A stretch of DNA of 64,000 bases, from positions 1-64,000 of the forward strand of contig JAPEUG010000045.1 in NCBI GenBank assembly GCA_026025795.1, read 5' to 3'. The position numbers were made by a program, and so were the translations under genes. Source of the DNA: Thelocarpon superellum. Its lineage: Eukaryota. Under the pieces are notes generated by a model. It searched no databases and had not been told where the DNA came from. It worked only from the letters and a program-made list of their open reading frames with translations. Of this stretch, positions 1-64,000 are shown piece after piece. How positions within the stretch are numbered: position 1 is the stretch's first letter; every line of letters begins with the position of its first letter.

Positions 1-303
1 AAGGAAGGAGGAAAGGCGAGGCGGCTAGACACGGGATGGATATGTCGGTACTGGTACTGATGTGAGCATGAGGATTATTTGAAGGAAAGAGCGAAAGAAA
101 GGAGGCGGGGTGGGGTGAAGGGGGGGGGGCGGCACGGGCATGAGAAAGGAGAGGGCGGAGAGGAGAGGCAGGAAAGAAGAGGGGAGGGGGAGTAGATAGA
201 CATTGTGTGACAGCGAGAGTGAGAGCGAGAGAGAACGATGTGAGTATGACCGAAAGTGAAGGGAAAAGGTCTGAATGTGAATGTGAATGTGAATGTGAAT
301 GAG
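1..303. repeat. GA-rich low-complexity tract ending in a (GAATGT)n microsatellite
   Basis: Purine-rich 1-270; GAATGT tandem at ~274-300. Confidence 0.8.
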
Positions 304-724
304 CGAGGACGACTCCCATAATAATCAACAGTCGCGATAACGATAATGATCCTCGCTATTCACATCTCACATCCCACATCTCATTTAACTACTCTCCATT
401 CTCCCATCGATCTTCTGCCCAAGGGAAATCCTACCACTTATCAAGGTCCAGGAGACCGGAACCATACTGGTAATCATCAAAATAATCATAAGCATAAAAG
501 CGAGAAGGATATACACAGACCCCTATCCAACTTGTACCCCTACACTCCACTCCACTCCACTTCATTGCCCTGTGCTGTGCGGTGCTGTGCTGTGCGGTGC
601 GGTGCTCCAACAGGCGATCATAACACGTCCAACCAGCCTGATCCTAAACATGCTCCTGGTAATCGTACTCCACAATGTCCACCATCTCCGCGATCCTGTT
701 CACCAGGAGAAGGCGGCAGGTGAA

Positions 725-2248
725 TCAATGATACGAGATCTTGCGCCGAGTGCTTGGCGTCGGTGCGTCGAAGCCTGTTCCCACCCCTCCGTAACCTCCC
801 ATTTCCATTCCCATTCTTCCACCCATTCCGTGCATCGGTGTATGGGCTGCGTGATGGTACCCTTCACCTGGCACGGAGTAATGCTGCTGCGGCTGCTGCT
901 GCTGCTGCTGCTGATGTTGATGGGAAGGAGGGTATGGAGGGAGGTGAAGCTGAGGAGGAGGATGATGAGGATGCGACGACTGCAGATGCATCTTATTTCG
1001 GATCAAGGCAAAGGCCAGATTCGATGCCGCGATGCAGCTAAAGGCCAAGGCGAGACTGAAAATCTGTATCCACACCGTACCATGTCAGACAGACACTCGC
1101 ATATCCGCTTCATTCTTGGAAAGGAGGGGCATACCATCGCCTTGTAGGAAATTGGCTCGATGAAAGAGTTGAAAATTTCCGCAAAGGTGTGGGCAGACAC
1201 GCGAGCACGGCCCACGGAGCTGGGATCGCGGTTCATGCAGCGCTCCCAGTTGTTGCATACGCTCTCCATGGCGGGCACGCGATTGCTCTTCTCGCACCGA
1301 TTCTCCACGTACTGATGTGCGCACACGGCCATATCGGCCAGCACCTCGGCCCGTGCCTCCTCGCTGGCCTTGTCCACGTCGGATCGGATCGTCGACCAGA
1401 AACTATAGATGATGTAGACGAAGCCGAAGACGAGGAAGAGGTTGAGCGAGAGCTGGGTGTAGTAGGACAGGATGTGCGGGAGCGATGGGTGTGATTCAAG
1501 GCCGGCGAAGAAGGATGCAATGAGACCGCGGGGTGGGGGATGCGATCGGTCACCACGATGGCTGCCCGGCTCGTCGGATTCCTCGGACTCGTAGCCGTCG
1601 CGTCGGGAGAGCATCCGGTTCTCGGCCTCGTGTCGTCGTCGCTTGCGCACCTTGCGGGTGATGGCGTCCGAGTACTTACCCCGCCGGATCTCGCCTCGTC
1701 CGGGCGTCACGCCTCGCTCGTACTGGCTGAAGAGCGATGGCTTCTTTTCCGACTTGCTGCCCACGAACTGCGTCACGGATGTCGTCGGGAGAGGGTTGCC
1801 CCGGATGGTGGCGTTCCGAGATGGACCCTCCGGTGTGTCTTCTGCGTCGGCATTGTCGGGCGATGAGGCCGCCTCGGCGCCTGAGGAACAGAGGTCGATG
1901 TCAAATTTGCGAGGCGTAGTAAAGGATGGGCTGCGGAAGGAGGGGAGTGCGCGAGATCCCGCGGGAGGAGAAAAGAGATAGGTTTGAGACGCGGGCTCCG
2001 TGAGCGTCGGCGGGTTCGCCTTGGTGGGAGATTCAAAGACGCCATGAGTACCTACGCCGTCTACCTTGAGCATCGCCACTGCGGGGAAAGGGGTGGGGTC
2101 GTGCTGGAAACTCACGCTTCTTGGCTTGATTCTTGTTTTGCTCTTGCTTGTAATCGGCGGCTAACCGGTGAAAGGGAGAGGTCTGGTCGGCGGGCCCCGC
2201 GGTCTGCCATTCAAAGTCCATAGGACTTTCATGGCTGCGGCGATCCAT
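725..2248 (-). CDS. BRR6: Nuclear envelope / NPC biogenesis protein of the Brr6/Brl1 family
   Basis: Exons 2248-2116 (MDRRSHESPMDFEWQ), 2051-1135 and 1063-725. Two TM segments flank the 4-Cys motif (CAHQYVENRC...CNNWERCM; RARVSAHTFAEIFNSFIEPISYK). PolyQ in the C-terminus. Confidence 0.9.
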
Positions 2249-2656
2249 CCTGTCTCTCAGCATGAGTCGGCTACAGCTCAGTGGTCAGAGAGTATGGACC
2301 GGGGAGGGGCGATGCCACACGTTTGATATGAATCGCGAGGCTTCCCGCTGCGGGACCGGAGTGGCCGGCGTAGGAGTATGTTACTCGTATGAGTGTTCGT
2401 ACTCGATGTTGCAGCTACCCGGGCCGGTACGGTGGCCGCGTCGGTAAACAAGGACTCGTCGGCCAACGCCACCCAAGCAACAGGAACAACACCGGGTAAG
2501 CAAGGGTAAGGGTCGATCCGGCACATCGCCTTGTTGATACGTCATCCTTCAGACTGGAGCCTCAGCACACGACAGGGTCGACGACATGCCCAACCTCGCG
2601 CAGCACGGTGGGTAGACTGGGCTGGATACGCCGTGACGGCCTGGATGACCGTCAAC

Positions 2657-3883
2657 ATGGTCTATCTATGGCCTTGGAAGGTGTGACCATGCTATCCTCA
2701 AGCCGTCCTGGGTCCTGGTCTCGACTAACGCCGTCAGGGCGACGATGCCTCTCCCGCCTCCTTCGAGCGCGCCCTCTCTACCCTGTCGACCAAAATTGCC
2801 ACCAGCACGGCTCAGCTCGACTCCCTGCGTCAGAGACTGCGACGGTTGAAGGCACTCTGGACGTTGTACGCCATCTTCGCTTACATCCTGGTCGCACTCA
2901 TCCTCATCCTCGTCGTCGGCTGGCAACACTGGGGTGCGATCGAGTATGCGGCGGTCGCAGGGGGGCCGCCGCTCATCTATGCTGTACGTACCCTCATCAC
3001 GGCCTACTACAACTATCGACTATCCCACATCACGTCGCGGCTGGAGGAGCAGCAGAAGGAGAGGGATGCCACGATCGAAAAGCTCAAGGCCGCGACCAAA
3101 TACAATTCGACCCAGCAACTGCTCGACAAGTATGGGGGTTCGTCGGCACAGTCGTCCCCGGCGTCCGGCGGGTCGCAGAAGCGCAAAACGGGCTCGCGAC
3201 CGTCCAACCCCGGCACTCCCCAAGGACGGCCACAGCGGATAGGTTTCATGCCTCCGCCCACGGCGAACATTGCTCGACACACCCCTCCCACCCTCCCGTC
3301 CACGCCACAGCGCTCGCTTCCCTTCCCACCACATGTGGACTCGCCGGCTCTCGCCCAGCGCTCGCATGACACGCCTATCCAGCCGGGGCCCCCCGAGTTC
3401 GCGCCCAATGCCTTCTCCGGGCCGCGCCGATATTCCGGCTCCGCCGAGCCTGGGCCATCACATTGGTACGATCGGATCTTGGACGTGCTCTTGGGCGAAG
3501 ATGAGACATCCCCGCAGAACCGCATGGCCCTAATCTGTCAGCAATGCCGGCTGGTGAACGGACAAGCCCCGGCCGGCGTCAAGAGCCTGGAGGAATTGGG
3601 CCGATGGAAATGCACGAGCTGTGGAGCATGGAATGGAGAGGAGAACGAGGCAAAGAAGTTGGTGGACGAGATGAAGGGCCGCTTGAGAGTGGACGCCGCC
3701 AGTGAGCGCAGTGGTAGTGACGACGACGTCGTCGTCGTCCCACCAGGAGAAGATGCGATGGACACGACCAGTGATAATGCAGAGGTCGAGGCCGAGGCCG
3801 ATGATGGCAGAAAGAGCAGCGAGGGACAAGAGGACCGCGAACGGCCAGTCAGGCGCCGCCCAACACGCCCGAAACGTGGTTAA
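2657..3883 (+). CDS. LNP1: Lunapark, ER tubule junction protein
   Basis: Exon 1 MVYLWPWK (2657-2680), intron 2681-2737, then GDDASPASFE. Two TM helices; WYDRILDVLLGEDE and ALICQQCRLVNG...WKCTSCGAWN zinc ribbon. Confidence 0.93.
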
Positions 3884-4171
3884 GCGGCGTACTCACCGTG
3901 CGTGCTACGACAGTTCCTTGCTATCCCTTTCATGACCTCGACGTAACCTGTGTCATGATACCCGCCAGAGCTTCACTTTCCTTGAGCTCACCCACGGCAA
4001 CCCCTTCGGCCGCACGAAAGCCGGCTGGTTCGATCTCCCTTCGATCTGAGCCTTATCATGTGTTGAGGCAAATATGTGTATTGAATCCTTGGATCCTTCG
4101 ATCGCTGGGGTTCCTAATCTCGCCTAAGATCAGGGAGAGACAAACGACGGCACAGCGGCCGGCACTTGTGG

Positions 4172-4227
4172 GTAGCCGTAGCCGTGGTCGTGGCGGTGGC
4201 CGTAGCCGTAGCCGTAGCCGTAGCCGT
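4172..4227. repeat. (GTAGCC)n degenerate hexamer microsatellite upstream of GCV2
   Basis: gtagccgtagccgtggtcgtggcggtggccgtagccgtagccgtagccgtagccgt. Confidence 0.85.
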
Positions 4228-4438
4228 GCGTGCCAGAACCCGCCGTTACGATGTGACTATGTTCATGTTACAGTTAGCTGCTTGCTAGTGGTAGCTGCAG
4301 TAGTCGCCTCTCGTCGCCCCACTACGTGGACTATATGTGATGCATGCCCCACCACGCCAGCGCGCCCCACGAACGCCATCTCCCACGTCGCAAATTCCCC
4401 TTGCCTTGGGTGCTGGCTGCACGGATTGTCATCCCACC

Positions 4439-7400
4439 ATGGGGGATCGCAACGCCTTGTTGCGCTCCGGTCTCACCGGGCTGAGCCTGCGACTCACGCC
4501 ACCCCGAGCCCGCCGGCCCAGCCTGCGTCGGCCCCTGTCCCTTTCTAATTCCCACGCTCTGCTCCCGTCCCTCGCGGCGAGTCGCGTGTCTCGTCGCACC
4601 TTTTATGCCAGCACCACCGACGACAAAATCAACGCCGATGTACCCGACGATGCAGCCAACCCCTCGCGTCTCTTCGCGCCACTGGATACCTTCTCACGTC
4701 GACACATCGGCCCCACGCCCGCCTCAACCCAGCAGATGCTCCAGGCTCTGCAGCCACCGGTTCAGTCGCTCGACGAATTTGTCCAGCAGGTCCTCCCCCC
4801 GGGCATCTTCTCCTCCAAGAATCTGCGCATCGATGGCCCGCCCTCCACCGCCACCGCCCATCCGGGTCCGACGCAGAACCAGGAGGGCTTCTCTGAGAGC
4901 CAATTGATCGCTCGCCTCGGGCAGATTGCCCGTGGAAACCGCGTTCTCCGCAGCTACATCGGCTGTGGATATGCCGGCACGCGAGTGCCCGAGGTCATCA
5001 AGCGGAATGTCTTGGAGAGTCCGGGCTGGTATACCAGCTATACCCCCTATCAGCCAGAGATCAGCCAGGGCCGACTGGAGTCACTGCTCAACTTCCAGAC
5101 CATGGTGTCGGACCTGACCGCCCTCGCCATCTCCAATGCCTCGGTCTTGGATGAATCCACCGCCGCCGCTGAAGCCATGACCATGTCCCTTAACGCGCTG
5201 CCTACAGCCCGGCAGAAACGACTTGACAAGACCTATCTGGTCTCCCATCTGGTCCACCCGCAGACCACCGCCGTGCTCCGGTCCCGTGCCGAGGGTTTTG
5301 GCATCACGATCGAGGTCGCGGATGTCATGGCGCATGGCGGACGACGGGTCCAAGATCTGGGTCAAGACTTGGTGGGCGTCTTGGTCCAATACCCGGACAC
5401 TGAGGGCGGCGTCGAGGACTTCAAGGCCCTGTCCAAGACCATCCATGACCTTGGCGCCACTTTCTGTGTCGCCACCGATCTCCTGGCGCTGACCGTCCTG
5501 ACGCCCCCGGGCGAGTTTGGCGCGGACATTGCGTTTGGAAACGCACAGCGCTTCGGCGTTCCCTTCGGCTATGGCGGACCACACGCCGCCTTCTTTGCCT
5601 GCAGCGAGCAGCACAAGCGCAAGATTCCCGGACGCCTCGTCGGCGTCTCGAAAGATCGTTTGGGCAACCGGGCATTACGCTTGGCCTTGCAGACGAGAGA
5701 ACAGCATATCCGGCGGGAGAAGGCGACGAGTAACATCTGCACCGCCCAGGCCCTGCTCGCTAACATGAGCGCCTTCTACGCCATCTATCATGGTCCTCAC
5801 GGGCTCAGGGCTATAGCGGAGCACGTTGTTGGTCAGACGCGTGTCTTGGAAGAGGCCGTGCGGCGCATGGGCTTTTCCACGGGGTCGAGAGGAAAGGGAT
5901 CCGATGGCAGAGCTCTCTTCGACACGATTGTGGTGCACGTCGGACCCGGCCGGGCGAAAGAGATCGTCGCATGGGGGGCGGAGCACAAGAAGATCAACCT
6001 ACGACTCGTTGACGACGAGCGGGTTGGCGTGACACTGGATGAGACGGCGACGAAAGAGGACGTGACGGACATTTCGTCCATCTTCCGTAACTTCGCCCTT
6101 CAGCCTGATGATTCGCATGTGGAGGCGATAGTGGAGGAGCTGGATGTGGGCGCGGTAGCCCCTCCCTCCCTTCGACGGACCTCATCCTACCTGACCCATC
6201 CCGTCTTCAACGCCCATCACTCCGAGACCGAGCTGCTTCGGTACATTCATCACCTGCAGTCGCGCGATCTGTCCCTCACCCACTCGATGGTCCCGTTGGG
6301 ATCGTGCACGATGAAGCTCAATGCCACCACTGAGATGATCCCCGTCTCCTGGCCCGAGTTCTCTTCGATACATCCTTTTGTGCCCGCCGACCAAGCCAAA
6401 GGTTACCGGGTGCTCATCGACGAGCTGGAGAAAGATCTCGCCGAGATCACGGGATTTGATGCCGTCTCGCTGCAACCCAATTCCGGGGCGCAGGGCGAGT
6501 TCACGGGTCTCCGGGTGATCCGGAAATACCTTGAAGGTCAGCCGGGCAAGAAGAGGGATATCTGCTTGATTCCCGTGTCGGCCCACGGGACGAATCCGGC
6601 CAGTGCGGCCATGGCCGGCATGCGGGTGGTGACGATCAAGTGCGAGCCCGGCACGGGGAACCTGGACATGGCCGACCTGACGGCCAAGTGCGAGAAGTAT
6701 GCCGAGGAGCTGGGAGCGATCATGATCACCTATCCAAGCACCTTTGGCGTCTTTGAGCCCGAGGTCAAGCAGGCCTGCGACGTCGTTCACGCGCACGGAG
6801 GCCAAGTCTACATGGATGGAGCCAACCTGAACGCGCAAATTGGCCTGTGTACTCCAGGAGAGATCGGGGCCGATGTGTGCCATCTGAACCTGCACAAGAC
6901 CTTTTGCATTCCCCACGGCGGGGGAGGACCCGGCGTCGGTCCCATCGGGGTGAAGAGCCACCTTGCACCCTTCCTACCAGGCCACCCGCTGGTGGCGACG
7001 GGAGGAGAGAAAGGCATCGCTCCCGTCAGTGCAGCGCCTTGGGGCAATGCCAGCATCCTGCCAATCAGCTGGGCCTACATCAAGATGATGGGTAAGACGA
7101 TCTTTTGCTCCGTCGTGACCAATCTGACCCTTTCCATAGGTGGTCGCGGCTTGACCCACGCCACCAAGATCACCCTGCTCAACGCCAACTACATCCTCTC
7201 TCGTCTCTCTCCACACTATCCCATCTTGTACACCAACTCATCTTCACGATGCGCACACGAGTTCATTCTCGATGTTCGAAAGTTCAAGGAGACGGCGGGC
7301 GTCGAAGCCATCGACGTTGCCAAACGCCTGCAAGACTATGGCTTCCACGCGCCCACCATGTCCTGGCCCGTCGCCAACACCTTGATGATCGAGCCCACCG

Positions 7401-7758
7401 AGTCGGAAGATAAGGAGGAACTGGATCGATTCTGCGATGCCTTGATCGAGATCCGCAAGGAGATTCGGGAAGTCGAGGACTCGCAGCAGCCGCGCGAGGG
7501 CAACGTGCTGAAGATGGCGCCCCACACCGTCGGCGACTTGACTCGTGAGAACTGGGACCGGAGCTATGGACGAGAGAAGGCAGCCTATCCTCTCCCGTGG
7601 CTGAGAGAGAAGAAGTTTTGGCCCAGCGTGACGCGATTGGATGATGGTGAGATTCTCCTGTGTCTATGCTAAACGTAGTTGCTGATGAAGACATGACAGC
7701 CTACGGCGATATGAATCTCTTCTGTAGCTGCGCGCCGGTTGACTCCATCGAGGGGTAG
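4439..7758 (+). CDS. GCV2: Glycine dehydrogenase (decarboxylating), glycine cleavage P protein, mitochondrial
   Basis: YTPYQPEISQGRLE, TREQHIRREKATSNICTAQALLA, HLNLHKTFCIPHGGGGPG. Introns 7092-7139 (48 nt, in frame) and 7647-7699. Last exon gives AYGDMNLFCSC...EG*. Confidence 0.98.
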
Positions 7759-8272
7759 GAGATACGGGATCTATCCGACTCTGCGATTATGCTCTAGATT
7801 TCCTTGTTGGCGCATGCATCTGATAGGATATGGCCATCGAACATGACCAGGCATGTCATGTTTTTCTTCAATTTTCATTTTCGTCTACGTCGTCCTCCTC
7901 CTCGTGAGCGCAATATCCGGCTGGCATTACCAGCGCGTTTTCAACATCGGCATAGAGAAAGGGCTGCGCTTGATCGAGGCAGCGGGAGAGAGCGTCCATC
8001 TGTAGACCGTACCGGGTTTCAACGACCCCTAGATTTGGGCGGGCGGTGATCTTGTCCATCTCTCTTCTCTTTATATCTCTACCCTCGTCAGATCGACGGG
8101 GCATCAGAATACGAAGAGATCGTCTGAGAAGTATCTTGGAAGATTAGAAGGGCATAGATATATAGAGTAAATAGAGTGGAGGCCATGGCCCCCCAGAGTC
8201 ACATTACTGTCATGTCATCGTTCTACACATTAAAGCCCAACATGACTCATATCACGCTTCTCGTTCCCAGTG

Positions 8273-10046
8273 TCAAGCATGACCGTTGACTTCCACGGCC
8301 TGTCCATCTGCACCGCCCCGCACAACCGTCTGCACGCTCTCCAGCAGAAGCTTAAACGCCTTGCGCAGGAACGGCTCCTCGGCCTTCGGGTTCGCACTGA
8401 CGAGTCGAATGGCGTAGATGCCCGCCACGACGCTCGACGTCAGGTAGATCTCGCCCTGGCGGTTGATGGATTCGTAGGCTCGGCGCGTCAGGTCGTTGCT
8501 TTCCTCCAACTGGCTCTTCTTGCTCTTGCCGTTGTTCTCCTCCCCCACGCTTCCCTCCAGCTGGTGGTACCCCTCCGGCACGACGATGTTAAACACATTG
8601 AGCGCAAACGCTGGCTTCGTCAACACCCGGAACACGTCCGGGCGCGAAAGGAGTAGCTCGTGGAAGAGCAGGCCGAGCCGGACGTGTTTCCGAATATGCG
8701 TCTTCAGCCCTTCTACGCCGTAGCTGCGCAGCACGAACCAGATCTTGAGCGAGCGGAAGCGCCGGCCCAGTGGGATCTGCCAGTCGCGGTAGTCCGTGAC
8801 GAGGCCGCCGTCAGAGTAGGAGCTTCGCAGATATGACGGCGTGACGGATAGCGCATCGACCAGGTGTCGTCGCTGCTTGATGTAGAGGCAACTACGTCGT
8901 TTGGTGTTAGTATTGTGAGTGAAGCGGGAGGAGTTGATAGCACGGGAAATATAGGGGAAGGGGGCGGAGGATCGGGAGAGGGTCACGGCATGCTTACCTC
9001 GCGTCGAAATTCGTTAAGAGCCACTTGTGCATGTTGACGTCGAAGCTGTCAAAAGAGGTGAAATGTGCGGTGAGATGGTGGTATTCCTCGCACACGAGCG
9101 CCGCCCCCGCGTATGCGGCATCAACGTGTGTCCAGACAAGCGGATGGGCTTTCAAGACGTCGGCGATCTCGGCGAAATCGTCCACGGCGCAGGTGGCCGT
9201 CGACCCGAGCGTCGCCGTCAGGTAGAAGGGTTCCAGTCCCTCTCGCTCGCACGCCTCGAGGGTGTCCCTCAGCGACTGGCCCTTCATGGCGAAGTCGTCC
9301 TTGGCGAATGTTTCCACGGTGCGGAATCGCGTCCCCGCTATCAACGCCCCCTTGTGCGTGCTGCTGTGCGCCTGGTCGCTGCCCAGCGCGACGAGTTTCC
9401 CGCGCTTGGTCGCAATGGCCTCTTCCCTCTCTGCGCCCATCAGATGTGTCGTCGTGTCACGAAGGTACCGCTCCCGCGCTGCGACCATGACGGTCACGAT
9501 CGCTTCGGATGCGGAGCCTTGGATCACGCCGCCGCCTTCGCCGCTCGAGAGGTAGCAAGGAGGGAGGTTGAAGAGCTTGGCCAGCCAGTCCAGCATCACT
9601 GTCTCAAGCTCCGTCACGGCCGGAGAACATATCCAGTTAAACGCCGGAGCCGTGAAGGCCGCAGAGTACAGCTCGCCCAGCATGCCGGGGAAGGTCGACG
9701 ACGCGGGGTAGAAGGCCATGAAATTCGGGGACTGCCTGGTCCCATCTCAGTGACTGTTCGTCTGGAAGAAGAGGGTGGAACATACCAATGGGTGAGACCA
9801 GGCATGATCTTCGTCTCAATGTCCTGTTGGATGTCTTCCCATCTCTCCCCCTTCTCGGGCGGTCCGTCGGGAAGAAGTTTGCGGAGGTACCCTGGCTCCA
9901 CGTTCGAGACGACCCGCCGTTCCTGTATGTTGTCATAGTAGTGTATTACTGGGACAGTCAGAAGTGTTTTGGAATCTCCGAATATTTCTCCGCTCACTCT
10001 CGTCTATTGCTGAACGGGCTGCTTCCCTGAACTGGCTGGAATCCAT
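8273..10046 (-). CDS. Aromatic-L-amino-acid decarboxylase (group II PLP-dependent)
   Basis: MDSSQFREAARSAIDE start; PGLTHW, SPAVTELE, HVDAAYAG, NMHKWLLTNFDA (PLP lysine), DWQIPLGRRFRSLKIW. Three introns. Confidence 0.95.
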
Positions 10047-10710
10047 CGTGGAGAGATGATCATGGGGTGGAGTCGACGGCACTGTGTTTCCACGCAGAGA
10101 AATGTTTAGAACCTGACGGATTGCTCAACAAGTCTAGATCAAGCAGGAGCGTTAAATACACAGAAAGTGGCAAGGTCATGGGAACCTCGCAGGAAAAAAC
10201 TTGAGTCGAGAATAAATAAGTCGTGGTCATGTTGGGTCAGCTAATCAATGAGCTTGTATGCCGAAGGGCGCACTCCGAAACTCACGCATCGATTAGTCCT
10301 GCGAGGTGAGATGATTTGGGGCCAGGAGAGAGAACCGGGCCGAACTTGACGAGGAGAAGGGTCTATATGGACGCATGCTAGGACTTAAACGGTCCTGTTA
10401 TTGCAACAGGGATCGTATTTGCTGCTCCGTTCCCTTCGCTGCAGGAAATCTATGGTACCTAGACTGGGCGACCTCCAGTCGGCCTCATAGCACGAGAGTA
10501 AACTAGCGGGACCGCCACGTTTAATGTCGTACGAGATGTCCCTTCACCCGTGGACCAATGACGCACATAGGCTGTACAATGTACACTACGTGAGTGAATA
10601 GCTTTGTACAGTGTACATGCAGTTATTATTGTCCATCTCTAGGCAGGATGCAGGCCTACAATTGTCTTGGTACCCGAGATGCTACACCCAAAACCGGTAG
10701 GCACGGCTTA

Positions 10711-11156
10711 GTGAGGCAACAGCTACGTGAGTGAATAGCTTTGCAACAATAGCCATCACGAAAGTGACCCCTATCTCCATAGTTTCCACCATCGTATGAT
10801 GATCGGCCCTCCCGGAAGGAAGAGGACACACGCTAAAACGAGGTACCAGCTCCCTGTCGGACCCGTCCATCCTAAGAAAATCCAACACCACCACCGGTTG
10901 CCCGTCGAAAGGCACTGCGTCGTACTATAACATAACGCTTGATGGTGAGTCTGTTCATTGTGTCCGGTACTACAACCGCTAACTCCAGTCAGGCAAGGAC
11001 ATTAAGGACGCCGCCTGGTCTTACCCCGCGCCGGTTGAGAAGGCCAAGCATATCAAGGACCATGTTGCCTTTTGTGAGTCAGCCTCTCCTTCCTCTATGG
11101 TGGACAATCATCAACAGGGTTCGGACAAGTCCAAGGTGACGGTGAGCTCAGACTGA
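10711..11156 (+). pseudogene. DUF427-domain gene, probably degenerate
   Basis: Exons 10783-10793, 10850-10944, 10993-11073 and 11125-11156 give FPPSSLSDPSILRKSNTTTGCPSKGTASYYNITLDGKDIKDAAWSYPAPVEKAKHIKDHVAFYKSKVTVSSD*. No intact first exon. The family CPWKG motif reads CPSKG. The expected last acceptor reads CGG. Confidence 0.7.
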
Positions 11157-11567
11157 ATGCTTCTCGCCGCTGATCATGCGGAAATACCATCATTAAAGCA
11201 GACGATCTGCTGCAGACCGTCGATGGAATAGCATTCTGTCCAAAAGCAAAAATCAAACCAAAAGCGACCAATATCGAGACCCGCCGTAGAACCATTACAT
11301 CTCCATAACCACCAGTGGACTAAGCTGGATCTAAAACAACCAGCAAAAGATCGTCGGCCCCGCACAGAATCGAACTGTGAACCTCCCGGTTTATGGAGAA
11401 TGCTGATGTAATAACAGCCGGACGCGCTAACCAATTGCGCCACAAGGCCAATCTTAACGGCAATGTCTGCTAATCAATACATATACCCTGGTACTCAGTC
11501 GTGTCTCGACGTCGCGACTTTTCTTCTTGAGACCCAGCATCGAGATGCACACGTTGGGGTGCTCACC

Positions 11568-12698
11568 ATGGCGGAAGTCGAGACTCAATACGAGGATAGC
11601 AATCGAGCCTTCCTCCAGGCATTCCTTGCACGGGGGACACTTACTTTCGAAGAAGCCAAGCCTCTTCTTGCCGCCATCTTCTCTGCACATGGTACGTTGG
11701 ACGGAATAACCCCCCACATTGCCCCGCTCAACCAAGACTTACGGGGTATCATGGCACGGCGTAGAAGGACGAGAGACCGCACCGGCGGCCGTGACAGAAG
11801 AAGACTTCAACTCCTTCGTCGCTGCCGCCAACGATGCCATTTCACCTTTCGATCTGGCCATTCGAAGCGGTCGGTCGCAGCATGACCGCACGCGCATCTT
11901 CGCGCTGGTCAACACCACCTCTGACCCCATCACCCAGCTAGCCACGACACATTCCGCGGACGAGATATCCTACCTGAAACGCCTGCTCGATGCCATGTTT
12001 GAAACGTACAATACGCAGCGGCAGGAGGTGCTTGCCATCCAATCCATGCCTGCGGTGCGCCTCCACAAAGCCCCGGCGGACTCTTCGCGCGAGACGCAAA
12101 ATGGTGGCGCGACGCAGGGCAGCGGAGGGCAGGGACTGTCGATGATTGCGGCGGAGACGATGCTCCAGGAGCTGGTGCAAGAGGGGTGGTTCGAGAAGAG
12201 CAAGGCGGGCTTCTACTCGTTGAGTCCGCGCGCCTTGATCGAGTTGAAGTTCTACCTTGTTTCAACATACAATGCCGTAGACGAAGAGGATGAGCTGGAA
12301 GATGACGGGGGAGGGGGAGGGGAACGGCAGGAGAGAGTCAAACTCTGTGAGGCCTGCAAGGAGATCGTCACCGTGGTGAGGAGACTCGAGGAGTGTCCAG
12401 CGAAGGAGAAAGATGTGCTGATGAAGACATACAGGGTCAACGATGTCCGAACCCCGAATGTGGGTGTCGACTTCACAACATTTGTACGCAAGGATTCTTC
12501 ACGGTTCGAAGATCCGAGCAGTGTCCGAGGTGCAATGCGGAATGGACGGGCCGGAACTACGTCGGCGAGAAGGCCATTACAACGACGGAGGCCTGGCAGA
12601 AAGGTCGGCGAAGAAGCGGTCATGACAACCGCCCTCGAGCCGGCAGACCTTCTCAGGCTGCCGTCGACGACGCGGATGGAACGGTCGAGGAGGATTAG
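11568..12698 (+). CDS. NSE1: Smc5/6 complex non-SMC subunit Nse1
   Basis: RAFLQAFLARG, ALVNTTSDPITQLAT, LSPRALIEL; RING CEACKEIVT-GQRC...LHNIC...CPRC. Introns ~11692-11764 and 12376-12434. Confidence 0.92.
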
Positions 12699-12953
12699 CG
12701 TGGTTGAGTTCTGGGCTGACTTGATGCATCTGAGGGCGACGGGGCGAATGGTCAGATTGGGAATGGAGGTTCATAGTGAAATTCTGACAGATTACGCTAG
12801 ACACTGCTCCAGAATCTTCCTGTTCCCGGCCTGGAAAGACACCCAGACGCCACCGATGCCTGTACAGCCGCGTAGCATATTGAGTCAACGCCTTGAATCG
12901 GCGGGTGGCTGAAATGAAAATGGACAGGGGTAAATGGCCGCATGACCCCGCCT

Positions 12954-13636
12954 TCAATCCGATCCCGGTGGAACCTGCTCGTATTTGACACGCGCTCCTG
13001 CAAATAGTTCCTCTTGCTGTCGTAACAGTTCGGCCTCTGACAATCCACTCTGTTCCAACTTGGATTGCTTTTTCTCTCTTGTCTGTAGCAAGGTCAGTGG
13101 TGAACAGTGCGGTGATGGGTCGACGAGGCCCCGCGGTCAATGATGCCGCCAACTGCTGAGTGACTAGAGAGGCTTACCTTTTGCTGTTCCTTGTGTTCGC
13201 TAGCGACCTCTAGAACTTCCTCTATATATTCATGGAAGCCAAGATCTTCCAAAGCGCGCGTGACGTGCTCACAGGCAATGGTCTTCTTGGCTTCCTTCTC
13301 GGCAATGTCATTGGCTTCGGAGGAGATGAGCGTGATGAATTCCACGCAGCATTCGATGAGTAAGTCTCGTGCATCTTTGGCAAAGGTTTGGCCGGACGAA
13401 GCGGGGATTATCTCGGTGATGATCTTTTGTACCGTTGCTGCGAGACGCGGTTAGCTCGATGGTCCTCCGAAGAGTGGTGTGTGTGTCCTTTCGGGAGGTC
13501 ATGTACCTTTGGGCAACGATAGGTCGTCGGCCCCTGTAGATGCTCATCAGCAAGCGCCGCAAATATAAGATCCGAGCGAGGATGGCAGAGCTTCCTTCTC
13601 TCCCGCTGACTTACCTCCGAACTCCTTGTCCGACAT
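12954..13636 (-). CDS. NCB2: Negative cofactor 2 beta (Dr1), histone fold
   Basis: MSDKEFG / DDLSLPK / ATVQKII...ARDLLIECCVEFITLISSEANDIAEKEAKKTIACEHV / TREKKQSKLEQSGLSEAELLRQQEELF. Three introns. Confidence 0.95.
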
Positions 13637-14225
13637 GGTCGGGCCGGCGAGTATGACCCGACGAAGTCGTGGTGGGGGTGTAGGTCAAGGGGGACGAATC
13701 CAAGTCGCGTCTTCAGTGAACATGTACAAACTATTACAGGTAGAAGACGTGCATCGAAACGATTCTTTGTCCGCCCGTTTGTGCAGGCTTCAGTCAAAGG
13801 GCCAGAGGATGCAAGGTCCGATTGGACCGCGCTCAGCTAGTGTCTCCTAGGAGATACACGGTAAGTTACGAAGGACGTCGGCTATGGCGGGGCGAAACGG
13901 GTCGGTATTTGTAGGAGCGTCGTACTCCGGCTCACGGAAGAAGCCGAGTCGCCTGCGATTCCAGCACGCAATATTACTCGTTAGCTGACAGCTAAACGAT
14001 TCGGCTCACAACCAAATCTTCCAAATCTCACAAATTTCAAATCTAGGCCAACACCACCATGCCTCTGACGTGAATCACCACTCCGAAGCTACGGTCTTAA
14101 CCAGCAAGGGAAGACATGATACTCATGATCTCATGGACAGTGACAAGGCCCACAGGGGTCTCTTGACTGGTCAGTTCTGCGCTCTACACACCCGTCTTTT
14201 GTACTCCTCCCCGTCCTTCCCTTCC

Positions 14226-14332
14226 TACCGTGATGAACATTCGTGTCGCCCCTATCATACCAAGAGCACGCAAGTATTTGCCTCTATGTTGTGGTGATAG
14301 ACCTGTCTATACCAAACAGACTTTCTGATGAC
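14226..14332 (+). ncRNA. snR67: Box C/D snoRNA, snR67/U31-like (LSU Gm2619 guide)
   Basis: C box GTGATGA 14230-14236. Guide GTGTCGCCCC 14243-14252 pairs LSU GGGGCGGCAC with one G.U and resembles yeast snR67 UGUCGCCCC. Degenerate D' CATA, C'-like GTGATAG 14294, D CTGA 14325-14328. Clustered with snR53 as in yeast. Confidence 0.7.
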
Positions 14333-14561
14333 CGTCCTCGAACCACGCTGCTTCTCGGCGACTTGGAGTCTGACGCGTGTTGCTTACATATACGCTGGAA
14401 GCAGGAATCTCCTCGAGCCTCTCATGAGCTTGTCATGCTGCTGCTTGATATGCTTGCTATACTTGAAATCTCTGGGCTCAACAGGAATTGCCATCAGTAG
14501 GGCTGCAGACGTGCGTAAGGACCTTTTCCACTTCACTAATTCTTCTCTTCCACAACGCACT

Positions 14562-14640
14562 ATGTTACATGATGACCACAAATATACTATCAAATGCCGA
14601 TCACCCATGACGAGCTAATTTTGGTTCGATTGTCTGACAT
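14562..14640 (+). ncRNA. Box C/D snoRNA with two guides (Z17/SNORD4-like SSU Um121-equivalent, plus an LSU guide)
   Basis: C ATGATGA 14569, D' CCGA 14597, C' ATGACGA 14607, D CTGA 14634, terminal ATGT/ACAT stem. TACTATCAAAT pairs SSU AUUUGAUAGUA; TGGTTCGATT pairs LSU AAUCGAACCA. Confidence 0.85.
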
Positions 14641-14879
14641 TTCTGTCGCGTCACGTTCGAGTAAATGCCGACAATCATCTGTATCATAGGCTAATCTTGA
14701 ATGTGGATTGCTAGATGCCTGCAACATTACTCAACGTCCTCGACTGTATTTTGTGCCCGAGCATAAGGTAAGGACAAGAAACCTCCTACCTCATAGCTCC
14801 AACGCCCCCACATCTGCCCACACACTGCCCGCCTGCTTCCTTCTGCAACAAAGAACGGAAGAAGGGAAGGGAGAGGCTC

Positions 14880-14978
14880 AACGCTAATGATGTAAAAAAC
14901 ATTCCATGCTAAAGCAGAAGGGCGTTACAGCCCTGATGCTGAAATCGAAGTTGCTTTTCATCTTTCGACTGAAGCGTT
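14880..14978 (+). ncRNA. snR53: Box C/D snoRNA, snR53-like (SSU Am796 guide)
   Basis: Terminal stem AACGCT/AGCGTT; C ATGATGT 14887. Guide ATTCCATGCTAA 14901-14912 pairs SSU UUAGCAUGGAAU. D' CAGA 14915, internal AGGGC/GCCCT stem, C' CTGATGC, D CTGA 14969. Confidence 0.88.
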
Positions 14979-15347
14979 TTCATGCCCCCTCCATCTTCCC
15001 CTACGTTCTCCCCACTACCTCGCCTCCTCTTCTGGACCGCGCTGGTGGCCAAGGAATGCGATTGCTGATTTGGAAGCCAGTCTGTTCGGTCAATTCCCGG
15101 CCTCGTATATGGAGGTAGGCAGGTGGGTGAATTGAAGAGTCGGAAGGAATAATACCCAGCTCATACACCTAGTCAATTCTACGCCTGGATAGGGAGCCCA
15201 ACAAGCCGTATACATTTCTCGGAATGGGACATCTAGCCATACTTGCATGCTCACGTGAACCAATCATACTCCTCTTGTCCTTCCGCTCTCTTACCCAGCA
15301 TGCCAACACCACATCCAAAAGCAAGTCCATCATCTGATCTCTCCTCA

Positions 15348-16829
15348 TCAGCCATCCCGTATCGGCACAGCACCAGCACCAGCACCAGCACCGGCGCTCA
15401 GCTTAACCGGCACAGGCGCCCAAGTATCAACTGATGCACGAAGCCCCGCTGCCCTTAGAGAAGCCAGGGCAGCCACGACGATGGCGGACTTTCCGAATCG
15501 CTCTCTCATGTCCCCGTCCAGATTGAACACCACTTCCCTGAGGTGCGGAAGCGAGCAGGTCGAGGTGGAGGAGAAGGAGGAGGAGGAGGAGAAGGCCTGC
15601 ACGGCACTGACCAGGATCCCCGCTGCCTCTTGGGGACCGAGGCTCGGACTGAGATAGACGTGCAAGCTGCGTAGACTGGACGGGAGGTGCTGCAGCGTGG
15701 ACGACTCGAGGTCGGGCCAGCCGAGCTCGAGGTGTTGGAGCTCGGAGGCGGAGAGGAGACCGTGTAGCGTCGCAAGACATGTAGGTGATGGCGTGAAGTC
15801 GGCCGAGAGGTTCAGGCGCCGGAGCGAGGAGCCGTGGGATTCCATGATGGCTGCGAGCATCTCCGTTACGAAAAACACTTCGCCTTCTGTCGACGCCGGG
15901 TCTCGGACGTCGCAGATGGTCAGGATGCGTAGCGGTCGTAGGCCTCGCATGACACCGGGCGCGAGGGACTGGCCGATGAACGGTCCAGTGTACCCGGCTC
16001 GTTGCTGGAAGAATAGTCCAGGCGGCGGTCCGATCAGCTCCAGTTCATCAAGCCGGCGGAGGCTGGAAAGAATCTGGAGTGTTTCCCGCGGTGGCGTGGC
16101 GGAGAAGCCGCTGAAGCGGAGACTGCGTAGATCGGGAAACGACGTGAGGAAGTCTAGAGCGACGTGATCCAGCTGGCAGGAAAGCCGTTGAAGACGGGGC
16201 CAGCGGAGCGCGCTGACGGCACAGAAGGAGCGCGAGAAATGCCGGTAGGCGTGGTAGTGGGAGTTGCGCGGCTTGAAGATGCTCAGATCTCGCACCCCGG
16301 ACAGGTGCTGCATTGCGGACGATAGCTCGCCCACCTCGTCCTCATAGAGACGCGCGATGGGACTGATGCTGCCATCCTTCCCAGAAGGCGCGACGTCTTT
16401 CACCCGCTGATGGCCCTTGATGTCCACGACGGTGATGCCCAAGCACTTGACGTGATGGAGCTGACTCGATCCCCTCCGTCGCATCCATTCGTACAGATCG
16501 TACTGGGAAGCAAAGGTCACGGGACGTTGGAACAGATATGGCTGCGCCTCGTGATAGATCTGCCGGGACACTTGGAGGACGTGGACATTGGCGCACGATG
16601 CGCTGGAAAGCAGTTCCGCGTAGATGTGCTGTCGGATTTCTAGCGGCAAGAGGAAGATCGGCGACGCAGCTGAGCTGCCATTCATCGCACGCCCGTCGCC
16701 GGACGTCATCTCCAGGCCACGCTGTGGCCGGGCCTTCCTCGCACCCTGATCGAGCGCGAGATCCCGCGATACAGGCGCAGGACGAGCCAAGGGCACGAGG
16801 GACGCAGGACTGAGCGCGAGAATGGACAT
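15348..16829 (-). CDS. Hypothetical protein with an F-box-like N-terminal motif and leucine-rich repeats
   Basis: 493-aa uninterrupted ORF; FLLPLEIRQHIYAELL...VSRQIYHEA followed by LxxLxL repeats. The true start may be the downstream Met at ~16709. Confidence 0.7.
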   Translation of the reverse strand: MSILALSPASLVPLARPAPVSRDLALDQGARKARPQRGLEMTSGDGRAMNGSSAASPIFLLPLEIRQHIYAELLSSASCANVHVLQVSRQIYHEAQPYLFQRPVTFASQYDLYEWMRRRGSSQLHHVKCLGITVVDIKGHQRVKDVAPSGKDGSISPIARLYEDEVGELSSAMQHLSGVRDLSIFKPRNSHYHAYRHFSRSFCAVSALRWPRLQRLSCQLDHVALDFLTSFPDLRSLRFSGFSATPPRETLQILSSLRRLDELELIGPPPGLFFQQRAGYTGPFIGQSLAPGVMRGLRPLRILTICDVRDPASTEGEVFFVTEMLAAIMESHGSSLRRLNLSADFTPSPTCLATLHGLLSASELQHLELGWPDLESSTLQHLPSSLRSLHVYLSPSLGPQEAAGILVSAVQAFSSSSSFSSTSTCSLPHLREVVFNLDGDMRERFGKSAIVVAALASLRAAGLRASVDTWAPVPVKLSAGAGAGAGAVPIRDG

Positions 16830-19544
16830 TGAGATGACCGCCGACGAGGAGGCGAGAGGGAGCAGGGCCTGGTACTTGAGAGAAAGATCGGAGATGAAGG
16901 ATTCGAACCCGGGGGACGGGCGAGGCTATAGCAAAGCCACTTCGTTTACCGACTCACCTTGCTCGTCCTGGTGCGGCGGGGACGAGGTGGCTCATGGCCG
17001 CGTGGGAGGACTGAGATCGCGGGTGGAGGGGGATGGTCGGGGCCGGTCTTTCAAGGCTTGGGACCACCTGGAGGACTCGGTGGCGTCGGCCCTAGACCAG
17101 CGCGCTGGCAATTCCAGCCGGCCTGGGCCAAAAGGGAGCCTGACATCGTGGGTCTGGCTGGTTTACGCCAGGCCCCACGTCGATGGGCGCAAGGGCCAGC
17201 GCCACGGTCTGGCGATGAGGTTGACCTAGGGAGCTGGGGGTCAGTCCGGGTGTTACAGCGAAGGGACGGGGTGGGGGTCGGTCTGAGGGCCTGCGAAGGC
17301 GGCTCGAGACCCGAACGGACGACCACTTTGAAACGGCGCCGGATGTTCTCTCGGCGGCAGCTCCCCAGTGCAGGCCAACGCCTGGATCTCTTCTGAGCAA
17401 AGGATGGATGAAGCACGGGGATACTTTGACTTTGCGATATCCACGTGGCGTGCCGGGCCGTCGCTTGCACTTGCTTCGGCCATGCTCGGCCGGCAGCCGT
17501 GGGCCCCGTGCGGGTGCCACGCCGGAGAGTCAAGGGCGCCGACACCCTGGATGTGGATGGCATGCATCGGTAGGGCCGCTTTCTGACCCCTGCCCCGGCA
17601 AGACTTGTTCGCAGTCTAGCGGAGCGTCGAGTCTAACGTGCGCCTCGTCGCGCAGAGATTCCACAGGCGGGTTGGCGCAGCCCCGTCGACACCGGGCATA
17701 TCACAAAGGCCTTGGTCCATCTAGACCCGCTAGCGCCCTCCAAGGCCACACCAAATGTCGGCCGAAGAAGATTCCGTGCCAGCGCCCACCGTCGCGATCG
17801 ACGATTCCCCGCAGAGGACAGATGCCTGCGCAAACAATCTACGCGTTGGCGATCGCGCCATGTTCGTATCTGGCCACGCACTTGTGAGAGTCGCCATGGC
17901 TTGCTCGTACGAGGCCGCTAGTGACGCGGAGACGGCGGAAGGAGAAACATGGTTCAGTGTGACTTGGACCTGTGCTCCGCCTTTCCACTCTCGTCCTGCT
18001 CTCATCGACGGGACGTCGCCAATCGCTCCGCTCGGTTAGAGGGCGACGCACCGACCACCGGTCGACCGAGAGTCTCCGTTTCGCGCCACGGCCAGGGACA
18101 TGACCAACATAATGTCGTCGTCGTGGCGAGACAGCTCTCCGCCAGACAGGACCTCGCTACTTCTGAAGTCTGATGCCGACACACGACGATAAAGCTGGAC
18201 TCCTCGCTTCGGAGAGGGACATCTACACTCGTAGTACTTCGTACCATGGGCAGGCAGTCCGTGCTACTAACGCGCGGAAATGACGGGGGGCGGACATGCA
18301 AATGTCTTTTCATCGGTGCGGTGCGATCGCCCTCGTTCCGAAACCCTGGCTGGACCCCGCCGGTCAATCAAACACACGTGGGTCGAGACCGGCACGACCC
18401 TGCCGCCGCTGTGACGTGCGTCTCATTGTGAGCCGGTAGGGCAAGAGTAAACGACGTGGCTGGGCTCCTTAGTCCAAGAGAGGAAGCAGCCAGGAAGGAC
18501 CCGTCTCGGCATCGCCGAGACGCCTCGTCAACCCTGCCAGCCTTGCAGCGCGCAGGGTCTCGACTGGTGGGGGAAGAGAAGGCGGCGCATCGCAACATGC
18601 GTTGACGGGTGTGGAGGAAAGATTAGTCGTAAGGGAGGGGTGACTCCCACACTCAATGCCGCGCGGATAGCTCGGTCAAACGCACCTCGAGGTCGGCGGG
18701 GAGGTGCAGGCACGTCCGACCATGTCCGCCGTTGGGTCGGGCGCGAAAGACCGCGCTACTGGAGCCAGGGGTGGCGCCCGGCGTGTAAACACTCCGCACC
18801 GGCCGCGGGGATGGCGAGGAGGACGAACGGCGATGGTGACGGGGAGGCAAGTGCAGTCGAGGGTGGCGTTGGTGGAGACTGCAGATGCGTCGAAGCCGTC
18901 GCCCTGAAGAAGGTGAGGAGGCTGCCATGTGCCTCTCCAACGCCTTGCGACGATGAGGCACGGCAGGGCGTAACGAAGGGACGGATGGATTCAGAATAGC
19001 GTCGACACTTTTCCATCCATCCATCGACGCCACCAAGGTCAACCCGAGCCGAGACGCCTGGCCGATCAAATCCGTCCGCACGATTGGGCTGGAGTCTGCC
19101 GTCGTGAGCGATGAGTTGCTCGGTTCGTGCGCAACAATCTCCGCGGGATCAGGCTTCCAACGACCATTGGTGACTAGCGATCTGGTGTTCGACTGACCAA
19201 GATCAAATTACTCAGCTGCCTCGCTAACTGGGGGATTTGGAGAGACCGGATCTACCGTACCCGATCAGGCAGCATCTTGAGTCACCTTGGTCCAACCATG
19301 CCTAGCGTCTGGTTAGGTGAAGAGAGTCCCAGACCGCCTACTGTAGCCGCGAAGAGGAGAGCCAGGCCCTGAGGTGGGGCACACACCACGCCAAGGAGCG
19401 TCGATGCATCCCATGCGGCAGATACGAGTATTGTACAGAACGTGTCTATAGGTCCGCGAAGGTCCAACGGCACTGCCTCACCGCTGCCTGCTAACCACGA
19501 CTCTAGCTGACCCCGGCCCCTGCGCTCCCCGCTGTCAACTACCT

Positions 19545-20992
19545 CTAGACACGCAACAATCGCGCCGCGTAGTTGGCGATGAGCTCTTCGGTTGGGAAGG
19601 ACATCTCCTCGAGCTTTTGAGCTGCAGCACCCATCGTCAGCGTCGTCCCTCGGGTGTGCGGTGGGGCACCAACCGTAGGGCGTGGGCACCTCTGCCCCCG
19701 TTACTCGCACCGCCGGCGCGTCGAGGTAATCAAAGGCGTACTCCATCGTCAGCGCCAAGATCTCAGCACCCACGCCAAAGCTCGGAAAGCCCGATTCGAC
19801 GGCCATCAGGCGGTGCGTCTTCTTCACTGAGTTGACAATGGCCTCGACATCTAATGGCTTGATCGACCGGAGATTGATCACCTCGGCCTCGATGCCATAC
19901 TTCGACTTCAACTGCTCCGCGGCAGTCAGGGATTGGCCAACACACCGCGACAGGGTGACGATAGTCAGATCCTTTCCGGCACGCTCAATCTTCGCCTTCC
20001 CGAACTATGCAGGTGTGAGCGACTTCGTATCTGAGGGACTGGGTTTGAGGGTCGGTCTCAAACGTACCGGAACCACGAAGTCGTCTCGTTGTGCGGCCTC
20101 GCTCATAGGAAAGGTTTGCCCGTAGAGCAATCTATGTCCACCACGTTAGAACCATGCATCTCGCATCGTTGGCACCGCGGTCTCGCTCACTCGTTCTCCA
20201 GGACCACGACAGGGTTTGGGTCGCGAATAGCTGCCTTCAGTAACCCTTTGGCGTCCTCGGCGCTCCAAGGCGTCACCACCTTTAGGCCCGGGATGCTGCC
20301 GTACCAACTTGTGTAGTCTTGGGAATGCTGGGCAGCCACGCCGGCAGCAAAGCCATTGGGTCCTCGGAAGGTGATGTTGCATGGTTGGATGCCTCCAGAC
20401 ATGTAGTGGGTCTTGGCGGCCGAGTTGATGATCTGGTCAATGGCTTGCATGGCGAAGTTGAACGTCATGAACTCGCACTAGGATTTCATCGTCAGCTGGT
20501 CCAATCTATCACAAGCCACCGTGGAGGGGAAGGCATGAGACGTACGACGGGATGGAGGCCAGCCAGTGCCGCCCCAACCGTGAGCCCGGCGAACCCACTC
20601 TCGGTGATGGGGCTGTCGATGACTCGCTTCTCTCCGAATCGGTCCAGTAAGCCCTTGGTCACCTTGTATCTGTGCCGTGCCATCAGTTATGCTGCTCGCC
20701 ATGTCGGCCCGAGGCTCGCAACGCACGCTCCGTTGTATTGGGCCACCTCCTCGCCCAAGACAAAGACCTTGTCATTCTGCTCCAATTCCTCCGCCAGCGC
20801 CTCATTCAACGCGTCCCGCACGGCCATCTCTTTCGTCCCGCTGGGCGTGGCATATGCTCTTCGTGACGACGACGCATTCCACCGAGACGTGAGGGACCAG
20901 GCCGATCGAAGAGGCGTCTGCGAGCCGACGGGCGAGCCGGACATCCATCGTGGGGCGGATCGGAGAAGGCGTGCAGCCGACATGACGCCCAT
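19545..20992 (-). CDS. PDB1: Pyruvate dehydrogenase E1 beta subunit, mitochondrial
   Basis: [90 protein letters not shown]. Five introns. Confidence 0.97.
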
Positions 20993-21636
20993 GTGCACCA
21001 GTGATGGGTCCGTACCGCGTGGCGACAAGCTGAGGGATGACCGGGTCCGAGACGTGTGAGATGGCGATCGTAGAGATGTCACTGGATGAGCTACTTTTTA
21101 GCTGGAGTCAACAGCTACTACTAGTATAACGGGTCGTAAATGTTGAGCCCGAGGATACGGCGGGCGAGAGGCGCCAGTCAGCCGCGCTAAGCTAAGTTGA
21201 GTGCTTGGTCCACTGGCCGCAAAGTTCCCTACCCAACATTTCGGCCTGATCCGTTTCTACGTGGTCGCTCATGGAACTGCTACCATACATTGTTCTCTCC
21301 TTCGGCCGCCATCGACCTTGCGCCCAGACGGGTATCATGTTTGCAAGCCCGGCTATTCGGGCCGACATCTGGCCGGCGGTCGCCATAGTGTCTTTACAGC
21401 AGCTCCATTGAAAGGAATCCGAATCAATTGAGGCGCAGCTGTTATATGCGTCGACTTGGTATCTAGATACAGGGAAGAGGACAAGAGATTATGATTACAT
21501 CGACCGACTTGGCTGAGCTGGAAGCCGATGGAGGCGCTGAGGCTGGCGATGTCAAGCGGAAGTATAGGATGAGCACAAGGGAAATGCGGTGCCATACAAG
21601 GATGATGCTTCGGACTGTGTCATCTCACGCGCCCGC

Positions 21637-22933
21637 TCACGCTTTCGGCTTCCGGGCAATCATCATGAACATGGGCGTGAAGAGCTTCTCCCTGCCGCCC
21701 GCGACGAGGCAGTCGGCGGCGACACCAAGGCTGTCGGCGGTTTTCTGCGTGCCGGCTGGCGCCAGGCGAAAGGTCTCAAGACCACGGATGAGGTTGTGCA
21801 CGGCAAATCGGCCGAGGTGGCTCATGCGCAGGACCGTGAACCAGTCCCACGCACTCGAGGCGTACTTGAGCTCGCCAGCGAGCGGATAGTACCATGGGAT
21901 CGGGTCGTCTCGTTCTGCGAGGTCCTCGTGGTCCAGGAGCTCAAAGCCGGCGGCTTTGATAGCGTCAATGGCGACTGAGGCCTTGCACATGTTGGAAATG
22001 CCATCGCCTTGCTCAATGCCGAGTCGGACTTCACGATGATGCTGGTTGTCGTTGTCGTAATTCTCCGTCATTACCCACTCATACACACCAAAGGTACCGC
22101 CGGGCTTGAGGACACGGAAGATCTGCGAGTAGACGCCTTCGAGGGAGGGGGCATGTACAGTGGCTTCGATCGCGTAGACGGCGTCAAAGGAGTTGGCAGG
22201 GAAGGACATTTGCTACTGGGCGTCAGTCCAATCCAATTTCATCGCTCGTTAGCACTAACCATGAAGTCGCCCTTGACGAAGGTCAATTGCTTGTCCAATC
22301 CGACGCGCTGCGCGGCTGCGTTCGCCCGTCCAATCTGGTAGTCGTTGTTGTTGAGCCCGGTGATGTTGGCGCCAGAAAAGCGTGCAATCTCGCGGGCGGG
22401 TCCGCCCACACCGCAGCCGACGTCGAGCACCTTCATCCCCTCGCGCAGGCCCATGCGGTGGGCCAGATACATTTCGTGCCGAGCGATGGCCTGGAGAAAG
22501 GGCTCCCGGATGCCGAATCGACAGAAATGAAAGGATTGGCACCATCCATTCTCGTAGAGGTCGGTCGCCAGGTCGTAGTAGCTAGGAGACCAGATCAGCT
22601 CATAGTACATGGTCTTGGGAGAGGCTGGCATCATACTGTCGGGTCAAGGTCGCATATTGCGCCTTGCGCTCCTGTTGAATCATGATGATCAGTCCCAAGA
22701 TGAGTGACTCCGGCTCGTCGGCTTCTTACCTCACGGTCCTTTTCGGTCTCTTTGGCGGCCGGCTTATTGTCCCAATGCCGATAGTACTCGTCCAAGGCTG
22801 CCTTGTGTGCGGCCGGGTCTTTCTTGAGCATGGCGAGAAAGCTCGACTGCTCCTGGCCCGACTTGCCGTGCAGGACTTTGTTGAAGTTTGCATCACGCGA
22901 ATGATCTTCCGTCTCGAGCCTGATAGGGGACAT
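21637..22933 (-). CDS. ERG6: Sterol 24-C-methyltransferase
   Basis: [59 protein letters not shown]. Three introns. Confidence 0.97.
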
Positions 22934-23363
22934 CTTGAGAATGGGTGAGGATTTGTCCGTGAGAGCCTTGGCGTGGAAATGCAGCTTCAGGACAAATGAT
23001 CGGAACAGGCAGCGAAGATGCGGAATATTCTCTTGGACCTCTGCCTGTGTTGTCAGGAACGGAGATATGGCGCGAATTCTCTCAGGAACGGCAATTCGAA
23101 GATCCGACGCAGGAACGGGCGCGATTGGACAGTACCAGTAGGGTATACGAATACGAAGACCGTGCTATGGGCGCTCCCTTGCCGATCATGTGGCTGGAGG
23201 TCTCTTGGTCTGTACGAGTGGTCTAGACTGCTTTCACAACCGAAGCATTAGTCATCGTCTTGCTCGGTCATCCATCAGCCTGAGACGAGCCACGAAATAT
23301 TATATCTGCTGTTTGAAGCACCCCTCCTCTGCTCCGATTGCCACCGACTCATTCCCTCTGACG

Positions 23364-24512
23364 ATGCCACCCCCTCAGATCAAGCAGGACCTGAACCGGT
23401 CGGGATGGGAAACGACCGATTTCCCATCCGTGTGTGAAAACTGCCTTCCCGACAATCCGTATGTGCAGATGTTGAAAGAAGACTACTCGGCGGAGTGCAA
23501 GCTGTGTACCAGACCCTTTACTGTCTTCTCCTGGAAGACAGATCGCACCTCGCGCACCAAGCGGACGGGCATCTGCCTGACGTGCGCGCGTCTGAAGAAC
23601 TGCTGTCAATGCTGCATGCTCGACCTCTCCTTTGGCCTGCCGATTGTCGTCCGCGACGCTGCGCTCAAGCTTGTCGCCCCTGGACCACAAAGCAGCATCA
23701 ACCGAGAATACTATGCCCAGGAGCATGAGAAGGAACTGGAGGAGGGCCGTGGCGATCTGGAGGCCTACGAGAAAACCGACGAAAAGGCTCGGGCGCTCTT
23801 GAAGAAGTTGGCGAATAGCGAACCATACTACAAGAGACAACGCCGAATAGCATCTAGCGAGGGCGAAGAGACAACGGGCGCATCAAAGTCCGAAGCGGAC
23901 GATGGCCAGCTGAGAACCGGCCCTGGGCCCATTCGCACACGAGACGGTCGGGGTGGGATGAGGGGCGGTCGTGGCGGTGGCCGGGGAGGCCGAGGTGGAC
24001 GAGCCTTCCCCAGCACGGCGCAGCTCCCCCCAGGACCGCAAGATATCCTTCCTCCCGCCGATCAAAGCATCATGTCTCTTTTCATCACCGGCGTCGAGGA
24101 CGACCTGCCGGAACACCGACTCCGCGTCTTCTTTGCGGAATTCGGACCGCTGCGATCGGTCGTGTGCTCGCATCGCTCACATTGTGCGTTCATCAACTAC
24201 CAGACCCGAACAGGAGCAGAAGCGGCGGCTGAAAGTTGCCAAGGGAAGGCCGTCGTGTCCGGATGCCCATTGCGTGTTCAGTGGGGACGACCGAAGCCGC
24301 TGGACAACATGGAGCGGCAGGAACGCATCGATAGTGCTCGAGCTGGGCGGAGCGCCGTCACAGGCGGAGTCGATGCCAGAGGAGCGAACACTACGCCGCA
24401 ACGTGATTCCCCTCAACCGGCTGGACAAGACCATGCCGACGATGCTCTGGCTGTGGTCGCTCCTCCGCCAGGCGCCGACGATGTGACTTATGCGAGTTTG
24501 GCGGGAAATTAG
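23364..24512 (+). CDS. SLT11: Pre-mRNA splicing factor Slt11/Ecm2/Cwf5 (RBM22 family)
   Basis: MPPPQIKQDLNRSGWETTDFPSVCENCL, CKLCTRPF, CARLKNCCQCCMLDL; C-terminal RRM. Confidence 0.95.
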   Translation: MPPPQIKQDLNRSGWETTDFPSVCENCLPDNPYVQMLKEDYSAECKLCTRPFTVFSWKTDRTSRTKRTGICLTCARLKNCCQCCMLDLSFGLPIVVRDAALKLVAPGPQSSINREYYAQEHEKELEEGRGDLEAYEKTDEKARALLKKLANSEPYYKRQRRIASSEGEETTGASKSEADDGQLRTGPGPIRTRDGRGGMRGGRGGGRGGRGGRAFPSTAQLPPGPQDILPPADQSIMSLFITGVEDDLPEHRLRVFFAEFGPLRSVVCSHRSHCAFINYQTRTGAEAAAESCQGKAVVSGCPLRVQWGRPKPLDNMERQERIDSARAGRSAVTGGVDARGANTTPQRDSPQPAGQDHADDALAVVAPPPGADDVTYASLAGN

Positions 24513-24638
24513 AGGACTGGGCTGATGGGATTTCCACACCATTGCGAGGTGGAAGGGCATACCCGGCGCTGATGTACAATACAAGAATGCTTCATGACCA
24601 AATCTCTTGCTGCTACCATACTCCTGACCCTCGGTCGC

Positions 24639-25115
24639 CTAGGCTTGTGAGGTCGCCGGTGATGGACTGCAGCACTTCGTGGATGCCGTTTTTATACTGT
24701 CGTTATCGCCTCTCTCGATATCATCGTGGATGCGCAACTCTGCCAGATCCATCAGTCCTGTTCCCTGCCCGATTGAAGACGATGTACGACTCACTGAAGC
24801 GCTGCTGCTCCTCGTCGGTCTGCTGCCCTTGGACGATGTTGTGTCGGAGGATACGTGCGACTTCCTCTGCATGCGCGATACATGAGGTCGCTTCGGTACT
24901 TCCCGAGGAGAGCGTTCGGTTCCCGTCGAACCCTTTGCGTGCCTCCTGCCGGGCGGCGCTCAAGAGCCGTAGGTCGCCTGTGGGTCACATCATTCAACTT
25001 TGACCGGCACGGCGACAGCACTGTACTGAGCAGTATCTCTGGCGGAGGACGCAGACATACCATGGAAAGCGATCCGTGTCGACCTGAGAATGTGGCGATA
25101 GGCTGCCAGCGCCAT
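24639..25115 (-). CDS. MZM1: Mitochondrial LYR-motif protein Mzm1 (complex III assembly)
   Basis: MALAAYRHILRSTRIAFH / GDLRLLSAARQEAR...ILRHNIVQG / KLRIHDDIERGDNDSIK. Two introns. Confidence 0.93.
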
Positions 25116-25343
25116 CATGATATAGCAATGTAGGAGGGTCGTGGAGAAGACGAGCGATGCGAGAAGGCATTCATACCGCACGGCGTAGGAACTTGCCTGG
25201 AGTACGAACTACATACTAGTTATGTCTTGAGCTTGATTAATGCAAGGATTATGCGATTATGCAAGCGCACAACACCAAAAAGTATCCGATATCATTCTGC
25301 CACTTTCCGTCTGACGTACCACCCTCACGCTCCCGTCAACGCC

Positions 25344-26819
25344 ATGGCTACTGCTCAGGTAGCGCCGTCGCTGCCGGCCCTGCCGGAGGGTTGGGCGGGC
25401 GAAAAGGACTTCAAGGCCATCGGACACCTCTCGCCCGCCACCCAGCGCAACATCGAGCCCGTGGGCCCGCACTTCCTGGCGCACGCTCGGAGGGTAAGTG
25501 TGGGATCTTGGTGAGAGTCTTCTTGCGTCGCCTAATGGGAGCACGCAGAAACGCCACAACCGCACCTTCTCAGAGGACGAGCGGATCCAGGCTCAAGAGA
25601 ATGTCAAAAAGGTCGAAGACGACGATGCGGGCGAGATCAGCGAGCCGGAGGATCCGTTGATGCTACAGCGAGATGCCAAAGATTGGAAGGTTTGTTCCAA
25701 GCGTCTATCTTCTAGCTCCGTGTGCGCACATGGCTCATCCGTCTCATCTAGGGTCAAGACCATTACGCGGTGCTGGGCCTCTCGAAGTACCGATACCGCG
25801 CGACGTTGGATCAGATCAAAAAGGCGCACCGCAAGAAAGTGCTACGGCACCACCCGGACAAAAAGGCGGCGGCTGGAAGCACCGAGGACGATTCCTTCTT
25901 CAAGTGCATCCAGAAGGCGACAGAGATCCTGCTGGACCCGGTAAAACGACGACAGTTTGACTCGGTGGATGAAGCAGCAGACATTGAGCCGCCATCGAAA
26001 AAGACGACGCAGAAGGGCAACTTCTACAAACTGTGGGGCCCCGTCTTCGCCGCCGAAGGGCGCTTCAGTAAAGTCCAGCCCGTGCCCAAGCTCGGCAACG
26101 AGAAAAGCAGCAAAGAGGACGTCGAGGCCTTCTACAACTTCTGGTACAATTTTGACTCGTGGCGGTCTTTCGAATACCAAGACGAGGACGTGCCGGACGA
26201 CAACGAAAACCGCGACCAGAAGCGACACGTGGAGCGCAAGAACAACGCAGCGCGCAAGAAGAAGAAGACGGAAGACACCGCACGCCTCCGCCACCTCGTC
26301 GACGACGCTCTGGCGCTCGACGAGCGAATCAAGCTGTTCCGGCAACAAGAGCGGGCGCACAAGGACCGTAAGCGGCTCGAGCGCGAAGCAGAAGCCAAGA
26401 AAGCAGCGGAGGAGGCCGCGCTGGCGAAGGAGGCCGACGAACGCGCCAAAGTCGCCGCGGAAGCCGAGGCCAAGAAAGAGCGCGAGCAGGGCAAGAAGGC
26501 CAAGGAAGCGGCCAAGAACGCAGCGAAGAAGAACAAGCGCGTGGTCAAAGGCAGCGTCAAGGACTCCAACTACTTCCAGGCGGGCGGCGGCGCGGGAGCT
26601 GACGTGTCTGCGGCCGTCATCGACGACGTGCTCAATCAGGTCGACGCGCTTATTGCGAAACTCGACAACGAGGAACTAGCTGCCTTTGCCGCGAAACTTG
26701 GTGGTGCTGGAGCCGGAGCCGGGGCCGGGGCCGGGGCCAAGGGGGCTTTCAAGGCCGAGGCAGATCGACTGCTCGCTGCTGGCAAGATCAAGGAGGACGA
26801 GGTGAAAGCTTTTGTATAG
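25344..26819 (+). CDS. ZUO1: Zuotin, ribosome-associated J protein
   Basis: IEPVGPHFLAHARR, J domain DHYAVLGL...HHPDK, FYNFWYNFDSWRSFEY. Two introns. Confidence 0.97.
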
Positions 26820-27064
26820 ACCTCTACCGTTCGTACACGCTTCGATAGATGCCTAGATTGATGAGCTCCATGGACAGACTCTTCTGTACTACGTATCCCT
26901 AGAAACGCCTCGTCCACAACCACATCCGCGTCCATGGTGACACCCATCAAACAAGCCAAGGTGGAAGTACACGAAAAAGGAGAGACAAGTACAACAGGGG
27001 AAGCGAAACGACGAGAAGAAGATGATGACGATGACAGGGATCGGAGAAGGTAAGAGGCGAGCGG

Positions 27065-28039
27065 TCAAGACCGTAGAGCGCGTAACCTCTCCCCAAGTCC
27101 GTCCTCCTCGACGTCCGTCGGCCCCGCTTTCATCTTTCCCGTCGACACGGGCGTGGCCTGCTCGTCCATCTCCTGCCTGATCTCCACGCCCGCTTCGTCT
27201 GCCACCTGGTTCATGAGTCTGTCCACGTCATCTTGTGGCGTGCCTACTGCTGTTGCCTGCGACGTCGCGTTTTCGTAGTATCCCGTTGCTACGTCCAGAT
27301 CTTCAAACTGCGTCTCGAATCGGTCCATCACAGCGGAGATCTGGTGCCGTGGTTAGCGTGTGATACGCTCAGGGCTGAGCTGGGCTCGTGTAGGGTGGAG
27401 AGTTGTGATGTAAGCAAGAGGAAGAAGTGGTTGCGGAAAGAGCGTGTACCTTCTCCAGATCCATCGCTTTCATCGCACTGTCCATCCCTCGCACCACGTT
27501 CGCCATGCTGCCCGTCACTTGTCGCATGGTCACGGCCGTCTGGACGCGACTGCTGACGGCATCGATGCGACTGCCGAGTCGGAGGAGATTCAGGCGCTCG
27601 TTCTGCTTTCGGATCGCGTTCTGAGCATAGATCTTGGCGATGTCGGTATGACCCTGTTGGATGGCCTATGGATATCAGAGAGCGTCAGCATCACCGTGAT
27701 GAGGCGCTCGTTGTAGAACATCGAAGGGTGACTAAGAAGGATGAGGTCTGGATTCGAGATCGTGAATGAACCACTTGGGAAGGTACCCTGAAAGAACGCA
27801 CGCAGTTGTATGCAGGGTTGCTCCATCGAGTGCTTCTTTCACACTCACCTTTTTCAGCTTATTCTTTTCGGCGGTCTCGTCCTTGCCGGCTTTGGCTGCT
27901 TGTCGGTTGAGTTGTTTGGCGGTGAACTGGGGACCGTTTGGGACGTGAGGTCAGTCGACGCCGTGATATGGAGGAGTGATGGGGCATGCGCATCTGATCT
28001 TACCTTGAGGTTGAATAGCGCCTTCTCTAGACCCGACAT
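27065..28039 (-). CDS. DID2: ESCRT-III accessory protein Did2/Vps46 (CHMP1)
   Basis: [12 protein letters not shown] / [13 protein letters not shown] / [12 protein letters not shown]...[11 protein letters not shown] / [12 protein letters not shown]...[10 protein letters not shown]. Confidence 0.96.
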
Positions 28040-28819
28040 CTCGAATGATGTCTCGGTGGAGGACGGAGATGAAGACACGAATGGGGTCTCTAGAAGATCA
28101 TAGGTCAAGCGGATGAGAAAGATGAGTATGTCGTTTGTTGCCTCGGCCACTCGACCGGCGTAGACTGCGGCAGTTACGGCTGAATCCGCGTGACTACAGG
28201 GTATTCGCACAAGAGACGACATACCGTACAGTGTAGCTGTCGAGCACTGCCGGGATGACGCAGCGCATCTCGCTTCAGCCTAGAAAGCTTCCAGCACTTA
28301 ACCTTGGGCTCTCGCAATCAAATTCGGCCCAGATACTATCGGCAGAAGTCCTTCAGTGGCATAGGCCATTACCTGTTTGTAATCTCTGGCTCATGAAGGT
28401 AGCACCTCTAGGCATATCAGGAACGAAACGGACGATTTGCTGAGAAAGCACTCAGGTCAGGTACGAACAGGTCTCTAGCAAATCGCCCCACCACCACATT
28501 GTGATCTGGGACTACTGGAAGACTTCTGTAGGCGACATGTTCGATAACATTCTACGGTAGAGCGCCAGTGGGCCATGTGAACCATATGAACCATCCGCAG
28601 ATGTAGAGACTGAATTGACGTTCTATATCGGTGTAGACCAGCAACACAAATATCGTCAAGACGTGTCGAGGTTTCTGGTCGAGGCACGCTCTTATCCTCA
28701 CCCCTCGCCCCTCCACCGTTCGTCCCCTTGCCTCCTGCGTTCTTTGCTCGCCTCCTGTCTTTGGTCTGACCGTCATTCATCATAGTCTTACACTCTAACC
28801 CTCCCCCAGAACGCCATTG

Positions 28820-30338
28820 TCAAGTCAACAAAGACCACGGCGTCATTCGCGCCCCGATAGCTGTGTTTCTTTTTGAGTTTCCCTCGCCATGCATCATGTC
28901 TGCGCCCCGCTTGAGATGGTCGGGTCCGACGTGCTCACGATCGACTGGTCCTCCCCGGTCTGGCGGCTCCATACCCTGCCTCGTCGCCATTGGCGTCTGC
29001 CACCGCGGCACACTACGCGCATCACCGCCCTCTGCCAATCGATCGCTCCGAGTCACATCGTCGCTAGACATCAGCCGCAATGCCCGGCCCGTCGCGTCCC
29101 GTGATGGGCGCGCCAAAGCAGGGCTGCAAGCCAGGAGTCGTCGCAGCAAAGAGATCGGGAGGATCGAGGGCAGAGGAATCGTGGAGTGCGTGGAGTTCGC
29201 GGTGATAGTCGCCCAGAGGGCTGAGGCAGGATGGCTCGGGGTCGAGATCCACGAGCGAATCAAAGGGGAAAGGGTCGCGCGGAGCTGCGCCATCGTGGGG
29301 GGTGACGGGGCCGAAGCCGTCGTCAAAGAGTGAAAAATCGCCGCCGTAGGAAAGAGTACCCGCGAATAGACGGCCGAGACCATGCTCATGTAGAGGACTT
29401 GCGTCATCATCGTGAGAGTGAGCAGAAAGGCTCGGCGTGGCGATGGCGTCGCGAGCGTCGAGAGCTCGCTCGAGACCGGACCCCATGGAGGCCGAGTGTC
29501 TCCCGACTGACACTGCAGGTCGCACAACATCGCGGCAGGATGTTGTGTCAGGTCGGGAGACGTGGCGGTGGGGTCGGCCTTGGGCGAGCCCGATGAGGGC
29601 GAGGCGAAGGCGGCGTCACGCGGGTCCACGGTGGACTGGGGCGGGGGAAGGGCGAAGTCAAGCTCATCGAATTCCGACTTGAGCTGTGGCACCGCTGAGT
29701 CTTGGAAAAGGGTCGACGCCACCGAGGGCGACGTGGTCTTGGAACTCTGGTCGGGCGTGGGGAGGTCGGAGGGTTTGATCATCTTGCGAAAGACTGTCAT
29801 CTCCGCGGCCATCTTGGCCACGGTCTCGCGGAGGCTGTGGTTCTCTAGCTCGGCTTGCCGGAGACGCATCGCGAGGCCCTCGCTGGCCCGCTCGATCTCG
29901 CGCTTCTCGTCCTCCAAGCCTTCGACTTCCTTGCGTTTGCGTTCGCGCGACGACTGGGCCGCCGCGCGGTTGCGCAAAACTCGCTCAATACGACGCTGCT
30001 CCTTCTCATCTTCAGTCTTGGCCCGTTTCCTGACGAACTGGTTAGCCAGGCCTCGCTGCGACCGGCGTCAGCCACACGTACCGAGGAGGGAGGTTCGTCT
30101 TGGGCGTCGGGAGCTCTTGGCCCCAGGACTTTCGCTTCTTCACAGCCTTCTTCTCCGTCGCATCCGACGAAGACTGTGGTTGCGGCGTCCCGGAGAACTC
30201 GCGCTCGCTCTCGTCGAGCGACCGCGGCGTCAGCGCCGTCACCGTCGGCGAGTTGTTGTCGTTGTGGTCGAAGAGGGATGGGTAGGCGTCGCTCGGCCCC
30301 GAGAGGAGCGAGTCGGCCGGACTGAAGTTGGGATTCAT
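28820..30338 (-). CDS. HAC1: bZIP unfolded-protein-response transcription factor HacA/Hac1 (unspliced stop 28820; Ire1-spliced stop 29064)
   Basis: KKRKSWGQELPTPKTNLPPR / KRAKTEDEKEQRRIERVLRNRAAAQSSRERK. Spliceosomal intron 30081-30030. DLTQHPAAMLCDLQCQ marks the Ire1 intron. Confidence 0.96.
29516..29535 (-). promoter_or_regulatory. 20-nt unconventional Ire1-spliced intron of hacA
   Basis: Minus strand ...CATCCTG|CCGCGATGTTGTGCGACCTG|CAGTGTCAG: two CNG/CNG sites 20 nt apart, with ACAACATC/GATGTTGT and CTGACAC/GTGTCAG stems. Confidence 0.93.
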
Positions 30339-32800
30339 CGTGACGACACCGTCGATGATTCGGGTGAATGTGTGGTGGTCTTCGCCGACACTCGCGGTAA
30401 TGCCGTGCCAGATGTTGGGAGGAGAAAAGCTCTCTGATCCAAGCAACGGCTAAGCGAAGGAAGGGCGGCGAAGGGTGTAGAGGCCAGCTGGCTTCACGGT
30501 CGCGAGCACCGACATTCTCCGGAGGTAACGCAAGCGAGCCTGGCAGATGTCCGAAGAGTCGTACACGAGTGGGCCACGCGTCAAACTAGGTAGCTCTCTA
30601 TTCAGGCTGCACCCAGACTGCGCAAAAACATGAACAAAGGATTGTGAGTCAACTTTGACTTTCGAAGTAGAAGCAGAGGAGAGATGGACGGTTTATATGT
30701 TCAGGCGACCGGATCTTACGAGGGAGATCGTACGAGTACTGGTTCTGTTCGCTAGAAAGGGGGGTGGGCTGGGGTGGTGGGTGGCGAGGACCCCCAGGTA
30801 TGAGGCAGTGGGCGAGGTGGGCGTGTGGAACCACGGGTGCGCAGATTCAGCAGCTTCAGCAGATTTCAGCAGCAGCCCCAGCGCCGCAGCGCCCCTCCGG
30901 CAGCGACCCCCGGCATGTCAGGATGTGGATGTCAGGGGGACGGGGAGGGATTGTCGGCCGCTAGACCCTTTTAGCGCAAAGCACGGCGCGAGACTAATCC
31001 CTTGAAACCCGGCCTCTACAGCTGCGTGCGCGCATGGAAGACGCAGGCGAAGCGGGATGGAAGGTCCTCGACGTTTCGCCAGGGATGCAGCGCGGCGATC
31101 CCCCCTGCCGGACCAGGAACCAGGGGAGACGGAGAAGAGGAGAAGGAAGAGGAGGAGGATGCGCTTGGCAACGTGCGGAGAGGCGAGAGGATGGAGGGGC
31201 GTTTTGAAGGCCGAGGTCCGGTCCAAGCATCATGTCACGCAGGGCCAAGGACGGAGTACGGAGGACGGCGTTCTGGTACTGTCGGAGTTGCTCGTCTCAA
31301 GGCACGTACTTGTACGGAGTACGGGAGCGCGAGTACAGACCCACCGCTCGAGGCATGCGCCGCTGAGCATTATCCGCGAGAATCTCGCCGCAGTAGTCCG
31401 TCCCCAATGATGATGTTCGGCCTCCCTGCCTTTGCGCTCGGTCTGGGTTGCCCTCTCCTGCTCGTGCCATGCACGCACGAAGTACTTCGCACTGGTCGGC
31501 GTAGTGGAAGTCACCGCATTCTCCGTGTCGTTCCCTTACGTGAGGCACTGTGTTGGGGCCGTTCGGCAATGCGACCGGGGCCCACGACGCCAAAAATAGA
31601 GCCCTTGCGTACGACTACGAGTGCGAAAGAGACGGCGTCAGCCGTGTGGAGCGACGATCACCAGCCTCCGCCCGTCTCACGGCCAGCAGGTCTCTGCCAT
31701 GCGGCGTTGGACCATTGCGCCAGCATGGCGCCGCCTGCTCGTACCGTGCGACCGTTGTGGAGGCCCAGCCCGGACACCACCCGCCTGTCCAGACGGCGAC
31801 GCGAGATCAAGACGGGGATCATCATGACATGCAGAAGCTGGTCGGCCGTTTGGACCCCAGCCCCAGCAGATGCTTGGGTTGAGCGCGGTGGGGCCGTCCG
31901 TGGTTCGAATTCTATCGTGGGCCTTATTGCTCCTTCCGCGCCATCCCACGACTCGACGGGGCAGGTCGTGGCGTCGCCAACACCAGCTTGCTCTACTACG
32001 ATGCGTCGCAATGTCATGAGCCGACTGCGCATGTCGAAGCCGCTTCACATGGTGGCGTTGTGGGTATCCCCTCGTGTCTGGCTCATGATCCGGAGATGCC
32101 AAACGCAGACAAGTGCGTGCCCGTCCGGGTAGGGACCACGGACGCAACTATAGACTAGGCAACCGACCTTCGCAACGATATAGACGCCTTCACCAGTGCT
32201 TCAAGATTGATGGAACCTGTGACTTGTAACTTGTGCCGTTGAGACATCGTGATGGCGGACGTGTGCGGAGGGGAGGGGTCGAGGGATGGTGGTGCGTGCG
32301 TCAGATGGTTAAGCTGCCGCGACGATCAATCGCTCATCAGTCGCGGTTGGGGCCCACGGGCCCCAACGGCCCACACCGGGCCCGCGGTCTAGCCTCAGAT
32401 GCGTCGCAGTGACGGATGTACGGTACCACAGGAGCCAGGCGTTTCAGGAGGCAGGAGGATGTTTCTATCTTTGCATCAATGCTTTGCAGCATGAGCCCGA
32501 TCTTGCTCAGCCGTTTCATCGATTCACTACCTCTCTCCCGCTTTTCTCTTCCGAGCCGGTGCTGGTGACAACGCGCTTGCTCATCATGCCCGAGGCATGA
32601 AGTTCTTCAATTTTCACGGCCGCGCAAGACGTGTCCGGAGAGGATGAAGCATGACGGCCGAGGAACAATGAGTTGCCACCGGGAAGGTGACGTGCAAATC
32701 ATGCAATCCTCGATCAGCGGCGCTCCCTCAGCCGAGTTGCAGATGGCGGAGACGAGATTCCATGGTCTGTTACACGCCGACGGAGGACTCGCGTGGATGA

Positions 32801-34834
32801 TCAAGCGTCACCACGTCCGGCCATGCCTACGATCTCAACCATGGTGGGCTGCTCCGCACCGGTCCGACCACTCCATCGATATGTGCCATCGCCCGTCCCC
32901 ACCTGGCCGGTCATCCACGCCCATCGTAGCTCCAGACCAATGTCATCGACCCGCACCACCATGCGCTTGCTCCGTCCCTGTTTCCCGAAGGTCTGCTGTA
33001 GTTCATTGATCTGCGCCGAGTGCTCCCAGGGCGCCACTGCGGACCCGGCCGTGGAGCCATGGGGGCCACTCGCGCCTGACTCCTCTGACGAGGATGGCGA
33101 CGCGATCTCGGCTACGACAGCTACGGTCGCGAGATGCTGTAGATAGCGCGTCATCTCGCGCTCCACGCCAAAGACCATGGCTTTGGGCGTAGCGATCTGC
33201 CCGACCATGCCCGACGTTGACACGAGGTATTCCCGACCAAAGGCTGGTGGGTGGATCTGGGTCCGCAGCCGGATCTGGACCATGGTAGAGCTCGGTAGAG
33301 TCAGCTGTACCGCCGTCGCTGTCCGCTCGATCAATCTCTCCACCACCTGGTCCGCCGTCGTTTTTGACGCCGCCGGGGGAGGGGTCTCGAGCGGCGCCGT
33401 CACTGTAAAGTTCACCGCCAGCCCGGCACTCCGTAATTGCGCTACCAGCGTCGCCAGGATGTCCTGAAGCGATCGCAGGGCCGAGTCGTGGAGCAGATGA
33501 GTGAGGATGGAGCGAAGGATGAAGTACGGTGCGGTTGGACGCTTTCGTTCCGTGACAGGCGGTGGTGGGAGCGAGCGACGACGCAGATTTTGGCGATGAG
33601 CGTAGGAGAGGAGGAGGCGGGATGCGAGGACGATGCCTTCGGCCAAGGCCACGTCGGGGCCGTTCTGGGCCGTGGCAATGGCGTCATCGTCGAGGGGAAC
33701 GAGATCGATACTGATGCGATGCTCCGGCAGATGCATCATGATGGTCGAGTCGACCACTCGGACCCCTTGATTCGCCAGTAGTCGAGCTTCTCTACCCAGT
33801 TCGTAGAATAGTTCCTCTTCATAGATGGTGTTGCGCGCGCGCAAGATGAGATTCTCAATGAGCTGGTCATCAGGGTGGTAGGATGGGAGGGCCGAGGCGC
33901 TTGTTGCTTGGCGGTCTCGGCCCCGACCCACCTGTTCAAGTTTGACTCGAACGGCCTTGGGACCCGTCGATGTGACACCTTGGTCTAGAATGATCTGCCC
34001 GTCGTCGCCCCGGCGCATCGCCGCCAAGCCTTGGTCCTTGAAGGGTCCGGTGGCTGTCGTGATATCAGTGACAGGCAATCCGCGAGCCTCGGGGGCTGAG
34101 CATCGTACCTTCTGAGAAACCAAACCGAACGCTGAGGGTGTGTTTCTCTCGCGGCGACTGGCACACGGACCAGCCCTGTGCACTGACCGTCAACACCTGC
34201 TGCCAGTATCGTGTCTCAAGCTCAATCTCTTTCTCCAAGCGCGTGGCGGAGCGCAACAGAGAGTCGGCCGCCGACGTCAGACTCTGCAGCTTCCAACCAC
34301 GGGAGACCACGGCCTGGTCGCGGACCTTGGCCTCGGACGGCTGTGGCGGTCGGATTGTGTCGGCTCCGAGCGAGCCAAGGGGGACATGCTCCTTCAGGTA
34401 AGGGGACATGGAAATCTCGGCCTGGCGAGGGGTCTCCTTGGATAGGAGCAGAGAGACAAAGTCCAAGGCTCGCAAGGCGTCGTCATGCGCGCGGCTGTCA
34501 GCTCCATCAGCTCCAGCCCCGCCACAAAAGGGGCAGGTATGTTGTTCTACCCTATCAGCTGCAGAATCCCGTCCCTCGCCGTGATGATATCCTGCGGTTG
34601 GCTCTTAACCGACTCCTCGTTGCCATTGATCCCCCGGTCTTGGGAAGGATCTGTCTCAAGGCCATCTTCGCCCAAATCTTGGGCCCGGATCTGTTCCAGC
34701 AGACCTTGTTCGGTGACGTTGCGCAAATGACCGTGTTGCTCGGTGATGCGTGGGATGAGTTTAGGTAGGGTGGTGGCGGATGGATCTGGCTCAGGCCAGG
34801 ACCGAAGTGACAGTGGGATCGATTCGGAGGCCAT
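32801..34834 (-). CDS. SRB4: Mediator subunit 17
   Basis: LSLRSWP...HLRNVTEQGL, ALDFVSLLLSK, GWKLQSLTSAADSLL, ETRYWQQVL, VRFGFSE, ARNTIYEEELFYEL. Two introns. Confidence 0.92.
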
Positions 34835-35343
34835 TGAATTTCCGCGAACGGGGGGAAGCATAGACGTCTGACGTTATCGGCTGAGTATGGAATTGATCGT
34901 GAGATTAGTTGTATGTCATCGGTTCTTCGATGCGTCAAACACGAGCCCGCAGGTCGGAGTACGGAGAGCAGTGGAAAGTTACGTTAGCTGTGCCTGAGGT
35001 GGGGAGTAGCGGCAGTTGCCGGGAGTTGCGTTCCGTCTGAGCTACGGGAGCCCCCCAAGCACCGTGTCCCAACCAGGTGGGCTTGGAGGTCCCCGGCTTA
35101 TCGCCATATGAGGGGCACTTGTGTGGGTAAGTGCTGGTGCTACTAAACGTTTTCGCTACGTAAGATGCGCGGGAGCTGCCGCGCCGACCGTTGAAGCTAT
35201 CCAGAGGCGCTCCACGATCACCTGGACAAGCCGCGACCGAGCATCTCGTCAACCCCACTCCTCAGTCGACGGTGAGCTGACCCTCGATCTGGTTTCTCCT
35301 ACGTTAAGTGACGGACCATCTCTCCACCAGCTGGCAACGCACT

Positions 35344-37748
35344 ATGGCTTCCCCCGGGGTCCTTCGGGATTCGGCTCCCGCGAAGAAACGACGGATCGCC
35401 GTCATGACCAGTGGAGGGGATGCCCCGGGTATGAATGGGGCGGTCCGGGCGGTGGTACGCATGTCGTTGGCCAAGGGGTGTGAGCCATATGCCATCTACG
35501 AAGGTTACGAGGGTCTCGTCACCGGCGGCAATCTGATCAAACAGATGGACTGGGTCGATGTCCGGGGATGGTTGTCAGAAGGAGGAACCCTCATTGGCAC
35601 CGCTCGGTGCAAGTCATTTATGCTTCGCGACGGTCGACTACAAGCCGCGAAGAATTTGGTGGTCAAGGGCATCGATGCACTGATCATCTGCGGCGGTGAC
35701 GGGTCACTGACCGGGGCCGACATCTTTCGTGCCGAATGGCCAGGTCTTCTCGAGGAATTGATCGAGAGGAAAGGCTTGAGCCGGGAGGAGGTCGAACCGT
35801 ATCGGCATTTGACCATCGTGGGGCTAGTTGGATCGATCGACAATGACATGTCATTGACCGACGCAACAATCGGATGCTACTCCTCGCTGGGACGAATCTG
35901 CCAAGCGGTGGACTTTATCGACGCCACAGCCTTTTCCCACTCGAGAGCGTTTGTCATTGAGGTCATGGGTCGGCATTGTGGCTGGCTGGCATTGATGGCC
36001 GGGGTGAGCTGTGGGGCAGATTTTGTCTTTATCCCGGAAAACCCGCCGGGTGAAAGATGGGAGCAGGAGATGTGTGAGGTGATTGGAAAGGTGAGATGCG
36101 TGTGTTCCTGGAGAGGGGCGGCGCTGACAGAGGCAGCATCGAAAACTAGGGAAGCGGAAAACAACGGTGATTGTGGCCGAAGGGGCGCAAGATCGGGAGC
36201 TCAACAAGATCTCGCCGGCGATGGTCAAGGACCTGCTGTCGAACCGGCTTGGTCTGGATACTCGCATCACCACGTTGGGTCATGTGCAGCGAGGAGGTCC
36301 GGCATGTGCGTATGACCGTATGCTGTCGACCTTGCAGGGGGTGGAGGCAGTCGAGGCGGTGCTCGACGCAACGCCCGAGACGCCGACGCCAATGATTGCC
36401 ATCATCGAGAATAAAATCACACGGCAACCGTTGCTGGAAGCGGTCAAGTTGACGCACGAGGTGGCGGCAGCCATTCAGGCCAAGGACTTTGACAAAGCCA
36501 TCAGCCATCGAGATGCGGAATTCGCCGAGTATTACCGGGCATACATGACGACGACGATGACGGACAGGCCGGAGATGAGATTGCCTGAGGACAAGGTATG
36601 TACACCAGCGTGCCACCAAGAGGCCAAAGCTGACCGAATAGCGTATGCGGGTGGCCATTGTGCACGTTGGAGCGCCAGCAGGGGGCATGAACGCGGCGAC
36701 TAGGGCGACGGTGGCATATTGCCTGACACGAGGTCATACCCCGCTAGCAATCCACAATGGTTTCCCCGGCTTACAACGACATCACGAGGACAAGCCTTTG
36801 GGAGCGGTGCGGGAGTTGACGTGGCTGGAGGTGGACGGATGGGTCAGCAAGGGAGGATCGGAGATTGGCACGAATCGAGGTCTCCCGTCTGGCGACATGG
36901 CCACGACAGCACATTGCTTCGCACGGTACAAGTTCGACGCCATCTTCGTCATCGGCGGCTTCGAGGCCTTTACGGCAGTATCGGAGCTGCGCAAGGCACG
37001 TGGCCAATACGCCGCCTTCCGCATCCCGATGGTGGTACTACCCGCCACCATCTCCAACAACGTGCCGGGCACGGAATTCTCCATTGGCAGCGACACGTGC
37101 CTGAATGCACTGATCGAATACTGCGACGCCATTCGCCAATCCGCATCTGCCAGCAGACGGCGGGTGTTCGTGGTGGAAACGCAAGGCGGACGATCCGGCT
37201 ACGTGGCGACGATCGCGGGGCTGTCCGTTGGCGCGCTGGCGGTGTACACACCGGAAGAAGGCATCAGCATCAAGATGATCGCGGCGGACATTGAGCACAT
37301 GCGGAAATCATTCGCGAGCGACGCGGGGCAGAGCCGAGCAGGCAAGTTGATCCTGCGCAACGAGCACGCGTCAGACACGTACACGACGGAGCTGATCGCG
37401 GCCATGATCCGCGAGGAGGCCCACGGCCGCTTTGAGTCGCGCTTCGCCGTGCCGGGCCACGTGCAACAAGGCGGCACGCCGTCGCCCATGGACCGCGTCC
37501 GGGCGGTCCGCCTGGCGGTGAAATGCATGCAGTTCGTCGAGGACTTTGCCGGCCGTTCCGCCGCAGAGATCGCGCGCGAGGACATGTCGGCGGCTGTCAT
37601 TGGGATCAAGGGCGCCGGCGTCATCTTCTCGCCTATGAAACGGCTCGAGGAGGAGGAAACGGACTGGAAGGATCGAAGGCCCACGAATGAGTACTGGCTG
37701 GGGTTGAAGGGCATGGTTGATACGTTGAGCGGGAGGCCGAGACTATAG
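35344..37748 (+). CDS. PFK1: 6-phosphofructokinase
   Basis: [52 protein letters not shown]. Introns 36091-36136 and 36596-36641. Confidence 0.98.
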
Positions 37749-37857
37749 CACCTGGACCGAGACCGAGTGGGCCCACTACAATGAAAGGGTCCCGCCTCCA
37801 CTCTTACGGTTACTTTTACTTTCACTCCTAGATATGTGCACAGAAAGATACAAAGAT

Positions 37858-37904
37858 CGAGAGAGAGAGAGGGAGAGAGGGAGGGAGAGAGAGAGAGGGA
37901 CAGA
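37858..37904. repeat. (GA)n microsatellite between the convergent PFK and ISN1 stops
   Basis: gagagagagagggagagagggagggagagagagagaggg. Confidence 0.85.
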
Positions 37905-37905
37905 G

Positions 37906-39892
37906 TCAGAGTCGAGACAGGACAAAATCCAACAAAGCGACGGTCTCATCCGGATTAGCGATCCACGCCGTCGTCGATGCCGTGCGAGCTTTGAAATCGT
38001 TGGCGCCGGCAGAAAGGAACTGGTCTCCTATATGGAGGGATTCGTGTCCTTGCACGGCGTCTCCTTCTTCTTTCCCGCTTTTTTCTCCCGCGCCCTCTTC
38101 CCCCTCTCCGCCCTCTCGTCCTCCTCCTTGTGCAGCATCTCCGCGCGGAATATGCCCATGCCGGACAGTTCCCGTAGACCGGGTCAGCCTCCGTCCAAAA
38201 AACACCTGACACGCTCTGACGCCCCAGCTCTTATCGCCAATGTCGACGAAGACGTCATTTCCCCCATTGAAGGCGCAAAAGGGGACACGACGGCCCGGGA
38301 CGGAGCGCTCCAGGGTCTTTTGCACCGCCATCACCGTCTCTTCTAGCTGTTCTCGACTGAGTGTTGTCTTTGCTGGTGCCGTCGTTGCTTGAGACATGGT
38401 GGCCTGAAAGGGCAACGTGGGCCGTTGCGGGGAAGATTCCGGCGCCACGGGGAAGATGCCCACCGCGCGCTCCTTGCGCATTATCGCCGCGGGGAGATGC
38501 ATCTCCTTCACGCACGTGCGCAACGCCCCCTCCGCCACGTCGAGTAAGGCCTGGACGTCGCGCTCCTCCCAGCTCTTCATCTCCGGCAACTCCCACTGGT
38601 GGCGGGGGACGGGGACGAGATGCGTGGCGGGATCGGCGTCGGAGTAGGCAAAGAGGTAGTTGCTCTCGCCGCCCATGACCACGAGGTTCCTGTGGCTCGG
38701 CGGGATGTGATGTGATCCGGCAAGGGCATCGATGAGGCCGTGCAGCCGCCAGTGGTAGCGCGAGGCTTCATCGTACCCTGCTGCGGTGACGATGCCGATG
38801 CAGAGACCATGGGCGAGCAGTGACAACATCCGGGGAATGACGGGGTTCGAGGGCTCCAGGCTTCCGCCGTCTTCGTACAGCGTCACGTCTGCGTCGAAGG
38901 TGATGAGGCGGAGGGATCGGGGGAGGCGCTGGCTCGGGCCGTCGGATCCTACCAGGCCCATCACCTGCGCCGTGTTGAGCGTGAGTCGGATGTCGTTGAA
39001 TGATGGCGGGACAAAGCGGCGCGAGCTGATGAACCGCCGTGCATCTTGGTACTTGAACGCCTCTTCGAGCTTCAGTGGCGTGAAGAACTGGCCGACGCTT
39101 GGCACGAGGAGCTTGAGTTTCGATTGAGCCGCTGTTCCTCGTTGTTGGTGCCATACTGCTCTCGTGTCAGTGTTTGCTTTTCGGAGGAGGGAGGTTTGGA
39201 GGGAGGATAGGAGAGGGGAGAGGAGCAAGCAGGTCCTACTGTGATCTTCGATCAACGCCTCCACGTCTCTCATGATCTCCGCGTATCGTCGATGCGCCGT
39301 ACTCTCCATGTGGGAGAAGACTGTGCTCTCTCCATCTCCCTCACCATCTTTCTCTCCACCCTGATTGTGTCTCGATCCGAAGTGTTCGGCCTCCTCCGGC
39401 CCCTCATCCCGGCGACCAGGATCACGAGAGAGTGTGGTAGGTTGAGAATGAAGAACAAAAGGAACAGCGAGGAGACCTTTGATCCATTCGATCTACATAG
39501 CATACATCGTCAACATCCGATCATCCACCACCCTCGTCGGACGTGGTTGCGTGGGTGGATGGATGGATGGATGATACGAACCAATTGATCTCGTCGGTGG
39601 GTCTACACGTGACGCGACGTGAGTAGATTGATCGATGTAGGACGACTGACGGTGTACACGCTGCACTCTACATACCTTGAGAGCATCTGACAAGAGATCA
39701 CGTCAGCCATATCCAGGGAGACTGTAAGCCGAACTGGATGGGTGGAAGATCAAGCCATCATTCCATGGGCACGTAAAAATCACGCATGTTTCGATCTGAG
39801 GTCGAGCAGCCAAACCACAACCCGGGAGACAAGGCAAGGAAATGCGCATGTCCAGTGCAAAACCTACACTCTACTCGATAGCGAGTGGTCAT
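37906..39892 (-). CDS. ISN1: IMP-specific 5'-nucleotidase
   Basis: Microexons 39892-39868, 39686-39676 and 39602-39582 rebuild MTTRYRVEYALKTHRRDQL-IEWIKGLLAVPFVLHSQP. Also ISSRRFVPPSFNDIR, TFDADVTLYEDG, CAFNGGNDVFVDIGDK, HIGDQF...GANDFKAR. Confidence 0.95.
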
Positions 39893-40160
39893 GATGCGAG
39901 ATGACCGTCCTGGTCGACTGCTGAGATGCGGGTCGAGGAGGGGTTACAAGTGCAGATTAGAGGTTCTAGCTGGCGGGGCAAACGAGCAACGACGATCGAC
40001 GATCGACGATCAACGATCGACGAAACCACGGGAGTCAGACGAAGTACGTCGTACATACTTCACTTGTATCCGTGTCACTCATATCTCGTATCAACACCCG
40101 AAACGCCACCCATCTCCCAATCCTTCTCGATGCTCCGGCAATGCAACAGATGCAACGTGA

Positions 40161-43100
40161 CTAGAAAAACGGGCACCACCCGATATACATGGCCGACAGC
40201 GATTCAGGACTGACGGCTTGCTGTATCAACTCGTGAACCTGTCCCTCCACAGACAGCGGCACCGATTCACCCATCATCAATCCCTTGACCTTTCCTCGCA
40301 CCGAATCCAACACTTCTTGTGGCGTCTCGGGCACTCTGGCGGTGGTTTTCTTCTGCACAGTGCTTAGTCTCTCGCCCGTCTGGGATCCGGCGTCTGCACG
40401 AGCTACCTTCTTCCCGATGAAATCCGTCGTCGGATCATAGACAAAGGTCTCGAGAATGGTCATCAACGTATCCTCGTTTTGTCGTAAGATTTGTAGTGTG
40501 AGTTCGCATGACTTGCGATAGGGCCCTGCATCGCGTGAGACGCGTTCTATCCTCGACGAGCCCAACGCACCTTCGTATCCGTACACCCCAAATGCATCGA
40601 CCATGTTATGCGTCAGACGAAAGGGTACTTTCTCGGGTTTGTCAAAGCTGAGACCCTAGATCGGGTGAGCGATGCCAGTCACTCCGGACGCCCTACAGAC
40701 CTTGTCAAAGAGACAGTTGAAATCCACGTGGAACGTGCCTCCATTCCCCTCTTCGAACAAGACATTTTCTCCATGTCGATCGCCCAGGCTAGCGGATGTT
40801 AGACGCTGAAAGCGCCGAAGAATGAACCACTCACCCCAGCACCATCCCCACCATCGACATCACTGCACATGACCGCGTATACTTCAGTCGCGCCGTGAAC
40901 CATGAACCCGGCTCCGGAAACATCTCGACGAACCACTCATGAAAGACGGCAGGGAAGCTGCGACGTCAGCAAATGAAAGCGCCGGCCAGCAAGAGACCTT
41001 ACCGGGGGAGAATCTGCTCCGTGAAGATGGACGACTTGGCCGGTTTGCCGTCGATTTGGTCCAGGAGAGCCCGAACCTCTGTATACTGCTCACGTCAACA
41101 CCACATCTCCGTCACCTCCTCCACCTTGCCCGATGTCATCCACACCTACATTCGGAGTCATTCCCTTGGCTTTGTAAAGCTTGAGCAAGATGTCCCGAAA
41201 TGTCTTGAGATTGTCCACCCATTCGATGAGGCCACATTCCTCATTGAGAGGCGTGACCGCGTATGTTTTGATGTCTGCCGCTGTGAGTCATCGGTCCCGA
41301 CCGCAGCGGGAGGACACGTACACAGTCGACGGGTGCTGGACTCCGCATCTCGTTTTAGGGAGCGGTTGATCATGGCATTGAACTCCATCAAACGTTGGTC
41401 CTTGCGGAGGTCGTCTCGTGGTTTACACAGCAGGCCATATACCTTCCCATCGGACCCGCGAACCGAGATCTTCCGAGGGCGTTGGAGCGAATTCAAGACC
41501 AGCACGTCGTCGAGGAAGGCTATCACCGTCAGTCCCTCCGTCACCACCGTGGAGTCCATCACCTACAAGAGATGGTCACGCTATCCCTGGCAAAAGCTTT
41601 GTGGCCCTTGGTGCTGTCCGCGATGGTGGGAAGGCCGGCGGTCAACGTCGCCTCCAGCGGCACGACCAAGGCACAGGGCGCCGATTTGTGGAGGAATCCT
41701 AGATCCTTGGACAGGCTGACCATGCTCGGCTTGCCCTGGATCACGCCGTCGCAGACGTTCAACAGCTGCGCGGACAGTCGCTGGCCCTGAGTGATCATCG
41801 TCTTCAGCTCCACCACCGTCAGACTGGATCGATGTCGTTTGTTGTCGCCTTTGATCCGCGTGAGACAGGTGGCACCGCGAGCCGCCCGGTCCTTGGACGA
41901 AGACTTGACCACGGCGAAGAGCGTCCAGAGCGCCTGCTGCGGATGGGTCGAGACCACTTTGACGATGATGTCTTGCAAGAGACCCAGCACCTCCTTGTTG
42001 GGATGACAGATGCGAGCCACGATCTGCGCCAGGGCGGTGTAGAACTGCCCTCGTCAGCCTGGCCCTTCCACCCTCCGGCCCGCACCCACCATATATGCCG
42101 GAAGCGTGTCAATGTACTTGCGCAGCGACGAGTGCACTTGTTCGAGCTGTTCGGCACGCGCAGCGATCAACGCTTCCTTGAACTCCCTACCGTCGCCGTC
42201 AGCGACGCCACCCCACCAGACAGGCAGCCACGTACTTCCCCGTGCCAAATCGGGGATCAATCGGACTGTGCACTTCAAAGCCCAAGTCAAGCCACAGGGT
42301 CAACATGCGAGGCAAGGTCTGGAAGATGTACTTGGCGCCAAAGCTCAGCGATCGGAGGTAGCTCTGGATCACGAGCTTCGCCGTTTCACCCGTGATGCTA
42401 GAACACATGAGCTCGCTGCCGAGACAACCGTCTCACGGCGGGCACCTACAAGGTCTGCGCCTGCTTCTCCGGCGGCCGCGCCTTCTCCGACTCGAACAGC
42501 TTGTTGTAATGTCGGCCGAGGTAGTAATGCCCCTTTTCCCACCTGCACGAGATGAGCAATGGACGGAGCCGGGTCAACGGGACAATTACCGAAGGTATGC
42601 GCGAGAAGCCACTTGGTAGCGATGAATGATACCCTGTGATTGGGTCTGGCCCGCTGAGTCCAGCCACTTGGCCAGGAGTAGATGTGCCTGTCGCCCGTCA
42701 GCCGTCCATCGTCTCCCTCGCCCCCGCGGATTCATGGCACGTACCCGGGCGGTGAGAAGATTCTGATAAGGATCCCGCTGCCCCACCGTACTGGCCGAGG
42801 TGTCATCTGGTCTCGCACTGTCGTATGGTCGAAAGGCATTGACGGCGATGGCACCCTCGAGGCTCTGGATGGCCTTGCGATGGTGTCCTTCCTTCCACAG
42901 CAGGCGCGAATGCTCGATCGTCGCCGCCTTGTCGCCCATCTTGGAGGCGTGCAGCACGGCGTTGAACGATTGCTGGATGAGATTGCTCTTGCGCGCCAGG
43001 CGGGCGCTTGTCAACCATACCGACGCCACGTCGTCGCGGAGATAGTCATTGCGCCTGTCACGGTCAATCTCCTTCCACCCTCTCGCGCGCTCGATCACGT

Positions 43101-46100
43101 ACGTGGAGAGTCCCATGGCCGCTCGTCGCAGGCCGAGCAGAAATTGCTTCTCTGCTGGAAAAGCCCCTAACACGTCCAGGCGACGGTCCAAGAGACGCGT
43201 CAAGACCGTCCGGTCATCGTAGTCGCCCCCAGGGTCACCGATCAGCTCCATGTCGGTCAGCACGTGGAGCTTGAGCAGATCATCATGACACGTCTGCAGC
43301 GATGCCGTCGCCGCGCGTGACAGGCCCTTGGCGATATTGCGGCGGAGCTGCGCAATTGTCATGGTGAAGCGTTCATGCTCCTCATGACACAGGCCCACGA
43401 GCGCCTGGGCGACACCCAGGTTGAAGTCGGCATTGACAGGATCCGGACACATGCTCAGGTACTTCTCCAGCGACTTCCATTTGCCGGTGACCCACGATGC
43501 CTCGACGGCGAAGGGCAGTAGCTTGGCATCCGGCGTGCTTGCTTGATACATGCTCTGGATCCGATTGAGCATGACGTCTGTCTCGTCAGTATGGCGACGC
43601 CGTGACCACACCCTTCCGTGGACTTACCATGCTGGCCGGATTCTCGGAGACACGTCAGGAGGCTGACCTGGAGCCCGACATTGTCCGGCCGATCGGCCAA
43701 TTGCATCTCGTACCAACTTTGCACCGCCGACCACCGCCCGGCCTTACGATGCTCCAGGATCTGCTGGTCGATGTGCAGCACGTGAAGATGGGCCGAGATG
43801 CCCTCGATCCCATCTGGCTCGTCGATTTCTTCGTAGATGTGCTGCAGCCGGGCGTAGAGCTGTTCCATCTTGGGCGAGGCCGCGCTGCGCTGGGCCTCGT
43901 TCCGCTCGAGTCGGATGTGCTGCTCCCAGTGGAACAAGGCGCGCGCATACGACTTGCATTCCACGGCCCGGCGCGAGATCACCTCAGCCGGGATGCACGA
44001 CAAGACGCGCTCGATGCGCTGGAGCTTGAACGATTCCACCATCCGCCCGTCCTCGGGTTGCGACCGACCGCTGTCGCGGTTCAGCGCGGGCCGGGGATGG
44101 CCGGCGCCCTTCTTGTGCTCTTGCATCCAGCGCGAGAGATAGTCGAGCACGTGGAAGACGGTCTCGCTACAGAGTTTCAGATTCTCTCGCTCGGCGTGTG
44201 AGGCCCCCGGGGCGTTGTGCTGCAAGACGGTCAGCAGCTCGAGGCCCACTTCTTCCGCTTGCTCCTCGGGCCCGCCAACGATGACGTTGAGCGCGGTGAA
44301 GGGCAGAAGGAAGTTGGCAATGGCGATGTCTTGCGCGCGGATCGTACGGCTGCAGACGGGAAAGAGCATGCACGCGTTGTCGCCCGTGCCCTTTTGGAGC
44401 AGGTCCGTGACGAAGGTACGCAGCCAGGTGCCGTGGCTCAGCTCGGCGGAGAAGATGGGATAGGAGCAGGCGGGCCGGGTGGTGGCGACGGAGACGACGT
44501 AGCGCGACGTCAGGAAAGGGGTCAACGTGTTCCGGATGGACTCTGGTAAGGCGATCCACCGCCGATAGTTATCGCTGGCGCGCGCGTCCTGGAATCGATG
44601 TGTCACGGTGGCGTCGACGTCGCAGAACTTGAGCAATTCCTGCATGGCAAAGGCCAGAAAGCCCTGGGCATTGGTATTGGTAGCGGACATGAAGGCCTTG
44701 ACGAGAAATTCGCGGAGGAGGAAGAAAACCCAGTCCACCGTCTCGTCGGCCGAGTCGAAGTTACTCAGCACCAGGATGTCCGGTTGCTCGCGCACGGCCT
44801 CGACGCGCGTCGGGTCGAGGCAGCCGATCAGGCCGACGCACTCGGCGCACAGCCGGGGCAGGTCCGTCTCCAGCGCAGTGAAGCGGATGCAGGCGTCCAG
44901 GATGGCGCGCATGAGGTCGGCCACCACGGGGTCCGGTTGCTCGCTCACCGCGGCGGTGTGGAGAAATGACTGGTGCTCGCGCAGATAGGGGATGAGCTCG
45001 ACCATGGCCTGCTTCACCACCGTCACGTTCTCGTGCTGGCACCGATGGCTGAAGGCCAGGTAGTGGTGTCGCACATCCATCTGCGCTTTGAGCTTGGCAA
45101 TCTCGGCCTCATACTTGGCCATCAGCGGGATCGCGGCCAGCGACGGGATCGCACCGATGTTCGCCTTGATCACGTCGCCGTGCCGCCTCAGGAGATGACC
45201 GACCATGGCGGCGGCCTGTTGCTGCACCAGTGTGCCGAGCTCCTCCCACTTCTGCACCACGATGCAGAAGGTACTCTCGATCATGCACTCGATCTCCTCC
45301 GCCTCGAGGCTGACCATCATGGTGGCCCACGTGGCAAAGGCCTGATCACGCAGCGCATCGACGCCCAGGGCGGATTGCAGACAGGCACAGATCTGATCCG
45401 ATCAGCGTCTTGGCTCGACCATCTTCGTGGCCGAAGGCGGCGGAGACTCACCTGGGGCAAGGCATTGCTGATGTGTCCCTTGGCCAGCCGCATCATCTCC
45501 TCCATACCACACAGACATCGATACTTCTCTTGACGGGGCTGGCAGGCACGCACGTCGTTGATCACGTCGGCGAACTGGGCGATGATGCCCAGCACATTGG
45601 CCTCGAAGAAGGCGCCCACCGTACTGTCCCTGAGCATGGGTGCTCTCGCCGGACCCGTCTTGCCCATGGCCAGACTGGCCAGTACCTGGATGCCGTGAAA
45701 GACCTAACGAGGATGGTCAGCACGAGGAGGCGGCGTGCAGAGACACCGCTCACCTGAGCCTTCTGTGTTCCCTGCTCTTCGCCCGCCGCCTTGAGCAGTT
45801 CCACGGCGATTAAGATGGGTTCCGAGCGGGCAAGGTCCACCAGCTCCACTTCGTGAAACTTGGCGGACGCGTGACCGAGCAGGGACATTGCCATGCCCTC
45901 CACGTCCGCGGCGGGTTGGACCAACAGCAGGGCCAAGATGGCCGCCATGTTTTCATTCTCTACACACATGGTCCATACCGTAGTCTCCCTCCCGCGCGCC
46001 TGGGCAATTTTGCCGATGACATCCTGCTTCCGGGTCAACACGAGATAGGGGAGGGTATCGCGCTGTGTCAGAACCAGGAATTGGGCGACGGTGATTTCCA

Positions 46101-48613
46101 GCAGATCACATAGCAGCTGCACCGTTTGAGGCCGGGTTTGGAGATCCCGCACAACGGTGATGGCAATGGAGCGCCAGAAAGGCGACAACAAGCGCTTGGG
46201 GTCGAGGTCGCGCGTCTGCGCCAGAGTAGCGAGCTCATTAAAGGCGACGCCATAGACCAAGGGGTTGGTGTGGCCCAGATACTCCACTAAGCGCAGCAGG
46301 ACGATGTTGAGCTCGGCATCGATGGAGACGCTATCGAGGCATCAGTGGGGGTCATGATCCAGCCGATGGGACCACTCACCGAGCCACCTGGCCCCACGAG
46401 AGTACGCAGGTTTCTTGAAAGCCAAGTACATTCTTCTCCGACAGGGTGCGGAGGAACTCCAAGGCTACTCGGCGGTTTTGGGCGAGTGTCTCACCGTCCA
46501 GGCTGGTCCGGAGGAACGCCGGCAACGTCTTTCTAAGGCGTATGTCAGTTGGAACGCATGACCAACCCGCGGCCTCCACGTACCCCGCCACGATGCGTAG
46601 CTCTCGCAGGGAGCTGTAGTGAGACTGCAAGCACCATTGACCCAGCGGGGAGTCAGCCAGACGCAGTCTTGACGGCTCAGTACCATGGACGACGAGCTTT
46701 CGGACGGCCATCATTGCATAGATGCGAGACGTCGTGGACTGTTGGAAGGCCGGAGCGTGGAGCAGCTGGGTCATGGTCTCAAAGGCGATGGCGCTTTGAT
46801 CATCGTCCCATCGAGCGGCGGGAGACAATGGGTCGTGAACAAACTGGCACGCGCGACAGGCTGAGGTCTCGTTGACGCCATGCTGTTCACCAAGGATCAC
46901 CGGAGAGCTTGCGCTCGCACACGCCAGCCATCCGAGGGCATCGAAGGCTTCACATTGATCGGTGGCAGATAATTTGGCAAAGCAGTCGGCGGCCACGATA
47001 TGAAGGCCATCCAAGTCCGCAGCAGCCTGCGAGCCCAAAAGACGGTAGACTTTGCGAGTCAACTCTTTTCGGCGGTCTGGCTCGGTGGTCGAATAGGGAT
47101 CGCATGACACGCGTTGTCGCTTGGGGGGTCGGCCCGCGTCGTTGGCGGGGTTAATCAGACGCAGTCTTCCAAGCTGCTTGTCAAGCACCTTGTCGTCAAG
47201 CGCCATCACTCCATGCGCAGGGGCAACGAGATGCTGCTGGACTGCGGGCGAGAGGTGAGAATCTTCCTCGTATTTCCAGATCAACAAGGAGATGATACGC
47301 TGTGTAAGTCAGCACACTTCATAGAGTTATATCGACGAACCCACCCGGAGATCCTGGGTCCACGCGAGGACCTTGGACGCGTCCTCGCACACGGCCATTA
47401 TGGCCGGACAGAAGGTCTCGGTCATCATCTCGGCCGTCTGACTGGACTTCTCACACGCACGGGCCAATTCGATCAGGGACAGGCCTAATGACTGGTTCCC
47501 GGCGTCGTCGAGGTAGTCCGGAAGCCACGGCAGAGCCGTTGCGATGATCGCTGCCCAGGACATCGTCACCTTGTAGGCGTAGATGGGATTCCGTGGCACG
47601 GAGAGAATGGGGGCTGTCAAGGACCGCGTCAGTTGCAGTATCCGGGTCCCGATGTCATTGCACTTCTCGCGCACGGTGTCAAAGGCGTTCAGGGCCTGTA
47701 GGCCGCGTGAGAGCTCCGCCGCGGCATCCAGTGCCCATATCAGGACATGTGCTTTGCGAGACGTCACTGGCTGTGGGCTTGGCAATCCGGGGTCGGGGGC
47801 GAGGAGGGATAACAGCGTCACTGCCATCACGATGGCATCGGTCGTATCGCCAAGGGCGAGTTGATAGACATTGGCGGCCCCAATCGAGGATCCATCCAGT
47901 CCCACGGCGAGAAAGGCAGTTGGAGGCATCAGAATGCTCACGCGGTGCGCACTGGAGGATTGAACGGCACAGGCTTCCTCCACTCCCGACACCAACGCGC
48001 CGACGCATGCCTGGACATAGCTGCAGATCTCGGCCTGATCCCGCCATTCATAAGAGGATTCAATTGACGCGGTGAGCACTGTCCTCAGGAGTTGTACAAT
48101 TCCATCGTGGAGTGTTTCGGCGCGGCGTAGCGTCAATAGCTTCAAGAGCTTCGGGAGGAGCCAGACGTAGAGTGGCGGGACTGACGGGTTTCGCCCAAGA
48201 TGGCCATCATTGATGCTCAGCAGGAGCACGGCCGGGTTTCGTTGGATCGTCAAGTGGATGACGGCCAGGCTCTTGGTAGCTTGGGGCAACAGTGCATCGA
48301 TGGCCAGGAAGGGGTCGTCTCCGAACAGCACCTCCAGCCCGGCACGGGTGACCACCGAGATCAGGCGGCCGTTCACGTCCACGTCGGCGTCATTGCTCAC
48401 ATCTTCCGCTGCCGTACCCTGACCAGCATCGAGGATCTCAGAGAGCAGCTGCTCAAAGTTTCCATCCCCCTGGGGCCGGGCTTGTCCGTTCGGGAGGGGC
48501 ACATTGTCTACGAGCTGGGCCGCGAGAGTAGACTGTGGTGGGTCGGGACCGAAGGAAGGTGGGCCATCAGAGAGCGGTGGACGCGGGGGACGACGCTCAT
48601 TACCCCGAGCCAT
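40161..48613 (-). CDS. MEC1: ATR/Mec1/Rad3 checkpoint PI3K-like kinase
   Basis: UME/HEAT region; FAT (YARALFHWEQHI, IDEPDGIEGI); kinase (KPRDDLRKDQRLMEF, GDRHGENIL, HVDF); FATC ending LSAMYIGWCPFF*. Many introns. Confidence 0.96.
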
Positions 48614-48934
48614 CTCTCATCTGCACCGACAGCCGGCATATGACCCATCTGGGGTCGAACATTCCCAGGTGGGGTCCACATGTTTACCGTGGCGGAGGCG
48701 GACGAGGCGAGAGTGAAAACGCGAACGCCTGATCACGTGCTGATAACCAGCCACATCCCGTTCGAGCGCTAACGGATCGAAGAGCGAAGGATGCAGATGG
48801 CGAGTTGAGAAGTCATCTCGCCCTGGAGGACGACGAGAGTCTCGGACATTCTACAGCATCGGGAGGAGAGGGAAGCAAGCAAGACACAACGCCAGAAGGG
48901 AAAGGCATCAAAAACAGTATCACACGACGCCGCA

Positions 48935-49374
48935 ATGTCTCCCACCTTTCCCTCCAAAAAATACGTCTCCGCAGCGGCCAGCACAGGCACGATTGCAGCA
49001 CGGTATCGACAACAGATGTCACGCCATCCCTTCCTGCTCTTCGGCCTGCCCTTCTTAGCCACCATTGTGGCCGGCTCGTTCTTCCTAACCCCTGCCACGG
49101 CGATCCGGTACGAGAAACATGATCGCAAGGTGCGCCGCATGACGGAGGACGAGCGGCTGGGCGTAGGGCGTGAGGGCGGGAGGAAGGTCAGCGCTGAGAG
49201 CGTGGCCGAGGAATACTATGTATGTGTGTCTACGACCCGGATGGGGTTTTCCTTCGCGAATTTATGTGGCGATCGCCGACTGATGCTCGACAGCGCCTGG
49301 CTGGCAAGGACTTGGATGACTGGGAGCAGAAACGAGTCAAGCGACTTCCGGGCGAACACGACGGCATTCTCTAG
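48935..49374 (+). CDS. COX16: Cytochrome c oxidase assembly protein Cox16
   Basis: HPFLLFGLPFLATIVAGSFFLTPATAIRYE; intron 49220-49293; EEYY/RLAGKDLDDWEQKRVKRLPGEHDGIL*. Confidence 0.94.
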
Positions 49375-49409
49375 GTCAGACATTACCATCTTGCGCATTC
49401 AGTTCTTGT

Positions 49410-49449
49410 CACTCGCCACCCGCCACCCGCCACTCGCCACTCGCCACTC
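49410..49449. repeat. 7-nt tandem repeat (CACYCGC)n
   Basis: cactcgccacccgccacccgccactcgccactcgccactc. Confidence 0.8.
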
Positions 49450-49743
49450 AGGCGCCGCTCCTCGAGCGCGTGCCACGGGTATCAAACGGGACTCACGACT
49501 CGGGACGCGGGACGCGGGACGCGCCCATGGCCGCCTCCTCCCCGTCGCCTTCCGCCCGTCCGCCCTCCCCAAGATCTATCAGTCCCCAGACATGAGAATG
49601 GCCTGACACGGAACGCCGGAGGGAGTAGGGCCGTCGTGGGTGACGGTCTATCCACCATGTGCGCCAAGAACGGAAAAATATCACGCGGCGATCCGGCCAC
49701 AGCACAGCACGTGCAACGGGAGCAGCGACTGCCGAGCCCCATG

Positions 49744-52700
49744 TCAGTGCGCGGACCCGTTCGCCTGCATTAGTACCGGTCCTTGTGATGGGACCTGTGC
49801 CTGCGCTTGTGCCGCCGCCACTGCGTTGGCTTCAGCCTGATGCACCACACTCTGCACCACCCCCTGCTCATCCGGCGTGAGGTTCTTGGTGAGGCTGTCA
49901 TACAGCGGCGGCTGTTCCTGTTGGAGCTCTGCGGCCTATCAGTAGGATGCTTCATGCCGACGCATCGAGAGATCGGGGCGAACGGACTGAGTAGCGCATC
50001 ACGAAATAAGCCATAGGGCTCAAGCCGGTCGAGCGGCGTCTCGAGGAGACTCTCTTCCTCCAGTTCCTCTTCGTCGTCGTCTGTACCCGCACCGAACTTC
50101 TGCGCCTAGGTGCCTGGTGAGCCTCGTAATCATCACGCCTCAGCCCTATAGAGCGTGACTCACCTCCTCGTTGAGGAAGTCAATGTACGCCGTGCTCTCG
50201 TCTCGCACGTCTTCCTCAGCCTCGTCGGCCTCCACGGCCCACGACGTGTCCGCCTCCCACGCTTCGCCGCTCTCCTCGTCGTCATCAAAGTCGTCCTCGA
50301 GCGTGAAATCCTCCTTGGTGGCATCTTCACGGTCTAAGCCACGGGTCAGCCACGATCGGAATTGGGGAAGGAGCACGACGACGCACTCTTCAGGGCGGCC
50401 GGCAGGGTCTGGAACAGGCGAACGATGCCCTGCAGCAGGCGCGGCCAGCCTTGCTGCACGCTGAGCGGCACCTGATCTGCCCGGAGGGTCAACAACGACA
50501 CGATCGCCGCGATCGAGAGCTTCTTGTCGTGCACGCGCGAGAAGTTGTCGATGTTGGAGAACCAGAGACTGAAGAACTTGTTGGTCCACCCATTGCTCTC
50601 CAGCACGTGCAGGGCCAGGGTGGGATTGTAGTAGATGGCGTTGATCACCATCTCCATCAGGTGGATCCGGTATGATTTGACCTTGGCCTCTTGGTTCAGG
50701 ATCGTCGTCATCCCAAGCCCGATGAATTTGGGGATCTGTGCGTCCACGTGGCCGCGGAGGTTGAGCATGACGGCTTCGGCCAACTTGCAGCCGCAGATCC
50801 GGTCGACCCCACCGACCTTCTCGTCGCGGAAGATGTCGTCGACCATGCCGACGATGGCGTCGAGGTAGGCCGGATGCTGCACGAGCGTCTCCGAGCCATA
50901 CGCCACGAAGTTATCCAGGGCCGGGAGCATGTCTGTTCGCACTCGTCAGGCCTGCCCCACGCGCATCAAGTCCACGTCCTTCGGACGCACCTTCGAGGTA
51001 GAGCTCGGCACCGCCTTTGAAGGTCTGGTGAATGAGCTCGAACGCCTGCCACATGGTGGGCGAGATCTTCTTGGCGGAGAAGGTGCAGCTGTCGATGATC
51101 TCGAAGATCTCATTGTACAAATCTAGACGAGATCAGCACGGACGGTCCTCGAGGCGGCATGAAAACACCGACCGTAGAGTTTGTTCTCCAGTGTCACGGT
51201 GATGACGGGCATCAGGATGGTCTCGAGGTGAGCCAAGACATCGGGCGTGCTCTCGAGGGTGAGGATGAGGGTGCCGATGGTCTGCAAGACACCGAGAGCG
51301 GTGATGCTCTTGTCGTCCAGCACGTCCCCGTAGCTCTCGCCGCCGTCCTTGGACTGGTTGCGCTCGACCAGCTCGCGCACGATGCGCAGATACGTGTCCC
51401 GTAGCTGCTCCGTCAAGGCGACCGCGAAGGGAGTGAGCTCGGCGGCAAACACTTCCACAAAGTCCTCCATCACGTTGGCCAGGGCGTCGACGTCGACCTC
51501 GTTGGCCAGCTTCAGGAGCTGCTGCATGATCTGCGGGATGTTCTGCTGCATGGCGTTGCGGATGATGTCGTGGCGGATGAGCGGCTGCAGCGCCAGGGCT
51601 GCCTCGACGCGAACGGGGAGATCGGGGTCCGCCATGGACTCGAGGATGTTGCGATAGATGATGATCAGGTTGTTGGGATCTTTGAAGTTGAGCTGCTCAA
51701 ACTTCTCCAACGTGTCGCAGGCGCGGGCACGCAAGTAGCCATGCGGGCTGCGGAACTCGGGAAAGACGTGGCGCACGAAAAAGTACTCCACCTGGTCGGC
51801 GATGGGGCTCTTCTTGGCCAGAATCACGCTCGACAGGGTCCCGATCATGCGCAGCGCCCCTTCCTTCTCGCGCGGGCTCTTCTGCTCGTCGGGGGCCGAC
51901 TCGTACTTGTTGACGATGCCGTTGACGAAGTTGAGGATGGTAAAGGTCTGCTTCTTGCGGCTCTTGGTGAGCGTGACGAGGAAGTTGGTCGCGGCCACAT
52001 CGGGGGCCGAGACCTCCTCGTAGAAGTTGAGCTTGCGGTGTAGATACTCGGGCGGGTCGGTCTCGAAGAGCTCGAGATCCTCGTCGGACTGGCACAGAAT
52101 GGGAAAGAGGAAGTGCGCGACGAGATTGTCGAGATGCGGTTTCAGGTGGACCCACATGGACTTGGGCTTGACGCATTCATCCAGATACGAGAGGGTAAAG
52201 GACAGGCAGGGCTTGCTCAGCCACGTCGTCTTGGCCACCCACTTCTCGATCTGCTGCAGATAGGCCTGGAGGATCTCGGGGGCAAAGTTGGTGATGAAGT
52301 TCTTGGAGAAGTCGGCGTAATGGTCGCCATGGCTCTTTTGCAGCGTGCTGGGATTGCCGTAGCGCACGAAGAGCCGGTTCAGGTTGGCGTAGGCCCATTT
52401 CTTGGCCTTCCACCAGTGATTGGCCTCCCGCTCGTCCACGTCGTCGGACAAGGCCTCCGGCGGGGCCTCCTTGGCGATGACGCGGAGGAAGAGTGAGCAC
52501 CAACCCACGATGGGCTCATGCTCCCGCAGATGGGGCGGCAGCTCGAACTGGGTGCACCATGGTCAGCGCTGCGAGGACTGAGGTCCCGCGCCAGGTCGAG
52601 GAGCGGGACGGACCGGGCCGACATACATAGGTGGCGTGTTTGTAGGCCTTCATGACGATCCGCAACATCTCGCCCGCCTCGTTGCTCGACTCATCCACCA

Positions 52701-53392
52701 GACGGGTGCCGATGTTGAGCAGCTGGGGAAAGGAGACGGCGACGATGTTGTCGAAGTCCCCCCGATTCTCGGCCGACTTGAAGCGGTAGACGCGGCAGAT
52801 GCCGAGGAGACACTGCAGACCAGCGAAGACGGAGGTGGCCTCGTTGGTGTTGAGGAGCTGCATGGTGATCTCCAGAAAGGTGGGCCATTTTTCAGGGAAG
52901 TCGAAGTGGAGGATCTTCTGCAAGGTGGGGATGAGCTGTTGCCGCACCTGGGACTGCGAGGCGGCGAGGATGGGGAGGAGACGGCCACGAAAGGTCTCCT
53001 TCTCGAGGTCAGGGATAGGCTTCTGGTTGGTCTCCTCGGGGCACCAGGCGCGGACGACGTGATTCTTGAGGTAGACCACGGCTGCAGGTGCACGTCAGCC
53101 AGGTGTCAATGTCCCACAGGGTGTCTGGGACCGTACCAGAGAGGCGGATCTGCGGTTCCTGCTCTGCTTCCAACACGTCCAGCAGCGAATTGGAGAAGCC
53201 TGGCTGCTCTTCGGCCTGGAGGCATGCATGCGTTAGCCAGGGAGCCTAAGATGAGCCGCACCAGGCGGGAGCACGGTGGAGGAGACGACGCACATATTTC
53301 AGGTCCAGCTCGGCCTGTCTCCGCACGTCGGCATTGGCATCGAGGGTGGCCTGAATGCGATCGCGGAGACCGGCACGGTCGATTGTCGCCAT
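49744..53392 (-). CDS. NMD5: Importin-7/8-like karyopherin Nmd5/Sxm1
   Basis: IBN_N (RRQAELDLK, AVVYLKN), WWKAKKWAYANLNRLFVRYG, REKEGALRMIG, YLRARAC, FSRVHDKKLSI, acidic C-terminus. About 8 introns. Confidence 0.94.
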
Positions 53393-54297
53393 AGTCACGG
53401 TAGCGTAGGCGGGACGCGTGGGATGGTCGGCACGGCGAGGGTTGAGGTCCGTCAGCACGCGATGAGAGAGCGCAGGAACATTGGGGCCGCGTCCAGGTCG
53501 CGACCGATGTGGATAGAGAGCAGGGGCGGGATGCACGATCAGGGTGCGGGGGGCTGATATGGGGGTGGAAGCTTCTCTACGTTCGAAGATAATCAAAGGG
53601 CCGCGACGAACTGCGGGCTGCGGGCTGCGGGCAACGGGCCGTGGTTAGCAGGGATGTCCTGATGTTTTTTAGGGTTTCAGCGTCTGCAAAACCGGGAGTC
53701 AAGTGCCCAGCTGGGGCAAGATTTGGGTGCGCCAAATTGGCCCGCATGGAGACAATCCGCGACCAGCGCTCCAGGTACGCAGACCCTTGACTTACGAGGA
53801 CTAGGTACCTAGCTACTCACCGCTCCGGACGGGGTGCAAGGGGGAGACACGCATCCAGTCGCCCTTTCACGGCAGGTGCACGGTGCAAGTCCGAGTACGA
53901 GTACGGCAGCTAGCAGGTAATGCAATCCCGGCTGTGAGAGTCCAACTGGGAGCTCGCAGAGGAACGTCAGGCATGGTGGCCGCCTTCCTCCGTAGACCAC
54001 GCCCGAGTCAGAGCAAACCCTACCAGCTACACTAGCGGCCCCCGTCAGCCTTGCCTGCCATATGTTCCCCGTAAGACCGGTCGTCCCAGGGGCTCGGCGA
54101 CCCTCATGAGTGGCGCCACTATTCAACCTTGGCGAGGTGGACGTGGTCAGGCACAAATGTCCGACCGACCAATTACCGACGAGCAGCTCCGCATCGGTGC
54201 TGTTGGGACGACCACCGGTCGCTAGCACGTCTGCTACGACGGACACGACGAAAACGACGAACACGACGAGAGAGCAAGGTTCTTGCTTTACGACTTG

Positions 54298-55033
54298 ATG
54301 GACCCGGATCGTCTGATCCATGAGGGCTACATGAAGGAAGCCTTGGCCATGGTATGAATCACAAGGCAGGGCCATGGCATGTAGATTTCCCGCTGAAGGA
54401 GCCCTAGGCCGAACAAGCCCTGGGCCAGGACGAGACCCCCGTGGGATGCGTTTTCGTCCACGATGGGCGCATCATCGGGCGTGGCATGAATGCGACCAAC
54501 GAGAGCCTCAATGTCCGTTGCCCGAGGTCCGCCGACGTAGCTCTCGCGCGGCGGAAAGGCGGAGGCGGAGACTGAGACGGCTGGCAGGGCACGAGACACG
54601 CGGAATTCGTCGGGCTCGATGTGATCTTGCGCACCTACGCGCCTACCATCCTGGCTGAGACCGATCTGTACGTGACGGTGGAACCATGCATCATGTGTGC
54701 GTCGGCACTGCGGCAGCTGAGCATCCGCGCCGTCTACTTCGGCTGCCTCAATGACCGCTTCGGCGGCACTGGTGGCGTACTCACCATCCACAGCGAGTAA
54801 CCTGCCCCCTTCTCCCTGGGTCCTTATTGACGCTGATGCCGCGTAGTCACAGCATCGACCCGCCCTACGCCGTACACGGGGGCTTCTTTGCGGAGGAAGC
54901 CATCACCCTATTACGTCGCTTCTACGAGCAAGAGAATGCCAAAGGTAGGCCTGACGCGCCTCCCGACCATCGTGGCAATTGGCTCAGCGACCTCATAGCC
55001 CCAGAGCCGCGGCCCAAGAAGCGCCGGGACTGA
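54298..55033 (+). CDS. TAD2: tRNA-specific adenosine-34 deaminase catalytic subunit
   Basis: ETPVGCVFV, GTRHAEF, LYVTVEPCIMCASAL, FGCLNDRFGGTGGV, LLRRFYEQENAK/APEPRPKK. Four introns. Confidence 0.94.
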
Positions 55034-55059
55034 AGCCATGGTAGACGCACCGTCTGAAG

Positions 55060-58000
55060 TTACATATACCTGCGACTCAGATGCGTTAGTGGTCGTCATG
55101 CACGAGCGAGGCTGAGGATGGTGGCCACGTACAGAGATGCCACCGCGGTGATGTCCCGCTTGATCATCTCCTGGCATTCTTGCATCTTGAGGAACAAGGT
55201 GGGGTCCCCAATGATCCGCGCCGCATTCTTGACCTCCCGACACGTCTCATCGAGACGATTGATGACGCGCACGATGGTGCCCTCGAGCACGTCCGTCAGG
55301 TCGGTGATGCGGTTGAATGACATGCCTCGCGCCCACTCGTACACAACCTCCACCAGCCCGAAGCGCGGTCGGCTAACAAAGTCATTGGAGTCATCGCTTG
55401 ACAGGATGACTTGATGCTGCGTCTGCACCGCGTTGACCCGTTCCGACATCTGGATGATGGTTTGCTTGCCCTGTGCCGTTGTGATCAGCCGAGCTGTCGG
55501 CGTGCGAATCTTGCGGCCGGCCATGCCAACCTTCTCCAGCCTCGCCGTCAACGTGGGCGTCTGCTCCGTCTTCTCCTGAAAGACAAAGGCCGAGAGCAGG
55601 GCCACGATCTCCTCGGCCTCGAACTCGGCCAGGACGTTCTCTAGGACGAGCTCGGTCAGAACCAGTTCGTCGGCCGAGTGGATCTGAGGTGCGCAAGGCA
55701 TGTCAGAGCGGGGACCGCAGGGGACCAGGACATGGGCGGGATATATGCACAGAACCAGGCATTGGAACGCACCTCGCAGGCAACTTTGCCCTTTAGAAGC
55801 ACGCGCGAACTGTCGTCGATGAAGCCTAGGTCTTTCAGCACCTGGAGGCGTTGCTCGTAGTCAGGTAGCAGCTGCAGATTCTGGTCCGACATGAGCTGAC
55901 GGAGCTGCGAGATGTTCTCTTTGATCAGCCACTCATCGTGTTGCATGGCGAACTAGCCCGGTCAGCTTGATGCGGACCTTACGGCTGCATGGGCAGGCCC
56001 ACATGTTTGAGGAATTGGGGACAAGAGAGGCATTCGCCAGTGGACGCCCGGATCGCCTCTTGCGCGCGTTCGTCCAGGATGTTCCGCAGCTGTAGATCTT
56101 TCACTTTGGTCCAGTCCAGCTCATCCCACTCCGGCGTCATCCACGACGAACACAGTCGCGTTACATCGTCTTCAACTTCCTGTACCGCCAGCGAATCGTT
56201 CTTCCGCATGCCCGTCAGGTCCATCTATGTCTTGTCAATGGTTTTCTGCACACCCACGCGGCGAAGTGACTCCTGACCTTGACGATGGTCCGCGTGACAC
56301 ATTCCACGTCCGTGAGCGAGACACTCGCCACTTTGAACTTCATCTCCTCCGCCGCTGGCGGGCCAAAGAGGGCCCGGAAAGCGGGCAGGTAGGGTAAGAG
56401 GTCGCCTATGGTCTGTGAGATTACCCCCCCTTCTCGGCCAGGAACGACGTACTTGTCTCTCGTTTCGTCCGGCCCGAATCAATCTCCAAAACCTGGAGCG
56501 CAGGCTGGAGCCCCTTTAAAGGACCCTCCTTGACCAGGATGCCAGCGGCGCGCACGCCATCCTAACTAGTGTCAGTAGGGTAGAGAGAACAGGTTTCGCG
56601 GCGTGAATCACTTTGCGGTACACAATCAATCGCCTCGGGGAGAACATCCTTCGACCTGCTGGCGACGCCAGGAGTCCAAGGTGGAGATCAGCCGTCAGCT
56701 GGGTAAAATTCATCGAAGCCTGGTGGCATCTTTCAAGGTCTGCATCACAGATCGGGCACGGCTCCCGCTTCACCTTGGCCAAGTCTGCTTCCGAGAGTTT
56801 GACCTGCTTCTCGTGCCGCGGCAGCAGGGCCTGAGTGGCATGCTCGCTGAAGCTTCGCTTGATCATCTCCTCGATCTTCAGCGCCTCAACCCGCAACAAA
56901 TTGAGGATCATGTTGTAAGTCAGACGGAACTGCGATCGCAGCTTCGTTGGGTCACCCAAGATCATCGAGCGCAGCGTGGCGACGGGTGGGGCCTCATCCG
57001 CACCGGGGGCTACGATGATGACCGACCCCACGGTATCGAGGCCGCGACGACCGGCGCGGCCCGCCATCTGCGTATACTCCCCAGGCAGCAGATCGCGAAA
57101 GGAGCGGCCGTCGTGCTTCCGAAATCCGGAGAAGACGACCGTACGCGTCGGTAGGTTCAGGCCCATGGCAAAGGTCTCCGTGGCGAAAAGCACCTTGACT
57201 AGCGTCCGGGCGAAGAGGATCTCCACGACCTCCTTGACGATGGGGAGGAGACCACCATGGTGGACGGCGATGCCTCGGCCCAACAGCTCACGCATTCGGC
57301 GGATCTGGGGCAGAACACGGTCCTCGGGCCGGAGGCGTGCGATGGACTTGCCGACGATCATGTGGATCGCGCTCTTCTCCGACGCAGTACAGTAGTCAAG
57401 GTTGGAGAGCGCGTCGGCATTCTCCTCACATCGCCGCTTGGAGAAGACGAAGATGCAGGCGGGAAGGAGGTCCTCTTTCCGCAGATGCTGGACGAGGTGT
57501 ACCCAGATGTTTCGGTCCTGCGCCGCATTGGTCCGTGAGCCACCTCGCCCACCCCGCGACGATCCACTGCTACTTCCTCCACGGGGAGTCGGACCACGCC
57601 CACGAGCTGGCCCACCTCCTCTCGACGGTCCGCCCCGCGTCGGTCCTCCACGTAGATTTGATCCGCGCCCTCCACGTTGATTTGATCCGCGCCCTCCACC
57701 ACGCTGACCTCGGGCGCCTGACCCACCACTGGCCGCATCCACGTCTTTGACCTTGTCCCGCCCTGAGAGCACGTCGTTCGCGGCCTTCCACCCCTTCTCC
57801 AAGAACTTCTTGTCGGCATCCACGATCTTGTACATGGCTTTGTTCGCCCAGAGGTAGTGCTCCAAGGGGACGGGCCGCTTGGGGGTGGAGATGACGTAGA
57901 TGTCTTTCTTCTTGGTCCGACCGACCCACGACGCGAACTCGTAGGTGTTGGGCACGGTGGCGGACAGGAGGATCAGGGTGACATGGTCCGGGAGCATGAT

Positions 58001-59374
58001 GATCACCTCCTCCCACACGACGCCGCGCTCAAGGTCATTCACGTAGTGGACCTCGTCGAAAATGACATACTCGACCTCGCGAATCAGATCGGCACCGCGA
58101 TAGAGCATGCTCCGCAGGATCTCCGTGGTCATGATGAGGCAGCTGGCTTCGGGCCGGATCTGGATGTCGCCGGTTAGGATACCGACATCGTCAAAGGTCT
58201 GCCGAAAGTCACGGAACTTCTGATTGCTCAAGGCCTTGATGGGCGAGGTGTAGATGGCCTTGGTCATGTGCTTGGCCGCCAAAGCGATGGCGTACTCTGC
58301 CACCACCGTCTTGCCGGCGGATGTATGTGCGGCGACGAAGACGGAGTCGCCCCGCTCCAGATGATAGACGGCCTCTTTCTGGAAGGTGTCGAGCTCGAAT
58401 GGCCACTCTCGCGCCATGTCCGGCACAAGGTCGCGGAAGTTGGTAATGTCGCGGTTGACGTCGATCATGTGTGCCCACTCTCGGCCAGCACGACGTGCCG
58501 TGGATCCAGTCAATGGCCCGCGTGGTGCCAGTGCTGGATACTCGACGGGCAGCATGGCGTCAATCTCGTCGTCGCCCTCGCCATCGGCGTCCTCGTCCGA
58601 GCTGGCAGTGGCCTCTTGAGATCCAGGACCATCTTCGGACGCTGCACCCGCTGCTCCCTCTGCGGATGGGCCACCCACGGCCTCCGCAGCTGGTTCTGTC
58701 AACGTCAGCTCGAGCTCCTTGGCATCGTCCTGACCCGTCCTTGCCGGCGTCGGTTGCACGGCGAGTCCACGGCTGAAGCCAGGCGGTATTTCGAGCAGGC
58801 CGCCATCGCTTCCGAAGCTGATGAGCCGGTCTAGCGATGCTGATGCCTTGCCCTCCGGGCGATCGTGGCGTGATTGACTGCTGGCATCTTCGAAGGCGGC
58901 CGTCGCCTCGACGTCATCCAGGCCCCCCGGGGCGAATGGGTAGAATCCCGCGGCGCCCCGGACAAAATCCGCGCGGTTGGCTGGCCGGCGTAAGAGCGAA
59001 GTAGAATTCTTTGCCGTTGCACTGCTCGCCGGCACGGTGATCTCTCGGTAGCCTGTCACTCGTCCCTCCAGACCTGCTCGAGTAAAGCGCGTGATTGTTC
59101 TGGTCTGGGTGGGAGCCAGAGCAAACAGATCCGTGTAGTCTGGCGGGGCATCCCATCGCTGCTGTAGCTTGTTCAACCACTCGGTCGAGAAGGACGGAGA
59201 TGGCGTCAGGAAACGGTCTTGGAGCTCCTTGCGTAACTGGTCCTGGGACCGTGGCTCTCGCGCTCTGGCACGGTGCTCATGCAAGATCTGGTCGATCAGG
59301 TTGTCCTCGGTGCCTTCGCCGGCCGACGCTCCTAGCCGCACCTTCTCCAGGGCCGCACTGAGTCGGTCGGCCAT
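55060..59374 (-). CDS. SKI2: Ski2 antiviral / exosome-cofactor DExH RNA helicase
   Basis: [48 protein letters not shown] domain. A terminal intron gives ...ASLYM*. Confidence 0.97.
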
Positions 59375-59719
59375 TTTGACGGTCTCGTCGGGGTCACCCA
59401 GGTCACTGCGGACATGAAGCAGTCCGTCGTACAGCTCTATCGCATCTTCTCAGACCAACTCGTTGCAATCGATACATCGTGTGGGGATCCTCATGTGGCG
59501 AGGGAAGGTTGTTGATTCGCGTGGTTCTTCATCGTCTGATCCGAACATTCCGACATCCATGTTAGCTATCAGTTGCCTCGCTGATGAGGAAATCATCAGC
59601 AAACTCCGAGACTGGGAGCCTTTCGCAAGACGGAGGAAGAGCTGTGCATTGGTCCTGGTCATACGAGTGCCAGAGACGATCACACCTCCCCGCTAACTAA
59701 TGCTACACTACGACTTGAT

Positions 59720-60812
59720 TCACCATTGACCCTCCAGATCTGCCATGGCCTCCATCTCATCTCCAAAGTCGTCATCAACTAGTCCTTGCGATATGCTGGG
59801 CACTTCTACCCTGTCCACAGCTCCTGCCGGGCCGTTGTCGATGGCCTCGCGTGCAAGCTCGTTGCCGAAGAGCGCGTCGAGCTCATCATCGTCCGGTTCC
59901 TGAGGCACCACGGCCGTCTGGGTTCGTCGGCCAGGCGTTGCAGTATACAGATCGTCCGCGTCCGCGGGATGGACCAATGGAGTTGATGGGCCCAGGTCAT
60001 CAACCGGCGCAGGCGCTGCCTCTTGGGCGTTCGCGACTCCAGCGGTGAGTGCGTTGGTTGGGCCGGGAGGGACCGGTTCCGTGTCCAGGTCAAGATCAAG
60101 ATCCGAGCTGGGAGGCATGCGCTCTTCGTCTATCCATTCTCGTCGCATCGCCTGCAATCGCCTGCTGTGGCCGAGCTTCTCGATCATGGCCAGTCCGTCC
60201 GCGAACTTTGCCTTGGGGTAGAGGTCATCGAGCCAGAGCTGGTACAGTGACAGGAGTCGTCCGACGTCGGAGTACTATCGCTTGATCAACCTCGAGCCTC
60301 GGGCGGTACCTCTATGTGGACGCCGCAAGGCTCACCTCATGTCCTTTCCCCTTGAATCGTAATCGCTCCTTGGCGATGCGCCGAAGCTTCGGGATACCGT
60401 TTTGCGACAGCAACCTGGAAAGTGAATCACGGTGAGCCTTGACCATCACCAGCGTGGCAGAGCGGTAGAAGGAAGCATACCGATTCTCATCCATCTTCAC
60501 CGTCACCCGCTTCTTCTTCGTGACTTGAATCTCCTCGTCGATACCGAGGCCTCCCGCTACGCCGTCCTCTGTATCCCCGGCTCGTCGTGCTGCACCAGAA
60601 GGTTTCGGCGCCGGCGCAGTCATGTCGGTGTCGACATCACGAAACATGTCATCCATCGCGGCATCATAGTCGAATAAGTCATCAAAGGCTGCCGGATTGG
60701 CGGCAGGAGGTTCGACATGGCGCGCAGGAGCAGGCGCCGGGGCAGGCGAATCTGTAGATCCAAAGAGAGATTGGGCATTGACGGCCGTCCGGTGTATCTC
60801 CGCGGCTGCCAT
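59720..60812 (-). CDS. CSM3: Replication fork protection subunit Csm3/Swi3 (Tipin)
   Basis: GLGIDEEIQVTKK, RLLSQNGIPKLR, FKGKGHE, YQLWLDDLYPKAKFADGLAMIEKLGH. Confidence 0.94.
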
Positions 60813-61089
60813 GATGTGTGGCCAACTCAGGAAGGGATGGACGACGTGGACGGAGCTCGCGGTAACTGTGACAACAATATCATCCCACCAGCGGAGGGCG
60901 ACGCGTACGGGGCGACGCGCCGGAATTGTGGTAATCCGTGGCGGTGCCCGTGCGGAAGAGGACTGTACGGTCAACCGTAGTGTGGCTGGACGATACCTCG
61001 CAAGAGAAGACCAGGACGACGATGAAGAGACCTCTCCCGAGTCAATTCTGCCGACCCCGACCGGAAGACTGTTCCACCGCTGGCGCACA

Positions 61090-61998
61090 ATGGCCGACAA
61101 CCAGCGGGCCTTTGTGCCAGCGAAGACCATCAGGACCGACTACCCCGTGAGCGATTGCCACCTGTTCCATCAAGGTTGAGGAGGTTCCGCTAATCCAAAT
61201 ACCCTGACAGTTGATCGACAGCGATCCGTACGCCGCCCCCGCTCCCCCGCTGCCCCATCACCGGTCAATCAGGAAGGAGACTCACCTTGCACACCAGGCA
61301 CTTCAAGCGCGTCATTGGCTATGCGCGACCATCGGACTATGCGGCTGCGGCAGCCACCACGGCCGCAGGCCCGGCGTTGATGCTCTTCTGGGAGCGGGTG
61401 TCCCCCTCACTCGTCGGACGCGGCGGCTTTGCACCCATCATGCGCCTCACGACGGCCATCTCGGCCGGCGCGGGCTTCCTCCTGCTTTATCAGAAATCCT
61501 CGCGTGCGTGCCCCTCGTCCATTCGCTCCGTCCTCATCCCTTGCTCGTCCACTCGCTCCTCCCTCCATATCTTGAGTGTCCATATCTTGAGTGAGTAGCG
61601 GGGGCCGAGCTCCACTGACCTTCCATCCCGCGTACAGTGCGTTTCTACGGATGGACGGAGAACCAGCGCGAAGTCGACATGGACATGCGAGAGATGGTTG
61701 GCAAGGTCAAAAAGGGCGAGCCGCTGTACGGCGACTCGGGCTTGACGCCGTATATGCAGGGCGTGGCGTCACGCAATTCCAGATACACCGGCGTATGGTT
61801 ACACGTCATGCCCTGGTTCAACTTCGTCAACCACAATCAGGTGAGTGGCGGGCGGGCCTCGACGATGATACTTCTTCGTAGCTGTGGGCCGTGGCTGATC
61901 ATCTTCGCGGTCGATAGCATGGCGTCGATACCGCCAAGTACTACCAGCAGGCAGAGCGGGAACTAGAGGCGGAGCGGCTAGGGTCGCCCCCTGCTTGA
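61090..61998 (+). CDS. NADH:ubiquinone oxidoreductase 21 (20.9) kDa subunit, NUXM
   Basis: TDYP/LIDSDP/HFKRVIGYARPSDY, RFYGWTENQREV, PLYGDS, PWFNFVNHNQ/HGVDTAKYY. Four introns. Confidence 0.94.
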
Positions 61999-62258
61999 TT
62001 AGAAATGTAACTATCGATGCTCGTACCAACAGCTTCTTGGCGCCTTCAATCCAACCTTCCAACGATGCTTGGTGGCATCGGACCGTCAAAGATGCTGCGC
62101 CGACGATGCCAAAGGAACGACGCCGCCAGAAATGAAATGTATCCCCAGCTGGGCCCACCACTCCACCCAAGACACCAATGACGCTCAACGAAAGTGATGA
62201 CAAGCTGCGCCCCGTCCCGTGTGTCCTGACCGGACCCTACCCAGCACCCGCCCCTCAC

Positions 62259-64000
62259 TCAGAACGCGCGACCCTGTCGACCCTGGCCGATGGTCTTGAA
62301 GGTCATGGACTGGACGTCCGACAGGACGTCGAACCGACTCTCGCCCTGGGTCAGGTCCGTATATCCACTGAAGTGGAAGCCGGACATGACCATCAGGTAG
62401 CTAAGAATCAGGATGCTGCCCTTGAAGTAGTTGCTCTTCCCCTCGCCGTACATGTAGCTGAGGAGGAAGACGCATAGAATCACCGTCACCATGTCGAATT
62501 GGGGAAAGATCAACCTAGGGGTAGGGGGATCTGTTAGCCGTGTATCCTGCAACGGACGTGCCGCACAAGGGACCTACGTGAAGGTGTGGTCGAGAATCTC
62601 CCCCGGGTCCAGGAAGCGCCCCGTGATGGCGCTAAAGAGGACCAGCGCCGGGATCTGCAGGAGGCACACCTGCAGCGCGTACGCCGATCCGATCTCCATC
62701 GACAACGCGATGTTACCGTTCATGGCAAAGGAGATGGCGTTCTGCACGCGTACGTCAACACGACCGTTCTCGTGCGTAACAAGGAGTCCTCCCTACCAAG
62801 AATTCCGTGGTGTTTGGCACCAAGGCAAACAGGGTCATGCCCAGGAACTTCTCGTCGATATCCACGCTCTCCAGCACCACGTCCACCGTGTCTACGAGGA
62901 TCTCCGCGATCACGGCGTAGAGGATGGTCGCCCCCAGCAGGATCACGGAGCTCTTCGTCCGGCTCCAGTTAGGCGCGTCGTGCCCGCCCACGTGGGAGCC
63001 GACGTCCGCGGGGACGGGGTCATCGTTGGCCTCCACCGAGGTGCCGGTGCGGGCCGGCGCTGGCCGGGGAGTGGCAGCGTTAGCCTGCGCCGTGATCGAG
63101 GGCTTCCGTGGCGTACGCGTCGTGACGTCCCGCGCGGCCACTGTGGCGGCTGTGGCGGCCATCTCCGCCACTTCACGTACCAGATGCTGATTGGCCTCGG
63201 CGGACAATCCAGGGATACGCACGGGCGGCCCGCCATCGGATGGTTGACTCCTCGGCGGCACCATGTACGGGGCGGGCAGACCCGAGATGGAGCCAGCACG
63301 AGAGTTGTCGCCGCTCTGGGTGCCCAGACCCGCGGACCGCAAGGACTGGTTGAGGATGCGCTTGTACAGCTGCGAATCACGGACGGAAGTACGCCCCGTG
63401 GCGTCGACGCTGCCCATGGTGTTTTGGCGAGTCAGCGTACCGTTGGACGGGCGCGGCTCAAAGTATCCCGATCCACTCAGATCGATCCCGGCCGTAGATG
63501 CTCCGCTCGGCCCACCGGCCTTTTTCTCTTCCGCCTCGGTGGCCCAGATGACGGCGGCGTGGGTGCGGAGCGTGAACCACAGGCCAATGACGTACGAGGT
63601 AAAGAGGAGCACCGCGGCCAGCCAGCAATAGGGCCGCACGGCGTCGATGAAGAATCGATCGGTAACGGTCGGGTCTTGGGAGTAGTAACAGCGACGGCAA
63701 TCGCGGCTGCCCGTACCAACCTCGCCCTCGATGCACGAGAGGCAATTGAGCTCGTGCTGGCAAATCAAATCAAATCAGCTCAGCTCATGCACCATGGGTG
63801 ACCCGGGGACAACCGGGACGCGGCTTACCGTGCCATAGATCTGATACAAGAGTGTCGGACCAAAGGCGGCGATGACGGCGAAGAGTAGCATGGTGGAGGT
63901 GACGCCGGCGGACTTGGCGTTGAAGCGCTGCGTCTTCCGCTTGATGGCACCAAAGCACATGGAGAGACCGGGCAGGAACAAGATGCCGGCGAAGATGCTG
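62259..64000 (-). CDS. VNX1: Vacuolar cation/H+ exchanger of the Vnx1 type (CaCA family), 5' part outside the window
   Basis: FLPGLSMCFGAIKRKTQRFN, GGHDAPNWSRTKS, FALVPNTTEFL, GNIALSMEIGSAY, EGKSNYFKGSIL. Confidence 0.9.

Follow-up and report, generated by a model that had tools for sequence, protein, structure and literature searches.

The question raised by this locus is what occupies a stretch of 1.3 kb, at about 14000-15340 (+), in an apparent gap beside a histone-fold gene of Thelocarpon superellum. The window, that is, the whole stretch of DNA analysed, comprises positions 1 to 64,000 of contig JAPEUG010000045.1 (64,000 nucleotides), and all positions given below refer to it. Three box C/D snoRNAs, designated c1, c2 and c3, were located at 14230-14978 (+). 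The stretch probably represents a non-protein-coding, spliced host gene that would release these three snoRNAs from its introns, a reading to which, judged from sequence, a probability of roughly 0.8 can be given. As protein-based gene callers would leave the 1.3 kb intergenic, a gap in the annotation is filled. The features concerned are the following.

13094 to 13640, minus strand: histone-fold gene (called NCB2 in the first-pass annotation; Pfam CBFD_NFYB_HMF, E 2.1e-6), given as context and lying outside the cluster.
14000 to 14069, plus strand: putative exon 1 of the non-coding host, from sequence and model; first ATG at 14059-14061.
14070 to 14140, plus strand: putative intron 1, 71 nt, uncertain and without a snoRNA; boundaries GTGAAT...CAG.
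14170 to 14404, plus strand: putative intron 2, 235 nt, hosting c1; donor GTCAGT, CTGAC at 14370, acceptor CAG.
14230 to 14328, plus strand: c1, a snR67/U31-family box C/D snoRNA (from boxes, guide, alignment A1 and a weak Rfam match); C box GTGATGA 14230-14236, D' guide 14243-14255, degenerate D' box CATA 14256-14259, covarying hairpin with a CCAAAC loop at about 14305-14321, D box CTGA 14325-14328.
14405 to 14510, plus strand: putative exon 3, not conserved.
14511 to 14689, plus strand: putative intron 3, 179 nt, hosting c2; boundaries GTGCGT...TAG.
14569 to 14637, plus strand: c2, a double-guide box C/D snoRNA (from boxes, two rRNA duplexes and alignment A2); C box ATGATGA 14569-14575, D' guide 14585-14595, D' box CCGA 14597-14600, C' box 14607-14613, D guide 14622-14632, D box CTGA 14634-14637.
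14690 to 14767, plus strand: putative exon 4, not conserved.
14768 to 15080, plus strand: putative intron 4, 313 nt, hosting c3; donor AAG/GTAAGG (exon/intron), CTGAT at 15065, acceptor CAG.
14880 to 14978, plus strand: c3, a homologue of snR53 and N. crassa CD11 (from boxes, stem and two rRNA duplexes); 6-bp terminal stem 14880-14885/14973-14978, C box ATGATGT 14887-14893, D' guide 14901-14912, D' box CAGA 14915-14918, C' box 14936-14942, D guide 14952-14968, D box CTGA 14969-14972.
15081 to 15340, plus strand: putative last exon, conjectural; its 3' end must precede a convergent ORF ending at 15348.

In all three snoRNAs a C box (RUGAUGA) close to the 5' terminus is followed by a D box (CUGA) close to the 3' terminus, at a distance within the expected 60-150 nt. 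A guide was defined as a complement of at least 10 nt to rRNA or snRNA that adjoins D or D' and whose duplex includes position 5. The rRNA reference was a fungal rDNA unit annotated with Rfam (L044; SSU 228-2027, 5.8S 2234-2387, LSU 2517-6313), found via a fungal SSU primer that matched contaminant fungal rDNA in prokaryote assemblies. It is a contaminant contig from another fungus in such an assembly, and the numbering and variable bases used here may differ in T. superellum. Viral contigs supplied an atypical SSU and a stub of an LSU, both of which were rejected as references. The maximal Watson-Crick complements of c1-c3 sit directly upstream of D or D' boxes, and all guide duplexes are correctly placed relative to these boxes. 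When box-anchored Watson-Crick matches were compared with those of 300 shuffled guides per position, five of the six guide positions gave 10-17 pairs, a length reached in 0-8 of the 300 shuffles. Over the 128 kb searched, rRNA complements numbered 464 at 10 nt, 118 at 11, 26 at 12, 8 at 13, 4 at 14, 1 at 15 and 1 at 17. An 11-nt complement at 14492-14502, within putative exon 3, was judged a chance match: no boxes accompany it, and the window contains 118 such 11-mers.

The longest rRNA complement on either strand of the window is the 17-nt guide of c3. This D guide pairs 17/17 with LSU 360-376 (target A364) and the D' guide pairs 12/12 with SSU 793-804 (target A795, the equivalent of 18S A796), neither being reached in any of 300 shuffles. 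c3 was also the sole candidate in the region 14041-15100 to pass a box-plus-stem scan, and its 6-bp stem is the only one in the window. N. crassa CD11, the counterpart of snR53, guides 18S-Am793 (via D'), U6-Am47 and 26S-Am356 (via D), with a 15/0 duplex at 26S Am356 (Liu 2009, PMC2780460). The D' guide of CD11 also fits U6 (A47 in N. crassa) (Liu 2009, PMC2780460; Canzler 2018, PMC5824354). Like CD11, c3 is a double guide, directed to 18S A79x via D' and to 26S A35x-36x via D, and the earlier naming of the third snoRNA as snR53 is borne out by this anatomy. In yeast, the snR53 site is 18S A796, and snR67 guides 25S G2619 via D' (Canzler 2018, PMC5824354; Hoeppner and Poole 2012).

The first snoRNA had been named snR67, and this too held: c1 has a weak, below-gathering Rfam match to snR67, the D' guide core that it shares with N. 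crassa CD26 and snR67 (CD_26), and linkage with c3. The D' guide pairs 10/10 with LSU 906-915, from guide position 1, which was equalled in 8 of 300 shuffles; this is the yeast G908 site, a switched CD_26 target (Canzler 2018, PMC5824354). The guide GTGTCGCCCC can also form 10 bp, including one G.U pair, with LSU 3042-3051 (the site equivalent to 25S G2619), only from guide position 4; this pairing was read by hand, the scored computation covering only the flanking extensions. At the D-box guide position of c1 the best rRNA match was 7 bp, a length reached in 198 of 300 shuffles. As no rRNA match rises above shuffles there and a covarying hairpin occupies the region, its use as a methylation guide was rejected. 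The D guide of yeast snR67 (U2724), which is reported only in Saccharomycotina (Canzler 2018, PMC5824354), has as its counterpart in c1 the covarying hairpin. Together, the data support the assignment of c1, as far as sequence allows, to the snR67/U31-like snoRNAs; snR67 and U31 both belong to Rfam clan CL00053 (Hoeppner and Poole 2012).

Between these two lies c2. Its D' guide pairs 11/11 with SSU 119-129 (target U122) and its D guide 11/11 with LSU 921-931 (target U924), each reached in 1 of 300 shuffles. A sequence model of c2 found it, at 63 bits, as the sole match in the window, the window sequence itself being in the training set. Degenerate copies of c2 were seen in three of the metagenome loci described below (L099, L102 and L058). 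The 18S U12x site is modified in humans, where SNORD4/Z17 targets 18S U121, and is not known to be modified in budding yeast. It is also modified in plants, Arabidopsis 18S U123 being assigned to SnoR116 in the Arabidopsis snoRNA table. The D' guide of c2 may resemble SnoR116 and SNORD4/Z17 in the 18S U that it selects; by position number, U122 of the fungal reference is the Arabidopsis U123 site or lies no more than about 2 nt from it. A difference from them is the further guide of c2, that to LSU U924, for which the Arabidopsis table has no counterpart. The term 'Z17-like' used for c2 in the first-pass annotation may be kept for function, in that SSU U122 lies near the plant U123 site by position number; as a family assignment it did not stand, no Rfam family being matched, snoZ17, SNORD4 and SnoR116 included.

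In Rfam, no match in the region reached the gathering score. With matches in the window accepted up to E 10, the sole match of c1 was to snR67 (Rfam RF01177, snoStrip CD_26), at 18.1 bits and E 0.83 where the gathering score is 55, and neither c2 nor c3 matched any family (snR53 is RF00338 in Rfam and CD_11 in snoStrip). The identities of snR67 with CD_26 and of snR53 with CD_11 are those of Canzler 2018 (PMC5824354). When 16 of the 80 metagenome loci were scanned, c1 homologues gave weak matches to snR67 (best 26.5 bits) and to snoU31b (best 32.4 bits; gathering score 37), two c3 homologues weakly matched snoU6-53 instead (27.2 and 24.8 bits), and c2 homologues had no match at E up to 1. For snoU31b, the Rfam output gave no clan.

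A metagenome scan with the two guides of c3 returned 106 matches, from which 80 fungal loci were taken. Conservation of the boxes, the lack of which in relatives the first-pass annotation had listed among the grounds for refutation, was found for all three snoRNAs: conserved boxes and guides occur in 47 (c1), 36 (c2) and 69 (c3) distinct sequences. In alignment A1 (47 sequences) the boxes and guide of c1 are invariant and the spacers variable, the conservation of the core GTCGCCCC being partly by construction, as this core was used to select the sequences. In alignment A2 (36 sequences) the boxes and guides of c2 are likewise invariant among variable spacers, the D-guide motif again having served for selection and being conserved partly by construction. 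Over both alignments the boxes of c1 and c2 are invariant or nearly so. The box layout of c3 is common to the 69 sequences, that of the window included; the C, D', C' and D boxes lay outside the search pattern, and the conservation of the c3 guides is partly by construction, the guides having been used to select the loci.

The alternative that the box and guide matches arose by chance, or that the three are decayed pseudo-snoRNAs without function, could appeal to the box-plus-stem scan, in which no terminal stem of at least 4 bp within 2 nt of the boxes was found for c1 or for c2, to the lack of a gathering-level Rfam match and to the degenerate c2 copies. It has to contend with the shuffle tests, with a guide longer than any other rRNA complement in the window and with boxes and guides retained in 47, 36 and 69 sequences among variable spacers, and it is extremely improbable. 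The missing stems of c1 and c2, the degenerate D' box of c1, a weak first intron and the want of a gathering-level Rfam match are also among the points that speak against the spliced host gene.

The first-pass annotation had regarded the three snoRNAs as an orthologous cluster with a third member between snR67 and snR53, transcribed divergently from the gene that it calls NCB2, and both parts agree with the metagenome loci. Among the 50 loci with at least 900 nt of upstream sequence, the c1 guide motif was present within 1100 nt upstream of the c3 homologue in all 50; a c2 guide motif was present in 33 of these loci and both c2 motifs in 20. A histone-fold gene lies upstream on the opposite strand in each of the 25 loci where it was found (25/25). 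The linkage of snR67 and snR53 and the divergent pairing with the histone-fold gene thus hold across many environmental fungi.

How the snoRNAs would be produced is a separate matter. The GT..AG ends of four putative introns, as described before, are present in the window sequence exactly at 14070/14140, 14170/14404, 14511/14689 and 14768/15080, and predicted introns 2, 3 and 4 indeed each contain one box C/D snoRNA, the boxes of c1, c2 and c3 having been located within them. Intron 1 has a weak donor, GTGAAT, and a sole branch-like site, TTAAC at 14097; neither conservation nor any other test run lent it support. In intron 3 the sole branch match of the CTRAY type overlaps the D box of c2. 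Among the homologous loci, an upstream donor combined with a downstream branch site and acceptor was found around c1 in 43 of 47 sequences on the sense strand vs 6 of 47 in a mirrored antisense control, around c2 in 24 of 33 vs 4 of 33, and around c3 in 50 of 65 vs 7 of 65.

In N. crassa, 45 of 55 C/D snoRNAs are intronic, and five clusters that are conserved with yeast reside in UHG-like hosts whose splicing was verified by RT-PCR (Liu 2009, PMC2780460). CD11 and CD26 are both intronic and located on chromosome I, and the distance from donor to snoRNA ranges from 41 to 60 nt (Liu 2009, PMC2780460). The corresponding distances in the window are 60 nt for c1 and 58 nt for c2, at the edge of this range. 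The conserved splice signals, taken together with the RT-PCR precedent in N. crassa, point to an intronic host gene, in which the predicted arrangement, with each snoRNA in an intron of its own and no ORFs but short ones in the host, would match that of the N. crassa clusters.

In S. cerevisiae the snR67-snR53 unit is a non-intronic dicistronic precursor. It is processed from an unspliced polycistronic transcript. The locus resembles this unit in having the snR67 and snR53 families as neighbours and differs from it in that c2 lies between them, the yeast unit having no third member, and in that the snoRNAs are flanked by splice signals. It could accordingly be argued that the snoRNAs are real and not intron-encoded, being cut from an unspliced polycistronic precursor by an endonuclease and exonucleases or transcribed from a promoter each. 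Five polycistronic snoRNA clusters are described for budding yeast (Liu 2009, PMC2780460), and intron 1 is weak, as is the branch site of intron 3, which fits such a scheme. The excess of sense over antisense splice motifs around each of the three snoRNAs, the spliced UHG-like hosts of N. crassa and the donor distances argue against it, and we consider it unlikely.

The putative exons of the host are not conserved. Over the 80 loci, blastn and tblastx conservation is essentially limited to the snoRNA segments and the neighbouring gene, and exons 3 and 4 gave no match with either program. A few weak tblastx HSPs were seen beyond c3 (15013-15335), which on inspection looked to be of low complexity. 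The first-pass annotation had the exons encode only a 20-aa ORF. This is correct for the ORF that starts at the first ATG of the spliced model, which is 20 aa; the word 'only' is inexact, as a 78-aa internal ORF is also present, one that depends on the last exon being run arbitrarily to 15340. The presence of both ORFs in the spliced model would allow a host that is also protein-coding, with either of them specifying a functional small protein. In the 80 homologous loci no tblastn match to the 78-aa ORF was found, exons 3 and 4 are not conserved, the arbitrary 3' end underlies the longer ORF, and the N. crassa hosts, which have only short ORFs of 159-267 bp, were judged non-coding (Liu 2009, PMC2780460). 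A coding function is, on these grounds, very unlikely.

A non-coding host is thus the reading that we retain. Two sequence traits of a UHG-like host were found: canonical splice sites are predicted on either side of every snoRNA, with a single snoRNA to each intron, and the putative exons, which hold no conserved ORF, are conserved to a lesser degree than the snoRNAs within the introns. With mammalian UHG and GAS5 the locus has in common a poorly conserved non-coding host, here with predicted splicing, and conserved intronic C/D snoRNAs; it has no homology with these hosts. The same analogy was drawn for the N. crassa hosts (Liu 2009, PMC2780460).

The boxes, the complementarity of guides to rRNA, the conservation across species, the linkage and the conserved splice signals are direct observations, from which we infer transcription, splicing, accumulation of the snoRNAs and the methylations. 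The host would be transcribed divergently from the histone-fold gene, and its pre-RNA would be spliced, after which c1, c2 and c3 would be freed by trimming of introns 2, 3 and 4. Each snoRNA would assemble into a box C/D snoRNP, a complex with a fibrillarin-type methyltransferase, which would 2'-O-methylate whichever rRNA nucleotide pairs with the fifth guide position, counted upstream from box D or D'. In L044 numbering, the predicted targets of c3 are the snR53 site, SSU A795, and the CD11 site, LSU A364; those of c2 are SSU U122 and LSU U924. For c1 the prediction is a G, either within the GGGG run at LSU 3043 (snR67/U31) or at LSU 910 (yeast G908), or both. Five or six rRNA methylation sites are thus predicted for T. 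superellum.

Such clusters have already been described (Liu 2009, PMC2780460; Canzler 2018, PMC5824354). The arrangement has been textbook knowledge for Pezizomycotina since Liu 2009, and because it is already known from Neurospora the find is sound and ordinary; its value lies in annotation and comparison and not in a new principle. The only potentially new parts are the middle snoRNA c2 and the predicted 25S U site, which has no counterpart in the tables compared. Among the three snoRNAs, only c2 may be uncatalogued. No snoRNA is listed for its targets in Table 1 for N. crassa (Liu 2009, PMC2780460), in which respect c2 differs from the snoRNAs entered there, nor in Table 1 for A. fumigatus. 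The predicted 25S U site, which lies some 14 nt 3' of the G908 equivalent, is absent as a modified site from the yeast, Arabidopsis, N. crassa and A. fumigatus tables. A search of main texts with the c2 guide strings gave no snoRNA paper among the matches listed.

These points can be combined in a reading that is possible and that we put forward tentatively. In it, c2 would be an uncatalogued family, widespread in filamentous ascomycetes and inserted between snR67 and snR53, that guides methylation of 18S U12x and of this 25S U. Separately, the former D guide of c1 may have become a covarying hairpin, the invariant CCAAAC loop of which would contribute 'extra base-pairing' with the rRNA immediately 5' of the target of G2619 type. 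The spacing of the cluster varies among the loci. In the window the c1 guide lies 656 nt upstream of the D' guide of c3, which is wider than in most metagenome loci, and loci with a spacing of about 250-280 nt, without the middle member, resemble a two-member cluster.

Three box C/D snoRNAs (c1, c2 and c3) lie within 14230-14978 (+), and the cluster that they form is real, conserved and functional-looking. The first-pass annotation had taken the region for an intronic host gene of snR67, a Z17-like snoRNA and snR53. What it observed proved in essence correct, and boxes, guides, linkage and splice signals in homologous loci support how it read the region; splicing and expression of the host are what we infer. 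The GT..AG pairs of all four proposed introns are present exactly where they had been placed, and the boxes bear out one C/D unit inside each of introns 2-4. The region, 14041-15100 (+), is flanked by a minus-strand histone-fold gene and a convergent ORF.

Features of the region and its neighbours
13094-13345 (-): ORF piece of the histone-fold gene; Pfam CBFD_NFYB_HMF, E 2.1e-6
14070-14140 (+): putative intron 1; donor GTGAAT, acceptor CAG, branch-like TTAAC at 14097 only
14170-14404 (+): putative intron 2; donor GTCAGT, acceptor CAG, branch-like CTGAC at 14370
14230-14328 (+): c1; C box GTGATGA, degenerate D' CATA 14256-14259, D box CTGA 14325-14328
14511-14689 (+): putative intron 3; donor GTGCGT, acceptor TAG, branch-like sequence only in c2's own D box
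14569-14637 (+): c2; C box ATGATGA, D' CCGA 14597-14600, C' ATGACGA 14607-14613, D CTGA 14634-14637
14768-15080 (+): putative intron 4; donor GTAAGG, acceptor CAG, branch-like CTGAT at 15065
14880-14978 (+): c3; terminal stem AACGCT/AGCGTT, C box ATGATGT, D' CAGA 14915-14918, C' 14936-14942, D CTGA 14969-14972
15348-16829 (-): convergent 493-aa ORF; sub-threshold Pfam match DUF7730, 20.1 bits vs 27

On the two window strands together, a mechanical scan requiring C box, D box and a terminal stem of 4 bp or more gave four candidates, of which c3 (6-bp stem) was the sole one in the region; c1 and c2 fail this stem filter. Metagenomes were scanned with c3's two guide cores only, separated by 20-50 nt, the boxes being absent from the pattern. 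From 106 matches, 80 loci were retrieved, and 69 distinct c3 sequences, the window's included, have one common layout: C box, guide, two variable nucleotides, D' box (mostly CTGA; CAGA in the window and in locus L058), small hairpin, C' box, guide and D box. The guide core of c1 was present within 1100 nt upstream in all 50 loci having at least 900 nt upstream, where by our own arithmetic chance alone would place an 8-mer in about 2 % of stretches of that length. In these 50 loci at least one c2 guide motif was found in 33 and both in 20, which upholds the claim of a third member between the snR67-like and snR53-like ones; among the 66 loci whose upstream DNA spans 300 nt or more, 43 had a c2 motif within 300 nt. 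In an alignment of the window with 46 distinct c1 homologues (A1), there is no variation in the C-box core, TGTCGCCCC, the C' core, CCAAA or CTGA. The c2 alignment (A2), with 35 homologues, shows conservation of the C box, D' guide, D' as C-N-G-A, C' as ATGACGA, D guide and D box; its members were chosen by the D-guide motif, so that only the remaining conservation is independent. A sequence-only model of A2 had a single match in the window (14560-14641, 63 bits), whose sequence was part of the training set.

Each guide was compared with 300 shuffles of itself on a fungal rDNA unit, L044, the target being taken at guide position 5. This full unit comes from a contaminant fungal rDNA contig with three repeats in a prokaryote assembly, located by a fungal SSU primer pattern, and is another fungus's rRNA; by Rfam it holds SSU (228-2027), 5.8S (2234-2387) and LSU (2517-6313), the last interrupted by a group I intron.

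Box-anchored pairing of the guides with L044 rRNA
c3 D guide, 14952-14968: LSU 360-376, 17 nt, target A364; shuffles 0/300
c3 D' guide, 14901-14912: SSU 793-804, 12 nt, target A795; shuffles 0/300
c2 D' guide, 14585-14595: SSU 119-129, 11 nt, target U122; shuffles 1/300
c2 D guide, 14622-14632: LSU 921-931, 11 nt, target U924; shuffles 1/300
c1 D' guide, 14246-14255: LSU 906-915, 10 nt, target G910; shuffles 8/300

The test is weaker in power once G.U pairs are allowed. Upstream of 14325, at the D position of c1, no rRNA match was found: the best, of 7 bp, was reached by 198 of 300 shuffles. When all maximal Watson-Crick runs of at least 10 nt between both window strands and L044 rRNA were listed (464, 118, 26, 8, 4, 1 and 1 of 10, 11, 12, 13, 14, 15 and 17 nt), the c3 17-mer, which adjoins the D box, was the longest of all. 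Fungal rDNA contigs were seen in at least 37 prokaryote genome assemblies and MAGs (L005-L041), among them a 24-kb contig with three rDNA repeats.

The host appears to be non-coding. Between 13950 and 15345, blastn and tblastx similarity to the loci is essentially limited to the three snoRNA segments; the few weak HSPs beyond c3 look low-complexity by eye, and nothing matches putative exons 3 and 4. None of the loci comes from a close relative: nucleotide identity is about 75-80 % at best, and that in the neighbouring coding gene only. The exons had been said to encode only a 20-aa ORF: the first ATG of the spliced model does give 20 aa, but an internal ATG opens a further ORF, of 78 aa, if the last exon is extended to 15340, and this one has no tblastn match in the loci. 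In 71 non-redundant loci, a donor-type motif was sought at most 150 nt upstream and CTRAY...YAG at most 150 nt downstream, counting only homologues flanked by 60 nt or more on each side. Both signals accompany 43/47 c1, 24/33 c2 and 50/65 c3 homologues in sense, compared with 6/47, 4/33 and 7/65 for the same flanks on the opposite strand, which supports one snoRNA per intron as a conserved layout. Donors in the window are 60 (c1), 58 (c2) and 112 nt (c3) from their snoRNA, the distance in N. crassa being mostly 41-60 nt (Liu et al. 2009; PMC2780460). The histone-fold neighbour was found in 24 of the 39 loci whose upstream DNA spans 1500 nt or more and, in all 25 loci that hold it, it is upstream and on the opposite strand, in agreement with the divergent arrangement proposed earlier.

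Rfam has no match in the region at gathering score. At E up to 10 the sole match is c1 to snR67 (18.1 bits vs gathering 55, E 0.83). Rfam was also run on 16 of the 80 loci: c1 homologues gave weak matches to snR67 (26.5 bits) and snoU31b (32.4 and 27.5 bits), as did c3 homologues to snoU6-53, and c2 homologues had no match at E up to 1. Clan CL00053 includes yeast snR67, human U31 and plant U31/snoR35, which share the same 25S/28S G (Hoeppner and Poole 2012). The families of snR53 and snR67 are named CD_11 and CD_26 (Canzler et al. 2018; PMC5824354). N. crassa CD11, an intronic snoRNA of 79 nt on chromosome I, guides 18S-Am793 via D', as the snR53 homologue, and also targets U6-Am47 and, via D with 15/0 pairing, 26S-Am356; of the 55 C/D snoRNAs of this fungus 45 are intronic, conservation with yeast holds for five of six clusters, and these five reside in UHG-like hosts whose ORFs measure only 159-267 bp, for which RT-PCR products were sequenced (Liu et al. 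2009). The D' target of snR67, yeast G2619, is predicted throughout Dikarya apart from three classes, and its yeast D target, U2724, in Saccharomycotina only; a switched D' target of CD_26, at alignment position 25S-1898 (yeast G908), is given for Dothideomycetes, Eurotiomycetes, Leotiomycetes and Neurospora (Canzler et al. 2018). The 10/10 pairing of c1 with LSU 906-915, found independently, fits this switched target; judged from sequence, the window therefore holds the expected orthologue of a cluster type already described in filamentous fungi.

The single D' guide of c1 (14243-14255) fits two 25S sites sharing a TTTGG...GGGGCG context. At the G908-type site (LSU 906-915), 3 bp are added towards the D' box from TAT after CCCC (33/47) and 1 bp 5' of the core (47/47); at the G2619-type site (LSU 3042-3051), these are 0 bp (38/47) and 3-5 bp via the invariant TGT (47/47). 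Among the homologues, TAT after CCCC favours the former and A-G-N (5/47) the latter, and either site, or both, may be the target. At the G2619-type site GTGTCGCCCC of c1 pairs with GGGGCGGCAC over 10 bp, one of them G.U. The stretch upstream of the c1 D box (14305-14321) is a short hairpin with covarying arms, not a conserved antisense element: the stem has at least 3 bp in 46/47 and at least 4 bp in 37/47 sequences of A1, with 10 distinct inner arm pairs, including GTCC/GGAC, GTCT/AGAC (window), GCG/CGC, GAGA/TCTC and CTCC/GGAG. Swapping the partners between sequences leaves at least 3 bp in 71 % and at least 4 bp in 39 %; since many arms are alike, this control discriminates only moderately. 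All A1 sequences retain CCAAA(C) in the loop, whose complement GTTTGG occurs in L044 at LSU 3034-3039, two nucleotides 5' of GGGGCGGCAC. The loop may thus provide extra base-pairing beside the G2619-type target, like that described by van Nues et al. (2011), whose main text does not mention snR67.

Neither target of c2 is among those in the N. crassa Table 1 (Liu et al. 2009), those listed in the A. fumigatus Table 1, or the nearby alignment positions in the main text of Canzler et al. (2018), and a main-text search with the c2 guide strings gave no snoRNA paper among the matches listed. The label Z17/snoR116-like is reasonable for the predicted function of the D' guide, with an unaligned register good to about 2 nt; support for it does not extend to family membership, and Rfam has no match for c2. 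We take human 18S U121 to be the SNORD4 site. By RiboMeth-seq in Arabidopsis, 18S U123 is guided by SnoR116, and no 25S site is listed between G917 and A945. Where c2 motifs are absent, a locus has either a compact two-member cluster, a cluster whose middle snoRNA is built like c2 with other guides (L059, L071), or one with decayed c2 copies (L058, L099, L102). In L059, L064, L071 and L103, c2-like boxes (CCGA as D', ATGACGG as C') with other guides lie between the c1 and c3 homologues, which suggests guide turnover at a fixed cluster position.

Elsewhere in the window, Rfam matched a Hac1/Xbp1 (bZIP) non-canonical intron at 29498-29561 (-), with 46.6 bits vs a gathering score of 41 (E 5.8e-6), which would mark the gene of this fungus's unfolded-protein-response transcription factor.
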